Assembly (NCBI GenBank): GCA_043745805.1
Contig: JAYTSD010000046.1
Span: 63,560-127,559, forward strand
Direction of reading: 5' to 3'
DNA from: Fibrobacteria bacterium
GTDB taxonomy: Bacteria; Fibrobacterota; Fibrobacteria; UBA11236
Length of the DNA stretch: 64,000 nucleotides
The notes under the pieces were generated by a model, which did not search any database, was not told where the DNA came from, and worked only from the letters and a program-made list of their open reading frames with translations. Each line of letters begins with the position of its first letter. Position 1 is the first letter of the stretch. The position numbers were made by a program, and so were the translations under genes. Below, piece after piece: positions 1 through 64,000 of the stretch.

Positions 1-194
1 AAAACTGCGAATGGCGTTGAAAGACAACAAATCGTTCGTTTGCCTAATTAATTAAATCTACTGCTTCTCATTATAAATATTCATAGTGAGAAGTTTTTTT
101 AAAAATCCTCTTGCAATTCAAAAAACTCTTCCTAAATTTTCACGGCTTAATGATTAAGATTCTAATCAGCATTTTTTCCAAAGGTTTTTTTTCC

Positions 195-1595
195 ATGAGA
201 ACAAGAATTATACTGATTGCTCTCGTTTGCATTGGAGCAAATAAACTCTGGGCTGACAGTGAGAAAATAAAAATTCAAGTTCATGGCCAAGGTTGGTTTG
301 ATCAGGGTCGTATAATGACAACTTCCGATAGCGTATTGCGTGATGGTAATACGGAAGGAAACAGCGTTAATATTTCAAATACTTGGCTTAGCTCATTTGG
401 AGCACAGGTTGTTGCTACAGCAGATATAGCTGATAATTTAGAAGCAGTAATAGGCATCGGTGCATATAGAGTAACTCACTCTGTGGGTTCTTATATGACT
501 AATACCAATATTACAAAACAGCCTTTTTATTATGCGATTTCCTTTTACAAAAACTACTTACCCCAATCTCGTTTGACATATTACTTGGGAGATAAAGCGA
601 CTCCTTGGTTTAGCATTACAGGCGGTAGCTTTTCCTATAATTACAATCCCGATGTTAAAAATCTAGGAGCTTATCTTTTAAGAGGTGCGGTTTATCCCGG
701 CATTCTTGTTAGTGGATTTAAAGACTTTAGTATAGACTCTACAAAAAGTAATGTAATGGGTTTGAAAGTTCATAATCAAATCGGAAATTTTTCTCATGAT
801 TTAATCCTGAAAAACGAAACCGATCTTCCTCCTACTTTTGATTTAAGCCTTGCTTATATCGCAAAATATCGTGCATTTGAGGCTTTGGATTTTGGTTTCG
901 GTGTAAACTCTTATCGTTTAATCCCTTATGTTTCCAAACTTGAAAAACCAGGTCATTTGGGAGTGGCATTAGACAATGGCAGAAGTATTGATACTGTTGG
1001 CGCGAATGGAGACTCTGCCAAATTTGTTTATCTGACTCATCAAGGTGTCAAGGTGATGGGCATGTTTAGCATTGATCTAAAACATTGGCTTAATGCAAGT
1101 CTTTTGGGATCACAAGACTTAAAGCTATATGGGGAAGCTGCTTTAATTGGTATTAGCAATCAAGGTTCTGTATATAAGAATCGAAAAGAAAGAATTCCTG
1201 TAATGTTAGGCTTTAATTTACCTGTCTTTGGTTGGTTGGATTTTCTGTCCGTCGAAGGAGAATGGTATGGTTCTAAATATCGCAATGATGTCGCTAATTT
1301 AGGAAGTTTAAATGGAGTTGCTGATTGGACTGAGTATAAACCAACTAGAGTTACGCCTTCGCCGGCTCCTGTTTCAGGTTTTTATGCTGACTCTACAAAA
1401 GACAATATTAAATGGTCGATTAACATTGAAAAAACTATCCAAAAACATCTGCGACTTTCCGGTCAAGTTGCTAGCGATCATTATAGACCTGCACCTATTG
1501 CAACGGGCTTAATTTCCTCCACCGGTGGCACAGCTGAAGCTTTTACTAGACCATCGAATATGTATTTTGAATTTCGTTTGGCCTATTTATTTTAA
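195..1595 (+). CDS. Putative outer-membrane beta-barrel protein, paralog 1
   Basis: ATG195 gives signal peptide MRTRIILIALVCIGANKLWA; C-terminal FRLAYLF beta-signal; shares YNPDVKNLGxYLLRG.VYPG motif with the next two ORFs. Confidence 0.65.
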   Translation: MRTRIILIALVCIGANKLWADSEKIKIQVHGQGWFDQGRIMTTSDSVLRDGNTEGNSVNISNTWLSSFGAQVVATADIADNLEAVIGIGAYRVTHSVGSYMTNTNITKQPFYYAISFYKNYLPQSRLTYYLGDKATPWFSITGGSFSYNYNPDVKNLGAYLLRGAVYPGILVSGFKDFSIDSTKSNVMGLKVHNQIGNFSHDLILKNETDLPPTFDLSLAYIAKYRAFEALDFGFGVNSYRLIPYVSKLEKPGHLGVALDNGRSIDTVGANGDSAKFVYLTHQGVKVMGMFSIDLKHWLNASLLGSQDLKLYGEAALIGISNQGSVYKNRKERIPVMLGFNLPVFGWLDFLSVEGEWYGSKYRNDVANLGSLNGVADWTEYKPTRVTPSPAPVSGFYADSTKDNIKWSINIEKTIQKHLRLSGQVASDHYRPAPIATGLISSTGGTAEAFTRPSNMYFEFRLAYLF

Positions 1596-1612
1596 GGCAG
1601 GGTTCATCTAAT

Positions 1613-2944
1613 ATGATCAAGAAGAATGAAATCATGGGTCCTGTATCAGTTGGCCTTGCTTTGTTGCTAGCTTTGGGAACTAACTTAGTTCGCGCTGAAG
1701 AAAATGTAGAGTTTCACGGTGCGGGTTGGTTGCAAATGGGGCGTGTGGAGAAAAGTTTCACTAGCTCCAAACATACTGATAATGACTATAATAAAAACTG
1801 GATGCAAAATGCCGGTGGTGTGTTCAATGTCGCTGTAAAAGATGATGGTAATTGGGATGCAGCTTTTGGAATGGGTGTAGTTCAGGTCCATTTAGCCAGA
1901 GGAAATCGCTCCAATACCCAAATTTGGTATCCATTTTGGGTTCCATTTTTAACTGAAGCTAAGGTAACCTATAAGTCATCGCTATTCACCGCTGATGATA
2001 AATTAAGCATCACTCTTGGAGAGTTTCAATTCAAATACAATTCTGATATAAAAGATTTAGGGCTATATCTCTTAAAGGGATATGTTTATCCCGGAGCGAT
2101 TCAGTCTGTTTCAGGAAACATGGAAGGAATGCTTTCAACGGACGGTATTTTGGTGGACTATCAAAAGGGTTCATTTAAGAATGATTTGATTCTAAAATTA
2201 GAAACGGATGATAAACCTTTATACGACTTATCCATTGCAGATATCGTTAAGTATCAAGTTTCCAGTGGGTTCGAATTAGGTTTCGGGGTTAATTTTTATC
2301 GCGCTTTTGCGCAAAATAAAAAGCTTACCTCGCCTAGCAAAACATGTAGTGAAAGCAATGATCTTGGACCTTATGCAAATCAAGGCCAGAAAAACGCTTG
2401 TTTCATTGTAGATACAACCGGAACGGTACCTGATACAATAACAGGTTCTTTAGCCGGAACAAAATTAATGGGTATGTTTCGTTTTGACCCCAAAACATTT
2501 TTAACCTCTAGCATTTTCGGTAAGAATGATTTGGTGCTTTATGGTGAAGCTGCATTGATTGGCGTAAAAGATTATAAAGTTGTTTATGCGAAAAAGAGCG
2601 AAAGAATTCCGGTAATGATTGGTTTTAACTTTCCAACTTTTGGCTTCCTCGAATATCTTTCTGGCGAATTCGAATACTATGGTTCTAAGAATTTTAATGA
2701 TAACTTGGTCGCTCAAAATGGCTCATGGGTTCCTGGTTATGATCCAGAATTCAATCCTACTCGTGATAATATTAAATACTCCGTTTCTATGGCAAAAGTT
2801 TTAGGGGGCCATATATTCTTATGGGGTCAAGTCGCCAATGACCATCTTCGTTTGGGAGGCACGCATAATGTTGCGGCTGGTCATGAAGTGACATCCACTC
2901 TTGTGGATTGGTATTGGTCTACAAAAATCGCTTATTTCTTTTGA
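1613..2944 (+). CDS. Putative outer-membrane beta-barrel protein, paralog 2
   Basis: Signal peptide; YNSDIKDLGLYLLKGYVYPG motif; ends KIAYFF. Confidence 0.65.
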   Translation: MIKKNEIMGPVSVGLALLLALGTNLVRAEENVEFHGAGWLQMGRVEKSFTSSKHTDNDYNKNWMQNAGGVFNVAVKDDGNWDAAFGMGVVQVHLARGNRSNTQIWYPFWVPFLTEAKVTYKSSLFTADDKLSITLGEFQFKYNSDIKDLGLYLLKGYVYPGAIQSVSGNMEGMLSTDGILVDYQKGSFKNDLILKLETDDKPLYDLSIADIVKYQVSSGFELGFGVNFYRAFAQNKKLTSPSKTCSESNDLGPYANQGQKNACFIVDTTGTVPDTITGSLAGTKLMGMFRFDPKTFLTSSIFGKNDLVLYGEAALIGVKDYKVVYAKKSERIPVMIGFNFPTFGFLEYLSGEFEYYGSKNFNDNLVAQNGSWVPGYDPEFNPTRDNIKYSVSMAKVLGGHIFLWGQVANDHLRLGGTHNVAAGHEVTSTLVDWYWSTKIAYFF

Positions 2945-2962
2945 TTCTTTGAGGAAAGCTAC

Positions 2963-4255
2963 ATGAACTCTTTCAATTGCCATAAAGCGTCGTTATCCGC
3001 TTCGGCTTTGCTTTCCCTGCTAGTATTAGCGGGTTTATCAATTTCAAATGCAGAGACTAAGGGGGTAACTCTTGGTGGTGCAGGTTGGATGCAATATGGC
3101 CTTATCGGCCATAGTCAAGATTCTACTCTCACGAAAAAGTCAATTTATCAATCAGGCGCTCAATTGTCTTTGGATGCCAATTTATCTGAAGAGCTAAAAG
3201 TACAGGCGGCGCTTGGAGTTGCAGCAGGGCACTCTTTAGCTGGATCAGTAAACAGCGCCGGTGGTTATGCTCCTTTTGGCGTTGGGCCTTATGTCGCAAA
3301 TGCTTATTTTTCCTATGCATTTACTAAATCAGAGGAAAGTAATGTTTATATAAAGGGTGGTTTATTCCCTTATGATTATAATCCCGATGTACATAATTTG
3401 GGATTGTATTTACTAAGAGGCCCAGTTTATCCTGGTTTTTTAATATCAAGTTTTGAAAATAAAGCTGTGCTTCCGATCGCAAACACAATGGGACTTCAAT
3501 TCCATGTTAATTTCGGTCAAATGTCCAATGATTTGATTATAAGTAGCGATGTTGAATTTTTACCTTACTTTGACATCTCACCAGCTTATATTACCAGCTA
3601 TCAATTTGGAAAAACCTTTCGTTTAGGTGGCGGTGTTAATTTTTATCACTGGATTGAGGCTGATAAAAAGCTTGTAAAGTTTTTGAATGAAAATGCCGCG
3701 GATACTTTAGATTTACCCTTTAAAGGAATCAAATTGATGGCTAATGCGTCATTTGATGCAAAAGCCTTATTCGGATATAATGAAATTTTTGGTTCGGAAG
3801 ATTTAAAAATCTATTCTGAAGTAGCCCTTTTGGGAATTAAAAATGACTCAATTTATAAAGAAGTATTCGGTGATAATTTACATAGAATGCCGATAATGTT
3901 TGGTTTTAATATTCCTGCATTCAAGTATTTGGATAAGCTTTCCATTGAAACAGAATGGTATGGAGCGAAATTTAAAGATGATTTAACTCAGTTTGATCAT
4001 ACAGCTGGAAATAAACCATCCGCCAAAACAGTTTTAAAACCAAATGAAAATAATAAGAGAGATAATTGGAAATGGTCGCTTTATGCATCCAAAGTTATTC
4101 AACAGCATTTTAAATTAAGCCTGCAAGTAGCAAATGATCATTATCGTCCAGGTGTTTATACGGGTGATGGTGATAATCACCCGCCATCATCAAGTACCGT
4201 TACCAATACGCCCGAAGACTGGTACGCAATGTTAAAGTTGGCCTACTTCTTCTAA
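2963..4255 (+). CDS. Putative outer-membrane beta-barrel protein, paralog 3
   Basis: Signal peptide; YNPDVHNLGLYLLRGPVYPG motif; ends KLAYFF. Confidence 0.65.
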   Translation: MNSFNCHKASLSASALLSLLVLAGLSISNAETKGVTLGGAGWMQYGLIGHSQDSTLTKKSIYQSGAQLSLDANLSEELKVQAALGVAAGHSLAGSVNSAGGYAPFGVGPYVANAYFSYAFTKSEESNVYIKGGLFPYDYNPDVHNLGLYLLRGPVYPGFLISSFENKAVLPIANTMGLQFHVNFGQMSNDLIISSDVEFLPYFDISPAYITSYQFGKTFRLGGGVNFYHWIEADKKLVKFLNENAADTLDLPFKGIKLMANASFDAKALFGYNEIFGSEDLKIYSEVALLGIKNDSIYKEVFGDNLHRMPIMFGFNIPAFKYLDKLSIETEWYGAKFKDDLTQFDHTAGNKPSAKTVLKPNENNKRDNWKWSLYASKVIQQHFKLSLQVANDHYRPGVYTGDGDNHPPSSSTVTNTPEDWYAMLKLAYFF

Positions 4256-4278
4256 TAAAAATTGCACTTTTCCTTTAT

Positions 4279-4309
4279 AAAAAAGACCGAGTTAAATCGG
4301 TCTTTTTTT
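4279..4309. terminator. Intrinsic terminator, probably bidirectional
   Basis: AAAAAGACCGA-gttaaa-TCGGTCTTTTT hairpin between convergent genes. Confidence 0.8.
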
Positions 4310-4501
4310 GTAATCATAAAAAAAATAATAAACTTTTTTATCAGAGTGTTTCCCTAAAGATTGCATTAAATGATTTTAATTAACGCAAGATGCTTAACAT
4401 CGCGCTGACAATAATGTTTTTTAAAAAGCAAAGCATTCATTGGAAGTAATATAAGTATCTAAGCATGCTTCTTATTGGGTCGCTCTCTATGAAAAAGGTT
4501 A

Positions 4502-6283
4502 TCACCCTCTAATAGTTTTCACATTAGCTTTCGAGGCTGAGGAAAACCTTTCCCCAATTTGTTGTCTCCACATAGCATAATACAGCCCTTTTTGCTCCAG
4601 CAATTCATCATGCTTTCCGGTTTCAATAACCCGACCTTTTTCCAAAACAAAAATTTTATCCGCATGCATTACCGTGGAAAGCCTATGTGCAATTAGCACG
4701 GTTAAGATACTTCGATTGCTTGAAATATCGCGAACGGTTTCACTAATCTCATCTTCGGTTAAAGAATCTAGCGAAGAAGTCGCTTCGTCAAAGACTAATA
4801 AGTTTGGTTTTCGCAGCAAGGCTCTAGCGATCGAAAGTCTTTGTTTTTCGCCGCCGGACACTTTAACGCCACCTTCACCAATAACGGTATCTAAGCCTTT
4901 GTCGGCGCGTTCTAGGAGATTATGACAGGCTGCTTTATAAAGCACATCTAGGCATTCGGGATCGGTAGCTTTGGGGTTAACAAATAAAAGATTTTCACGA
5001 ATGGTGCCTGCAAATAATTGCGTGTCTTGCGTTACAAAGCCAATATGTTCACGTAAGGAATCCATATCTAAAGTATTGCCTGCATGACCATTAAACAAAA
5101 TGTGACCAGTTTGAGGTGAGTATAAACCGACTAATAATTTTACTAAAGTGGTTTTACCTGAACCTGAGGGACCGACAAAAGCAATGGTTTCCCCTAATTG
5201 CGTGCTAAAGGAAATATTGTTTAAAGCATTGGTTGTAGCACTTTGATGTTTAAAGCTTACATCATTAAATGCAAGCGTTTCAATTTGTACTAAGGCATTA
5301 GGAGCTATGGGCTTTACCTCCAGAGGTATATCTAAAATATCTTGAAAGTTTTTTAAGGAGACTTCGGCTTCGCGATAAATATTAATCACATTGCCTAATT
5401 CTTGTAATGGTCCAAAAATAAAGAAAGAATAAATCCATAAAGAGAAAAACTCACCTACGGTAATTTGACGAGCAAAAATCAAATACAACATGGTAAATAA
5501 AATAGAGGTTCTTAAAAAGTTAACGCAGGTTCCTTGAATAAAGCTGAGGCTACGAATATAGCGCACCTTTTTTAATTCCAGTTTTAAAATCTTTCCGGTA
5601 ACAGTATTAAGGCGAGAAATCTCTTGCTGAGCTAAGCCCAAACTTTTTACTAATTCAATATTGCGTAAGGATTCCGTGGTAGAGCCTGCGAGGCTAGTGG
5701 TTTCGGCCACAATAATCTTTTGAATTTTTTTGATGCGCTTGCTTAATACTGAACTTAAAGTTCCCAGAATGGGAATGGTCGCAAAGAAAAGTGGTGCAAT
5801 CACCCAATGAATATTGATGGCATAGATGGTGACAAAAATAATACCCACTAAGGTGGTGAACAAAATATTGATGAAGGCAGAAATAAGTTTTTCCACATCG
5901 GTGCGAACCTTTTGTAGTTTGCCTAAAGTTTCGCCGCTGCGTTGATCTTCAAAAACGGAATAAGGTAATTCTAGCGAATGTTTTAAGCCATCGGCATAAA
6001 GTTGTGCTCCAATTTTCTGGGTAATAACATTAATGAAGTAATCCTGAAAATTTTTTGCTACGCGCGAAACAAAAGCAACTCCCATTGCCCCAAGTAAAAG
6101 CTTTCCCACACCATGAAAAAATTGTGCATGCGAAAGTTGCTCGAAGCGAGAGACATAATTATCAATGACATGGCGAAAAATCCATGGATCCAATAAGGAA
6201 AAAACTTGGTTCACTGTGGCGAGGAAAAGGGCCAGTATAACCATAGGCCAATAGTTAAGTAAATAGCGATAAAGTAATTTCAT
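4502..6283 (-). CDS. ABC exporter, fused permease + ATPase (MsbA/MdlB-like)
   Basis: N-terminal TM domain; Walker A GPSGSGKT; signature VSGGEKQR; LLVFDEATSSLD. Confidence 0.92.
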   Translation of the reverse strand: MKLLYRYLLNYWPMVILALFLATVNQVFSLLDPWIFRHVIDNYVSRFEQLSHAQFFHGVGKLLLGAMGVAFVSRVAKNFQDYFINVITQKIGAQLYADGLKHSLELPYSVFEDQRSGETLGKLQKVRTDVEKLISAFINILFTTLVGIIFVTIYAINIHWVIAPLFFATIPILGTLSSVLSKRIKKIQKIIVAETTSLAGSTTESLRNIELVKSLGLAQQEISRLNTVTGKILKLELKKVRYIRSLSFIQGTCVNFLRTSILFTMLYLIFARQITVGEFFSLWIYSFFIFGPLQELGNVINIYREAEVSLKNFQDILDIPLEVKPIAPNALVQIETLAFNDVSFKHQSATTNALNNISFSTQLGETIAFVGPSGSGKTTLVKLLVGLYSPQTGHILFNGHAGNTLDMDSLREHIGFVTQDTQLFAGTIRENLLFVNPKATDPECLDVLYKAACHNLLERADKGLDTVIGEGGVKVSGGEKQRLSIARALLRKPNLLVFDEATSSLDSLTEDEISETVRDISSNRSILTVLIAHRLSTVMHADKIFVLEKGRVIETGKHDELLEQKGLYYAMWRQQIGERFSSASKANVKTIRG

Positions 6284-6445
6284 AATTAAATACCAATCAG
6301 GAGGAAGTGGTAAAACTAAATATGAAAACCTTAAATGGGAAGGAGTGGATTAATTTTGACACTGTGAAGCGGAAGAAAAAAATGGTAAAATTTAAGCAGA
6401 AAGTTTCAGAAATGAAATTCAGAATTTTGGAAAGGAATCTATTCT

Positions 6446-6961
6446 ATGAAAATCTCTAACGCCAATAAAGGAAAAAAACCTTTTGTGCTCAAATCCGCAC
6501 TTTGTGTGCATGGCATAGCTATGCAACCGGAATATCCACAAAAGCTACAAGAGATTTCAAAAAAAGGATGGGGCACAACTTTCTGGGGCAAGGAAAATAC
6601 CACCAATTGGTTTCATATCCCCTTGAATACGCCTATATATGCGGATGGCAAGCCACCTTTGCTGACCAAAGTCTTTATGTATTTTCACAATACCACTAAG
6701 TCTCCGATTCGCGCGATAACCATATACGATGGCGCTCGGGTTGTGCAAACTTTTGATAATTTAAATTTAGTAGGCGATCATGCTAAAGGCGCTGACGAAA
6801 AAAACACTTGGTGGATTGATCCTCCCAGTGAAATACATCATGGTTTGGGTTTATCAGTGAATGTTGAGTTTCCTGCTCAGCCGGAAGAAACTGTCCAACT
6901 TGGTTCCCTAACACCTCCGCGTTGGATTTTATTCACTACAGCGGGAGCAGAATTCGCTTAA
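6446..6961 (+). CDS. Hypothetical protein, DUF6623-like
   Basis: 171 aa; HG..MQPEYP, GWGT.F.G, NWFHIP.NTP, IYDG motifs recalled from that family; RBS AAGGA. Confidence 0.5.
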   Translation: MKISNANKGKKPFVLKSALCVHGIAMQPEYPQKLQEISKKGWGTTFWGKENTTNWFHIPLNTPIYADGKPPLLTKVFMYFHNTTKSPIRAITIYDGARVVQTFDNLNLVGDHAKGADEKNTWWIDPPSEIHHGLGLSVNVEFPAQPEETVQLGSLTPPRWILFTTAGAEFA

Positions 6962-6984
6962 ATTATTTAAGCGAAAAAATACTA

Positions 6985-7539
6985 TTAGGTTTGCGAAGCC
7001 CCACGCGCCATAATGATTTTGCCGGTACGTACGAGTTCAAGGATTCCGTATTTATCGAGCATCATCTCTAAGGCATCGAGTTTTTCGGTACTTCCAGTAA
7101 CTTGGAGCATCAAAGTGCTTTCACTTAAATCAACGGTGATTCCCTTAAAATGTTCTGCAATTTGCAAAATCTCGGTGCGTTTTTCGGGTGGGCAATTGAT
7201 TTTAAACAAAGCTAGTTCACGTTCCACTACGACATCGCCGGTATGATCTTTTGCATGAATCACATCGATTAAGCGGTTTAAATGTTTAATGATTTGTTCC
7301 AACGTTTTAGGCTCACCGGAAGCGACAATATTCATTGTGGCATATTTACCACCATGCGTAGGTGATACAACTAAGCTTTCGATATTGTATCCGCGACGAG
7401 CAAAAACCAAGGAAATGCGAATGAGCACGCCGGGTTTATTATTCACCAATAAACTAATGGAATGGTTTTGCGTGGCAGGATTCAGAGAACGGGCTACGCT
7501 AGGAGACATATTTTTAATATCGGTACTATTCACGATCAT
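6985..7539 (-). CDS. ilvN: Acetolactate synthase small subunit
   Basis: ACT domain NKPGVLIRISLVFARRGYNIESL; ERELAL; ELVRTG. Confidence 0.95.
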   Translation of the reverse strand: MIVNSTDIKNMSPSVARSLNPATQNHSISLLVNNKPGVLIRISLVFARRGYNIESLVVSPTHGGKYATMNIVASGEPKTLEQIIKHLNRLIDVIHAKDHTGDVVVERELALFKINCPPEKRTEILQIAEHFKGITVDLSESTLMLQVTGSTEKLDALEMMLDKYGILELVRTGKIIMARGASQT

Positions 7540-7574
7540 AATTTTCCTCGTTTTTCATCTTGAACCAAGGTAGC

Positions 7575-9290
7575 CTAGGTGCTACCGGTAGGTTTAGCCA
7601 TTTTCTTCTTAGGAGCTTCCAAAACCATTTCGGAAATTGACGCGCCGGCAGGAATCATAGGGAAAACATTGTCTTCCTTTTCAACATCGGCATCGATAAT
7701 ACAGGGGCCATCATTATACGCGAGAGCAGCGGCCAAAATTTTGGAAACATCGGCGTTACGTTTGATTTTAAAGCCTTTGATTCCATAAGCTTCACCCAAT
7801 TTTACAAAATTAGGATTACCTTCTAAATCCACACCCGACAAACGATTATCAAAAAACATACTTTGCCATTGACGCACCATGCCTAAATAATGGTTATTAA
7901 TAATTAAAATCTTCACCGGCAATTTATTAACTGCTGCGGTCGCTAATTCGGATAAAGTCATTTGAAAGCCACCGTCACCTACAATAGCAATAACTAAAGC
8001 ATCGGGACGTGCAAACTGTGCACCCAAAGCGGCGGGCATACCGTATCCCATAGTGCCTGCGCCACCCGAAGAAATCCAATGGAAGCGATGATCCACTTTC
8101 ATAAATTGCGCAGCCCACATTTGATGTTGGCCTACATCGGTAGTTACAATCGCTTTACCCTTAGTCAAGCGATACATTTCATCCAATACATACTGTGCTT
8201 TTAAGCCACCTTGCTTTTTATAATTCAAAGCAAATTGTTTTTTCCATTTTTTAAGCTGCGCTAACCAAGGTTCAGTTTGACCTTTTTTGATCAAAGGAAT
8301 GAGTTGTTCCAAAACCAATTTAGCATCGCCTACAACAGAGCAATCTACTTTAAACATTTTATTGATTTCAGCTGGATCAATATCGATATGAATTTTTATG
8401 GCATTTGGACAAAAGGCTGAATATTTTCCACAAATGCGATCATCCCAACGTGAACCAATAGAAAGAATGAGATCGCAATCAACTACTGCTTTATTTGCAT
8501 AAGCTGTCCCATGCATACCCAGCATACCTAAACTAAGCTCATGGGTTTCAGGAAAGGCGCCTTTACCGAGTAACGTGTTTGTTACGGGGAATTGGCCTTT
8601 TTCTGCTAAAGTTTTTAAAGCCTTACTCGCATCGGAAATCACGCAACCATGACCTACTAATAATAAAGGCTTTTTAGATTGGGATAATAATTCGGCAATT
8701 TTTGCTACGGCTACAGCATTGCCTTGCGTAGGCAAAACATAACCAGGCAAATCAATTTCCACATCATAATCAGGAATAAATTCACCGCCGGAAATATCTT
8801 TAGGAATATCGATTAATACCGGACCCGGACGGCCAGATTCAGCGATATAGAAAGCTTCCTTAATGATACGAGGAATATCATTTACATTCTTCACTAAATA
8901 AGAATGCTTCACTACCGGAAAAGAAATTCCTGATACATCGGCTTCTTGAAAAGCATCGAGTCCAAGCATAGGTGAAATTGTTTGACCAGTAATAATAATC
9001 ATCGGCACGGAATCCATTTGCGCAGTTAAAATACCTGTAATGGTATTTGTAGCTCCAGGTCCGGATGTTACTAAAACCACACCAGCTTTACCGGTTGCAC
9101 GTGCAAGTCCGTCGGCCATGTGGGTGGCGCCTTGTTCATGGCGAGTCAATATAAATTTAATGGGAGAGTCCACTAAAGCGTCGAAAATGGGAATAGCTGC
9201 GCCACCGGGATGGCCAAACATGTATTCAACACCGTGTTGATGGATGCAATGTATGAGAGCTTCGGCTCCTGTACAGGTTTTACCTGGCAT
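7575..9290 (-). CDS. ilvB: Acetolactate synthase large subunit
   Basis: RHEQGATHMADG; TSGPGATN; ThDP motif GDGGFQM...NN; start at ATG9290. Confidence 0.96.
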   Translation of the reverse strand: MPGKTCTGAEALIHCIHQHGVEYMFGHPGGAAIPIFDALVDSPIKFILTRHEQGATHMADGLARATGKAGVVLVTSGPGATNTITGILTAQMDSVPMIIITGQTISPMLGLDAFQEADVSGISFPVVKHSYLVKNVNDIPRIIKEAFYIAESGRPGPVLIDIPKDISGGEFIPDYDVEIDLPGYVLPTQGNAVAVAKIAELLSQSKKPLLLVGHGCVISDASKALKTLAEKGQFPVTNTLLGKGAFPETHELSLGMLGMHGTAYANKAVVDCDLILSIGSRWDDRICGKYSAFCPNAIKIHIDIDPAEINKMFKVDCSVVGDAKLVLEQLIPLIKKGQTEPWLAQLKKWKKQFALNYKKQGGLKAQYVLDEMYRLTKGKAIVTTDVGQHQMWAAQFMKVDHRFHWISSGGAGTMGYGMPAALGAQFARPDALVIAIVGDGGFQMTLSELATAAVNKLPVKILIINNHYLGMVRQWQSMFFDNRLSGVDLEGNPNFVKLGEAYGIKGFKIKRNADVSKILAAALAYNDGPCIIDADVEKEDNVFPMIPAGASISEMVLEAPKKKMAKPTGST

Positions 9291-9678
9291 TTTGATTTCC
9301 TTTTTTAGCAATAAAAATCATTTTCTTAAAAATAACCTTATATATGTCATATTGTAAAGTGATCGCAGATGATTTTCCTATAAAAATTTGAATTATTTAA
9401 TAATAATCCGATATTTTTACTTTTAAAAACAAAATTTATCAGGTTATTAAAGTCAAAGTTGTTATATTTCAGGAACTAAGTGTCTAAATATTGGTATTTA
9501 ATCTTTAAAAAAACTCTAAACTTTAAATTATGTCCCTGAAATTAAGGATAAAAAGGGTGAATTCTAAATCATCCTATCAAAAGCAGGAAATAACAGAGTT
9601 AATAAGAGCATCCTTTTTGTGATGGGCATCATCATTTAATTTCTCTGCAAAATCCATTTTTGGACAAGGAGACGAATT

Positions 9679-10347
9679 ATGATTTTCAAAAACCTTGCTA
9701 AAGAAGAACAGCCCAGAGAAAAATTGGAAATAAAAGGGGCAGGAGAATTAAGCACACAGGAGTTACTCGCTATTGTTTTGGGAAAAGGCGGAAAAGGAAA
9801 AGATGTTTTACAATTAGCGGAAGAGGTGGTGCGATATTTGGAAAGTACTGGGGAAATTAATTTAACGCATCTATGTAAGATATCCGGAATTGGTAAAGCC
9901 AAGGCTTGTCAAATTTTAGCGAGCTTAGAATTCTCCCGCCGCTTTCTTTTCGTTAAACGCCGTATTCAGATCAAAACACCATTAGATGCTTTGCCGGCAT
10001 TATGCCATTTGAAATACAGCGCACAAGAAGAATTCGTGGTATTGACATTGGATGGTGCCCATCAATTGATCCGTATGCATATTGTGACCAAGGGTTTGGT
10101 GAATCAAAGTCAAATTCATCCGCGGGAAACTTTTTATCCGGCCATTCAAGATAATGCGGTAAGTATTATGGTGGCGCATAATCATCCTTCGGGTAACATG
10201 CAAGCTTCGGAGTCGGATCTGGAAGCGACGCGACGCTTAGTGGCTGCGGGAGAAACCATGGGCATAGGTTTATTGGATCATTTGATTATTACCCGCAATG
10301 GCTATTTGTCGATTCGCGAAAAACATCCGCGTTGTTTTGTTTTGTAA
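9679..10347 (+). CDS. radC: RadC/JAB-domain protein
   Basis: PREKL; HhH GIGKAKA; AHNHPSG...LLDHLII. Confidence 0.93.
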   Translation: MIFKNLAKEEQPREKLEIKGAGELSTQELLAIVLGKGGKGKDVLQLAEEVVRYLESTGEINLTHLCKISGIGKAKACQILASLEFSRRFLFVKRRIQIKTPLDALPALCHLKYSAQEEFVVLTLDGAHQLIRMHIVTKGLVNQSQIHPRETFYPAIQDNAVSIMVAHNHPSGNMQASESDLEATRRLVAAGETMGIGLLDHLIITRNGYLSIREKHPRCFVL

Positions 10348-10389
10348 CGCGGAATCACCCAAATAGGGTAATAATAATTTTCAAATAAA

Positions 10390-10821
10390 TTATTGACGAG
10401 TAAATTGGATAAAGGCAACGCCTGGAAATTTTAAGCCTTGTGATGCGGCCTGATGCGCCATTTGGCCACGATGATGAAATCCATGAGTACATAAATGCAG
10501 TAATATATCTTCTACTGAAGTGCGGCCTGGATCACCAGCTAAGGTTTTGTAATGAATTTCACTAGTGGTTTCCGATTTTAATAGAGCGTTTAACTTTTGC
10601 GAGTTTTCTTGCCATAGACTTAATATTGTGGCTTTGTCTAGGATTTCAAAAACCTGGGCATCTAAGTTTTCGTTTTTAATTCGCTGTAACCAGATCTTTT
10701 CAGCCTTCAATATATGGCTTATTAATTTCCATTGATATTCGTCGTTTGGAGCAGAGGCAAAAACCCATTCGAGCGCTTGTTTATTGGCCCAGAGACTTTG
10801 AGCGATAATTTTTTCAAGCAT
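10390..10821 (-). CDS. DinB family protein
   Basis: WAN, SHIL.AE.IWL, HL.THG.HHRGQ metal-binding His pattern. Confidence 0.85.
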   Translation of the reverse strand: MLEKIIAQSLWANKQALEWVFASAPNDEYQWKLISHILKAEKIWLQRIKNENLDAQVFEILDKATILSLWQENSQKLNALLKSETTSEIHYKTLAGDPGRTSVEDILLHLCTHGFHHRGQMAHQAASQGLKFPGVAFIQFTRQ

Positions 10822-10926
10822 ATTTTCCCTAGAATTAAAAGTGAAATAGAGAAGGTCTTTGAGGTACGATTAAGCGCAACCAAAAAGACACTATTTAAGA
10901 GATTAAGAAAATATTAAGACAAGAAC

Positions 10927-11427
10927 TTATTTCACAGCGGCGAGTGCTGCAACATAATTGGGTTCTTGTGTGATTTCAGGAACTTGTTCGGTATAAATTA
11001 CCTTACCGCTTCCATCTACAATCACAATTGCACGAGATAAAAGCCCAGCCATACCACTTTCGGCTATGGTTACTCCATATTGCTTATCAAACGAGTTATC
11101 GCGTAAAGAAGATGTGGTGATAACTTTTTCAATGCCTTCGGCGCCACAAAAGCGTTTTAAGGCAAATGGCGTATCCTTGGAAACACCTATGACCACGGTA
11201 TTGACTAATTCTGAAGCTTCTTGATTGAATTTGCGTACCGACATAGAACAAATTCCGGTATCAATACTAGGGAAAATATTTAAAATGACTTTTTTGCCGG
11301 CAAAGTCTTTAAGGGTGATATCCGATAAATCGGATTTGGTAAGTTTGAAATCGGGCGCTTGAGATCCTACGCTAGGAAGTTCGCCAATGGTATTAATGGA
11401 ATTGCCTTTGAGTGTAATTTGTGCCAT
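10927..11427 (-). CDS. tpx: Thiol peroxidase
   Basis: FPSIDTGIC...RFCGAEGI; QVPEI..EPNY. Confidence 0.95.
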   Translation of the reverse strand: MAQITLKGNSINTIGELPSVGSQAPDFKLTKSDLSDITLKDFAGKKVILNIFPSIDTGICSMSVRKFNQEASELVNTVVIGVSKDTPFALKRFCGAEGIEKVITTSSLRDNSFDKQYGVTIAESGMAGLLSRAIVIVDGSGKVIYTEQVPEITQEPNYVAALAAVK

Positions 11428-11774
11428 GTGTTTCTTTCATATTTCGTTTCGGAAAAATCCGAATTGGTGTTCAAGCCGTAAATATAGCTAATCCATGATT
11501 GTGAAGGTGAGAAAACTGAATTTGTCAGCCTATAAATGTCCGAAATTGTAAGAATGTTGGGCGTTGTAAAAAAATGGAAATCTCAATTGTAACATCGTCG
11601 CTACAACTGAAAAATTTGAGGTTACCTCAATGTCACAATTTGCTAAGGCTTGTAATACTGAAATCTGTATTAATAAATATATAATAAATAATATTACTAT
11701 CATTTTCGATTTGACTTTCGTCTAAAAAACAGCGATACTATTATCAGCTAAATCAATTTCGAAAAGGAAATATT

Positions 11775-11942
11775 ATGAGCGAAAATGCACAATCCACTTG
11801 GAGTCAAATGATACCCTCTCTAAAATCATCAATGAGCCATGCAAAAAATGAAAATCCTGAATATCAAAAAATCGCCATGCTTATGGTGATAACCGAAAAT
11901 CTGCAAAAACGCTTGGATGCAAAAATCAAGTTAAAATACTAA
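11775..11942 (+). CDS. Small hypothetical protein (55 aa)
   Basis: Read by hand: MSENAQSTWSQMIPSLKSS...KIKLKY; RBS AAAGGA; TTGACT-17-GATACT upstream. Confidence 0.5.
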   Translation: MSENAQSTWSQMIPSLKSSMSHAKNENPEYQKIAMLMVITENLQKRLDAKIKLKY

Positions 11943-11953
11943 ATCCTTTTTAA

Positions 11954-12574
11954 CTAATACTTAAATCCGTATTGGCCTAAATTAAGCAAAAGACTTTGAA
12001 ACTTATCATCCTCTATAGAGTGATAAAAACCATAAAGCGCTTGATTGAAAGTAAATGCCAACGGGCTTGCTTTGGTGGCCGAACCTACCGTAATTTGTTT
12101 TAAGCCGGTAGTCGGAGAATACCACAATACAGAAATATTGTAGCCAGAATTGTTCATCGAGGAAGTCATCTCAGTTTTAAAATTATGCAGTAAGGATTTT
12201 AAGGAGTCAATGAATAAGGTATCTCCTAAATGAGTCAGGCGGAAAATGCTCACACTATCGACGCGTTCGTTTAAGTTGGTAATGGAATCATGATATTGGC
12301 CTTTGATTAAAAAAGTCAATAATCCGTTTTGAAAACGTAGAATATGCGTAAACCCAATAGTTCCAGTGGTATTACTCGCGTTAATGATTAAGCAAGAATC
12401 TGAATTGGAAATGATTTGCATTTCGATTTTGGGATATTCATGCAATTCACTAATAGGGAAGCTAATCACATCATGCATGGCATTGGGCTTATACTCGGCT
12501 TGAGTATGCAAATGCGTATAAATGAGCATCACCAAAAGCAATAGAATTGTTACTTGATAAAAGCGATGCGACAT
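11954..12574 (-). CDS. Hypothetical exported or membrane-anchored protein
   Basis: 206 aa with N-terminal hydrophobic segment; 4 bp downstream of hemL. Confidence 0.6.
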   Translation of the reverse strand: MSHRFYQVTILLLLVMLIYTHLHTQAEYKPNAMHDVISFPISELHEYPKIEMQIISNSDSCLIINASNTTGTIGFTHILRFQNGLLTFLIKGQYHDSITNLNERVDSVSIFRLTHLGDTLFIDSLKSLLHNFKTEMTSSMNNSGYNISVLWYSPTTGLKQITVGSATKASPLAFTFNQALYGFYHSIEDDKFQSLLLNLGQYGFKY

Positions 12575-12578
12575 TGTG

Positions 12579-13859
12579 TTATAAGTTCGCTATCACTTTT
12601 TTAGTGGCGAAAGAAACCTTCTCTAAAACCGCATCATTATGCGCCGCAGAAATAAAAGCCGCTTCAAATTGTGAGGGCGCTAAATAAATCCCTTCGTCTA
12701 ACATACCGCGAAAAAACTTTCCATACATTTCTGTGTCACAAGTTAAGGCACTAGCATAGTCCATAATAGCATTTGCGGAAAAAAATAAAGTCATCATCGA
12801 TCCTACGCGATTAATAGTGGTTTTAAGCGGCGAGCCTTGCAAGGCTTCGTGCAAACCCTTTTCCCATTTCGCGGCTCTTTGTTCTAGGTTGGCATAAAAT
12901 CCTGGTTTTTCGATTTCGTTTAAAGTGGCCAAGCCAGCAGCCGTAGCAAGTGGGTTACCGGATAAAGTTCCCGCTTGGTAAACAGGTCCTAAAGGACTGA
13001 GTTTATCCATAATGTCGGCATGACCGCCATAAGCGGCCAAGGGAAGGCCGCCACCAATAACTTTCCCCATGGTGGTGAGGTCGGGTTTAATGCCATATAA
13101 ACCTTGCGCGCCTTGTAGGCTTACGCGAAAGCCAGTCATCACTTCATCTAAAATTAATAAGCTTTGATATTGATCGCAAAGCGTACGCAAGCCATTTAAA
13201 AACCCCGATGCAGGAATAATAACACCCATGTTACCTACAATGGGTTCTACAATAATGGCGGCTATTTGTGTGGGATTGGCAATAAATAAGGCGTCGACAG
13301 AATTTAAATCATTGAAGTCGGCCAATAAGGTATCTTGTGCGGCACCTGCGGTTACGCCGGGACTTGAGGGATGGCCAAAAGTTAAGGCGCCCGAACCCGC
13401 TGCAATTAAAAAGCTGTCGCCATGCCCATGATAACAGCCTTTGAATTTGATGATTTTATCTCTTTGTGTAAAGCCGCGTGCTAAGCGTACGGCGCTCATG
13501 GTGGCTTCCGTCCCGGAGTTTACCAAACGCACTTTTTCAACCGAAGGAAGTATAGCACAAATTTTTTCCGCGATTTCGGTTTCGGCTTCGGTGCAGGCTC
13601 CAAAGCTTGCGCCTTTTTGTGCCGCTTCAACAATCGCATTAACGACTGCGGGATGGGTATGTCCTAATATCATCGGACCCCAGGAACCTACAAAGTCAAT
13701 GTATTCTTTGCCCTCGGCATCGTATAAATAAGGGCCTTTTGCAGATCGAATAAAAATAGGATTGCGGCCTACGGATTTAAATGCTCTGACCGGTGAATTG
13801 ACCCCACCTGGAATAAAGCGTTGGGCTTTTTCAAATAGGGTATCTTGAAAGTTACGCAT
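12579..13859 (-). CDS. hemL: Glutamate-1-semialdehyde 2,1-aminomutase
   Basis: PGGVNSPVRAF; YHGHGD; DEVMTGFR; GKVIGGGLP. Confidence 0.97.
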   Translation of the reverse strand: MRNFQDTLFEKAQRFIPGGVNSPVRAFKSVGRNPIFIRSAKGPYLYDAEGKEYIDFVGSWGPMILGHTHPAVVNAIVEAAQKGASFGACTEAETEIAEKICAILPSVEKVRLVNSGTEATMSAVRLARGFTQRDKIIKFKGCYHGHGDSFLIAAGSGALTFGHPSSPGVTAGAAQDTLLADFNDLNSVDALFIANPTQIAAIIVEPIVGNMGVIIPASGFLNGLRTLCDQYQSLLILDEVMTGFRVSLQGAQGLYGIKPDLTTMGKVIGGGLPLAAYGGHADIMDKLSPLGPVYQAGTLSGNPLATAAGLATLNEIEKPGFYANLEQRAAKWEKGLHEALQGSPLKTTINRVGSMMTLFFSANAIMDYASALTCDTEMYGKFFRGMLDEGIYLAPSQFEAAFISAAHNDAVLEKVSFATKKVIANL

Positions 13860-13869
13860 AATGTTTCCT

Positions 13870-14598
13870 TTAAAAATTTAAGGCGGCTACTAAACCTGCA
13901 TTGTCGGCGGATTTAGCTTCGCGAAAATGGGTATAACCTAATTGGTTTAACGTTTTGGATGTGGAGGGTCCAATGGAAATAATGGTTTTATGGGACTGGT
14001 TTTTTAAAGAGGCTGCCAATTTGGGGACGGACATAGAAAAATGTTCCACCGCAGAACCGGAACAAAAAAGAATGGCCTCCAAGTCCTCCCAATTCGCTTG
14101 TAATTGCTCGGCGGCTTGAGGGGGACAAAGTGGGGCATAAACCGGCAGATTTTGTATGACAATGCCTTTTGGTGCAAAGGTAGCGGGGCTTAATTTCGTG
14201 ATGAATGAGCAAGGATGCAGCCAATGCTCAGGTTTTTTAACTTGGATTTCCTGAAGGAAACCTTCTAAAGAAGCTATTTGTGGAATGAAACTTGGGGTAG
14301 CGCCCAAGGGATGTAATTTGGGAAGGCTTTGTTTTCCAATCAAGTAAATCGGCTTGGAGAACCATCCAGCTTTTTCTTGAATACTTAAAGCCTTTGCAAA
14401 ATACTCTATGCCATTGGGGCTGGAAAAAAAGAGACCGTTAAATTGCTCGGGATTTAAGGTGGCGATATGATTTGCCGATTCAGGTATTGCTGCAATTTCC
14501 AATAAGGGAATTTCTACGGCTACAAAGCCAGCGGCCATTAATGCTTCACTTAGCGCCGCAGCTTGTCCCAGGGGACGGGAATTTAAAACCCGTTTCAA
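13870..14598 (-). CDS. hemD: Uroporphyrinogen-III synthase
   Basis: SRP; FSSPNGI; SIGPST; located in hem operon. Confidence 0.85.
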   Translation of the reverse strand: MKRVLNSRPLGQAAALSEALMAAGFVAVEIPLLEIAAIPESANHIATLNPEQFNGLFFSSPNGIEYFAKALSIQEKAGWFSKPIYLIGKQSLPKLHPLGATPSFIPQIASLEGFLQEIQVKKPEHWLHPCSFITKLSPATFAPKGIVIQNLPVYAPLCPPQAAEQLQANWEDLEAILFCSGSAVEHFSMSVPKLAASLKNQSHKTIISIGPSTSKTLNQLGYTHFREAKSADNAGLVAALNF

Positions 14599-15569
14599 GC
14601 CTCACCTTTCAAAAGATGATGAGGAGGTAAATCTTTAGGAATAGGAATATTTTTCTCTTTACATTCTTCCAAAATTTTCCAGGTAACGTCTTCGAGCAAA
14701 AAGTCGAGATCATCCATACTTCCATTTTGTTCCACGCGAGCGATATTGCCTGTTTGCGGATCGCCGAGCATGGCCATAAACCTTAAGCCATCGCCATAAG
14801 GATAAGCATGGGCCGCCATAGGGATTTTACAGCCTCCTCCCACGGCTTTCATAAATTGACGCTCCAAGGTTACTGCCTCGGTGGTAATTTCATCCCGGAG
14901 CACGGAAAGAATTTCTTGCGTTTCCTCATCCTCTTCGCGGCATTCCAAGGCTAAGGCCGCTTGGCCGATCGCCGGAATCATATCCGAAAAAGAAATGGAA
15001 TGAATGGTAACTTCTTTGTTACTGCCATTTATTCCCAAGCGATTTAACCCAGCGGCGGCTAAAATTACTCCATCGAGTTCGCCTTCAGTAACTTTGCGGA
15101 TACGGGTTTCCACATTCCCACGTAAGTCTTGAAAAGTTAAATCGGGACGTAAAGCTTTAAGTTGCAAAACTCGACGAGGTGAGCCAGTGCCGATTTTGGC
15201 GCCTTTAGGTAAATCGCGAAATTTTAATCCTTTAGAAACAAAAACATCACGTGCATCTTCACGTTCAGGAAAACAACAGAGCATTAATCCCGCAGGTTCT
15301 TCTTCAGGAACATCTTTAAGCGAATGTATAGCGCAGTCAATTTCTTTAGACAATAAAGCCATTTGCAATTCTTTCACAAAAACGCCCATGCCCGCAAAGG
15401 CATGTAATTTGGTTTTTTGATCGAGGTCACCCGAAGTCTTAATGATTTTTAATTCAATCTCCAAATCGGGATGCGCTTCTTGTAGCAGCGCCAAGGTTTG
15501 TTTGCTTTGAGTTAAGGCGAGATCGCTACCGCGACTTCCCACAATTAATTTTGTTTTACTTTGGGTCAT
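14595..15569 (-). CDS. hemC: Hydroxymethylbilane synthase
   Basis: GSRGSDLALTQ; HSLKDVP; LRGNVETR; GGGCKIP. Confidence 0.96.
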   Translation of the reverse strand: MTQSKTKLIVGSRGSDLALTQSKQTLALLQEAHPDLEIELKIIKTSGDLDQKTKLHAFAGMGVFVKELQMALLSKEIDCAIHSLKDVPEEEPAGLMLCCFPEREDARDVFVSKGLKFRDLPKGAKIGTGSPRRVLQLKALRPDLTFQDLRGNVETRIRKVTEGELDGVILAAAGLNRLGINGSNKEVTIHSISFSDMIPAIGQAALALECREEDEETQEILSVLRDEITTEAVTLERQFMKAVGGGCKIPMAAHAYPYGDGLRFMAMLGDPQTGNIARVEQNGSMDDLDFLLEDVTWKILEECKEKNIPIPKDLPPHHLLKGEA

Positions 15570-16878
15570 GACATTTTTCTTCATTGAGGGAGAATAACAT
15601 TTCGGCATAGTAACTGGCGCGTTTACTTTCACCCAGTTCACCCATTTGCTTAAGGCCGGTAGTGGGTGGATGCAAAAATTTTTGCATTAAACTTTTACCA
15701 AAAGCTTCCATTTGCTTTTGCACTTCAGGGCTTTGCTGAGCGGCCCATTTTGTGATTTCTTGGGATGTGATTTTTTCGTATTTTTCGCGTAACTTGCGAA
15801 TGAGAGGAATGATTTCTAAGGAGTGAAACCAATTTTCTACTTTCACCAATTCTTCTTCGATAATAGCTTGGGCTTTTTCGGAAGCAATTTTTCGATGATT
15901 TACATTTTCATGCACCACATTTTTTAAATCGTCGATACTAAAAAGAAATACATTGTATACCGACCCTGCTTGGGGATCAATGTCGCGTGGAGCTGCGATA
16001 TCAATGAGAAAAAGCGGATTACCATTTTTTTGTTTGACAGCATCTTGTACTTGTTGTTTATGAATCACAATGTCGGGTGAACCCGTTGCGGAAATGAGAA
16101 TATCGCATTCGTACAACCGTTTAGGTAAATCCTGAAGGAGCGAAACTTGCCCTCCAAATTGGGCCGCTAGCTTTTCCGCTGAACCTAAGGAACGATTGAA
16201 GAAAATAAATTTATGCACGCCGGCACGATGTAAATGCTGTGCCGCTAATTCTCCCATTTCGCCTGCGCCTACCAGTCCAACCGTTCGGCCAGGTAAATTA
16301 CCTAAAACTTTTTTCGCCAATTCTACGGCCGCATAACTTATGGAAACAGCGCCTTCATGTATACTAGTTTCACTATGTACACGCTTGCCGGTATGTAAGC
16401 CGGTTTGGAAAATATGATTGAAATAAAAATCCACGGTTTGATTTTGCACGGCTTGTGCATAAGCCTCTTTGAGTTGACCAAAGATTTGCATTTCACCTAG
16501 CACTAAACTATCGAGCGAACTAATCACTCGAAATAAATGGGCGATGGCCGGTTTATGCACGTGAAAGTAGCAGTGATTGCGAATTTCATCTTCGCTAATG
16601 CCTTTTTTATCGGCCCAAACCTTTTCTAAGCCCTTACGACACTCTTCAGGATGGGACGTAATAGCATAGATTTCTGAGCGATTGCAGGTGGATAAAACGA
16701 CCACTTCACGCATACCGGGTATGGCTAAAAGCTGTTTACTAAACTCGGGGATTTCGGGATCTTTAACTAATAATTTATCTCTTAAATCCACCGAACCGGT
16801 AAGATGATTCACACCAATTACTATGGTATGAAATGCATCTTTTCCCAAGGTGTTTGGGGAATTTTGTGCTCCAGCCAT
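15556..16878 (-). CDS. hemA: Glutamyl-tRNA reductase
   Basis: LSTCNRSE; SLDSLVLGEMQI; GAGEMG; DIAAPRDI. Confidence 0.96.
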   Translation of the reverse strand: MAGAQNSPNTLGKDAFHTIVIGVNHLTGSVDLRDKLLVKDPEIPEFSKQLLAIPGMREVVVLSTCNRSEIYAITSHPEECRKGLEKVWADKKGISEDEIRNHCYFHVHKPAIAHLFRVISSLDSLVLGEMQIFGQLKEAYAQAVQNQTVDFYFNHIFQTGLHTGKRVHSETSIHEGAVSISYAAVELAKKVLGNLPGRTVGLVGAGEMGELAAQHLHRAGVHKFIFFNRSLGSAEKLAAQFGGQVSLLQDLPKRLYECDILISATGSPDIVIHKQQVQDAVKQKNGNPLFLIDIAAPRDIDPQAGSVYNVFLFSIDDLKNVVHENVNHRKIASEKAQAIIEEELVKVENWFHSLEIIPLIRKLREKYEKITSQEITKWAAQQSPEVQKQMEAFGKSLMQKFLHPPTTGLKQMGELGESKRASYYAEMLFSLNEEKCHDPK

Positions 16879-17684
16879 TAGGAATTGTATCCGTGAACAT
16901 TAAATAAATGCATAGCCAAAAGAATGAAAAACCCCAGTAATACAATCAAGGCAAATCTCTGCCCACGTAGACCGATTAAACGACGGGCAATTAAAGCACC
17001 AGCAAAAACGATTAGCACTAAATAAATACTGAATTCATGTAAGGACATCCCACGCAAATCACCTTTATGCACCCACCACCAGCCGAGTAATGAACTAATA
17101 GTCATGGTTATGCTACCGAGCAAGCACCATATGGCCGAGAGTTTATCGAGCTTTTCTAAAGGCGGGAGTTGGCGAAAGGTATGATCAAAGTTTTTGTTTT
17201 TTAATTTGCGATATAGTAATAAATACATGCTCGCCAAAACGGTGGCGACACTAAAACAAGCATACGAAGATAAGCTAGCAACAATATGAAAAATGAAAAA
17301 TGAGCTACGTAACTCGGGAGGGAAACTAAAATCCAAATTAAGAAAAACGGATCCCGCAGTTACCCCGAGCGTAATAGGAAGTAAGGTGAAAAACCCCAGT
17401 CGATTTGTGCCGGCCCACATTTCTGAGGCAATGTGAAAAAATACTACCATCCAAGCCCAAAATAAAGCGCCCTCACCCCAAGTTCCTAACGGACAACGTT
17501 TGAAATAAGCCGCAATCAAAAACAAAAATGCAGAGTGTAAAGCGATAACCACATAGAGGCGGCTTTTGGCCGCTTTAACAAAATGCTGATCTTGTTCGGA
17601 AAAAAATAAGCGTGCGTGAGTCCACGTTACCCAAGCATAAGCCAATGGTAAAAATAATCGAAAAATATTAAGCGTTGTTTCCAT
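16878..17684 (-). CDS. CcsA/HemX-like cytochrome c assembly membrane protein
   Basis: Multi-TM with conserved His and LPPLEKLD; coupled to hemA (TAATG). Confidence 0.8.
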   Translation of the reverse strand: METTLNIFRLFLPLAYAWVTWTHARLFFSEQDQHFVKAAKSRLYVVIALHSAFLFLIAAYFKRCPLGTWGEGALFWAWMVVFFHIASEMWAGTNRLGFFTLLPITLGVTAGSVFLNLDFSFPPELRSSFFIFHIVASLSSYACFSVATVLASMYLLLYRKLKNKNFDHTFRQLPPLEKLDKLSAIWCLLGSITMTISSLLGWWWVHKGDLRGMSLHEFSIYLVLIVFAGALIARRLIGLRGQRFALIVLLGFFILLAMHLFNVHGYNS

Positions 17685-17753
17685 GACTACAAAATAGTAA
17701 TTGCGACTGGTCTACAATTGCATTCGGTAATCATGGTCAGAGAGGTTTGTTAA

Positions 17754-18059
17754 TTATAAACCTGGGATTTGTAAGCCCTTAGTGACGCCGCCCATTTTCT
17801 CTTGTGATGCTTCATCAACCTTGGCTTTAACCGCATTCACTGCGGCCACTATTAAATCTTCTAAGGCTTCGACATCATCGGGATCAACGGCTTCCTTAGA
17901 GATTTTAATTTCTTGCAATTCAAATTTGCCATTCATCACGGCTTTAACCGCTCCTCCACCCATTTCTGCGGTGAAATTGGAGCTTTCCATTTCTTCCTGA
18001 ATGCGGGACATTTTACCCTGCATTTTTTGCAATTCTTTCATCATTTTTTGCATATTCAT
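17754..18059 (-). CDS. ybaB: YbaB/EbfC nucleoid-associated protein
   Basis: GGGAVK; DPDDVEALEDLIVAAVN; downstream of dnaX. Confidence 0.93.
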   Translation of the reverse strand: MNMQKMMKELQKMQGKMSRIQEEMESSNFTAEMGGGAVKAVMNGKFELQEIKISKEAVDPDDVEALEDLIVAAVNAVKAKVDEASQEKMGGVTKGLQIPGL

Positions 18060-18080
18060 TGGAGTTCTCCTAATTGATGT

Positions 18081-19697
18081 TTAATCGACAAGACGTGCTT
18101 GAAATAAATTTTGTAGGGTTTGAATAATCGGTTCACGATTAATTAATTCTTGCAATGAAATTTCTGGAGTCATGGAGGGCGATCCCCAAGCTTCCGGAAT
18201 ACCCAAATTGGAAATAGATTTTGTGAGCGCTGTCGATACCACTGTCGATGGCATAGGCCTTACCTGAAGTTTTTCTTCAGGTAACTCAATTGTTACGGTA
18301 TATTCCTCCGTGGGAGGAGGTGCCGTATTTTCTTGGAGTGTCATTTCGGATTCAGCTGCAGGATTTGCGGAGGAAGATTCTTCTGCTTGAGGGCGAATAG
18401 TTTTTAACTCCACCGTTTTAATGGGCACCATAATGTCGGATGCGGTAGTAACCGCGGGCGTCGTGAAATTCGAGACGGGAATAGTAGCCGGCTCAAGAGC
18501 TAAAGTATTAAGCGGCGTTAGATTTTTTTTTTTGCCGACTTCACTTGAGCTGTCGGAGGGGATTGAGGAGGGTTTTTCACCTGCTAATAAAGCCGATAAG
18601 GTCACCACTTTATCAAGATGCGCCATGCGCGCAAACCCCAATTCCACGGCTAAGCGCGGATGCACCGCATGACGTAATCCGCTGAGTATATCGGAGACTA
18701 TTTTAGCATAACGTAAAATATCACCATCTTTTAATTCGTTAGCTAAGCTGCGTAGTTTTTGCCAACGATTTTCGCTTAAACCTAATTGAAGTGCCGTAGA
18801 TCCTTCTTGACGTGCAAAAAGTAAATCCCGCAAAAACTCACCAAAGCCAATTAAAAATTCGGAGTTCTCGATACCTAATCCTTGATACTGTTCGATCACG
18901 GCGAAGCAAGCGGAAGGTTCATGAGTAAGCAAACCGGAGAGCATATTTTCAAATAATTCTTCGGGTGGAATTCCCAATACTTTTTGTACGGCGGCAAAAT
19001 TTAAGTCGGATCCAGAAAAAGCGTATACTTGATCAAAAAGACTTAATGCATCACGCATACTGCCATCGGCTTTGCGGGCGATAGTTTCTAAGGCGATAAG
19101 CTCAGGCTGAATATTTTCTTCTTTGCAAATAAATTCTAAACGACCACGAATATGCGCTTCGGAAATTCTTTTAAAATCAAAACGTTGTACACGCGATAAA
19201 ATAGTATGCGGCACTTTATTGGATTCGGTGGTGGCAAAAATAAACACCACATGCGGTGGTGGTTCTTCTAAAGTTTTTAATAAAGCATTGAAGGCCGGCT
19301 TAGAAAGCATATGTACTTCATCGATGATATATACTTTGTACTTGCCTTGCATGGGCGCATACTTCACTTGCTCGCGCAGTTCACGAATATTATCCACACT
19401 ATTATTTGACGCGCCATCGATTTCCAAAACATCCATGGAATTGCCAGCCCCCACGGCTATACAATTTTGACAGACTTCGCAGGGCTTGGGAGTTGGCCCG
19501 TTTAAACAATTTAAAGCTTTAGCCAAAATACGTGCGGAAGTGGTTTTGCCCACGCCACGTGTACCTGTAAACAAATAAGCATGACCAATTCGTCCGCCTT
19601 CTATGGCATTGCGAATCGTTTGTGCAATATGATCTTGTCCAACCATTTCTTCAAAATTACGTGGCCGCCATTTGCGAGCCATTACCATATATGACAT
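18081..19697 (-). CDS. dnaX: DNA polymerase III subunit gamma/tau
   Basis: ARKWRP; GTRGVGKTT; Zn-Cys cluster; DEVHMLS; low-complexity C-terminal tail. Confidence 0.96.
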   Translation of the reverse strand: MSYMVMARKWRPRNFEEMVGQDHIAQTIRNAIEGGRIGHAYLFTGTRGVGKTTSARILAKALNCLNGPTPKPCEVCQNCIAVGAGNSMDVLEIDGASNNSVDNIRELREQVKYAPMQGKYKVYIIDEVHMLSKPAFNALLKTLEEPPPHVVFIFATTESNKVPHTILSRVQRFDFKRISEAHIRGRLEFICKEENIQPELIALETIARKADGSMRDALSLFDQVYAFSGSDLNFAAVQKVLGIPPEELFENMLSGLLTHEPSACFAVIEQYQGLGIENSEFLIGFGEFLRDLLFARQEGSTALQLGLSENRWQKLRSLANELKDGDILRYAKIVSDILSGLRHAVHPRLAVELGFARMAHLDKVVTLSALLAGEKPSSIPSDSSSEVGKKKNLTPLNTLALEPATIPVSNFTTPAVTTASDIMVPIKTVELKTIRPQAEESSSANPAAESEMTLQENTAPPPTEEYTVTIELPEEKLQVRPMPSTVVSTALTKSISNLGIPEAWGSPSMTPEISLQELINREPIIQTLQNLFQARLVD

Positions 19698-20599
19698 TAA
19701 ACTTTCCGTCCACGATAAGGGATATCAAGATTGACTACCAAAACAACTTCGTTTCCAATTTCATTGTAAATGATTTCATCGAAAGCATAACGGGCCATCA
19801 TAATGCCGCGACCGTTGCGATTTAATAAATTTTCTTTATTCGTAGGATCGGGTAAGGTATGCCAATTAAAACCTTGCCCTTGATCGGTGATAATATATTC
19901 TATGCGGCGCAAATGAGGAAAGATTTTAGAGCGAATGGTTACCACTCGAGATTGAAAGGGTTCTTGATGAGCTCTTTCAATCGCCAAAGAATAGAAGCGT
20001 GAGGCTTTTAAAGCGTTACTTTTTTCTTCGAAGGAAATCCCCAAGTTACCATGCTCAATGGCATTGTTAATGATTTCGGATAAACCCAAAATAACATGAT
20101 AGCGATGTTTTTCATTAGGGGGTAGGGTATAGGAAACTAAACTCTTTGCCACTTGCATCACTAAGGAAAAATCATTGGGCATCACGATAATGCGTTCTTC
20201 ATAAATTAGCGCAAAGGGATTATAGGTTTCGGTGTGATTCGCAATAACTTTACTGAGATTATATGCAAAATCATCGGGACGAAAAGGTAGTCCCAAACAA
20301 GCATAAGTTCCTGCTTGTAATAATTCCACTACCATATTTTTATAGGAATCATCGAGTATGGCAAATAAAGGTAGGTCAGGATATTCGATTTTTATTTTGC
20401 GCACATACTCTAAAGGATGTTCGGGAATTTTATTCGCATTAAATGCGAACGCAAAAAATTGGCCTTTGGCTAAAAGGCGTTGAGCATCTTGGGCGTTAAA
20501 AGCCGTTTCCATGGCAAAGTCATGATTGAGAACAATAGTTTGAATAACCTCAAGGACAGCATCGTCCGATTCCAAAAGCAAAAGAGTTTTAGAATTCAT
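19697..20599 (-). CDS. Atypical receiver domain + RsbW-like HATPase protein
   Basis: Degenerate REC; EIINNAIEHGN, DQGQGF, GRGI; start ATG20599 (or 20638). Confidence 0.75.
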   Translation of the reverse strand: MNSKTLLLLESDDAVLEVIQTIVLNHDFAMETAFNAQDAQRLLAKGQFFAFAFNANKIPEHPLEYVRKIKIEYPDLPLFAILDDSYKNMVVELLQAGTYACLGLPFRPDDFAYNLSKVIANHTETYNPFALIYEERIIVMPNDFSLVMQVAKSLVSYTLPPNEKHRYHVILGLSEIINNAIEHGNLGISFEEKSNALKASRFYSLAIERAHQEPFQSRVVTIRSKIFPHLRRIEYIITDQGQGFNWHTLPDPTNKENLLNRNGRGIMMARYAFDEIIYNEIGNEVVLVVNLDIPYRGRKV

Positions 20600-20752
20600 C
20601 CCCAAAAAAATCCCATCTATAAGTTTAATCGATCCCATGCCAGCTTATGGCCAAGCCTAAATTTAGTTAATCAAAAAGGAAATGAAACGGATAATTTGCA
20701 ACCTTCGACGTGTAATCCTCAACTAGTTCGAACGATTTTTCTCAAGCGCAAA

Positions 20753-21625
20753 TTAGCTTTTCAGATTATCAAGAATGCTTTGAATTTCTGTAATGGATGC
20801 GGTGTACCGTTTACGGCAATATTCACAAAATAGTTCGGTAATTTCCCCTTTATCAACAATATCGATTAAGGCTTCACGATCGAGTCCAGTCAAAGCGATT
20901 TTAACGCCGGATTCGGAACAAGGGCAAAAGGGACTAACAGGAATTTCACGATGGATTTCATAGGCAAAAGGACCAGCTAATTGATCGAGAAAAGTACTGA
21001 GATCAAAGGGTCCATCCGGCGTTTGAAATTGATCAAAGGCTAATAAATCACGCACATGTTGTTCCATAATAATGAGTGCTTTTTCGGTAGCATCTGGGAA
21101 AGCTTCGACTAAAAATCCCACGCAATACTCTAAACCTTTGGAGGTTACTTTGGCATGAATCCCTACAGCGGCGCGTGTTTGTTCGCTTTGGGCTAAATAA
21201 AAAGCGGTACTTGGTCCAATTTTGGCCGTAGGCATTTCTACAATACCTTCATAAATAGGCGAGGCCTTTTCATTGAGTTTTCGCACCGACACGGTTTGGG
21301 GCAATAATACCGGTTCAAATTCACCGAGATTTTGTAATTCATCATGTGAAATACGTGCGCGCACGAGACCTAACGGGGTGGCATCGGAGGTAACCTGTGA
21401 GAGATCCCCGGAAAAACGAAAGGTGACCCTTAAGGTTCCCGCATTTTTTAGTCCAGAGGCTAAAAGTAAAGACGCGACTATGGTTTCCCCTAAAACACTT
21501 TGCGCATATGCTTTGGCGCCATGATAATTACTAATGGTTCTTGCCGTTTCGGTGGCATCTACCACCACAAAACGCAGTGCAGCGATAGTTCCTGTAGCTC
21601 GTATAATGCGATCGTTTGACTTCAT
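20753..21625 (-). CDS. hslO: Hsp33 redox chaperone
   Basis: YLAQSEQ; C-terminal CPCS...CEYC Zn switch. Confidence 0.88.
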   Translation of the reverse strand: MKSNDRIIRATGTIAALRFVVVDATETARTISNYHGAKAYAQSVLGETIVASLLLASGLKNAGTLRVTFRFSGDLSQVTSDATPLGLVRARISHDELQNLGEFEPVLLPQTVSVRKLNEKASPIYEGIVEMPTAKIGPSTAFYLAQSEQTRAAVGIHAKVTSKGLEYCVGFLVEAFPDATEKALIIMEQHVRDLLAFDQFQTPDGPFDLSTFLDQLAGPFAYEIHREIPVSPFCPCSESGVKIALTGLDREALIDIVDKGEITELFCEYCRKRYTASITEIQSILDNLKS

Positions 21626-21725
21626 AGTTTTCGGGCTACAAAGTAGATAATAAGTGACGCTCGAGTTATTTTAATTCCGGTCTGGAAATGATTCATAGCA
21701 AATTAAAATTCAGGGAAGTTTGATC

Positions 21726-22286
21726 ATGGAAAAAAAAGCCTTAATAATGCTTTTCGAGGGATTTGAGGAAATAGAAGTGGTGGTTCCGGTGAATATTTTA
21801 CGACGCGCGGGAATTTCCATCACCTTAGCTTCGCTGCAGACCGCTTTGCAAGTAAAAGGGGGTCGCGGGTTAAATATTGTTGCGGAACGCTTTATGCAAG
21901 ATTTACAACCCGAAGCATTTGACATTTTGATTTTGCCCGGAGGGCCTGGTGTATCTGCTTTAAAAGGGAATGCTCTATTACAAAAATGGATTTTATGTTT
22001 TGCCTTGCCGAATAAAATTTTGGCGGCTATCTGTGCGGCGCCGGTTTTGTTAGCCGAGGCCGGCGTTTTGAAAAATCACAAAAGCACCTCATTTCCTGGT
22101 GTTCAAAAGCAAATGCAAAATCAAGTGGGTGAATATGTGGAGGACAGAGTGGTCTGGGATGAACCCTTTTTAACCGCTCGAGGTGCGGGTGTGGCCGAAG
22201 AATTTGCATTTGCTTTAGTGGAGAAATTATGTGGATTGACTAAAGTGAAAGAAATAAAAGCAAAAATTTTAGCGAGAGAAGTATAA
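21726..22286 (+). CDS. DJ-1/YajL family protein
   Basis: GFEEIE; LPGG; AAICAAP. Confidence 0.92.
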   Translation: MEKKALIMLFEGFEEIEVVVPVNILRRAGISITLASLQTALQVKGGRGLNIVAERFMQDLQPEAFDILILPGGPGVSALKGNALLQKWILCFALPNKILAAICAAPVLLAEAGVLKNHKSTSFPGVQKQMQNQVGEYVEDRVVWDEPFLTARGAGVAEEFAFALVEKLCGLTKVKEIKAKILAREV

Positions 22287-22308
22287 ATTCGAATATGATT
22301 TTCATAAA

Positions 22309-23037
22309 ATGCTAACGGCTTTTTATCCTTGGATTGGGGCTTTTCTTATTGGTTTATCTAAAGCTGGTTTTGCAACGGGCTTAGGTCTTTTAACCACTCC
22401 TTTGTTAGCGAGCGCCATTCCTGCTAAACAAGCTATTGGGGTCATTTTGCCCTTGCTTTGCATTTCCGATTTTTTAACGCTTACCTTGAATTGGAAAAAA
22501 TGGCGTTGGTCTTTAATTCGTTCGCCATTATTAGGTGCTTTTGTAGGAATTGCCTGCGGTATGTTTTTTATTCATGCCATATCTGATATTTGGCTAAAAC
22601 GATCAATAGGACTTTTAAGTTTGATATTAGTGTCCTTACTTTTTGTGCGTAATCGCTGGTATCCCACGCGTATTTATACACCAACCCTTTGGGAAGCCTT
22701 GGCTGTGGGGGTGTTTGCGGGATTTGCCTCTACGGTGGCTCATGCAGCCGGACCGATTATGGCGCTTTATTTATTGGCACAAAAGGTGGATAAAAAAGTA
22801 TTTGTCGCTTCAAACGCGATATTTTTCACAATTAATAATTTGATGAAAGTCCCTCCCTATGTATTTACCCATTTGATCACGGGTTCCACCTTAAAAGCAG
22901 ATTTGTGGTATCTTCCAGCTATTCCCTTGGGGGTTTTAGTTGGTTACTTCCTCAATAGGATGCTACCGCAAAAAGTTTTTTATGGAGTCGTGTATGTTCT
23001 TTTACTGCTATCGGCCTTCCAATTATTGAGGGCTTAA
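22309..23037 (+). CDS. TauE/SafE family sulfite exporter-like membrane protein
   Basis: GLSKAGF; LPLL..SD; HAAGP; multi-TM. Confidence 0.85.
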   Translation: MLTAFYPWIGAFLIGLSKAGFATGLGLLTTPLLASAIPAKQAIGVILPLLCISDFLTLTLNWKKWRWSLIRSPLLGAFVGIACGMFFIHAISDIWLKRSIGLLSLILVSLLFVRNRWYPTRIYTPTLWEALAVGVFAGFASTVAHAAGPIMALYLLAQKVDKKVFVASNAIFFTINNLMKVPPYVFTHLITGSTLKADLWYLPAIPLGVLVGYFLNRMLPQKVFYGVVYVLLLLSAFQLLRA

Positions 23038-23082
23038 ATTTCTAATTGGCATTGTTGTCATTTATAGATAAAATAGGAGGGA

Positions 23083-25065
23083 ATGGAAAAAAATGGAATT
23101 TCACCGAATCTTCGCCTAAACTCAGCCTCTCCGGTTTCTGCGTCGAATCATCATCATTTGGTGGTGGAAAATAGTCCCATTCCGATTTGGAATATTTCCT
23201 TAAAAGGCGAAACACTTTATATAAATCCTGCGATGTGCAAAGTTCTTGAGATAAGTTCCGTGGAAGAAATTAAGGACTTTTCATTCCATGAATTTTTTAC
23301 AGAAGCCACTGTTACTAAGATGATGACGGAGCTTGCTGCTCGACATGCCGGCAGAGACTCTTCCTATGAAGTGGAAGTCATTAGCAAAAATGGTAAACAT
23401 TTACATATGATTTTGCATGGTAATCCCTTGCTCGATTTAAAGGGCGAGTTAAATAGCCTGCTTTTAACTTTCATTGATATTACCGAACGTAAAAGAGAAG
23501 ACCTTGCTCTTCGTCAATCGGAAGAGCGCTTTAGATTAGCGGCTTTATGTACTAGCGATTTGATTTATGAATGGGATAGCTCCGACACTTTAATGTGGTT
23601 CGGGGATGTCGATGGTAGCTTGGGTTATGCACCGGGAGAAATTGCGCGAACCTTGCAAGGCTGGGAAATGCTAGTGCATCCGGATGATTTATTAGCGGTT
23701 TTAAAAGCGGTGGAAAAACATCAAATCACTCGCGAACCCTTTTTTGAAGAATATCGAGTTAAAGATAAAAAAGGAAATTATCGCATCTGGAAAGATAGAG
23801 GCACTGCGGTTTGGGATGATGCAGGAAAGCCCATTCGCTGGGTTGGGGCGGTGCGTGACATTACCGATTTAAAAAATGCGGAAACCGCATTATGGGAAAA
23901 AGAAGAGTTGCTAAGGCAGTCGCAAAAAATGGAAGCCGTAGGCCGTTTAGCTGGTGGTATTGCTCATGATTTTAATAATTTGCTGGCTGCAACGATGGGT
24001 TATTGTGATTTGATAAGCTATCAATTAGAAAGTAATCATCCCAGTCGTGATCATGTTAACAATATTATTTTAGGGTGTGATCGCGCGGCCGGATTGATTC
24101 GTCAGCTATTGGCGTTTAGTCGCCAAGAAATATTACAACCTAAAATCATTGAATTAAATCCTTTGCTATTAGAGATGGAAAAATTATTCCGTCCTTTATT
24201 GGGAGCATTAATTCATTTAACCTTTGATTTAAGAGAAGAAACCGGCTTGATAAAAATTGATCCGGTACAAATGGATCAAGTCATTATGAATTTAGTGGTG
24301 AATGCCCGTGATGCCATGCCTCAAGGAGGTAACATTAACATTACCTCGGGATGCATAAAAGTCAAACATGAATTGTTGGTGGGGAATAAACTGTTATTAA
24401 GCGGAGAATATGCGCTTTTATCCGTGCAAGATACAGGATCGGGAATTTCTCCCGATACCATTTCCAAAATTTTTGATCCTTTCTTTTCCACCAAGGACAA
24501 AAGTCGTGGGACTGGCCTAGGGCTTTCTACGGTTTATGGAATTGTGGAGCAAAATAATGGGGCTATTAGTGTGGAAAGTAAAATAGGGAAAGGGACTACC
24601 TTCCGTCTCTATTTTCCTAAAACCCAAGCCTTGCTTCATCATGTTGCTGTTGACAATGCTTCTAATACACCATTAGTGGAAAGGCTACCCGTATCTATTT
24701 TGGTAGTAGAAGACGATGATGTTTTGCGTGGATTGATAGTACAGATTTTAAGTTTCAAAGGTTTTTTAGTGCGCGATGTGGCCTTAGGAAAAGAGGCGCT
24801 GTCGCTATTAGAAACATATTCCCAAGAGACCGAGATATTGTTAACCGATATGATACTCCCGGGTATGGGTGGAAAAGAATTAGCGCAAAATGTGCATAAG
24901 CTTTACCCGCAAATTAAAATTCTTTTTATGTCGGGGTATACCGAGGATGCTGTATTTCGCGATGAAGTGAGTGATGGACGCCGCTCCTTTTTGCATAAGC
25001 CCTTTAGTATGAAGTCGCTGGTGGAAAAAATAAAAGAGCTTACCGCAAAGCCGGTTAAAGTCTAG
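23083..25065 (+). CDS. PAS-PAS hybrid sensor histidine kinase (CckA-like)
   Basis: Two PAS domains; H-box GGIAHDFNNLL; HATPase; C-terminal REC (LTDMILP, FMSGY). Confidence 0.93.
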   Translation: MEKNGISPNLRLNSASPVSASNHHHLVVENSPIPIWNISLKGETLYINPAMCKVLEISSVEEIKDFSFHEFFTEATVTKMMTELAARHAGRDSSYEVEVISKNGKHLHMILHGNPLLDLKGELNSLLLTFIDITERKREDLALRQSEERFRLAALCTSDLIYEWDSSDTLMWFGDVDGSLGYAPGEIARTLQGWEMLVHPDDLLAVLKAVEKHQITREPFFEEYRVKDKKGNYRIWKDRGTAVWDDAGKPIRWVGAVRDITDLKNAETALWEKEELLRQSQKMEAVGRLAGGIAHDFNNLLAATMGYCDLISYQLESNHPSRDHVNNIILGCDRAAGLIRQLLAFSRQEILQPKIIELNPLLLEMEKLFRPLLGALIHLTFDLREETGLIKIDPVQMDQVIMNLVVNARDAMPQGGNINITSGCIKVKHELLVGNKLLLSGEYALLSVQDTGSGISPDTISKIFDPFFSTKDKSRGTGLGLSTVYGIVEQNNGAISVESKIGKGTTFRLYFPKTQALLHHVAVDNASNTPLVERLPVSILVVEDDDVLRGLIVQILSFKGFLVRDVALGKEALSLLETYSQETEILLTDMILPGMGGKELAQNVHKLYPQIKILFMSGYTEDAVFRDEVSDGRRSFLHKPFSMKSLVEKIKELTAKPVKV

Positions 25066-25114
25066 TCGCTTAAGAATTTAAATTAGAGATTTAAATTAAA
25101 AGTTGTGATTTGCT

Positions 25115-25918
25115 TTATGTGGCGCAGGCAGGTTTATCGTAATCAATTAATTGCTTTATAGTGGGCGAATCGCCACAGACCGCACAAAGAGGATCACGTG
25201 AGCCTCTATTTTCCCGAAAACGCATGTCTAAAGCATCGTAGATTAAAAGCCTATCGGTTAATAATTCCCCAATGCCTAAGAGAAACTTCAAGGCTTCGGT
25301 AGCTTGTATGGATCCTATGGTTCCCGCAATTGCACCGAGTACACCAGCCTCAGCGCAATTCATGACTGCACCGGCAGGAGGAGGTTCACGAAATAAACAG
25401 CGATAGCAACGACTTTTTCTTGGCATCACTGTCATTACTTGCCCTTCAAAGCGTAATATGCCGGCATGGCAAAAAGGCTTATGTGCCATAATACAGGCAT
25501 CATTCACTAAAAATTTAGTAGCAAAATTATCACTGCCATCTATAATGAAATCATAATCTTTAATCACTGATAAAATATTTTCAGCATTTAAAAAAAATGC
25601 ATGCCTGTTCACTTGTATATGGGGATTGATTTGCCCAATTTTTTCTTGGGCCGAATCAATTTTGGATCGCCCTATATCCGGTGTAAAATGCAAAATCTGT
25701 CTTTGTAAATTACTGGCATCGACCACATCGCCTTCGGCAATTCCTAAAGTGCCTACGCCCGCCGCCGCCAAATACAAAAGGGCTGGAGAGCCTAGTCCAC
25801 CGGCACCCACACATAGTACCTTGCCGGCTTTAAGTTTACGTTGACCGGCAAAGTCAACGCTTTTTAAACTGAAATGACGCGCATAGCGTTGCATTTCGGC
25901 TTCGGAAAATATGGCCAT
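25115..25918 (-). CDS. MoeB/ThiF/HesA adenylyltransferase
   Basis: RYARH; GAGGLG; SNLQRQ; CYRC and C..C Zn sites; coupled to cysK (TAATG). Confidence 0.92.
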   Translation of the reverse strand: MAIFSEAEMQRYARHFSLKSVDFAGQRKLKAGKVLCVGAGGLGSPALLYLAAAGVGTLGIAEGDVVDASNLQRQILHFTPDIGRSKIDSAQEKIGQINPHIQVNRHAFFLNAENILSVIKDYDFIIDGSDNFATKFLVNDACIMAHKPFCHAGILRFEGQVMTVMPRKSRCYRCLFREPPPAGAVMNCAEAGVLGAIAGTIGSIQATEALKFLLGIGELLTDRLLIYDALDMRFRENRGSRDPLCAVCGDSPTIKQLIDYDKPACAT

Positions 25919-26844
25919 TAATGTCCCTGATATAAAGGCGTGCTGAGATAACGTTCGCCGGTGTCGCAAAGTATAGCGACCAAGGTTTTGCCATTAAATT
26001 CAGGACGTTTTCCAACTTCACACAATGCATGAATATTAGCACCCGAAGAAATACCGGCTAATATGCCTTCCTCATGCGCTAAGCGGCGAGCCATGAAGGC
26101 GGCTTCTTCATTGGTGACTTTGATCACTTCATCATAAATTTTGGTGTTTAAAACTTTCGGTACAAAGCCTGCGCCAATACCTTGTATTTCATGACGACCT
26201 GGTTTGCCGCCCGATAATACGGGCGAAGCGGCGGGTTCAATGGCAAAAATTTTCACACTAGGTTTTTTGGCTTTTAAAACTTCGCCCACGCCGGTTATGG
26301 TACCGCCTGTGCCTACACCCGCAATAAACGCATCTACCGTGCCATCGGTGTCTTCCCAAATTTCCTGTGCCGTAGTAAGCCGATGAATTTCGGGATTAGC
26401 GGGATTGTCAAATTGTTGCGGCATAAAGCAATCGGAACGAGAGCTGACTATTTCAATGGCCTTTTCGATGGCTCCTGTCATACCTAGGGTTGCAGGGGTT
26501 AACATCAATTCGGAGCCATAGGCTTTTAATAAATTTCGGCGCTCTTCACTCATGGATTCGGGCATTACTAAAATAGTTTTATACCCTTTTACCGAAGCAA
26601 TCCAAGATAAAGCAATACCCGTATTACCACTAGTGGGTTCAATAATAGTCATACCCGGCTTGAGTTTGCCGCTTCGTTCCGCATCTTCCAACATATTCAA
26701 AGCAATACGATCTTTGATGGATCCGCCGGGATTCCAATGTTCCAGTTTAACTAAGAACAATGAATTTTGATGCGGCACTACCTTGGTTAAACGAAGCATA
26801 GGGGTTTTGCCGATTAATTCGGTTAAATGTCGATGGTATTTCAT
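25918..26844 (-). CDS. cysK: Cysteine synthase A
   Basis: [31 protein letters not shown]. Confidence 0.96.
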
Positions 26845-26861
26845 CCGCAATCCTCTTTCTT

Positions 26862-27602
26862 TTATAAACTAAAATCCGTGTGTAATCCACATTCTGTTTT
26901 ATTTTGCCCTGCCCAGCGTCCGGAACGCGAATCTCCTTCTATGGGGAGACTCGTGCAGGTTACGGGGCTACAACCAATGCTGGTATAGCCATCCTTGGCT
27001 AAAGGATGCTCTGGGATTTCCCAGAGACGCATATAGAGATCCACATCTTGTGCCGGCATATCCGCAAAGGGGCATATTTTAACCTTACCTTTTTGGAGTT
27101 GAGCAAAAGGGGTTAACTTGCGTGTTTCGGCTTGATCGCGTCGTAATCCCGTGATAAACGCGGTCACATCACTGCGACCTAAAAAACTGGCTTGCACGGC
27201 GACTTTATTTATAGCGCAACAGGCATTAGTGTCACTGATTTTAATCACATTGGCTACTTGCAAAGCATACCGATGATTGTCCGGCGCTTCGGGAAGCATT
27301 TCTTTTAAGTCTAATTTATAGCCTGAGACTAGAGTATCACGGTATTCCAAGGTTTCAGGAAAATGAAAGGTGGTATTGATGAAAAAAACGCGCACTGGAA
27401 TTTTGAGGCGATATAAATGATGTAATAATAAACCCGAGTCGCGGCCAAAAGATGTGGTGGCAATTAAACCCGATGCAAAAATGGAAAATATTTTTTGCAG
27501 GCGTTCATCGACGGAAAGTGTGGCTAACTCTTGATTGAGAGCATGTACAAACTCTTCATCATAAACTGGAGTGGAGTTTGACTTGTCGGTTACCTTTTCC
27601 AT
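26862..27602 (-). CDS. cysH: APS/PAPS reductase
   Basis: TSFG; CC..NK; GLRR; SIGC..TC; RSGRW...KTECGLH. Confidence 0.92.
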
Positions 27603-27641
27603 TTCGTTTTTTATCCCTTTAAAGCTATTGGGCTACAAAGC

Positions 27642-28082
27642 CTATAAATAATACATCAAAGCCGATTCTGTTTTGTTTTTTGCTTTTTCGGCGAGATCTG
27701 CTAAAGTTACCGAGGTCAATACATTTTCTACTAATTCTCGACATTCTTGCATCTTATGCGCAATTAAAGCATTAATCACATTTTGTCCGCCTTCAATATC
27801 CGAACAGGGAATAAATTGGCCTTCCGTGGATTTTAAAATACGCGCAAGATTTATGTTTTCGGGAATATCGGCTAATTGATACCCTCCACTTTTTCCACGC
27901 GCCCCATTCACTAATCCCACACTTTTCATGAGGATGGCAATTTGTTCGAGGAACTTAAAAGGAATGGCATATTCCTCAGCAATTTCTCGCAAATGCACCG
28001 CCTTATTAGGATTTTGTTTACCCTTAATGGCCAAGGCGCAAAGGAATTGCAAGGCATACATGGTTTTGGAGGAGACCTTCAT
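27642..28082 (-). CDS. Rrf2 family transcriptional regulator (CymR-like)
   Basis: FLEQI...LK..GLV...RGKSGGYQLA; leads the cys operon. Confidence 0.92.
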   Translation of the reverse strand: MKVSSKTMYALQFLCALAIKGKQNPNKAVHLREIAEEYAIPFKFLEQIAILMKSVGLVNGARGKSGGYQLADIPENINLARILKSTEGQFIPCSDIEGGQNVINALIAHKMQECRELVENVLTSVTLADLAEKAKNKTESALMYYL

Positions 28083-28175
28083 GCCTCTAATTTAACATAT
28101 AAAACATATATGAACAATATGGGCGATATAAATGGCGTTTTTATTAAAATTAGGCCTATTTGTTTGAAAAGGAGA

Positions 28176-29123
28176 TTAGCCGCCGATTTGATTCATGGGT
28201 TGGTCAATATGATGAATGCGTCCGCTGGGTTTTAAGGCCATCACACGATGCAAGGTTTCGAGATAATCCAAGGGATCGAGGTTACGTAAATTCAACCCCT
28301 CTTCGGAAAATAAACAAGCGCGTAACTTGCCAGTTGCGGTTAAGCGCAAGCGCGAACAGCCGCCACAAAATGGTTGGCTTTCTGAGGCAATAAAACCTAT
28401 TCGAGCACCATTTAAATTGGTGAAATTAAAAGAGGTGGAATCGCGAGGCATGGGAATCGCAATGAGTTCATGCAAATTTTCAATGCTATCGATCATTTCC
28501 TGCGCGGAGATAAAACGTTCGGGATGATTTTCATAGGCGGGGCCAATTTTCATAAGTTCCAAAAAGCGAACTTCAAGATCATTTTCTGCGGAAAATTTTA
28601 CGAAGTCCAAAATCTCATCGTCATTGATTCCACGAAAAATCACGGCATTCACTTTGACCTCAAAGCCCATATTTTTGGCCGCGAATATACTCTCGATCAC
28701 CTCGTTAAAATGTTGGCGGCGCGTGAACCTGTTAAACTTATTAGCTTGTAGGCTATCCATGCTAATATTGAGGTTTTGACAACCCAATTCTTTGAGTAAT
28801 GGCAAATGTTTTTGCAGTAAAAATCCATTGGTGGTGAGGCCAAATTTTTTCCAAGGAATGCGAGATAGCTTTTGTATGATCTCGGGAAAGTCAGTTCGCA
28901 AAGTAGGCTCACCGCCAGTAACACGCAATTCATCAATACCCAATTGATTTAAAATACTGCAAATACTAAAAAATTCGGATGAACTTAATAAAGTATTGGC
29001 GGGTTGAAAATTCATATTTTCCGGCATACAATAAAAGCAACGGAAATTACACGCATCTGTAAGCTGTACGCGCACCTTATGAATATGCCGACCTTGATCA
29101 TCATGTAATTGCAGCGCTTCCAT
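28176..29123 (-). CDS. moaA: GTP 3',8-cyclase
   Basis: CNFRCFYC; TGGEP; FCGGCSRLR...ACL; C-terminal IGG. Confidence 0.94.
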   Translation of the reverse strand: MEALQLHDDQGRHIHKVRVQLTDACNFRCFYCMPENMNFQPANTLLSSSEFFSICSILNQLGIDELRVTGGEPTLRTDFPEIIQKLSRIPWKKFGLTTNGFLLQKHLPLLKELGCQNLNISMDSLQANKFNRFTRRQHFNEVIESIFAAKNMGFEVKVNAVIFRGINDDEILDFVKFSAENDLEVRFLELMKIGPAYENHPERFISAQEMIDSIENLHELIAIPMPRDSTSFNFTNLNGARIGFIASESQPFCGGCSRLRLTATGKLRACLFSEEGLNLRNLDPLDYLETLHRVMALKPSGRIHHIDQPMNQIGG

Positions 29124-30352
29124 TAATTTTTTACCCATGCAAAAAAGGGAGCTACATAACCTTTAGGAAAATAACCCTCATGAGCAAATTCTGAATTTAA
29201 TTCTATAACACCTTGGCTATGTGTAAGTGCGGCAAAGTCTCCTGAGCCATGATGCTTAATGGGTTGCGCATAACAACTTCCGTCTCGACTATATTCTAAG
29301 GCCACTGGGCAAAATATAGTGAGTGGCGAGGCTTTGACATTTTCTTTTAATACGGTATAAATCTGGGGTTTCTTTTCCCCCAAAATACCCTGTAATAAGG
29401 GCTGTACATAACGGGTTAAACAAGTCAGAGCCGACATGGGATTACCTGGCAAGCCAAATACAAATTGGCCTTGTGGACCCTTTCCAAACCAAAGTGGTTT
29501 TCCAGGTTTTTGTTTTACCTTATGAAAAATCTCAGTAACTTCTAATTGACGTAATACGTGAGGTACATAATCAAAGCGACCCGCGGAGACTCCGCCGCTT
29601 AAAATCAGTAAATCATTTTCAGCGAGGAGTTTTTTTAAGCCATGCAAAAGGATTTGTTCATTGTCATTAAAATGATGCCGAGAAATGTGTTCGCAACCCC
29701 AAAGTTTAAGCGCTGCTTCAATGGCATACACATTGGACAAACGAATTTGATACGGTAAGGGTTGTTCGTGGATTTCCACTAATTCATCACCTGTGGCAAT
29801 AATCGCAATGCGTGGCAAAGCAGAAACTTGTAAATGAGTTTTTCCCATGGAGGCCGCAATGGCTATTTCCGCAGGGCCTAAGTGAGTATTTTCCGCTAAA
29901 ACGATTTGCCCTTGCTGAATATCCAAGCCTTGTAAATGAACGTTTTGATTCTTTGTGACAGGAATATTCTCTTCGCGCAAAATACAAAAGCCATTTTCGA
30001 AGGTAACCTCTTCGATACGTACCACCGTGTCACAACCTTGCGGCAAAGTGGTTCCTGTCATAACTTCAATACAGGAGTCTTTATGGTCTAAGGCCAATGG
30101 GGCTTGGCCGGCTTTTTGAATATCTTGATGATGGAATTTACGTTGCCCCTTTTTCCAAGCCGCAAAATCAATAGCAATGCCGTCCATGGCAACGCGGTGA
30201 AAAGGAGGTTGGTCACGATCGGCAAATACTGTTTCCCGCAAAATTTTTCCGGCGGCTTTAGGGAGCGAGCAAGAAATGCCTGCTGAAAGTCGCACTGATT
30301 CGGCAATTAATTTTTCGGCTTCTATTACTGTAACCATAAAACCATTGAGCAT
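29123..30352 (-). CDS. moeA: Molybdopterin molybdotransferase
   Basis: AMDG; TGDEL; SGGVSAG..D; KPGKP; GLPGNP. Confidence 0.94.
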   Translation of the reverse strand: MLNGFMVTVIEAEKLIAESVRLSAGISCSLPKAAGKILRETVFADRDQPPFHRVAMDGIAIDFAAWKKGQRKFHHQDIQKAGQAPLALDHKDSCIEVMTGTTLPQGCDTVVRIEEVTFENGFCILREENIPVTKNQNVHLQGLDIQQGQIVLAENTHLGPAEIAIAASMGKTHLQVSALPRIAIIATGDELVEIHEQPLPYQIRLSNVYAIEAALKLWGCEHISRHHFNDNEQILLHGLKKLLAENDLLILSGGVSAGRFDYVPHVLRQLEVTEIFHKVKQKPGKPLWFGKGPQGQFVFGLPGNPMSALTCLTRYVQPLLQGILGEKKPQIYTVLKENVKASPLTIFCPVALEYSRDGSCYAQPIKHHGSGDFAALTHSQGVIELNSEFAHEGYFPKGYVAPFFAWVKN

Positions 30353-30365
30353 ATTATTGACTCGC

Positions 30366-30731
30366 CTAGTCCTTTTTGCTTTTCTTAATCTTTTCAAGAA
30401 ATTCGTCTTGAATCCATGAAAAAGCCGCCACTGCGGCAGGCATTCCAATGGTTCCGGTGGCGAGGGCAACCACTTGTTCCAAATCTTTTTTGGCAATCCC
30501 TAAATCGCGGGCTTTACGCACGCTGGCATGGGAAGCACCGCTTTGGCCGGCTCCAATGGCAATTCCAAATTTAATCAGGCGTTGAGTTTTGTCATCGAGC
30601 GATCCCTCTTGACCCTCTTCCGCAATGGCTTTCCAAGCTTGACCGAGTTTGGGGAAGCGGGAAATGAAATCCTGATGCACTTGGGGTGGTTTGGATTTCT
30701 TAAGGGAATTTTTAGGTGTTTTTTTACTCAT
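30366..30731 (-). CDS. Carboxymuconolactone decarboxylase family protein
   Basis: G.LD.KTQRLIK..IA; SH..VRKA; TIG.P. Confidence 0.85.
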   Translation of the reverse strand: MSKKTPKNSLKKSKPPQVHQDFISRFPKLGQAWKAIAEEGQEGSLDDKTQRLIKFGIAIGAGQSGASHASVRKARDLGIAKKDLEQVVALATGTIGMPAAVAAFSWIQDEFLEKIKKSKKD

Positions 30732-30838
30732 AAGTTCTCCGAGGAAAAATCTCTTTAATCAAATTAGCCAAATGCGAAAGAAGTGAGGGAGAAGCGGGCA
30801 GGGTTTTTTACTTTTAAGCCTTGTTGAAGGAAAAAACT

Positions 30839-32278
30839 ATGAGTTCATATCAAAATTACGAGAATCCCCTTTTAAAACGCTATGCTTCACGCAAAATGAG
30901 TTTTATTTTTTCTCCCCAATTCAAATTCCAAACTTGGCGCAAGTTGTGGATTTATTTGGCAGACACCGAAAAAGAATTAGGCTTAAATATTACGCAAGAG
31001 CAAATTGACGAATTACAAAAATTCGCGACCGATATAAATTTTGCCGAAGCCGAAGCTCGCGAAAAAGTGGTGCGCCACGATGTAATGTCTCATGTACATG
31101 CTTATGGTTTACAATGCCCTAAAGCAGCTGGTATTATTCACTTGGGAGCCACCTCGGCTTATGTGACGGATAATACCGATTTACTGCAAATGAAAGAAGC
31201 TTTGCAATATGCCTTAGCCCGTACCTTGCGAGTTATCGATGCCTTGTCCATTTTCGCATTAGAATATAAAGATTTACCGACTTTAGGTTTTACCCATTTT
31301 CAACCTGCGCAATTAACTACGGTGGGCAAACGTGCTTGCTTGTGGATTCAAGAGCTTTTGCTCGATGTGGAAGAAATGGAATTTCTTTTGCAGACCTTGC
31401 CATTCCTAGGTGTTAAAGGCACCACGGGTACGCAAGCGAGCTTTTTAGAATTATTCGATGGCGATCATGAAAAAGTAAAAGAATTAGACAAGCGAGTAAC
31501 CCATAAAGCTGGTTTTACCCGTAGCTTAACGGTTGCTGGACAAACTTATACGCGTAAACTTGATGCCAAGGTTTTATCCTGTTTATCTAATTTGGCGCAG
31601 TCTCTCGCAAAATTTTCAACCGACTTACGTCTGCTGCAAAGTTTAAAAGAAGTAGAAGAGCCTTTTGAAAAAGATCAAATTGGATCTTCGGCAATGGCTT
31701 ATAAACGCAATCCTATGCGTGCCGAGCGTATTGGCTCGCTAAGCCGTTTTGTCCAAGCCCTAGGAGCCAGTGTAGATTTTACGGCTTCGACGCAATGGTT
31801 TGAACGCACACTCGATGATTCGGCGAATAAGCGTTTAGCCGTGCCACAAGCATTTTTGGCTATTGATGCCATGCTGATTATTTCCGAGAATGTGTCTAAA
31901 GGTTTAGTGGTATATCCCAAAATGATTGAGCGGCATATTCTTGCAGAGTTACCTTTTATGGCTACCGAAAATATTATAATGGCAGGTGTGAAAAAAGGCG
32001 GTAACCGGCAGGATTTACATGAATCCATTCGCACTCATTCCATGGCCGCCGCGAAGAATGTTAAAGATTTAGGTTTAGATAATGATTTAATGCAACGTAT
32101 CGCGCGAGATACGTCATTTGGCTTAACGCAAGCCGAGTTGGATAAATTACTGGACGCACGTTTATTTGTAGGCCGCTCACCCGAAATTACGCAAGAATTT
32201 TTGACCAACGAAGTAAAGCCTTTACTCGCTCGCCTGGGTGGATGGCAAAATATTGAAGAGGAAGAATTACGTGTTTAA
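30839..32278 (+). CDS. purB: Adenylosuccinate lyase
   Basis: RHDVM; IHLGATS; GSSAMAYKRNP. Confidence 0.96.
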   Translation: MSSYQNYENPLLKRYASRKMSFIFSPQFKFQTWRKLWIYLADTEKELGLNITQEQIDELQKFATDINFAEAEAREKVVRHDVMSHVHAYGLQCPKAAGIIHLGATSAYVTDNTDLLQMKEALQYALARTLRVIDALSIFALEYKDLPTLGFTHFQPAQLTTVGKRACLWIQELLLDVEEMEFLLQTLPFLGVKGTTGTQASFLELFDGDHEKVKELDKRVTHKAGFTRSLTVAGQTYTRKLDAKVLSCLSNLAQSLAKFSTDLRLLQSLKEVEEPFEKDQIGSSAMAYKRNPMRAERIGSLSRFVQALGASVDFTASTQWFERTLDDSANKRLAVPQAFLAIDAMLIISENVSKGLVVYPKMIERHILAELPFMATENIIMAGVKKGGNRQDLHESIRTHSMAAAKNVKDLGLDNDLMQRIARDTSFGLTQAELDKLLDARLFVGRSPEITQEFLTNEVKPLLARLGGWQNIEEEELRV

Positions 32279-32291
32279 GTGAAACTTGGCT

Positions 32292-32338
32292 ATTTTTCTT
32301 ACAGATCACCAATGGGATTGCAAATCTGTAAGAAAAAA
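32292..32338. terminator. Long hairpin between convergent genes
   Basis: TTTTTCTTACAGAT...ATCTGTAAGAAAAA inverted repeat. Confidence 0.6.
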
Positions 32339-32540
32339 CTAAAGGTTTTTAATAACGCCGCCCTTGTACGCAGAACCATAGCCAATAGAATCATTAACAT
32401 TAATAGTATCGCCATTATATACCGCTGTGATGGAAAGTAGTATGATTCCAAGTGATATTTTTTTAAGCAGGCGTTGCCTTCCTTTTGGGGCTTGTGATAA
32501 TTATCAAATATTACAATTTGGCGTATTAGTTAATATGTTA

Positions 32541-34199
32541 CTAACATTTAAACTCTGCTAATAGCTTGTTTAAGGACGTAGACATTTCTGCAAGAACGGA
32601 AGATGCTTTGCGGACATTCTCTGCACCGGTAGTCGTGCCTTCAACAGCCATAGCAACAATTGAAATATTTTGAGCAATTTCTGTACTACTATTGGCCACT
32701 TTAGTAATGTTTTTACCAATTTCTGCAGTAGTCATGCTTTGTTCTTCTACGGCTCCGGCAATGGTAAGTTGTATTTCCTTGATTTTAATAACCGTGGCAT
32801 TAATCTCTTTCATGATTTTAACGGCACCTGAGGTTTCTTCTTGAATGGTATTTATCTGTTGAATAATTTGTATGGAGGCATGAGCGGTTTCTTTCGCTAA
32901 TTCTTTAACTTCACCAGCGACTACGGCAAATCCTTTACCCGCTCCACCAGCGCGTGCGGCTTCGATGGTGGCATTAAGGGCCAGTAAATTAGTTTGTCCG
33001 GCAATTGAAGTAATGACTTTAATAATGTCGCCAATACGTTCACCCGTATCACCTAATTTATTTACTGAGATAGAAGCGTTATCTACAAGTTTCACCGCTT
33101 CTTCTGCTACTCTTGCTGCATTAGAAGTATTATTAGCAATTTCCCTAATACTAGCTCCCATTTCCTCCATGCCACTCGCTACCGTTTGGGCATTATTAGA
33201 GATTATATTCGCCCCATCGGAGGCCATTCCTGCTTGTGTGGAGGTTTCCTTGGTTGCAATACCCATAGCGTTACTGTCTCCATGAAGTTGTTGCGAAGCA
33301 TTGCCTAAGGAACGTGCGTTTTCACGAATGGAACGTATGACATTGGAAATTTTTTCCAGACTTTGATTTAAGGCAATACCAATAATTCCAACTTCTGTAT
33401 TCGGGGATATTTGTAGGCGACAAGTTAAATCGCCTTCCGACATGGTTCCAATCACTTTGGTGACTTCATTTAATTGAGCTAAAATTTGTTTACTAATTAA
33501 AATATTTCCAAAAATTAGCGCTATGAAAAGGATGCTTGCGATGGAACCTAAAATAATCCATTGTTTATGTAACACTTTAGCAGCATTTTTTTCATCATCA
33601 CTCACTCGTTCCGACGCCATGCCGACTATTATATTTATTGCATTTTTATGTTCTGCAAACAAATCTTTCAGTCGAGTAGATATCATTTCCTTCGCTTCAG
33701 CCATTTTTCCAGCTTTGACTAAAGGGATGAATTCATCTTCTACAACTTTCAAAAAAACTTTACCCGTTTCCGAAGCTTTGCCTACCATAGCTTCTTTAAC
33801 TTCTCCTGCTACAAGTGTACTGGCCCAAAAATTATGACGAGAAAGGAAATTTGTTTTTTGCTTTTTAAACTCATTCACTAAATCAGTAATTTTATCAGCA
33901 TCGGTTTCCATGGACATTTCTTGTACGGTAATATACGTTTCGAGTAAATAAGCCGGAGGCGGTAAAATATCCCCAATCAAATCCTTGCCTTGAATAATAT
34001 TTTGATAAATGGGGCCATTTACTTTAACCAAATTTAAAGTGCGGTAACCTAAAAAATAACTGATACTCAACCCCAGCAATGCCAATGCTAGAAGTATATA
34101 GAGCATATTTTGAATGCTCCAGTGTCTGCGAACTATGTTTGTTTTGTCTAAAATATTCGAGACATTAACAGACTGTGACGTTAATTTTTTGGAATTCAT
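32541..34199 (-). CDS. Methyl-accepting chemotaxis protein
   Basis: Two TM segments; [24 protein letters not shown]. Confidence 0.95.
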
Positions 34200-34582
34200 G
34201 TTTATTCACCTAATCAAAATTTTTAGAAAATCGCGGTTATGAAGATGTTACTAAGTGGTTACTTCTGGTATCAAGAGTTTAAGTGGAAATAACACAAATC
34301 AATTTTGTGGAATTTTGGGAAAATTGAAATCAGCTTGAAATGCTTAAAGTAAAACTTAAAATAATATTACTTGTATGCGTTCCAAAATATATTTTGCTCG
34401 AAATACGCCATCTATCCAAACAATATTCGCCTAATATTTGAAAATAGTTCATAAAAAATGAAGTAAGAAATCTGCGACTAAATCATTTGGATTAAACATT
34501 TTCATTTTGCAGCGAGGTATTTCTTTCTAGAATGAAATTAAGAGGTAAGGATTTATTATCAATTATGGGGTATCATCAATAA

Positions 34583-37054
34583 ATGAAAATTTTGCCTAAA
34601 AAAAACACCTCATCCATCTGGAATGCCTTGCGCGACGGATTTGTGGCAGGAGTATTGATATTAATAATCTGCTCATCCTCCATTCTTTATACTGGTCATA
34701 CCTCCAAAAAAGCCATGAAAAACCAACTTGGGCAATGGTTAACGTCTTCCGCTTTATCACTTGCAGGTATTGTTCCTTCCAAAGAATTTGCAGAACTCTC
34801 AAAGCCGGCGGATGAATATGGCGCCTCCTATCAATCTATTTATTTACGTATCAATCAATATTATCGCAGTAATCCTGTTTTTAAATTTGCTTATACATGC
34901 GTGTTACGTAAGAATTCAGTTTTTTTTGCGGTGGATGGCACTCCGCCTGGAGATGCGGATAAAGATGGTGTGGAAGATCATGCAAAATTATTGGATGCCT
35001 ATCCGGAAGCTTCAAAAAATCTTGTATCAATATTGCAAAAGGGTGGATCGGGGTTTGATAGTGAGCCGTATACAGATGCATGGGGAACTTTTCAAAGTGG
35101 CTGTGCGGTGATAAACGACGCCACGGGTAAGAATTTGGGAGCGGCTTGTGTGGATATGGATATATCGAATTTTCAGCAAAGATTAGCCGGTGTTGAGCGG
35201 GCAGAAAATTTGGGATTAACTTTGGCAGCTATACTTTCGTTAGGACTTTTTGCTTTAGTATATGTCATTCGTAAGCGGCAAATTACTTATCAAACGAATT
35301 CAGTTTTGTTGCTGCAAGAATTGGAAAAGCATAATTTAGCTTTAGAGGAATCACAATCTCAAGCGAGTGTGGGGAATTGGATTTATTTGCCGCAAACCGG
35401 TAAGGTAAATGGTTCAGATGAGTATTTTCGTATTCATGGATATACAAATATTCAAGAGGGATTTTCATTGGTAGACTTACAAAAAAACACTCATCCCGAC
35501 GATCAACAAAAACTACGCGATGTTTTTGGAAAAACCTTAATATTAGGGGAGGTATCGGAAGTTTCGTATCGGAAAATTATGCCGGACGGGAGTATTCGCT
35601 TTTTGTATACCAAATCAACACCGGTATTGGATGAGCAAGGTAAGGTATTACACGTTAACGGTATCACGCAAGATATGACACGTTGGCATGCTATTGAAGA
35701 GGATTTACGTCACGCTAAGAATCAAGCGGAAAAGGCCGCCAAAGCCAAGAGTGAGTTTTTAGCTACTATGAGCCATGAAATTCGAACGCCTATGAATGGT
35801 GTATTGGGAATGGCGCACTTGTTAAAGGACTCGAATCTAAATGAAGATCAAATTTCATTACTGGATACTCTGTTAGATAGTGGAGAACATTTATTAACCC
35901 TCATTAATGATATTTTAGATTTTTCTAAAATTGAAGCCGGTCGTATGGAAATGGAAAGTATTCCTTTTTCCCTGCAGCGATTAGCTAATTCAGTAGTAAA
36001 TATTATGCATGAAAAAGTCGTGGGAAATGATATCCAATTAAATACCCATATTGACTTAAGTGATACAGAAAATTTTTTAGGTGATCCGGGCCGTATTCGC
36101 CAAATACTATTTAACCTAATCGGTAATGCGGTGAAATTTACCAAATCGGGTTATGTAAAATTAAACATTAAATCCGTGCTTGAAAAGGATAATTGGATTT
36201 CTATTTCAGTGGAAGATACCGGTATCGGGATGACTCGTGAACAATTGCAAAATATTTTTCAACCATTTAGTCAAGCCGATTCTTCCACCTCACGAAAATT
36301 CGGTGGTACGGGATTAGGTTTGGCTATTACTTTAAAACTAGTGGCATTGATGAATGGAATAATAGATGTAAAAAGTGAAATAGGCAAAGGATCGGCATTT
36401 ACTGTAGAAATTCCATTAGCTAAGGCTGGAAATCAAGAAATGAATTCAAGTAAAAATAATAATAAAATACTAATCCCTAATTTGACTGAGATAAATGCTT
36501 TAGTGATTGACGATAGAAAAGACGGCCGTACTATACTTCCTGAGCAATTAGAGGGTTTGCATTTAAAAGCTTGCGAAGTACCTTCGACGAAAGAAGCCAT
36601 AAATATTTTGGAAGACACGGTTAAACAAAAAATAGCTATGCAATTAGTGCTTTTGGATTGGAATGGTGCGCCTCCACATATACTTTTGGCAGAAGATAAT
36701 GTTGTGAACCAAAAAGTAGGCCTGCGAATGTTGAGTATAGTGGGATGCACGATTACCTTAGCAGGGGATGGCGTCGAGGCTTTGCACAAAACAAATATTG
36801 AAATATTTGATCTCATTTTAATGGATTGCCACATGCCTGAAATGGATGGTTATGAAGCAACTAAAGCCATACGTGAAAATGAAAAAATTACCGGAAAACA
36901 TATCCCCATTGTGGCTTGTACCGCTAATGTAAATGAGGAAGAAATGCTTAAATGCAAGTCAGTGGGCATGGACGATTTTTTAAGTAAACCTTATAAGCCC
37001 GAGCAACTTAAGGCAATCATAAAAAAATGGGTGGGCGTGAGTCGCGAACGATAA
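34583..37054 (+). CDS. Membrane hybrid sensor kinase (periplasmic sensor-PAS-HisKA-HATPase-REC)
   Basis: FLATMSHEIRTPMNG; GGTGLGL; LMDCHMPEMDG. Confidence 0.93.
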   Translation: MKILPKKNTSSIWNALRDGFVAGVLILIICSSSILYTGHTSKKAMKNQLGQWLTSSALSLAGIVPSKEFAELSKPADEYGASYQSIYLRINQYYRSNPVFKFAYTCVLRKNSVFFAVDGTPPGDADKDGVEDHAKLLDAYPEASKNLVSILQKGGSGFDSEPYTDAWGTFQSGCAVINDATGKNLGAACVDMDISNFQQRLAGVERAENLGLTLAAILSLGLFALVYVIRKRQITYQTNSVLLLQELEKHNLALEESQSQASVGNWIYLPQTGKVNGSDEYFRIHGYTNIQEGFSLVDLQKNTHPDDQQKLRDVFGKTLILGEVSEVSYRKIMPDGSIRFLYTKSTPVLDEQGKVLHVNGITQDMTRWHAIEEDLRHAKNQAEKAAKAKSEFLATMSHEIRTPMNGVLGMAHLLKDSNLNEDQISLLDTLLDSGEHLLTLINDILDFSKIEAGRMEMESIPFSLQRLANSVVNIMHEKVVGNDIQLNTHIDLSDTENFLGDPGRIRQILFNLIGNAVKFTKSGYVKLNIKSVLEKDNWISISVEDTGIGMTREQLQNIFQPFSQADSSTSRKFGGTGLGLAITLKLVALMNGIIDVKSEIGKGSAFTVEIPLAKAGNQEMNSSKNNNKILIPNLTEINALVIDDRKDGRTILPEQLEGLHLKACEVPSTKEAINILEDTVKQKIAMQLVLLDWNGAPPHILLAEDNVVNQKVGLRMLSIVGCTITLAGDGVEALHKTNIEIFDLILMDCHMPEMDGYEATKAIRENEKITGKHIPIVACTANVNEEEMLKCKSVGMDDFLSKPYKPEQLKAIIKKWVGVSRER

Positions 37055-37141
37055 AGGGTAAACGGGTGATGGTAAAGATTTAAGCATACTCATTAAATAT
37101 ATATAATAGAATTTAAGAGTTACAAGGAGTACAATTAACAA

Positions 37142-37486
37142 ATGGAAAATGCAATAAGTGCCGAAACACTCATCGCTTTAAAAGAACTTGATCCTGAAAG
37201 TGGTGATGATTTTTTAAAAGAATTAATTGTTGCCTACCTTGAAGATTCACCCCAAAAAGTCAAGGAAATTAAAAAATCTGTGCAAGAAAGATCAGCAGAA
37301 AATTTACACCGATCTGCACATGGCCTTAAAGGCAGTAGTGCCAATATGGGCGCGCTCACCGTAGCTAAACACTCCGCGGCTTTGGAAGTGAAGGGTAAAC
37401 GTGGGAGTTTTGAGGGGTGTGAAGAACTAGTGGAATTATTAGTACAAGCTTATAATGCCGCGGAACAAGAGCTACGTGCTATTTAA
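37142..37486 (+). CDS. Hpt phosphotransfer protein
   Basis: AHGLKGSSANMGA. Confidence 0.92.
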   Translation: MENAISAETLIALKELDPESGDDFLKELIVAYLEDSPQKVKEIKKSVQERSAENLHRSAHGLKGSSANMGALTVAKHSAALEVKGKRGSFEGCEELVELLVQAYNAAEQELRAI

Positions 37487-37597
37487 ATAATCGGTCATTC
37501 CTGTCGCTAAATTTCCCTATTGAGTGCATTTGTGCCATGCATTTCAAGGCCGAGCTTGAAAGTCATTTGAGAAGCAATGGAATCGTGAGCGGTTTAT

Positions 37598-37990
37598 CTA
37601 GAGAACATCACATTGTTGTAAATCGCGAATAATACTTTCAGGTGCATAAGGTTTTACGATATAACCATCGGCCTGATTCCGGAAAGCATCTATCACATGA
37701 TTTTTATCAATGAGCGAGCTGGCCATAACAATTTTTACCCGTCCAGCCCCCAAGCCATCACTGTTTGCTTCAAATTCACGTATCTTGCGTAATACCTCAG
37801 ATCCATCCATTTCGGGCATCATAATGTCCAGCAAAATTAAATTATAAGGTTCATGCATTTCTATGCTATTCGTATAAGCTGCCAAAGCTTCTAAACCATT
37901 ACATGCTAAATCACATTCTCCTTTATGCTTTAAAGCCTGATGGAGAACTTTTCGGGACATAAAATCATCTTCTGCAATTAATATTTTCAT
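37598..37990 (-). CDS. CheY-like single-domain response regulator
   Basis: ILIAEDD; LLDIMMP; YIVKP. Confidence 0.92.
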   Translation of the reverse strand: MKILIAEDDFMSRKVLHQALKHKGECDLACNGLEALAAYTNSIEMHEPYNLILLDIMMPEMDGSEVLRKIREFEANSDGLGAGRVKIVMASSLIDKNHVIDAFRNQADGYIVKPYAPESIIRDLQQCDVL

Positions 37991-38544
37991 TAATTTATTT
38001 TACGAGATGCTACAAAGTTTTGTCAAGCATGGTATAAAAGAAATAATCAAAAAGATATACATTAATGAATACTTATAACTTATAAAAGGATTATTCTCAC
38101 AAACCTCAGGCAATAGGTAATAAATACGCTTCGATAAACTAAAGGTTTGCATTAAAAACTAAGTTGGTCTCGGCCTTGGGAAACTTTTGAGCACGGTCAA
38201 TGTTTCAAAAAAGAATTTTCGAATAGCGAAATTAAGAACTTATCTTGATTTCAAGATTTATACGACAGGTCCGTGCAGGCCTGTACTCAATGGAAGGATA
38301 TTCCCACCAGACAATGGACGCACTGGTCTATTCGCCATAGCGAATATTTTGCGCCTCTACCTTTATTCCCCAAGCAAGTGTTTTTACCTAAATCAAAAAC
38401 CGATTTCCAGCATTAATGGGTAGAAACTCCCTCCACTTTTCATTAAATTGACTGCACTTCGTCGTATATTATGCCGAAGAAAGAAAAATCCCAGTTTTTT
38501 GTAAATTAGGGTTTTAGGCTTCATCACCATCAGAACGGATTTGA

Positions 38545-41229
38545 ATGTCATTGTCTGTGCAAAATGCAAACGCTTTTAATATCCCCTTTTTAACTGGGGC
38601 TCAAGTTCGTCAAGGATTTATCGATTTTTTCAAAAGCAAAGGCCATACCTTTGTGCCCTCGGCGCCTGTGGTGCCGCATGACGATCCTACTTTACTCTTT
38701 ACCAATGCAGGCATGAATCAATTCAAGTCCTTGCTTTTAGGCGAAAACAAAGACGGTCTCAAACGCGCTGCCAATTCGCAAAAATGTATACGTGTTTCAG
38801 GTAAACATAATGATCTCGATGAAGTGGGTCGCGACACCTATCATCATACCTTTTTCGAAATGCTCGGCAATTGGTCTTTCGGCGATTATTATAAACTCGA
38901 TGCCATCACATGGGCTTGGGAATTACTTACGGAGGTGTGGAAGCTCCCTAAGGATCGCTTATTTGTTACGGTTTTCCGCGATGATGAGGACGCCGAAGGC
39001 ATTTGGCAAAAGCATACGGATATTGAACACCGCCGCATTATGCGTTTTGCGGAAAAATCCAATTTTTGGGAAATGGGCGATGTGGGTCCTTGCGGTCCTT
39101 GTTCCGAAATTCATTTTGACATTGGCGATTTAGCGACGCAAGAGGCGACTTATGCCGATGAAATTGAAGGCGTGAATGGCACCAATGGCCGCTATATTGA
39201 AATCTGGAACTTGGTTTTTATGCAATTCGAAAGATTGCAAAGTGGTGAATTAAAACCTTTGAAAGCCAAAAATGTGGATACGGGCATGGGCTTTGAGCGT
39301 ATTGCCGCGATTATTCAAGGCAAGCTCTCCAATTATGAAAGTGATATTTTCCGTCCGGTAATTGACAATATTGCTGAATTATCCGGTATCGCCTATGTTA
39401 CGGGTGTCGAAGGCACTCCACATCGTGTACTTGCGGATCATATTCGTGCCTTGTCCTTTGCAATTGCTGATGGTGCTACGCCCAGCAATGAAGGTCGTGG
39501 CTATGTATTACGTCGCATCTTGCGTCGCGCTAGTCGCTTTGCACGTCAGCAATTAAAGCAAAGAGAACCGTTTATGTGCAAATTGGTACCGGCTTTGGCA
39601 GCCGCTTTAGGCGAAGCTTATCCGGAATTAATTGCACGTCAAGATTACATCGTGCAAGTGATACGTGCGGAAGAAGAACGCTTTATTAAAACTTTGGATT
39701 TAGGGCTTGATCGTTTTGCGAAAGTTGCCCAAGAAGTGAAGTCGAAAAATGGTTCTCAAGTTCCCGGAACAGAAATTTTTACACTGTATGATACCTATGG
39801 TTTTCCTGTGGATTTGACCGGCGTTTTAGCCGAAGAAAATGGCTTAACCATGGATCAGGACGGCTATGTCAAGTGCATGGAAGAACAACGCGAACGCGCT
39901 CGTTCGGCGGCTAAATTTGATAATAGCTTAGCCAGCGATGAAGGCTGGACTTTGCTTTTGCCGGAAAGCGAAAGTGAATTTATAGGTTACAGTACCTTAA
40001 CCGCTACGGTGCAAGTGGCGCGTTATCGCGAAATTGGCGATCATATTTGGGTCATGCTCAAGCGAACGCCTTTTTATGCCGAAGCGGGCGGACAAGTAGG
40101 GGATACGGGACTTTTGGCCGGACCGCAAATTCAATTGCGGGTTACCGATACCGTGAAGATCTTAGATCGCACCGTGCATAAATGCACTTTAATTCATGGC
40201 TTGCTTATTCCCGAAAATTTCAAGGGATTAGTGGCCACGGTTGATGCCGAAAAACGCGGAGCGACTTTCCGTAATCATAGTGCGACGCATTTATTACATG
40301 CGGCTTTACGCAAGGTTTTGGGCAATCATGTGCAACAACAAGGTTCACGCGTTTCACCCGAAAGTTTACGCTTTGATTTTACCCATCATCAAGGTATCAC
40401 TGCGGCGGAACTTGAACAAGTGGAAACCTTGGTGAATAATCAAATCCGCGAAGATATGGCTATTGCTCAAACAGTTAAAGGCTTGCAGGAAGCCCGCGAT
40501 ATGGGTGCGATGGCTTTGTTTGGTGAAAAATATGGCGATCAAGTACGCGTGATTCAAATGGGAGATTTTAGCTTGGAACTTTGCGGCGGAACACATGCCC
40601 GTTCTACCGGCCAAATCGGTTTATTAAAAGTTTTAGGCGAAAGTTCTATAGCCTCTGGCGTACGCCGTATCGAAGCGGTTACTGGTAACGTGGCCGTATC
40701 TTTATTTCAAAAACAATTTCATGATTTAAATGAAATCGCTCGCTTGTATAAAGCCAAGTCGGGCACGGAATTGGAAAAGGCGCAAGAGTTTGCGGGTCGA
40801 GTAAAAGTTCTGGAAAAAGAAATTTTAGAACTCAAACAAAATCAAATGCAATTACAAGCGCAAACCTTATTGCGAACCTATGGCAAACAAGTAGGGGTAA
40901 GCACTGTCTTGATTCACAAGCTCGATGTAAAGCAATTTATTAAGGACGATTTATCTTTGCTTATGGATGCCGTAGCTGGTCAATTGCAAAATGGTATAGC
41001 CTTACTGACGCACGCCACAGATGATAATTTAGCCATCATTGCTTTAGTCGGTAAAGACGCTTTAGTTAAAATCAAAGCCGGTGATTTAGTCAAAACCTTA
41101 GGTCAACTCGCCGATGGCAAAGGCGGAGGGCGCCCAGACCGTGCGCAAGCCGGTTCAAAATCGCCGCAAAAAGAAGAGCTCGTTTTGCGTGAAGCAGAGA
41201 AACTCATTCAGCAAGCCTTGGGAGTATAA
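38545..41229 (+). CDS. alaS: Alanine--tRNA ligase
   Basis: LLFTNAGMNQFK; EIWNLVF; NHSATHLL; ELCGGTH; GGGRPD.AQAG. Confidence 0.98.
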   Translation: MSLSVQNANAFNIPFLTGAQVRQGFIDFFKSKGHTFVPSAPVVPHDDPTLLFTNAGMNQFKSLLLGENKDGLKRAANSQKCIRVSGKHNDLDEVGRDTYHHTFFEMLGNWSFGDYYKLDAITWAWELLTEVWKLPKDRLFVTVFRDDEDAEGIWQKHTDIEHRRIMRFAEKSNFWEMGDVGPCGPCSEIHFDIGDLATQEATYADEIEGVNGTNGRYIEIWNLVFMQFERLQSGELKPLKAKNVDTGMGFERIAAIIQGKLSNYESDIFRPVIDNIAELSGIAYVTGVEGTPHRVLADHIRALSFAIADGATPSNEGRGYVLRRILRRASRFARQQLKQREPFMCKLVPALAAALGEAYPELIARQDYIVQVIRAEEERFIKTLDLGLDRFAKVAQEVKSKNGSQVPGTEIFTLYDTYGFPVDLTGVLAEENGLTMDQDGYVKCMEEQRERARSAAKFDNSLASDEGWTLLLPESESEFIGYSTLTATVQVARYREIGDHIWVMLKRTPFYAEAGGQVGDTGLLAGPQIQLRVTDTVKILDRTVHKCTLIHGLLIPENFKGLVATVDAEKRGATFRNHSATHLLHAALRKVLGNHVQQQGSRVSPESLRFDFTHHQGITAAELEQVETLVNNQIREDMAIAQTVKGLQEARDMGAMALFGEKYGDQVRVIQMGDFSLELCGGTHARSTGQIGLLKVLGESSIASGVRRIEAVTGNVAVSLFQKQFHDLNEIARLYKAKSGTELEKAQEFAGRVKVLEKEILELKQNQMQLQAQTLLRTYGKQVGVSTVLIHKLDVKQFIKDDLSLLMDAVAGQLQNGIALLTHATDDNLAIIALVGKDALVKIKAGDLVKTLGQLADGKGGGRPDRAQAGSKSPQKEELVLREAEKLIQQALGV

Positions 41230-41982
41230 ATGCGCCTTGGACCTATAGAAATAACCTTAAATGAAAAATTAAAAACGCAGCGCGCGCTTTTTATTGTCTT
41301 GCTCGACCCGGATTCAACTTCGGCAGAACAAATTATAAAAAGCGGTTTAGTCGCTGTGGAACAAGGGGCAGACGCACTTTTCCTAGGAGGGTCTTTTATC
41401 GGCAACCCTAATTTTCAACAAATCTCTAAAGGTCTTAAAGAAAAAACCTCAGTTCCCATTATACTTTTTCCGGGGGGTTGCTCGCATGTTACCCCAGGTC
41501 CGGATGCAATTTTATTCACCACTTTAATTAGCGGACGTAACCCCCAATATTTAATCGATGAACAAGTGAAGGGCGCGGTTTTAGTTAAAGGCCTGGGCAT
41601 GGAAGCCATTCCAACGGCCTATTTATTAATAGAGTCAGGGAAAACTACCGCTGTAGAATATATCAGCAATACGCGTCCTATTCCTTCTGATAAGCCTGCA
41701 ATAGCCGCTGCGCATGCCATGGCGGCGGAGTTAATGGGACAACGCTGGTTGTACTTAGAAGCTGGAAGCGGTGCGATGAATGCCGTGCCTTGTCCCATGA
41801 TACAAATGACTCGTCATGCGACCTCGCTGAACGTGATTGTGGGGGGTGGAATTAAAACTCCAGACCAAGCACGAGAAAGAGTTGAAGCGGGGGCACATGC
41901 CATTGTTATCGGAAATTTATTCGAAACCAGCAAAGATCCGGCCTTATTTAAGGATTTTGCGAATGCAATTCATGGAAATTAA
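41230..41982 (+). CDS. Geranylgeranylglyceryl/heptaprenylglyceryl phosphate synthase (group II-like)
   Basis: LLDPD; GGS; LFPG; SGRNPQYLI; YLEAGSGA; VGGGI. Confidence 0.9.
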   Translation: MRLGPIEITLNEKLKTQRALFIVLLDPDSTSAEQIIKSGLVAVEQGADALFLGGSFIGNPNFQQISKGLKEKTSVPIILFPGGCSHVTPGPDAILFTTLISGRNPQYLIDEQVKGAVLVKGLGMEAIPTAYLLIESGKTTAVEYISNTRPIPSDKPAIAAAHAMAAELMGQRWLYLEAGSGAMNAVPCPMIQMTRHATSLNVIVGGGIKTPDQARERVEAGAHAIVIGNLFETSKDPALFKDFANAIHGN

Positions 41983-42079
41983 CCTTTTCGCCAGATTTCT
42001 TTTAATAACAGGGTCTTAAGATTGACCATATGCCAACCTTTTATTATGTTTGCCCGTCTAGTTTTTTCAAGGTTTATAA

Positions 42080-42511
42080 ATGACAACCATCACAGTAGAT
42101 CCGAAGAGTGTTATCCCTAAGTGGTATATCATCGATGCCAAAGACGTTATTTTAGGACGCATGGCCACCACCGTAGCACATCTATTAATGGGCAAACACA
42201 AGCCCACTTTTAATACCATGCATGACAGCGGCGATTATATCGTTATCATCAATGCAGAGAAAGTTGCACTCACCGGCAAGAAGCGCGAACAAATGACGTA
42301 TTTTACGCATTCGACTTTTCCAGGTGGCGAGCGCATTTTGTCTTTCGCTGAATCGATGGCTATTAATGCAGGCAATCCAATTCGTCATGCGGTTAAGCGC
42401 ATGTTACCCAAAACATCTTTGGGTCGCAATATGGCGAAAAAACTTTATGTATACGGTGGCGATCAACATCCGCATACCGCACAAAAACCCGAAACCTTAG
42501 TTGTTAAATAG
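42080..42511 (+). CDS. rplM: 50S ribosomal protein L13
   Basis: WYIIDA...LGRMA; GKHKP; RMLPK; HPHTAQKP. Confidence 0.97.
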   Translation: MTTITVDPKSVIPKWYIIDAKDVILGRMATTVAHLLMGKHKPTFNTMHDSGDYIVIINAEKVALTGKKREQMTYFTHSTFPGGERILSFAESMAINAGNPIRHAVKRMLPKTSLGRNMAKKLYVYGGDQHPHTAQKPETLVVK

Positions 42512-42520
42512 GAGGCTATC

Positions 42521-42919
42521 ATAGCTACTCAATCGAATCAGCACCGGGCTACGGGCAGAAGAAAATCCGCCATAGCTCGCGTAATCCTGAAACCAGGAAC
42601 TGGAAAACGCACAATCAATGGCCGCACCTTTCAAGACTATTTTGCTAATGCAATTCGCGAAATGTTAGTGGAACAACCGCTTACCGTTCTCAATGCCAAT
42701 AAAGATTGGGACGTCATCGTACTTGCCAATGGCGGTGGTGTTTCCGGTCAAACCGGCGCAGTTCGTTTAGGCATTGCTCGCGCCTTAGTTGAAATTAATC
42801 CTGAACATCGCAAAATTATGCGTGAACATGGATTCATGACTCGCGATTCACGTATGGTTGAAAGAAAGAAATTCGGTCGCGCTGGAGCTCGTAGAAGCTT
42901 CCAATTCTCGAAACGCTAG
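42521..42919 (+). CDS. rpsI: 30S ribosomal protein S9 (ATA start)
   Basis: Frame extends upstream of the track ORF through ATGRRKSAIARV; GGAGG at 42511-42515; ends ERKKFG...QFSKR. Confidence 0.95.
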   Translation: MATQSNQHRATGRRKSAIARVILKPGTGKRTINGRTFQDYFANAIREMLVEQPLTVLNANKDWDVIVLANGGGVSGQTGAVRLGIARALVEINPEHRKIMREHGFMTRDSRMVERKKFGRAGARRSFQFSKR

Positions 42920-42939
42920 GCCGCAGGAAAGAAACTATT

Positions 42940-43686
42940 ATGGCAATACCACAAATTCAAGAAATGCTCGACGCTGGCGTACACTTTGGTCATTTAACCA
43001 AACGCTGGAATCCCAAGATGAAGAAATTCATCCTTACCGAACGCAATGGAATCTATGTTATCGATTTAGCGAAATCTCAAGAATGCTTAATCACAGCAAT
43101 CGAAGCGATTCGCCGCATCCGTATGCAAGGCAAATCCATTCTTTTCGTGGGTACCAAAAAAACCATCAAAGATTGTATCAAAGAAGAAAGCCAACGTTGC
43201 GGACAATACTTTGTAACCGAACGTTGGTTGGGTGGAATGCTCACTAATTTTTCGACGGTGCGCAAATCTATCAAACGTCTTGAAGAAATTGAAAAAATGG
43301 AAGCCGACGGCTTATTTAAAGAAATCAGCAAAAAAGAAGTATTGGGTTTGAATAAAGACCGTGCTAAGTTGGAAGCTGTTTTCGGTGGTATTCGTAATAT
43401 GAAAACCTTGCCAGGTGCCTTATTTGTTATCGATACGGAACATGAAGCGATTGCTATTCATGAAGCCCATCGCTTGAATATTCCAGTAATTGGTATTGTG
43501 GATACTAACAGTAATCCTGATACTATTGACTTTCCAATTCCAGGAAATGATGACGCGATTAAATCAGTAGCCTTGTTAACCCGTACTATTTCTGATTCTA
43601 TCCTTGGTGCAGGCACCACGATGATAGATCATTTAAAAGATCAGAATGCAAAAAAGCTTACTGAAGTATTAGAAGGGGCTGAATAA
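42940..43686 (+). CDS. rpsB: 30S ribosomal protein S2
   Basis: AGVHFGH..RWNPKM; RWLGGMLTN; PGNDD. Confidence 0.98.
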   Translation: MAIPQIQEMLDAGVHFGHLTKRWNPKMKKFILTERNGIYVIDLAKSQECLITAIEAIRRIRMQGKSILFVGTKKTIKDCIKEESQRCGQYFVTERWLGGMLTNFSTVRKSIKRLEEIEKMEADGLFKEISKKEVLGLNKDRAKLEAVFGGIRNMKTLPGALFVIDTEHEAIAIHEAHRLNIPVIGIVDTNSNPDTIDFPIPGNDDAIKSVALLTRTISDSILGAGTTMIDHLKDQNAKKLTEVLEGAE

Positions 43687-43688
43687 GC

Positions 43689-44555
43689 ATGGCGGAAATT
43701 AGCGCACAAGCGGTTTCACAGCTACGTGAAAAAACCGGATTAGGCTTAATGCAATGCAAAAAAGCCTTAACCGAAACAGCTGGTGATATCGATAAAGCTG
43801 TTGAATTATTGCGCAAGCAAGGAGCAGCAGTAGCGGCGAAGCGATCAGATAAAGATGCTAAAGAAGGCAAAGTATTATTAGGGGCTGATGCATCCTCCGT
43901 GATTGCGGTGGAAGTAAATTGCGAAACCGATTTTGTAGCAGCATCCGATGACTTTAAAGGGTTTACGGAAAAAGTAGTAAGTGTATTACTTTCGCAAAAA
44001 CCTGCTGACCTCAATGCTTTGAGTGCTGCCAAGGTAGATGGCACTACTTTTCAAGAAGTGAATAATGCCCTTGTAGGCAAAATCGGTGAAAAAATTTCAG
44101 CTAAACGTTTCGTAATTGAACCTTTAGCCGCAGGGGAAATTGCTGAAACTTATTCCCACATGAACGGCAAAATTGGCGTGATTGTGAAATTAGGTTATGA
44201 AGGCGAATTGCAAGATAAGTCCGGATTATCGGCCTTAGCTAAAGATTTAGCAATGCAAGTTGCCGCAACCGCTCCAGTGTCCATCGATCCAAAAGATGTA
44301 CCTGCTGATGTGATTGCTAAAGAAAAAGAAATTTACCGTGAGCTAGTGGCCAAAGAAGGCAAAACGGGTGAAATGGCAGAAAAAATTGTAGAAGGTCGTT
44401 TAGGAAAATTCTTTAAAGAGAATTGCCTTAATCAACAAGTTTATGTGCGTGATAATAAAGTGACTATCGATAAGTTACTAGCTAATACGGCAAAGACTTT
44501 AGGCTTAACTACGGTTAAAGTACTCGCCTTTCATCGCCTCCAATTGGGTCAATAG
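43689..44555 (+). CDS. tsf: Elongation factor Ts
   Basis: [24 protein letters not shown]. Confidence 0.98.
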
Positions 44556-44560
44556 TTTTC

Positions 44561-45292
44561 ATGGCTGCGCTGAAATACAAGCGTCTGCTCCTTAAACTTA
44601 GTGGTGAAGCTCTCGCTGGAACCCAGGAAGCAGGCGTCGATTACGCCACCATTCAAAAAATAGCCAAAGAAGTTTCCGAAGTTTATCATACCGGCGTACA
44701 AGTCGGTATTGTTATAGGCGGCGGAAATATTGTACGTGGCGCTACGCTAAGCACTTATGGATTTGATCGCGTTGCAGCAGATCATATGGGCATGCTTGCC
44801 ACCGTAATTAATTGTTTAGCCATGCAAGATGCTTTAGAAAAATTAGGCATTTTCACCCGCGTGATGAGCGCGATAAAAATGTCATCGGTGGCGGAACTTT
44901 TTATTCGCCGTCGCGCCGTACGCCATATGGAAAAAGGGCGCATCGTTCTTTTTGCCGCAGGCACAGGCAATCCTTATTTTACCACCGATAGCGCAGCCAC
45001 TTTACGCGCTATTGAAACCAATTGCGATATTATCATGAAGGCCACCAATGTAGATGGTATTTATGATCGCGATCCGCGCAAAGACAAACAAGCCATTATT
45101 TTCGAACATTTATCTTATACCGATGTGATTAATCGTCAGCTTAAAGTAATGGACACTTCGGCCATTGCATTATGCCGCGAAAATAATATGCCCATTATGG
45201 TATTCAATATGAATGTCGCAGGTAATTTGGTACGTGCTGCAGCCGGTGAAAAAATTGGAACTTTGGTTACTAGTGGAGAAGGCCATGTTTGA
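44561..45292 (+). CDS. pyrH: UMP kinase
   Basis: [20 protein letters not shown]. Confidence 0.98.
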
Positions 45293-45836
45293 TGAGAATA
45301 AAATCCAAGAACATATGCAAAAAACATTGGAATCCATTCGCAAGGATTTCTCAAAAATCCGGACCGGCATCGCGACGCCTTCCATACTCGACAATGTCTT
45401 TGTGGATTATTACGGCACAAAAACCCCGATACCCCAAGCCGCCAACATCACCATACCGGAACCCCGCTGCTTAGCGATTAAGCCTTGGGAAAAAAACATG
45501 ATGCAAGCCATTGAGCGCGCAATCATGGCTAGTGATATTGGTATCACACCGGTTAATGATGGTAATTTTATTCGCTTGAATATGCCTATACTCACTACCG
45601 ATAGACGCAAAGAATTGTGTAAAGCAGCCAAAAAGATTGGTGAAGAGGGTAAAGTAGCAGTACGTAATATTCGCCGCGACGAGAATGATCAAATCAAGAG
45701 AGAGAGTAAAGATCTCAATCAAAGTGAAGATGAATTAAAAGAAGAGTTGGATGAAATTCAAAAAATCACCGACCGTTTTATCGAAGCGATTGACAAACTC
45801 GTTGCCGAAAAAGAAAAAGATATAATGACCATTTAG
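45285..45836 (+). CDS. frr: Ribosome recycling factor
   Basis: IRTG.A.P; VDYYG; VRNIRRD; start ATG45285. Confidence 0.97.
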
Positions 45837-45861
45837 GCTAGCCAGGCCAGCCGGAGTTACG

Positions 45862-46575
45862 GTGAATTTAGAGTCCCCCAAACATATAGCTGTCATCATG
45901 GATGGCAATGGCCGCTGGGCCAAGAAACGTTTTCAACCGCGTGTTTTTGGACATCATGCAGGTACACGTGCTACCAGGCGTATTGTCCAAGCTTGTGGTG
46001 AACTCGATGTAAAATTCCTCACTATTTATGTTTTTTCTTCGGAGAATTGGGATCGTCCCATTATAGAAGTAGAAGCATTAATGAATTTATTAGTGGAAAT
46101 GTTGCATAAAGAAATCGAAGACTTAATGCAAAAAAATGTTAAGCTCAAAGCCCTTGGAAATTTAGCGCGCTTACCCGAAAAGACCCGCAAAGAATTGGAA
46201 TGGGGCATAGAGAGAACGTCTAAGAATACCGGCTTACAATTGAATTTGGCCGTGTCTTATGGCGGACGTGAAGAAATTGTCGATGCGTGTAAAAGTATTG
46301 CGCTGCGCGTGCAAAAGGGTGAATTACAAATCGAAGATATTGACCAAGGTTTATTTCACCAAAATTTGTATCAACCCGAAGTTCCCGAGCCAGAATTATT
46401 GATTCGCACCGGCGGCGATCAAAGAGTATCCAATTTTTTGCTTTGGCAAATTGCCTATACCGAATTATACGTAACGCCGACGTTATGGCCGGATTTTGAC
46501 AAAAAGGGTTTAGAGGAAGCCATTGAAGCTTATCATTCCCGCCAGCGTCGTTTTGGCAAAGTCCTCGAACCTTAA
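45862..46575 (+). CDS. uppS: Undecaprenyl diphosphate synthase
   Basis: HIAVIMDGNGRWA; RTGGDQRVSNFLLWQ. Confidence 0.97.
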   Translation: MNLESPKHIAVIMDGNGRWAKKRFQPRVFGHHAGTRATRRIVQACGELDVKFLTIYVFSSENWDRPIIEVEALMNLLVEMLHKEIEDLMQKNVKLKALGNLARLPEKTRKELEWGIERTSKNTGLQLNLAVSYGGREEIVDACKSIALRVQKGELQIEDIDQGLFHQNLYQPEVPEPELLIRTGGDQRVSNFLLWQIAYTELYVTPTLWPDFDKKGLEEAIEAYHSRQRRFGKVLEP

Positions 46576-46584
46576 TGCATATTA

Positions 46585-47421
46585 ATGAATAACCTTACGT
46601 TAAGAATTATTTCGGCCTTGATTATGGCCGTTTTGCTTTTTGGAGGCTTAATTCTTAGCTACCCTTCGCGGGCAGCCGTGCTATTTTTGATTTTGATTTT
46701 GGGCGCATGGGAATATGCGCGTATGGTGAATGTAAAATTCCCGACAGCATCAGCTTATAAAGGAGCATTGTTTTGCGCAAGCTTAACTTTTCTATTCCTT
46801 CTTCCGCATTGGCCTAGTTTAGCTTTTCTGGACACGGCCACTTGGACTTGGGGCATTACCCTGATTGCTATTTCTAGCCTTATTCTATGGGGATTTCGTT
46901 CCCAACGAATTGAAAGTATGGCTCCGTGGATTATCATGCAATGCGCAGGTGTTATTTATTTTGGAGTGTGGGGCGCAAAAACTTTCGATTTATTTCTGCC
47001 TAAACTCGGTTGGGCAGGCATTTATCCGCTCTTGATGATTGAATTTTGCATGGCAATGGCAGATGTGGGCGCTTATTTTTCTGGTAAAACTTTTGGCAAA
47101 CATAAATTAGCGCCAAGCATTAGCCCCAAAAAAACCATAGAAGGTGCCGTGGGTGGAACCTTGTTAACCTTGCTGTTAACTCTTTGGCTAGCGCCAATTT
47201 TTTTAAGCTTTAATATTTGGCAAAGTGTGGGTTTGGGATTATTAATGTCCTTTACAGATATTTTGGGCGATTTAATTATTTCCTCACTTAAACGCTATAC
47301 TGGTACCAAGGATTCTTCCCAATTGATTCCGGGACATGGGGGAGTGCTCGATAGATTTGACTCCTTATTATTCTCTGCCCCTTTTGCCGTATACTATATT
47401 CAACTTATACATGGCCACTAA
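46585..47421 (+). CDS. cdsA: Phosphatidate cytidylyltransferase
   Basis: SPKKTIEG; KDSSQLIPGHGGVLDRFDS. Confidence 0.95.
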   Translation: MNNLTLRIISALIMAVLLFGGLILSYPSRAAVLFLILILGAWEYARMVNVKFPTASAYKGALFCASLTFLFLLPHWPSLAFLDTATWTWGITLIAISSLILWGFRSQRIESMAPWIIMQCAGVIYFGVWGAKTFDLFLPKLGWAGIYPLLMIEFCMAMADVGAYFSGKTFGKHKLAPSISPKKTIEGAVGGTLLTLLLTLWLAPIFLSFNIWQSVGLGLLMSFTDILGDLIISSLKRYTGTKDSSQLIPGHGGVLDRFDSLLFSAPFAVYYIQLIHGH

Positions 47422-48562
47422 AAAACATATTTGCCTACTTGGCGCTACGGGTTCCATTGGTGATTCTTCGCTCGATGTGCTGCGTCGACATGCGGGTCAA
47501 TTTCATTTACGCAGTGTAGCGGCTGGTAAACAATGGGAAAAAGTTTTACCGCTAATCGCTGAATTTGATTTGCAAAAAATTTGCATCTTCGAGGAAGCGG
47601 CCGCGCAGCAATTACGTTCTAGGGTTTCTATTCCTGTACTCTCAGGCATGGATGGGCTTTTAGAATTAGTTAGCGATAATCAAGTAGACTATATCATTAA
47701 TGGATTAATGGGTGCTATTGGCTGTGAACCCACCTTGCAGGCCATTTCTAGCGGGAAACATATTGGCTTAGCGAATAAAGAAACTATGGTGATGGCGGGT
47801 ACTCTCATTAAAGAGGCTTTGCAAAAAAATCCCCAAAGTTTAATTATCCCTATTGACTCCGAACACTCGGCCATTTTTCAATGCCTCGCAGGGCGACCCA
47901 CAGCAGAAATTGAAAACCTCCAATTAACGGCTTCGGGCGGGCCTTTCCGCACGAAACCACTAGAAGAATTTGCCACCATTCGCAAAGCCGACGCTTTAAA
48001 ACATCCCACTTGGGTGATGGGACAAAAAATCACCATTGATTCTGCAACCCTTATGAATAAAGGGCTAGAGGTTATTGAAGCACATTTTCTTTTCGATATT
48101 CCCATGACTAATATTAAAGTAATCGTTCATCCTACTTCTATTATTCATTCTATGGTGCAGTTTCGCGATGGGTCCTTGATGGCGCAACTGGGCTGCCCCG
48201 ATATGCGTTTGCCCATTCAATATGCTATGACTTATCCTGAGCGCTGGCCTTTACCAGTGGATCGATTAGACTTAACGCAAATTGCCAAATTGGAATTTTT
48301 TCCACCTGACCTTATTAAATTTCCCTGCTTAGCTTTAGCTTATGAAGCAGGGCATTTAGGTGGCAATGCCCCAGCGATTATTAATGCAGCAAATGAAATC
48401 GCAGTGGCTTTGTTTTTAGCAGAAAAAATCACCTTCAATGCTATCCCGCAAATTAGCACTGAGGTTTTAAAACGTTCCAAGTATATTGCGCAGCCGAATT
48501 TACAGAATATTTTGGATTCTGATGCAGAAGCCCGTCAATTAGCGAAACAATTGGCCGAATAA
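47411..48562 (+). CDS. dxr: 1-deoxy-D-xylulose-5-phosphate reductoisomerase
   Basis: LGATGSIG; LANKE; PIDSEH; HPTWVMG. Confidence 0.97.
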   Translation: MATKKHICLLGATGSIGDSSLDVLRRHAGQFHLRSVAAGKQWEKVLPLIAEFDLQKICIFEEAAAQQLRSRVSIPVLSGMDGLLELVSDNQVDYIINGLMGAIGCEPTLQAISSGKHIGLANKETMVMAGTLIKEALQKNPQSLIIPIDSEHSAIFQCLAGRPTAEIENLQLTASGGPFRTKPLEEFATIRKADALKHPTWVMGQKITIDSATLMNKGLEVIEAHFLFDIPMTNIKVIVHPTSIIHSMVQFRDGSLMAQLGCPDMRLPIQYAMTYPERWPLPVDRLDLTQIAKLEFFPPDLIKFPCLALAYEAGHLGGNAPAIINAANEIAVALFLAEKITFNAIPQISTEVLKRSKYIAQPNLQNILDSDAEARQLAKQLAE

Positions 48563-48633
48563 TTAGCTATGCACTTGTCATGAAATAGCGCAAAGCTCAC
48601 GAATTTGGTATATAATAAACCGGAGAAAATTTT

Positions 48634-49980
48634 ATGCCTAATTTAACTGGATACTGGTCTTTGCTTTATCAAATCCCCATTGGATTATTGGGGTTAAGCT
48701 TTTTAGTCTTCATTCATGAAGGCGGACATTTTTTAGTCGCGAAAAAACTAGGGGTAAAGGTGAATACCTTTTCTATTGGCTTCGGCAAAAAACTAATTAG
48801 CTGGAAGCGCGGTGAAACGGAATATTGCATTTCGGCCATACCTCTCGGCGGTTATGTGGCAATGGCCGGTGAACAACCGGATGACGAAGGTAGTGGTGAC
48901 GGCGAAGCCGGCGAGAGAGATTTCCGCGCACAATCTATTCCAACCCGCATGGCTATTGCCTTTGCAGGTCCAGCGGTAAACCTGACGTTTTCTTTTTTGA
49001 TCTTGGCCATACTTTATTTTGTAGGGGTACAAGAACCCGCGTTTAATATGATGGTTGGTGATGTGGAAAAAGGGTCTGCGGCTGAAAAGGCGGATATTCG
49101 TCGCGGTGATGAAATCCTCACTTTAAAAGGCAAGCCTGTAAAAGATTGGGAAGCTTTAATGCAAGACTTTGCTATTCAAGGCGAAAATCCAGCGAGTATA
49201 CAAGTTCGTCGGGGACAAGATGTTTTGGATAAACAAATTACGCCGGTGATGTATGCTAAATTGGGAATTGCTATGGCTGGGTTATCCGGTGAAACCTTAG
49301 TGCATGTGGATAAAATTATTCCGGGCAAACCAGCGGAGCAAATGGGTTTACAAGTGAAGGATCAAATTCTTTCCATTGATGGTTTTAAAGTTTCTTCGCC
49401 CACTGCATTAGTGGAATTAATTAATGCCAGCAAAGGTCAAGAAATGGCTTTAAAAATTAAACGTGGCACCGAGGAAAAGAGTTTAATGATTAAACCCATT
49501 CAAGACCCAGGCTCACAGCGTTATATCATAGGTATTTATCCTGGCCTTAGTGTACCCATGTTATCGGTTAAAAGAGGTTTTGGTGCGAGCATAGAAAAAA
49601 GTTTTCAGAAGAATCTGGAATTTGGATCGGCCATGTTTCACACTTTAAAAGGAATCGTGACCGGCCAAATCAAAGCCAAAGCGCTTTCGGGTCCTATCGG
49701 TATTTTGCAAATTATCGCCAATAGTTTTCATTATGGTTTGCAACGCTTTGTGGAATTTATGGCTTTAATCAGTACTAATTTGGGAGTAATGAATTTATTA
49801 CCCTTGGCCATTACGGATGGCGGTGTAATTTTCTTTTTGATTATCGAAGCCATACGCCGCAAACCTTTAAAGCTCACCACGCAAATGCGTATTAATCAAG
49901 TGGCGGTTAGTTTGTTTATCATGTTGGCGCTATTCGTCACCTTCCATGATATTAAACGCATCCCTTGGTTTTTGAATTAA
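48634..49980 (+). CDS. rseP: RseP intramembrane metalloprotease
   Basis: HEGGH; two PDZ domains; NLLP...DGG. Confidence 0.95.
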   Translation: MPNLTGYWSLLYQIPIGLLGLSFLVFIHEGGHFLVAKKLGVKVNTFSIGFGKKLISWKRGETEYCISAIPLGGYVAMAGEQPDDEGSGDGEAGERDFRAQSIPTRMAIAFAGPAVNLTFSFLILAILYFVGVQEPAFNMMVGDVEKGSAAEKADIRRGDEILTLKGKPVKDWEALMQDFAIQGENPASIQVRRGQDVLDKQITPVMYAKLGIAMAGLSGETLVHVDKIIPGKPAEQMGLQVKDQILSIDGFKVSSPTALVELINASKGQEMALKIKRGTEEKSLMIKPIQDPGSQRYIIGIYPGLSVPMLSVKRGFGASIEKSFQKNLEFGSAMFHTLKGIVTGQIKAKALSGPIGILQIIANSFHYGLQRFVEFMALISTNLGVMNLLPLAITDGGVIFFLIIEAIRRKPLKLTTQMRINQVAVSLFIMLALFVTFHDIKRIPWFLN

Positions 49981-50076
49981 GAGTTAAGTACATTCCAATT
50001 TGATTAATTAGCTCGCAAAATAAATTTCAGAAATTCAGGCCTTAACTTTTAAGCGATGTAACGTATATTTCCCAAC

Positions 50077-51357
50077 ATGAAAATTCTTATCATAGGTAAT
50101 GGCGGGCGTGAACATGCCATTGGATTAAAGCTTTCGGAATCACCTCAAAAACCAACTTTGATTTTTGCTCCAGGTAATCCGGGCATGGAAACTTTAGGTC
50201 AATGCTTTCCTATTGCGGCGGATGATTTACCCCATCTATTAGCTTTAGCACAACAAGAAAAAGTGGATCTTACGGTAGTCGGTCCTGAAATCCCTTTGGT
50301 GGCTGGCATTGTAGATATGTTTCGCTGGTATGGCCTAAAAATATTTGGACCCACAAAGGCCGCAGCACAACTGGAAGGCAGTAAGGCTTTTTCCAAAAAC
50401 TTCATGGCTAAGTATCGTATTCCCACGGCACTTTATCAAAACTTTACGGATTATACGGCAGCACACAATTATTTGCAAAGCAAAGGGGCGCCTATTGTTG
50501 TTAAGGCTAGTGGCCTTGCAGCAGGCAAAGGTGCAATAGTGTGTATGACCATGGATGAAGCTTATGCCGCTGTGGACTCCATGCTAGGTCCTAATGCCGA
50601 GTTTGGTGCGGCGGGTGCCGAAGTGGTGATTGAAGAATTTATGGAGGGGGAAGAGGCTTCGCTGTTTGTGTTAACCGATGGACAAGATTATGTTTTGTTA
50701 CCTTCCGCTCAAGATCATAAACGCATTTTCGATGACGATAAAGGCCCGAATACTGGTGGTATGGGAGCCTATGCCCCTGCACCTGTGTTAACACCCGAGC
50801 TCTTGCGACAAGTGGAAGCCGAAATTGTAAAACCCTCCTTAGAGGGGATGTTGCATGAAGGTATTCCGTACACTGGAATTTTGTTTATTGGTTTAATGCT
50901 TACTCCGCAAGGCCCTAAAGTGGTGGAATATAATTGCCGTTTAGGTGATCCCGAAACTCAGGCGGTACTGCCTATTTTGGAAGCCGATTTAGTAGAATTG
51001 TTTTGGAAAGCTTCGCAACAAAAATTAGCGGGAACAAAAATCCCAGAACCTCTATATAGCGCGGCTGTGGTGGTTATGGTTTCGGGAGGTTATCCGGGGA
51101 AATATGCCACAGGATTTCCCATTTTGGGTTTAGCCACTTGGGCATCGCATGCTTGTCATATTATTCATGCCGGAACGCAAAAAAATAATGAGCAAATAGT
51201 GACTCAGGGCGGACGCGTACTCGGTCTTGTTGGTGTGGGCGAAGCCTTGCCGGAGGCTATACAAGCGGCTTATCAAGGCATTAGCAAAATAGAATTTGAA
51301 GGTATGCATTATCGCAAAGATATTGGGCACAAAGGCCTTACACGTTTGTTTTCCTAA
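50077..51357 (+). CDS. purD: Phosphoribosylamine--glycine ligase
   Basis: GGREHA; LEGSKAF; QDHKR; GPNTGGMG. Confidence 0.97.
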   Translation: MKILIIGNGGREHAIGLKLSESPQKPTLIFAPGNPGMETLGQCFPIAADDLPHLLALAQQEKVDLTVVGPEIPLVAGIVDMFRWYGLKIFGPTKAAAQLEGSKAFSKNFMAKYRIPTALYQNFTDYTAAHNYLQSKGAPIVVKASGLAAGKGAIVCMTMDEAYAAVDSMLGPNAEFGAAGAEVVIEEFMEGEEASLFVLTDGQDYVLLPSAQDHKRIFDDDKGPNTGGMGAYAPAPVLTPELLRQVEAEIVKPSLEGMLHEGIPYTGILFIGLMLTPQGPKVVEYNCRLGDPETQAVLPILEADLVELFWKASQQKLAGTKIPEPLYSAAVVVMVSGGYPGKYATGFPILGLATWASHACHIIHAGTQKNNEQIVTQGGRVLGLVGVGEALPEAIQAAYQGISKIEFEGMHYRKDIGHKGLTRLFS

Positions 51358-52215
51358 ATGCGATACTGGTTTTTCATTACTCTATTTATAGCGACTATGG
51401 CGCATAGTGTAGAGACGAAGGCAAAGCCGAAAGCGGCGGATTGTCCGGCATTATTATCTTCATCTACTTCTTCCACCACTACATCCACGACTACCAATAT
51501 GATTAATGGGCAAGTAAATGATAGTGCCTTTGATATTCCTTTGCGTGACATCCAGCAAAAAGCCATTCATTTACCCGAGCGACTTACTTTTGACATTACT
51601 TGGGGAGGGTGGAGTTTTAGCTGGGTGCATGCGGGTACGGCCTCTTTGGAGATGCTAGCCACAGAAAAGCCAAGTCAATGGAAAATTTTGTCGCGCGCGA
51701 GTTGCAATGGATTTTTTCAATCCTTTTATCCCGTGCAAGACACTATCTACTCGATTATTCATAAGGATGGTTTTTACCCCCTGCGCTTCGAGAAAAGACT
51801 CAATGAAGGCAAATATCATCATAGCATTACCGCCTTGTATAATCAGGCTAATCATAGCTTGTGGACGCAGGATACCTGTTTGACCATAGAGCCATTTACC
51901 CATGATATTCTTTCGGCTTTTTACTTCATCCGCACGCAAAACCTGCAAGTGGGCCATAGTTTTGAATTGAATGCGGTGTCGGGTAAAAAAAAGTATCAAC
52001 TTAAGGTATTATGTCATCGTAAAGAAAGCGTCAAAGTACCCTTAGGACGCTTTAAAACTATAGTGGTAGAGCCGGTTTTGGTGGGGGATGGATTGTTTAA
52101 AGCCAAGGGTAAATTGACAATATGGCTCACCGACGATGAGGCGCATATTCCAGTAAAGATGGAAAGCCAAATTCCTGTCGGCTCTATCAAAGCCGAGCTT
52201 ACTTCGCGCAAGTAA
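51358..52215 (+). CDS. DUF3108-like exported protein
   Basis: Signal peptide; S/T tract; VKVPLG.F; IWLTDD..HIPVK. Confidence 0.75.
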   Translation: MRYWFFITLFIATMAHSVETKAKPKAADCPALLSSSTSSTTTSTTTNMINGQVNDSAFDIPLRDIQQKAIHLPERLTFDITWGGWSFSWVHAGTASLEMLATEKPSQWKILSRASCNGFFQSFYPVQDTIYSIIHKDGFYPLRFEKRLNEGKYHHSITALYNQANHSLWTQDTCLTIEPFTHDILSAFYFIRTQNLQVGHSFELNAVSGKKKYQLKVLCHRKESVKVPLGRFKTIVVEPVLVGDGLFKAKGKLTIWLTDDEAHIPVKMESQIPVGSIKAELTSRK

Positions 52216-52383
52216 AACTTTCCTCTCTATAAAAGTTATGGCAAGCTATGGCATGTGACCATGTGACCGAAAAAAAACTTTTTCATTTTTTACAAGCATT
52301 ACTTGTGATTTAGGGTCAAATTAGGATAAAATCTGATTATATTCTGAAGACGATTTGGACCCAAACTCAAAGGAGACTGTATT

Positions 52384-52953
52384 ATGATGATCGACTTTTT
52401 GATGAGAGACAAGAGTGAAGAGAAACCTTTTCCGTTCGACGGAGGTGACGAAAATGATAGCGTCAATTCTGCTTCGGGAGAAAATGGATCAGATGCTGAT
52501 GGCGATGATCTGTGGGATCTCGATGATGAGGCTGAAGGAAAAGCCCCTGAAGCTGCGCCAGTAGCCGCTCCTGCCAAGAGTAACCCCAAAGCTACGCCTA
52601 CTGCAAAAAAAACTGCTCCTAAAAAAGCAGAAGCGAAACCTGTTGCTCCAGCAAAATTACCTGTAAAAGCACCTGCTAAGGCAGCGGCGAAACCAGTAGC
52701 CAAAGCAGCAGCAAAAGCACCCGCTCCAAAGGCTGTGGTTAAAGCGTCTGCCAAGGCTGCTGCGAAAGTAGTGGCGAAACCAGCTGCCAAAAAAGCAGTG
52801 AAAGCTAAGCCCGCCGCAAAAAAAGTCGTTCCTAAAAAAGCCGCCAAGCCAGCGCCTAAAAAAGTAGTGAAGGCCAAGCCTGTTGCAAAAAAAGCCGCGC
52901 CCAAGAAAGCAGCTAAAGCGAGCAAACCCACTAAGAAAAAAGCCAAGAAATAA
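52384..52953 (+). CDS. Histone H1-like Lys/Ala/Pro-rich protein with acidic N-terminus
   Basis: Repeated KPAAKK/PAK units; followed by a terminator. Confidence 0.75.
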   Translation: MMIDFLMRDKSEEKPFPFDGGDENDSVNSASGENGSDADGDDLWDLDDEAEGKAPEAAPVAAPAKSNPKATPTAKKTAPKKAEAKPVAPAKLPVKAPAKAAAKPVAKAAAKAPAPKAVVKASAKAAAKVVAKPAAKKAVKAKPAAKKVVPKKAAKPAPKKVVKAKPVAKKAAPKKAAKASKPTKKKAKK

Positions 52954-52976
52954 TTAAGGCTTAATTCTAAACGATT

Positions 52977-53007
52977 AAAAAATCCTCGCTTAGCGGGGAT
53001 TTTTTTT
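52977..53007. terminator. Intrinsic terminator
   Basis: AAAAAATCCTCGC-tta-GCGGGGATTTTTTT. Confidence 0.8.
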
Positions 53008-53087
53008 GCGCATTTTTTAGGTAACTTTAGGTAACATAGGCGTTAATAGGACGATGTAGTTTTTGCCACAAGTTATAGCGGGGCTTT

Positions 53088-54602
53088 TTAAAAAAGTCGA
53101 AATCGGATATTTTTTTCACTGCCCGATAAATTAACTATGGTGTCCTTGGGAAGATAATCGCGGTGTACCACTTTAATGCTATGTCTCCCTGCGGGCAATG
53201 ATAGACCACGTAAGGGCGTGGCGCCATATACTTTCCCATCAACTTCCACTTCCGCAAAAGGTGGCGCACTGAGTACGTTGATAGTAACATTTGTGTTACT
53301 TTGCGTGCTCACACTTTTCACTGTATTTGGTGCAACGGGCTTTACATGGGAAGCAGGGTTTTCCTTTAAGGGTGCCGGCACAGATGGGGTATTCGCTTCG
53401 GTCATAGCAGTAGTCGGAGGATTAGCGCTGGGAACTGATTTAACCGTATCCCGATTTTCAGTGGGAGTGATTATTGGCGTCGTTTTAGGTATGTGAACCT
53501 TAACTTCAGGGTTACCTACGGCAATGGTTTTTTTATTCGGCCAAAAAAAAGCAATGCCTACGGCCAATAAACCAATCAAAGCGCCAATAAGGATACCGCT
53601 ATTCGCCTTTTTTTTACCCAAAAGCCTAGGACTTAATGTTTTGGGTTTCCCCGTAATGGTGGGCTTTGTGGGCTCGGATACCGAGGCCGCCAGAGAGGCT
53701 TCAATAATTACCGGAGGTAAAACTTCGGCTAAAAAATCTTTGGCTACTTCATGCGCATCAAAAATATCCCGTCGCCCTAGCCAAGCGCGCAATTCATTTT
53801 GTACCCAACGAGCGCCTTGCCCACGATCCTCAGGTTTTTTTTGTAAAAGGGTGTCGGCCAAAGCGGCAAGTTCTGGATCCGCCTCAGGTAACACCGACAA
53901 TACCGAAACATGCGGTTCATCACAAATACGCCGCATAATCATGGGAATATTAGGGCCGGAAAAGGGACGCGTTCCAGTGAGTATATTGTAAAACACTGCC
54001 CCTAAGGAGAACATATCCGTTTGAGGTGTGGGTTTGCGTCCATCGATTTGTTCGGGAGACATAAAATTGGGGGAACCGAGCACACTTCCGGTTTGCGTTA
54101 AGTTTTGTTCACTAATATGCGCAATACCAAAATCGGCAACTTTTAAAAATCCCGATCGCGTGATCATTAAGTTTTCAGGTTTAATATCGCGATGCACTAC
54201 TCCAAATTTTTCAGCCGTTGCTAAACCATCGGCTGCTTGGCTAACAAAGGCGGCGCAGATAATAGCCGGCAAAGGTTTGCCATATTGTTGTAGCACCTCC
54301 TGCAAGGTGGGGCCATCAATATATTCCATGACCAAATATTGTTGACCTTCCACGCCATAATCGAATATTTCTACGATATGTTGATTACGTAAAGCGGCTG
54401 CGGTTTTCGCTTCAGAAGTAAAACGCGTGACTAAATTGGCATTATCATGCAAATGGGTATGAATCACCTTAATAGCGACTATGCGGTTTAAATTCGGGTC
54501 TAAAGCCTTATAAACCGTGGCCATGGCCCCTTGGCCCAATAATTCTATAACTTGATAGCGCCCAAAAGTGACGGGTACCGTTTTGTGTTCAAATTTTGCC
54601 AT
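53088..54602 (-). CDS. Hanks-type Ser/Thr kinase with TM segment and C-terminal PEGA-like domain
   Basis: LGQGAMATVY; VAIK; HRDIKPEN; DFG; YMS-like FMSPEQ; SAPPFAEVEVDG..YG.TP. Confidence 0.92.
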   Translation of the reverse strand: MAKFEHKTVPVTFGRYQVIELLGQGAMATVYKALDPNLNRIVAIKVIHTHLHDNANLVTRFTSEAKTAAALRNQHIVEIFDYGVEGQQYLVMEYIDGPTLQEVLQQYGKPLPAIICAAFVSQAADGLATAEKFGVVHRDIKPENLMITRSGFLKVADFGIAHISEQNLTQTGSVLGSPNFMSPEQIDGRKPTPQTDMFSLGAVFYNILTGTRPFSGPNIPMIMRRICDEPHVSVLSVLPEADPELAALADTLLQKKPEDRGQGARWVQNELRAWLGRRDIFDAHEVAKDFLAEVLPPVIIEASLAASVSEPTKPTITGKPKTLSPRLLGKKKANSGILIGALIGLLAVGIAFFWPNKKTIAVGNPEVKVHIPKTTPIITPTENRDTVKSVPSANPPTTAMTEANTPSVPAPLKENPASHVKPVAPNTVKSVSTQSNTNVTINVLSAPPFAEVEVDGKVYGATPLRGLSLPAGRHSIKVVHRDYLPKDTIVNLSGSEKNIRFRLF

Positions 54603-54663
54603 ATTTTAATCTCAATCTGTATACTCGAAAGTATACAATTGTCTCATTTTTGGCGCGTGGGAT

Positions 54664-55704
54664 TTATTCGGAAACCAATACGTTCAATTTGGCAGTTGCT
54701 TTTCCAGACCGTAACTCACAGATGTACATACCATGATTTACTTTTTGGTTTGAGGCATTTTTAAAATTCCAATTTATTTCTTGAGATTGCAAGGATGACG
54801 CATGCGCTACTTTCAGGCCATTGAGTGTGTAAATGTTGAGCTCCGTGTTATTGGGTAAGTTGGCGAAGCTTATACCTTGAACGGATTTTAATAAACGCAT
54901 GCTGGAGAAGGAGGTGTTTTCGTTTATGATTTTGGGGGAAGGGTTAATGCCTACGGGGCCGGTTGCTATGCCGGTAGCTCCCCAGAAGACGACGTAAGGA
55001 GCGCCGCCCATTTTTTTGACCTTAACGGCGGTTAGGATTTTGGTGGCAATGGGATGAAGTTCTATGCCGTCAACATTATGATTTTTTTGTTCCGCAACAG
55101 CATTTGTGCTGCTCCATTTCGCCATATTTTTAACTAGATAAAAAAGTACAGGGTCAGTAGGTAAGATAGAAGTGGTTCCTGTTCCGTAATCTTTAAGAAT
55201 TACAGGTTTAATCTCGGACGAGTCATTATAAACCAGAGTAAAACGAAGATTGGCATCACCTTCTGAGCTAGTCATAATGATAAATATTTTACTGTAATTT
55301 CCTCCTGGAACGGGAATGGTAAACGTATTCGTATCTGCAGCTTTAATATTGCGAGTTTGAAATCCTACTCCATCACTATTAGAGTAGTGTAATTGAATTT
55401 CAGGATGTCGAATATCCGCTGGAATTAAGGAGGAATCAGGTAAGGCAATAATATTTTTATCACCATGAAATAGAGAGGCTGCGGAAGTTAAATATCCATT
55501 GCCGCCACCATTGCCATCGACACCACCACCAGGAGTCCAAGTCACTAGCTTCCCATTGGTGAGAGTGGTTACTGTACGTGTAGTTAAAATTGAAGCCACA
55601 GGGAACTGTACCACTTGATCCGCTTGAGCGAGGCTTAGGCCAAGGGTTAAAAGCAGGGCAGAAACTGAGGTGGGTTTGTTTTTGAAAGAATATTTTTTGT
55701 TCAT
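54664..55704 (-). CDS. Secreted protein with T9SS-type/FlgD-like C-terminal domain
   Basis: Signal peptide; C-terminal IYTLNG.KV...W...GMYI pattern. Confidence 0.65.
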   Translation of the reverse strand: MNKKYSFKNKPTSVSALLLTLGLSLAQADQVVQFPVASILTTRTVTTLTNGKLVTWTPGGGVDGNGGGNGYLTSAASLFHGDKNIIALPDSSLIPADIRHPEIQLHYSNSDGVGFQTRNIKAADTNTFTIPVPGGNYSKIFIIMTSSEGDANLRFTLVYNDSSEIKPVILKDYGTGTTSILPTDPVLFYLVKNMAKWSSTNAVAEQKNHNVDGIELHPIATKILTAVKVKKMGGAPYVVFWGATGIATGPVGINPSPKIINENTSFSSMRLLKSVQGISFANLPNNTELNIYTLNGLKVAHASSLQSQEINWNFKNASNQKVNHGMYICELRSGKATAKLNVLVSE

Positions 55705-56473
55705 AATGTCCTAATCTTTTTGGCCTTAAAGGCCATATAAAACTAAGCGATTAGCCTAGCTTATGTCGGTAAAACAGCCATTAATTTACCTGCTATATTA
55801 TTCTATGATAAAGGGGGCGTCCTAAAATTGGATACTGCTTCACTGTATATTAATGCCTTTACTGTAAACAGGAATATCGGTAGCTTCAAGAGTTAATGTT
55901 TCTTGGAACTAGCTTTTCAATTTTAGTGATATTCTTACCAACACTAATTTGGGGAATCATCTTTGCTTTCAAATTCAAATCTTAAGGAATTAAATGTCTA
56001 ATTTCAAAATTAGTTTTTCTCAAAAATTAAAATTATGTGTTTTTGGAAAAAAATATTATCAATCAGTTGGCTTTGCCCCTTTATTAATAAAATCCCTCGT
56101 TTGCCTTTTAATTCCTAATTCTGCCTTTTTATTATTGGGAAATACTTAAAAAATCAAAGAAAATGGGGATTTGAAAATAAAATTATGGACTTTTCCGTAA
56201 ATTCGGGGAATGTCTATAATCTCATTTGATTCTTCTCGTGGTATATTTTCATCAAATATTTTTTGGTTGGTTGACAGTGGAGTGCTAAAATTCTTTTTCA
56301 AATTATTGGAAACAACACTAAAAAATGAGTCCCAAATTAAATACTTAAGTGATTTATAAAATATATTGGGTTTCATATCGTTGTGTTAATTTTTGATTAG
56401 ATGGATAACACAATGGTCTAAAGTATCAAATTTTGAAATCTATTTTCTTCAATAAACGCGTTCTAAAAATTAA

Positions 56474-56800
56474 TTAGGCTTCTTCGAATTTTACGCTATA
56501 TCTCACGTCAGCGGGCTTATCGGTATTATAGTTTATGATTACTAAATACCAAGCCTTAAAAATATCCGATACATTAAAATCATGAATTTTAACGTCATCT
56601 TGTCCACCATAATGATGAAACGTATTACTTCCATCCAAAATCGCATTTAGACCCTGATTATCTACCACAAAACTAGTCACTGGAACATCAGATTCAATAT
56701 GGATTTTTGCAATTGCTCTAAAACCGGCTGATGTAACTCTGGGAAATTCTGTATATCTAGCCTTAAATAATCTTGAAAATGGAATTTCTATATGCTTCAT
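56474..56800 (-). CDS. Small beta-rich hypothetical protein (transposon cargo)
   Basis: MKHIEIPF...WYLVIIN...; ATG56800 overlaps the TGA of the upstream ORF (ATGA). Confidence 0.6.
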   Translation of the reverse strand: MKHIEIPFSRLFKARYTEFPRVTSAGFRAIAKIHIESDVPVTSFVVDNQGLNAILDGSNTFHHYGGQDDVKIHDFNVSDIFKAWYLVIINYNTDKPADVRYSVKFEEA

Positions 56801-57153
56801 GTTTTTGTAGGCTTCGTTACAGTTTGTTTCGATAAATTCGCTTCCTCTTCTCCAAGCGTACTTAATTCGCTTCCACCAATATTTTTTATTCTTTCTATTG
56901 TTCTGATTATTATTGGGTAAAACAATATGGCAATTATTATTAGACTTCCCTTCCAATGTTTGTCTATGGCATCGAGAAATTGGTATATGCCCATGTTTGC
57001 CGTTGTATCGTGGGTGAAGAAAAGTTTGATTCCAAATTTTCCGAGAATAAAAAGGATTATTACAAAGATTCCCAATTCCAATACTTTGTAGATATTCGAA
57101 TATGATATTTTTCGGATTAAACCTAAGAAGAGGTCTTTGGCAACTTGTTTCAT
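56797..57153 (-). CDS. Two-TM membrane protein (transposon cargo); start uncertain
   Basis: Hydrophobic segments LGIFVIILFILG and SLIIIAILFYPII. Confidence 0.5.
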   Translation of the reverse strand: MKQVAKDLFLGLIRKISYSNIYKVLELGIFVIILFILGKFGIKLFFTHDTTANMGIYQFLDAIDKHWKGSLIIIAILFYPIIIRTIERIKNIGGSELSTLGEEEANLSKQTVTKPTKT

Positions 57154-57430
57154 TGAATTTAAAGCTATTGAATGAAATCTCAACCGTCAACCAATTCCAA
57201 AATCTCATAAATATAAACCCCCTAACTATCGCGTATTTATTGATATTGGGAGTGGGTTAGAAATTTATTTAATCCGGTTTTCGGCTCTAAATTAGAGGAG
57301 AGGGAACTAAAACTTTTACCTTCTAGTTCCCTCAATATTGGAAATCCGTATTACCCGCGCAACGAGATTTCCAGAAGAACAAATTTTAAATCGCGTAAAG
57401 GAAAGTAATATATCCAAATGGTTTATTCTT

Positions 57431-58360
57431 CTACTTCTTTATATTAATCTTCTTGCCATCCATCAACATCGATTTATTTTGTCCTAAATAATTCAGATTC
57501 TTTAAATCCTTATTACCAACATTTGAAGCTCGATATTTTAAATTCCCGATAATAGAGGCCGCACTTACTCCACTTGTTTGAATACACACTTTACCCCAAG
57601 ACAATCCCGCTCCTGTGGGTGCTGAGACTCTTATAACTTTGTGGCCCATTACATTCTTAGCAGTTAAAGAAGTCCACTTAAAATAAAGGGAAGTATCTAT
57701 TTCATCAAAGTTGAATAATGTGTCCTGAAATAAACTTGAGAAAGATTGTTGCACTGTTCTTTTTTGCACGATAAAATCTCCATCATGGTCAGAATATGCC
57801 GGTCTTAAAAATTCATTATAAACACCAAGTAAAGCTTGGCCTTCACCCAAATCAAAATCTACAAAGGTCCAATTGGCATCATAATAAGTAATACCATCGG
57901 GAGTGCTTTTACAAGTTACTGTGATATTCGGGATTGTATCATAGGTAACACACGCTTGATTCCATGATGCATTAACCGCTGTAGGTAAAGAAATTCTTAC
58001 ATAGCCTGGACCTATTAAATTGAAATTGGATAAATTGAATTCCTTGTTGTAAAGAGTGGTGTCATAATTATCAAAATTGAACACCCTCTTTTCATATAAA
58101 GAATGAATCCCAGTAGTCGTTGAATCGAATTGGACATTATAATCACCAGCAGCAGGAGGATAACTAGGACGAGTGAAACCGCCATAGCTCGATTTTACTT
58201 TTGAATTTTTTGGAATATGAAAATCGGCAAAGCTCCAATTGTGATCATAGATGGTTATTCCATCCGGTACATCTTTACAAACTCTTTTCGAATCCGCTTG
58301 AGAACAAATCGCAAATGCTAGAACTATGGCCAATGAGTTTTTTATGGAAGGCAAAAACAT
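57431..58360 (-). CDS. Secreted protein with two tandem ~120-aa repeat domains (transposon cargo)
   Basis: Signal peptide; repeats CKDVPDGITIYDHNWSFADF / CKSTPDGITYYDANWTFVDF; basic NYLGQ tail. Confidence 0.75.
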   Translation of the reverse strand: MFLPSIKNSLAIVLAFAICSQADSKRVCKDVPDGITIYDHNWSFADFHIPKNSKVKSSYGGFTRPSYPPAAGDYNVQFDSTTTGIHSLYEKRVFNFDNYDTTLYNKEFNLSNFNLIGPGYVRISLPTAVNASWNQACVTYDTIPNITVTCKSTPDGITYYDANWTFVDFDLGEGQALLGVYNEFLRPAYSDHDGDFIVQKRTVQQSFSSLFQDTLFNFDEIDTSLYFKWTSLTAKNVMGHKVIRVSAPTGAGLSWGKVCIQTSGVSAASIIGNLKYRASNVGNKDLKNLNYLGQNKSMLMDGKKINIKK

Positions 58361-58455
58361 TCTTTCCCCTTTTGTTTGATGTGAAATAGCTAAGACGGAA
58401 AAAGGTATCCTATACGACACCTAGTTCACAGAGTCTATTTTCAACTTTTTACGGG

Positions 58456-58698
58456 ATGGATTTAGAAGCTAAAGAAAAACAAGCATTTTTGAAGAAATTC
58501 GGCCACCATGTCGAGTTTCTTATCAATAAAAAATTCGAGTCCAAAGCTGAGTTTATGCGACAAACTGGCTTTTTAAAGAAATCCCTACATGAAATTTTAA
58601 TGGGAAATAGAGATACAAGAATTTTTACGGCAAATAAACTTGCGAAGGCTTTGGGAATTTCTCTGAAAAAATTATTCGAGGGAATGGAGAAGGATTAA
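58456..58698 (+). CDS. XRE-family HTH regulator
   Basis: FG..V...EILMG.RD.RI.T..KLAKALGISL..LF. Confidence 0.85.
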   Translation: MDLEAKEKQAFLKKFGHHVEFLINKKFESKAEFMRQTGFLKKSLHEILMGNRDTRIFTANKLAKALGISLKKLFEGMEKD

Positions 58699-58880
58699 GT
58701 CTTACTTTCGGACTTCTTCGCCTTTTCTAAACATACAGACCTAATCCAAGCACTTAATTCCAATCCTTTTTCATTGGCGAAATCGGATAGTAATTCCTTT
58801 TGATCTTCAGTTACGCGAATAAGGATAACCTCAGATTTCCGTTCTTTTTTGGTTTTTCGTCTTTTTATTGATGTTTCCAT
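58695..58880 (-). CDS. Ribbon-helix-helix (MobC/DUF1778-like) DNA-binding protein
   Basis: ILIRVTEDQKELL...A...GLELSAWIR. Confidence 0.75.
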   Translation of the reverse strand: METSIKRRKTKKERKSEVILIRVTEDQKELLSDFANEKGLELSAWIRSVCLEKAKKSESKT

Positions 58881-58958
58881 TGTATATCTAATATACATCT
58901 AAAATATTCTATTGACAAGACTCTTATTTGTATGTACATTAGTTATACAACAAAGGAG
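58881..58958 (+). promoter_or_regulatory. Transposase promoter with palindromic operators
   Basis: TTGACA(58912)-17 bp-TACATT(58935); palindromes TGTATA-N5-TATACA (58881-58897) and TTGTAT-N11-ATACAA (58928-58950); RBS AAGGAG. Confidence 0.7.
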
Positions 58959-58965
58959 TTTCAAA

Positions 58966-60183
58966 ATGGACGAGAGAAAATTAAAAGGCCGTCAACTTTC
59001 GAAATCAAATAGAATCCAAAAGACAAATGGAGTTTGGGTAGTTCCTTCTCAAACTGGTATTGGCGTCTATATCGTAAAAGAACTTAAAACCACTCCACAT
59101 TGTACTTGTCCAGATTTTGAAGCCCGAAATTGTAAATGCAAACATATTTATGCAGTCGAATTTATCATCGAAAGAAAAAAGAATAAAGACGGAAGCACAA
59201 CCATAACTAGCAAAATGGTTTTATCTGAAAGAAAAACATATTCTCAAGATTGGAGCAACTACAACAAAGCCCAAACCAACGAAAAGGAATATTTTGGAGT
59301 TCTTTTAAAAAATCTTTGCTCAGGAATTGAACATACTCCACAAAAAGGTGCTGGCAGACCAAAACTTCCTATTTCTGATGTCTTGTTTAGTTCCGTAATG
59401 AAAGTATATACCACATTTTCAGGACGTAGAGCAAAAAGTGATTTAAGGGATTGCGTTCAAAAGGATTTGATTTCTACGGATATGCATTACAACACAATTT
59501 TCAAATATTTAGAAAAGCCAGAAATAACTCCCATTTTGAAATCACTAATTGAACAATCAGCTTTACCACTCCAATCAGTCGAGAATAATTTTTCCATTGA
59601 TGCTTCAGGATTTTCCACTACCAATTATGAAAGATGGTATGATCAAAAATGGGGAAAATTATTTAGTCAAAAGAAATGGCTAAAAGCACATATCACTATT
59701 GGAAACAAAACCAATATTATTACTAGCGTGGAAATTACAGATTCTTATACCCATGACTCCACTCAATTTATGGAACTTGTAAATGACACCAATAAAAACT
59801 TTAATGTTAAAGAAATTATGGCAGACAAAGCGTATCTTAAAAAGACCGATATAGAACAAATTGTTAACATGGGAATTAACCCATTCATTCCTTTTAAGAG
59901 TAATACAACGGGAGTAGGATCTGAAATCTGGCAAAAACTATTTCACTTCTACAATTATAATCGCCCAGAATTTTTAAAACATTATCATGAGAGAAGTAAT
60001 GTCGAAACAACTTTCTCAATGATTAAAGGGAAATTTGGAATGGGATTACGTTCTAAAACTGATACGGCTCAAAAAAATGAATTATTATGCAAAATTTTAG
60101 CTCATAATATTTGTTGCTTGGTTAGTTCCATATTTGAATTGGGGATCGAAGTTGATTTTTTGGGAGGAAAATTGGCGGCTTAA
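58966..60183 (+). CDS. SWIM Zn-finger + DDE transposase (IS4/IS5 superfamily)
   Basis: CTCPDF...CKHI SWIM motif; SIDASG, ADKAY and YHERSNVETTFSMIK = Y(2)R(3)E(6)K. Confidence 0.92.
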   Translation: MDERKLKGRQLSKSNRIQKTNGVWVVPSQTGIGVYIVKELKTTPHCTCPDFEARNCKCKHIYAVEFIIERKKNKDGSTTITSKMVLSERKTYSQDWSNYNKAQTNEKEYFGVLLKNLCSGIEHTPQKGAGRPKLPISDVLFSSVMKVYTTFSGRRAKSDLRDCVQKDLISTDMHYNTIFKYLEKPEITPILKSLIEQSALPLQSVENNFSIDASGFSTTNYERWYDQKWGKLFSQKKWLKAHITIGNKTNIITSVEITDSYTHDSTQFMELVNDTNKNFNVKEIMADKAYLKKTDIEQIVNMGINPFIPFKSNTTGVGSEIWQKLFHFYNYNRPEFLKHYHERSNVETTFSMIKGKFGMGLRSKTDTAQKNELLCKILAHNICCLVSSIFELGIEVDFLGGKLAA

Positions 60184-60292
60184 GAATATTTTAAAAACGC
60201 TACAAATATTACATAACAATAAAAATTATTGGAAATTTTAGAGAAAAAGGTTATCGTTTGGACTCACGTTTCGAATCTAAAAAGGAGTATTT

Positions 60293-60487
60293 ATGGCATT
60301 AGTGAGAGGTGATAACGTTCGATTAAAATGCACACCCGAGACTGGAGTTTGGATGGTAATAATTGAATTTTGTGATTGTTCAGATAAAAATGGCCCCAAA
60401 AATGGAGTCAAATGTGAGTGGATGGATCCAAAAAGTAGCGAACGAAGAGAAGGTGTTTGGGATTTAATTTCCCTAACTAAAGACTAA
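60293..60487 (+). CDS. YodC/DUF2158-like small protein (transposon cargo)
   Basis: GD.VRLK...MVI...VKCEW pattern; RBS AAGGAG. Confidence 0.6.
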   Translation: MALVRGDNVRLKCTPETGVWMVIIEFCDCSDKNGPKNGVKCEWMDPKSSERREGVWDLISLTKD

Positions 60488-61110
60488 ACTCCTAAAATTT
60501 TTTTATAAAGATCTGTACGCATAGCAATCATAAATTGCTCTCATTTTGATTGCGGAATGTTTATGCTTTTTTCCCAAACCATCTTTTCAATTAAATATTT
60601 CAAAATTTTGTTTATCATATAAATACCTTATTTGACTTTATTTATATGGGGGAAAAATTTCTGCCTCTTTATTCAAATAGTTGCCTTTTTATTACTTAAA
60701 CTTGGGGATTTATGAGGAATAAAGGGGCAAGGCCCAATCAGTTTTACTCCCACTAATGGCTTTTCATAGGTATGGCTATGAACAATATTATAGCAGAGAA
60801 CAAATTAATTTTTCCTATAAAGAACTTGGACACCTTAAATATTTTGAAGAGGAAACGGCACTTGCTCTTATCGGAAACCCTAAAGAGCTAAAATCTTATG
60901 AGAGATATCGAAAAATTCGTAGGAAATTTGGTATTGAAATTGATGGTGCATTAGAAGTGCTAAAAGTTTATGGTAAAAAAGAAAAAGTACCGTTGGATCC
61001 ATTCGGAAGTGACAGAGCGCAACAAACTGCTCATAATGATTACTAATGATAATACAGATGATCTAATTGAAGCATTTTAAATTCCTCCACTTCCAACGGA
61101 TGCATGCACC

Positions 61111-61247
61111 GTGTAACAAACCTGATTAACCTGTCTGTGCGCGGCTGTCACGCCAATTGCTTACGCAATCGTCGCGCAAGTTCACTTCAGCCTTGATCTT
61201 CCAGTTGAAGGCTTCGTCCGCGCTCGCAGGTTATCGGCGTGTTAAAC
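61111..61247 (+). repeat. attC-like integron recombination site 1
   Basis: GTGTAAC ... GTTAAAC ends; long imperfect palindrome; near-identical to 62226-62363. Confidence 0.8.
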
Positions 61248-61646
61248 GGAACCTAGATCCTTGGCAAATATAGAAACGTTGGCGTTACCTGTTCCTTAAA
61301 ACCGAAGTGATAAATTTACTATTCTATAAAAATATTTTCCGGCGTTCTGTATATCTACTTTGCTATTTAGATAATCCTGTGGAACACATATTTACAATTG
61401 GTCGCCATTAATTTGGGGCCGCATTTAGAAGGTTTTCGGGAACTAGAATCAGCCTGTCGCCGCATAGATCACCTGTTCCACACGCGATCTATGCAGACGA
61501 AATTACTTTAGACTATGTTTGAATCATTCAAAAACCCATTAATTAGCTACTAGGTAATCAAATTATGCATATTCTGAGCCTAGTGCAAAATTTGACTCCT
61601 AAATAAATATTGACATTGTATATACCATTAGCTTATACCATTTTAA

Positions 61647-61907
61647 ATGGAAATAATATGGGATCCCACGAAGCAAGATAAACTGAGAGTCGAGGGTGGA
61701 ATCGATCTAGAAGAAATCAAAGGTTTGATTGAGAATTAGAAATATTTTAACATTTTAGAAAACCCATCTCGCGAAGACCAACTTTTAATACTCTTGAATT
61801 ATAAAGCTTACGTACACGTTGTAGTTGTAAAGGTTGTTCACGAAAAGATGATCATAAAAACATGTTACCCAAGCAGAAAATTTCATCAAATAATAAAAGG
61901 AAGATAA
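61647..61907 (+). pseudogene. BrnT-like toxin with in-frame TAG at 61737
   Basis: MEIIWDPTKQ...IEN*KYFNILENPSR...IIKTCYPSRKF, homologous to 62750-63016. Confidence 0.85.
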
Positions 61908-62231
61908 ATGAAAAAAATAATATTGGATGAAGAAGAGCTAGAAATCGAAAAAAATATCGGGAAATTCAGGCCTGTTTCAAGGGAAAAAAGGAAACAAATA
62001 GAGGCTTTAATAGAGCAAGGACGTAAAAGTAGAGCAATTAGTCTCCGCATAAATGAAGCGGATTTAGAGTTGTTAAAGAAAAAGGCAAATAGAAATGGAT
62101 TGCCTTATCAGACAATGATCAATGTTGTTATCCATAAATATGTTACTGACAATTTTTATGACAAAGATGAAATCAGTAAAATTTTAAATATTAATAAGCC
62201 TAATTTGAAACGGACAAAGTTAGCCGTTTAA
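61908..62231 (+). CDS. BrnA/CopG-like antitoxin
   Basis: LDEEELEIE; ISLRI...DL..LKKKA...GLPYQT.I..V.HKY. Confidence 0.88.
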   Translation: MKKIILDEEELEIEKNIGKFRPVSREKRKQIEALIEQGRKSRAISLRINEADLELLKKKANRNGLPYQTMINVVIHKYVTDNFYDKDEISKILNINKPNLKRTKLAV

Positions 62232-62363
62232 CAAAGCCGATCAACCTGTCTGTGCGCGGCTGTCACGCCGCTTGTTTACGCAATCGTCGCGCCAGTTCAC
62301 TTCAGCCTTCAACTTTCCAGTTGAAAGCTTCGTCCGTGCTCGCAGGTTATCGGCGTGTTATAC
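62226..62363 (+). repeat. attC-like integron recombination site 2
   Basis: R'' GTTTAAC contains the antitoxin stop codon; GCCGATcAACCTG pairs with CAGGTTATCGGC leaving one extrahelical base; R' GTTATAC. Confidence 0.88.
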
Positions 62364-62714
62364 GGGTGTAGATCTTGGGCAAATTTAGAAACGTTTAGGT
62401 TACCTTTCTTCTAAAATCATGTACGATGTGTTGCGATTCCCGTACAACAAAATCAATTAGTACCATCTCATTGAATTATTTTATCGAGCAAAGCGAGATT
62501 TTTTTAATCGCCGAAAAATCACTTTTTATGATTTAAAAAAAATCCAAATTCCTACAATTAATAAATCGCTATAGGTTTAATGAAGATCTGTCGCCGCATA
62601 AAGTTCGCGTTCCGCTCACTCTATACGGACAAAATCATTTTTGGCTAAATTTGAAACATTTTGAAGAATGAGTGTGTGAACCAACAAATATAGGTGTTTA
62701 ACCCGCCAAAAACG

Positions 62715-62743
62715 TTGACAATGAATATACATGAATTTATCAT
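62715..62743 (+). promoter_or_regulatory. Sigma70 promoter of TA module 2
   Basis: TTGACA-17 bp-TATCAT. Confidence 0.7.
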
Positions 62744-62749
62744 AGATCA

Positions 62750-63016
62750 ACGAGAATTTTGTGGGATGAGGAAAAGAATCAGAAATCGATTGCAGAAAGA
62801 GGTATCAGCTTTGGGGAAGTCGCTGCGTGTATTCTGAAAGATGAAGTATTAGATGTCATGAAAAATCCAGTTCGGTCAGGGCAATTTTATTTCATAATGA
62901 AGTTAAAAGACTACACTCACGTAGTTCCATTCGTCATTAATGAGAACGAAGAAATTATTCTAAAAACAGTTTTCCCAAATAGAAAGCTTCACAAAAAATT
63001 CGGAGGAAAAGAATGA
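62750..63016 (+). CDS. BrnT-like toxin; homologous start codon reads ACG (TTG at 62759 is the alternative)
   Basis: (T)RILWDEEKN...RGISF...NPVR..Q...VVPFV....ILKTVFPNRK. Confidence 0.8.
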   Translation, partial: TRILWDEEKNQKSIAERGISFGEVAACILKDEVLDVMKNPVRSGQFYFIMKLKDYTHVVPFVINENEEIILKTVFPNRKLHKKFGGKE

Positions 63017-63318
63017 AACCTAAAATCAAATTAGATGCTTTCGAGAAAAGTATTGAAAACCAAATCGGCAAATTTGTACCAGTCTCGGAAAAAGAAAAAA
63101 ATCGCATTTATTCAATCATAGACAAAGCCAAAAAGAACATTAGTATCAGCCTGAGAATAAATAATTATGACTTAGGTAAAATTAAAGAGAAGGCTGATAA
63201 AAATGGTTTACCTTATCAAACATTGATAACAACCGTTTTGCACAAGTATATAAATGAAGAGTACTTTGAAAAAAATGAAGTCATAAAAACGCTGAGAGTA
63301 TTAAAAAACGCAGCTTAG
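63013..63318 (+). CDS. BrnA/CopG-like antitoxin
   Basis: Paralog of 61908-62231; ISLRI..DL..IKEKA...GLPYQTLI; ATGA overlap with toxin. Confidence 0.88.
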   Translation: MKPKIKLDAFEKSIENQIGKFVPVSEKEKNRIYSIIDKAKKNISISLRINNYDLGKIKEKADKNGLPYQTLITTVLHKYINEEYFEKNEVIKTLRVLKNAA

Positions 63319-63355
63319 TTTAAGCAGATTTAAAATGTTTAAGGTCACAACTTGA

Positions 63356-63481
63356 CACGGATGGACATACTATGAAATCAACAAAGTGAAAATGGAAGGC
63401 AAATTGGGTGCAAAACCTTTGCGTGAACAAATTCCTGTAAAGTTGGTTGAACAACATATTGTGGAATATTATTCCAAGTAA
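63356..63481 (+). pseudogene. rpsD: 3' remnant of a ribosomal protein S4 gene
   Basis: YEINKVKMEGKLGAKPLREQIPVKLVEQHIVEYYSK* matches the S4 C-terminus; in-frame stop at 63353 upstream. Confidence 0.75.
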
Positions 63482-63524
63482 TAAATTTGATAATGACGAG
63501 GTGTAAACTTCAGTGTTACGGTTT

Positions 63525-63553
63525 AAAAGGGCTCTCGCAAGAGAACCCTTTTT
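63525..63553 (+). terminator. Intrinsic terminator
   Basis: AAAAGGG.TCTC-gcaa-GAGA.CCCTTTTT. Confidence 0.75.
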
Positions 63554-63784
63554 TATTTGCAAGCTTTTTATAATGTGGGTAATCCTCTCACTACGGCTTC
63601 ACAGTATTTGTGGTTTGTAGAGGCGTATAGCAATAGGAGACATCCTCTTATAAATCTTTCAATTTTATTTTTACATTCATCGCAATAAAACAAAATCATT
63701 TGATTTATCTTTAAATAACTAAGGCTTTCTGAGTTATTTCGTGGCGCTGAGATAGTATTTACCTAAAACAAAGGAATATCATTA

Positions 63785-64000
63785 ATGCCAAAAACATCCA
63801 CTGTTCATCGCTGCCCTTGGACTGATTTAACAAAACCTGATTATGTCGAGTATCATGATAAAGAATGAGGCGTTCCTCTGCATGATGATCAAACCCTTTT
63901 CGAATTCCTCATTTTGGAAGGCGCGCAAGCAGGATTAAGTTGGTATACCGTTTTACGCAAGCGTGAAAATTATCGATTAGCGTTTGATCATTTTGATGCC
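63785..64000 (+). pseudogene. tag: DNA-3-methyladenine glycosylase I with TGA at the conserved Trp; runs off the window
   Basis: RCPW...YHDKE*GVP..DD..LFE.LILEGAQAGLSW.TVL.KRENYR.AF. Confidence 0.88.

Follow-up and report, generated by a model that had tools for sequence, protein, structure and literature searches.

What kind of element occupies positions 56069–60734 of a 64,000-nucleotide stretch of a Fibrobacteria bacterium contig (hereafter, the window), and does it move together with the genes it contains? We analyzed its ends, its transposase, the remaining open reading frames and their counterparts in homologous loci. These data indicate that the segment is very probably an autonomous unit transposon (transporter IS), mobilised as one piece by its own single transposase.

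Element boundaries and end structure

The element spans 4,666 bp and has a GC content of 33.0%, compared with 40.0% for the genome. The initial annotation, made from the sequence alone, described 17-bp terminal inverted repeats with one mismatch, and these are indeed complementary at 16 of 17 positions, the left tip reading GGCTTTG and the right tip GGCCTTG, with the mismatch at the right end. The perfect 9-bp target duplication it reported was also recovered: CAATCAGTT adjoins both element ends as a direct repeat, identical at nine of nine positions (Table 1). When the 3.95-Mb genome was scanned, the end pattern occurred exactly at the two element ends only; the four other matches each carried two mismatches, and the reversed end pattern, serving as a control, gave zero matches in the genome. 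No inner ends were found within the window element, for example near the transposase gene, and no IS copies flank it. The layout is that of a unit transposon: one pair of ends encloses the passengers as well as the sole transposase gene, and one target duplication borders the whole.

Both ends also carry subterminal copies of the end core. At the left end, this motif is 92.6% identical to positions 45–71 of the G041 element. The right subterminal copies share the orientation of the left ones and are thus opposite to the right terminal copy, such that all left copies point inward and the right end is mixed, matching the family pattern. The offsets are approximately 34 and 55 on the left and −54 and −74 on the right, compared with 23/43 and −44/−64 in most relatives. 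Among 42 elements, end-core copies were found at fixed offsets of +23/+43 on the left in 24 and of −44 on the right in 19, over a background inside elements of mostly <0.7 copies per kb.

Table 1 Features of the element and its borders (window coordinates)
Feature	Position	Strand	Remarks
Left target-site duplication copy, 9 bp, CAATCAGTT	56060..56068	.	
Left terminal inverted repeat, starts GGCTTTG	56069..56085	+	
Two TIR-core copies (TGCCyyTTTATT-like), left end, oriented like terminal copy	56102..56134	+	76% to 60662-60694
ORF, 76 aa, doubtful gene	56146..56376	-	No family in Pfam, NCBIfam, PADLOC
Cargo gene, 108 aa, start overlaps stop of gene upstream	56477..56800	-	No family (PADLOC among searches)
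Cargo gene, 128 aa, membrane-like by eye	56797..57183	-	No family in Pfam, NCBIfam, PADLOC
Stable hairpin between two cargo genes, 13-bp stem	57290..57330	-	-22.3 kcal/mol, z -4.5
Cargo gene, 310 aa, two internal repeats, hydrophobic N-terminus by eye	57431..58363	-	Orphan
XRE-type HTH gene, 80 aa, cargo-side regulator	58456..58698	+	Weak: HTH_26 7e-4, PADLOC Control_protein 3e-4
Ribbon-helix-helix (RHH) gene, 67 aa, divergent from transposase gene	58695..58898	-	NikA-like 5.5e-8 (Pfam); RelB antitoxin 6e-7
Divergent promoter/operator-like region, back-to-back candidate sites sharing TTGACAA/TTGTCAA, TGTAT-type palindromes	58899..58965	.	
Transposase, 405 aa	58966..60183	+	N-terminal SWIM zinc finger ~aa 1-70, IS5/IS903-type DDE core aa 95-382
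ORF downstream of transposase gene, 64 aa	60293..60487	+	No Pfam/NCBIfam match at E<=0.1
Two TIR-core copies, right end, subterminal	60662..60694	+	At -74 and -54
Right terminal inverted repeat, GGCCTTG read inward	60718..60734	-	
Right target-site duplication copy, 9 bp, CAATCAGTT	60735..60743	.	

The transposase

The transposase gene takes up 1,218 of the 4,666 bp (26%, close to the quarter first estimated), and its reading frame is intact. Its product matches the Pfam models DDE_Tnp_1 (1.4e-18) and SWIM (9e-5), both over the gathering scores. The proposed N-terminal SWIM motif is further backed by 20 homologs, among which zinc-finger residues C46, C48, and H60 are invariant and C58 nearly so. 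D212, D287, Y340, R343, E347, and K354 are invariant in the same homologs, which bears out both the Y(2)R(3)E(6)K spacing and the intact D-D-E core read previously. The top NCBIfam model was IS5_2 (NF033579), which aligned to aa 95–382 with 121.3 bits, below its 140-bit cut-off. The predicted structure has an RNase-H-type core; its best full-length superposition was with Tn5 transposase (TM 0.43), and TnsB gave only a weak fold match to the model. One relative without the SWIM domain has multi-site ends and cargo alike, which weakens the idea that SWIM enables them.

Regulators and the putative divergent promoter region

The RHH regulator suggested earlier was supported by a NikA-like match, and its gene is kept together with the transposase gene in the closest relative (74% amino acid identity). 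For the second suggested regulator, of XRE type, an HTH-type match exists but is weak, the HTH_26 match falling under the model's cut-off. Between the RHH and transposase genes lie the two top-scoring promoter-like sites, each agreeing at 10 of 12 positions; such sites are consensus matches, and the 19 counted in the region were not above the 20.9 in shuffles. Blocks of this intergenic region are conserved in the G041 element; the TGTAT-type palindromes within it were picked out by reading the sequence. The element may regulate itself, as read from the conserved small divergent regulator and the conserved intergenic region only.

Cargo genes of this copy

Besides the transposase gene, the element contains at least six ORFs, and searches against Pfam and NCBIfam revealed no ATPase or resolvase genes among them. 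The cargo of this copy is orphan. Its largest member, the 310-aa gene, had been described as encoding a secreted repeat protein: the repeat was borne out, as a 64-nt internal repeat with copies 366 bp apart, and the hydrophobic N-terminus was judged by eye only. This protein had no family in Pfam, NCBIfam, or PADLOC searches, its best atlas score was 0.79, and among 40 relatives its gene had one weak partial match only (G006, E 7e-4, with 2 stops inside). As for the two or three unknown genes listed initially, the 128-aa and 108-aa genes stand as an overlapping pair on the - strand, and the third, the 76-aa ORF, is doubtful. The label "YodC-like" for the 64-aa ORF was not supported, as this ORF had no Pfam or NCBIfam match at E<=0.1. 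The hairpin between two of the cargo genes matches part of the genome's second element (C8:2602-2641) at 93% identity.

Close copies and the search for empty sites

That second element is a diverged copy with GGCCTTGCCC ends, a 9-bp target-site duplication (AGTAAAATT), and different cargo. A multicopy repeat splits its transposase gene, and the genome holds only one intact element copy. The closest relative, found in another genus, measures 3,488 bp and has terminal inverted repeats complementary at 16 of 16 positions and the target-site duplication TACTGGTTC; it has the ends, the RHH gene, and the transposase in common with the window element, and its cargo is all different. The small regulator is the sole non-transposase gene common to the window element, the second copy, and this relative. 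An empty site was sought in 40 relatives and in four public sequencing runs but not found, so movement at this locus is inferred rather than observed. The element is present in the four runs, which come from one study and were all kept as contigs, and none of them shows a junction that skips it.

A widespread family of cargo-carrying relatives

We next consider the homologous loci, of which 50 out of 79, from bacteria and archaea, have GGCTTTG-type ends with a perfect target-site duplication. The duplication was 9 bp long in 42 of these delimited elements and 10 bp in 8, and their lengths range from 2,464 to 7,812 bp, none being IS-sized. The remaining 29 loci yielded no pair of inverted repeats and duplication; many of these are on short or truncated contigs, and 5 show good inverted repeats that lack a duplication. 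The window element shares the family's traits: a transposase of ~400 aa in which a CxC...CxH finger at the N-terminus precedes an IS903-like core, and a small DNA-binding gene that lies divergent, just upstream of the transposase gene. This slot is occupied by a small zinc-ribbon gene in 22 of 43 elements and by HTH (HTH_3) or RHH genes in others, the window element having an RHH gene.

Our cargo survey covered 195 ORFs from delimited elements, about half of the cargo having no family; in GC-rich genomes the ORFs were picked crudely, by taking the longest ones. Of 41 elements, 12 carry DNA methyltransferases of the restriction-modification type, in several cases along with a nuclease partner, and toxin-type cargo (PemK, PIN, HipA, AbiEii-like ATPase) was found in 4 further elements. 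All-against-all ORF clustering over 42 elements gave no other widely shared family beyond the small regulator. Some relatives (L031, L043, and L074) contain nested foreign IS elements.

The initial annotation had postulated a poorly described, IS903-related family of non-composite cargo transposons. This proposal holds among the homologs because their ends are equivalent, their duplications measure 9 bp or sometimes 10 bp, and their cargo varies. No description of cargo elements of the IS903 lineage or with SWIM transposases was found in the literature or among 72,556 plasmids; going by the literature, PGAP names, and this plasmid collection, the family is apparently widespread and unnamed.

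Proposed mechanism and alternative explanations

We suggest as a likely course that the transposase recognises the inverted ends with their GGCTTTG tips, and probably also the repeated end-core copies just inside each, cuts at the ends, and inserts the element into a target opened by cuts staggered by 9 bp; this would produce the CAATCAGTT duplication. The RHH product most likely represses the shared back-to-back promoters of its own gene and the transposase gene. The XRE gene, the gene for the exported-looking 310-aa protein, the 128-aa and 108-aa pair, and the 64-aa ORF would form the exchangeable cargo, in a slot that in relatives often holds restriction-modification or toxin-type modules. 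The binding of parts of the protein to the repeats, repression by the RHH product, cut-and-paste chemistry, and present activity are all points that we infer.

Several features could also suit a fossil that arrived by transposition and is now immobile, part of its content having accreted or decayed after insertion; if so, the earlier view of the element as recently active is wrong. The genome has a single intact copy, a different repeat disrupts the sister copy, the ends contain one mismatch, and all four runs show the element in place. However, the duplication is perfect, the transposase gene is an unbroken frame that keeps every catalytic and zinc residue, and the ends and subterminal repeats are preserved, and we regard immobility as unlikely, though a serious candidate. 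It is far harder to credit that the element is pseudo-compound, that is, that an IS-sized core used a distant surrogate end and carried neighbouring host DNA, making the cargo a captured flank. Such capture would fit the entirely different cargo of close relatives and the foreign IS elements nested in three of the relatives, but there is no inner end near the window transposase gene, 0 of 50 delimited relatives are IS-sized, subterminal repeats recur in the same order at the left ends, as would be expected of a designed end, and the GC content of the element, cargo included, is 7 points below that of the host.

We give almost no credence to a reading in which the extra genes encode accessory proteins for transposition, like those of Tn7 or Tn552, instead of being cargo. 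A small DNA-binding gene always adjoins the transposase gene, and the two ends, like those of multi-protein transposons, hold multiple sites and are unequal; yet besides the regulator no gene is common to the window element, the second copy, and the 74% relative, the clustering over 42 elements is equally devoid of another widely shared family, and Pfam and NCBIfam showed no ATPase or resolvase in the window element.

Beyond the reading of the locus as a unit transposon, a broader interpretation can be offered tentatively, at a confidence just short of even: the window element may belong, as one of its bacterial representatives, to a large clade of unit transposons that derives from IS903, has no name yet, and is spread over many bacterial phyla, DPANN, and other archaea. 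In this clade exchangeable cargo would be obligate, much of it restriction-modification or toxin-type defence modules, and would go along with a SWIM finger on the transposase, ordered, unequal ends with multiple sites, and a dedicated small regulator in divergent orientation. The clade might then be a major overlooked vehicle of defence genes in uncultured prokaryotes, whose symmetric target preference (CC-N9-GG, often a palindrome loop) would make it land beside its own kin and build tandem arrays.

A widespread sister lineage of IS903 with 1–6 kb of exchangeable genes, multi-site ends, and its own regulator, never IS-sized among 50 elements, would show how a simple IS can turn into a dedicated gene vehicle, and would add a new route by which restriction-modification and toxin-type modules move among uncultured bacteria and archaea. 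It would also bear on annotation, as the ~400-aa proteins of this family are now labelled just "transposase" and their cargo is read as chromosomal. Because it consists of one transposase, a pair of short ends, and a slot for several kb of cargo, this compact system should be easy to test and is possibly a useful tool.

Comparison with known systems

Transporter IS have been described in other IS families. Like the window element, such unit transposons have passenger genes that accompany one transposase within the same pair of inverted ends, as defined in PMC9330008. Tn7-like transposons resemble the SWIM-DDE family in having several site-like repeats per end, unequally arranged, and defence-rich cargo. 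Tn7 itself has multi-site unequal ends and is a carrier of defence cargo; the window transposase differs from it as a single-protein DDE enzyme of another family, and neither a TnsC-type ATPase nor a target selector was seen in the window element with Pfam and NCBIfam. Eukaryotic MULE/MuDR transposases also combine a SWIM zinc finger with a DDE domain, on an IS256/MULE-like core. In the window transposase, by contrast, the SWIM finger is N-terminal and the core is DDE_Tnp_1 (IS4/IS5-like).

The IS903 group shares GGCTTTG-tipped ends, a 9-bp target-site duplication, a DDE_Tnp_1 domain with Y(2)R(3)E(6)K, and the same best NCBIfam model, NF033579. IS903 is a textbook minimal insertion sequence, and the profile initially given for its group (~1 kb, GGCTTTG ends, 9-bp duplication, neither SWIM nor passengers) agreed with ISVa2 (plasmid NZ_AP014861), which is 1,054 bp long, with GGCTTTG ends and a 9-bp duplication, and whose only gene encodes a SWIM-less transposase of 306 aa. 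ISVa2 is without subterminal repeats, whereas the window element, at 4,666 bp, has these together with a regulator and cargo. The ISVa2 transposase scores 387 bits against NF033579, compared with the sub-cut-off 121.3 bits of the window transposase, which shows 23% identity over the core and carries an extra 94-aa SWIM extension.

Structure and composition of the element

The element is bounded by terminal inverted repeats (TIRs; repeat pair I21), the left one beginning with GGCTTTG, that match each other at 16 of 17 positions, and copies of a 9-bp target-site duplication (TSD), CAATCAGTT, abut both outer borders. These ends and the positions of the flanking duplications therefore delimit an element of 4,666 bp, bearing out the inverted GGCTTTG-type ends and 9-bp duplication claimed in the initial annotation; the element is a real transposon. 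Across the 3.95-Mb assembly, only these two ends matched the end pattern exactly. Allowing two mismatches yielded four further matches, and a reversed control pattern yielded none. A nucleotide search of the host assembly recovered no further copy of the element's DNA. By composition, the element is foreign DNA: its GC is 33.0%, where the window and the genome each have 40.0%.

Features of the element and its neighborhood (window coordinates)
Feature	Position	Strand	Description
Protein kinase gene	53088-54602		Upstream neighbor; 504-aa Ser/Thr protein kinase, PEGA domain at C-terminus
TATTAT hexamer	56054-56059		Immediately left of the duplicated 9 bp
TSD, left copy	56060-56068		Abuts left border
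TIR, left	56069-56085		Starts GGCTTTG
Cargo ORF			310 aa; internal repeat D1; orphan
Cargo ORFs		-	128 aa and 108 aa; overlapping pair; orphans
ORF			76 aa; doubtful gene; orphan
Hairpin			Between two cargo genes; 13-bp stem
HTH gene	58456-58698	+	80 aa; weak matches only (HTH_26 7e-4; PADLOC "control protein" 3e-4)
RHH gene	58695-58898	-	67 aa; divergent from transposase gene; NikA-like 5.5e-8, RelB antitoxin 6e-7
Transposase gene	58966-60183	+	405 aa; DDE_Tnp_1 and SWIM (Pfam)
ORF			64 aa; after transposase gene; orphan
TIR, right	60718-60734		Pairs with left TIR
TSD, right copy	60735-60743		Abuts right border
ORF	60756-61046		96 aa; ATG 21 bp past the right end of the element
Direct repeat, copy 1	61109-61301		193 bp
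CopG/BrnA-type antitoxin gene	61908-62231		Downstream of element
Direct repeat, copy 2	62224-62416		193 bp
BrnT-type toxin-like gene	62759-63016		Downstream of element

The two Pfam domains of the transposase are SWIM (9e-5, aa 41-65) and DDE_Tnp_1 (1.4e-18, aa 209-382). In an alignment of 20 homologs, the zinc-finger residues C46, C48, and H60 were invariant and C58 nearly so; D212, D287, E347, Y340, R343, and K354 were all invariant. The best NCBIfam model, IS5_2 (NF033579), aligned over its full span to aa 95-382 with 121 bits, below its 140-bit cut-off. An AlphaFold model (mean pLDDT 75) has a small strand-and-helix domain at aa 1-70 and a core of the RNase-H type, with a disordered linker at 77-103. 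Searching folds with this model returned only generic DDE/RNase-H matches (ISCth4, Tn5 with the best TM of 0.43, P element, and integrases), and a sequence search of solved structures gave no match with E <0.2. The 67-bp region between the RHH and transposase genes contains the element's two best promoter-like sites, which lie back to back and have TTGACAA/TTGTCAA in common; TGTAT-type palindromes are also visible there.

The orphan ORFs of 310, 128, 108, 76, and 64 aa matched no family in Pfam, NCBIfam, PADLOC, or PHROGs; the sole exception was a weak match of the 64-aa ORF to a PHROG without an assigned function. The "YodC-like" label previously given to that ORF was not confirmed. For the 310-aa protein, the best atlas score was 0.79, and 40 related genomes offered a single weak, partial match interrupted by stops (in G006, E 7e-4).

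A conserved backbone with exchangeable cargo

Of 38 further genomes in the order, one from a different genus (G041) encodes a transposase with 74% identity, within an element of 3,488 bp with TIRs matching at 16/16 positions and the TSD TACTGGTTC. Only three parts align between the two elements: the RHH and transposase genes (71% nucleotide identity), including long identical blocks kept in their intergenic region, a subterminal repeat (92.6%), and the right end. The remaining genes on either side of the transposase gene are all unlike. This comparison is direct evidence that the backbone is conserved and the cargo exchangeable.

The host genome itself holds a second, diverged element, split over two contigs (C8 and C31) whose starts encode the two parts of a transposase relative (51% and 44% identity). 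It runs from C8:4530 toward the start of that contig and terminates at C31:1354; its ends are GGCCTTGCCC, and the TSD AGTAAAATT is present on both sides. At the left end, the element's own end core occurs three times, and the right end shows the same mixed orientation as in the window element. The element has an XRE-like gene and, divergent from its transposase gene, a zinc-ribbon gene; its cargo is unlike that of the window element, whose hairpin recurs here at 93% identity. A multicopy repeat found at many contig ends (C8:1-98, C31:1-95, and also on C2, C22, C23, C24, C25, C27, C37, and C45) splits the transposase gene. This repeat probably represents one or two insertion sequences (ISs); an IS3 insertion as the interrupter was considered and withdrawn, the supportable statement being a multicopy repeat at many contig ends. 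The second element also encloses a tRNA gene (C8:4061-4136, or L018:2960-3035 in locus coordinates; Rfam 57 bits), which ARAGORN reads as 76 nt with anticodon GCT; the host's canonical 89-nt tRNA-Ser(GCT) lies on C43. If so, the transposon cargo would include a short-arm tRNA of an unusual kind.

A widespread family of cargo-carrying elements

More than 6,700 protein relatives of near-equal length share about 50% identity with the transposase, the majority with both Pfam domains; those that are named are labeled "transposase" and no more. Scanning a single genome for each species gave 79 loci from many bacterial phyla as well as DPANN and other archaea, and a metagenome scan for close relatives gave two loci, both distant. 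We delimited elements with a script that required inverted ends adjoined by a perfect 9-bp TSD. Of its 43 candidates, L021 and L078 were removed because their ends were not of the GGCTTTG type, leaving 41; these two first delimitations were spurious, and both loci were later re-delimited under a relaxed search. That search, applied to the other 38 loci, added one element with a 9-bp TSD and eight with perfect 10-bp TSDs (L021, L025, L030, L042, L048, L054, L055, and L056). In total, 50 of the 79 loci were delimited, at lengths of 2,464-7,812 bp, and none of these 50 was IS-sized in a search that permitted small sizes. Among the undelimited loci, five had good ends but no TSD, and most of the rest lay on cut or short contigs. 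Three long elements (L031, L043, and L074) contain nested copies of foreign ISs. At L047 (4,088 bp) and L059 (3,393 bp), the whole contig is exactly one element, as expected if these occurred in multicopy or free form in those samples.

In 22 of 43 elements (counting the second element of the host), the opposite strand just ahead of the transposase gene encodes a zinc-ribbon ORF (CxxCGHxW...CPxCKSPYW) that reached no Pfam family above cut-off and fell in atlas clusters without names. The same putative regulator slot is occupied by an HTH_3 or RHH gene in other elements, with RHH in the window and G041 elements. Inside the ends, the 11-nt end core is repeated at fixed offsets: in forward orientation at +23 and/or +43 at the left end in 24/42 elements, and opposite to the terminal copy at -44 at the right end in 19/42; the motif is rare in element interiors. 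The subterminal repeats of the window element (D2) follow the same plan with different spacings. One relative without a SWIM domain (L101, 42% identity), a 2,505-bp element with a 9-bp TSD, has both subterminal repeats and cargo, so neither feature can be credited to the SWIM finger on this evidence. The idea that SWIM binds the subterminal repeats is weakened by this element, in which the layout of the repeats is the same.

To characterize the cargo, we collected 209 ORFs that overlapped neither one another nor a transposase gene, and discounted six from the window element, four extending over an element edge, and four in L083 that duplicate those of L081; Pfam was searched with the 195 that were left. 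DNA methyltransferase domains were found in 12 of 41 elements (L031, L034, L038, L039, L043, L053, L065, L069, L079, L082, L090, and L096), several together with a nuclease (Eco47II, MunI, or PD-(D/E)XK; Mrr as a fused domain). Four more elements carry toxin-type genes: PemK (L067), PIN (L080), HipA (L074), and an AbiEii-like ATPase (L094). Other cargo families were P63C, IrrE/M78, DUF3800, NYN, protein kinase, and a ClpP-like protein, and about ten elements, like the window element, had no recognizable cargo family. Overall, relatives share ends, TSDs, and backbone and exchange their cargo, in support of the family-level inference made initially.

Insertion sites and genomic neighborhood

By crude ORF calls, 23 of 45 family insertion sites are intergenic, a class that takes up 14% of random positions; 10 of the 45 fall at most 120 bp upstream of a start, compared with 5.6% at random. 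These counts show a bias, not exact targeting of promoter edges, and selection against gene disruption would yield an equal bias. Across the 44 sites with 9-bp TSDs (loci L022-L097, window, and G041), the target consensus is symmetric, t-C-C [N9] G-G-a, with C at TSD position 2 in 25/44 and G at position 8 in 22/44. The window element's own target site fits it poorly. Many targets consist of a long perfect palindrome or a terminator-like hairpin, the TSD occupying the loop (e.g., L022, L024, L027, L033, L039, L052, and L068).

At three places (L086:6748-11296, L072:11481-11533, and L077:6806-8271), family elements lie head to tail with exactly one copy of a 9-bp TSD between them. The L086 element sits between a right end and a left end of another type, and at L077 a 1,423-bp element without a transposase adjoins a full one. 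These arrays suggest insertion beside ends already in place, where the GCC-N9-GGC junction is similar to the target consensus.

A DNA search with window 54600-62300 in 40 relatives, none of the same genus, found no empty site, only short unrelated matches. No joint skipping the element was found in four runs of one sediment study, in two of which (X3 and X4) low depth and fragmentary assembly make gaps uninformative; contigs from sediment runs cross the element or its right junction, and two of the four runs may have yielded the DNA studied here. Given the start codon just past the right end and the TATTAT hexamer left of the TSD, insertion probably separated the 96-aa ORF from its promoter. 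Further downstream, the 193-bp direct repeat (86% identity) flanks the antitoxin gene, and its second copy is joined back to the first by a contig in two runs.

Comparison with known elements

A search of 72,556 plasmids found no full-length relative of the transposase, only IS903-group transposases with 23-25% identity over aa 76-396. Similarly, a full-text literature search, largely at abstract level, returned nothing on SWIM-bearing IS5/IS903 transposons or such cargo carriers, and the accessible part of PMC6563490 does not treat them. The IS903-group comparator ISVa2, from a Vibrio plasmid, is 1,054 bp long, with 18-bp GGCTTTG-tipped ends and a 9-bp TSD; its transposase, of 306 aa, reaches 387 bits on NF033579. 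ISVa2 shares with the window element the end tips, the TSD length, and the catalytic core, and differs in being without the subterminal end-core repeats. The window element departs from the IS903 group in size and in its content beyond a single gene, and falls short of the curated NF033579 score; for these reasons we kept it out of that group. Its structure is that of a transporter IS, or unit transposon, as defined in PMC9330008. Judging from its anatomy and these comparisons, we infer that it would move in the manner of an IS903-group IS, with additions.
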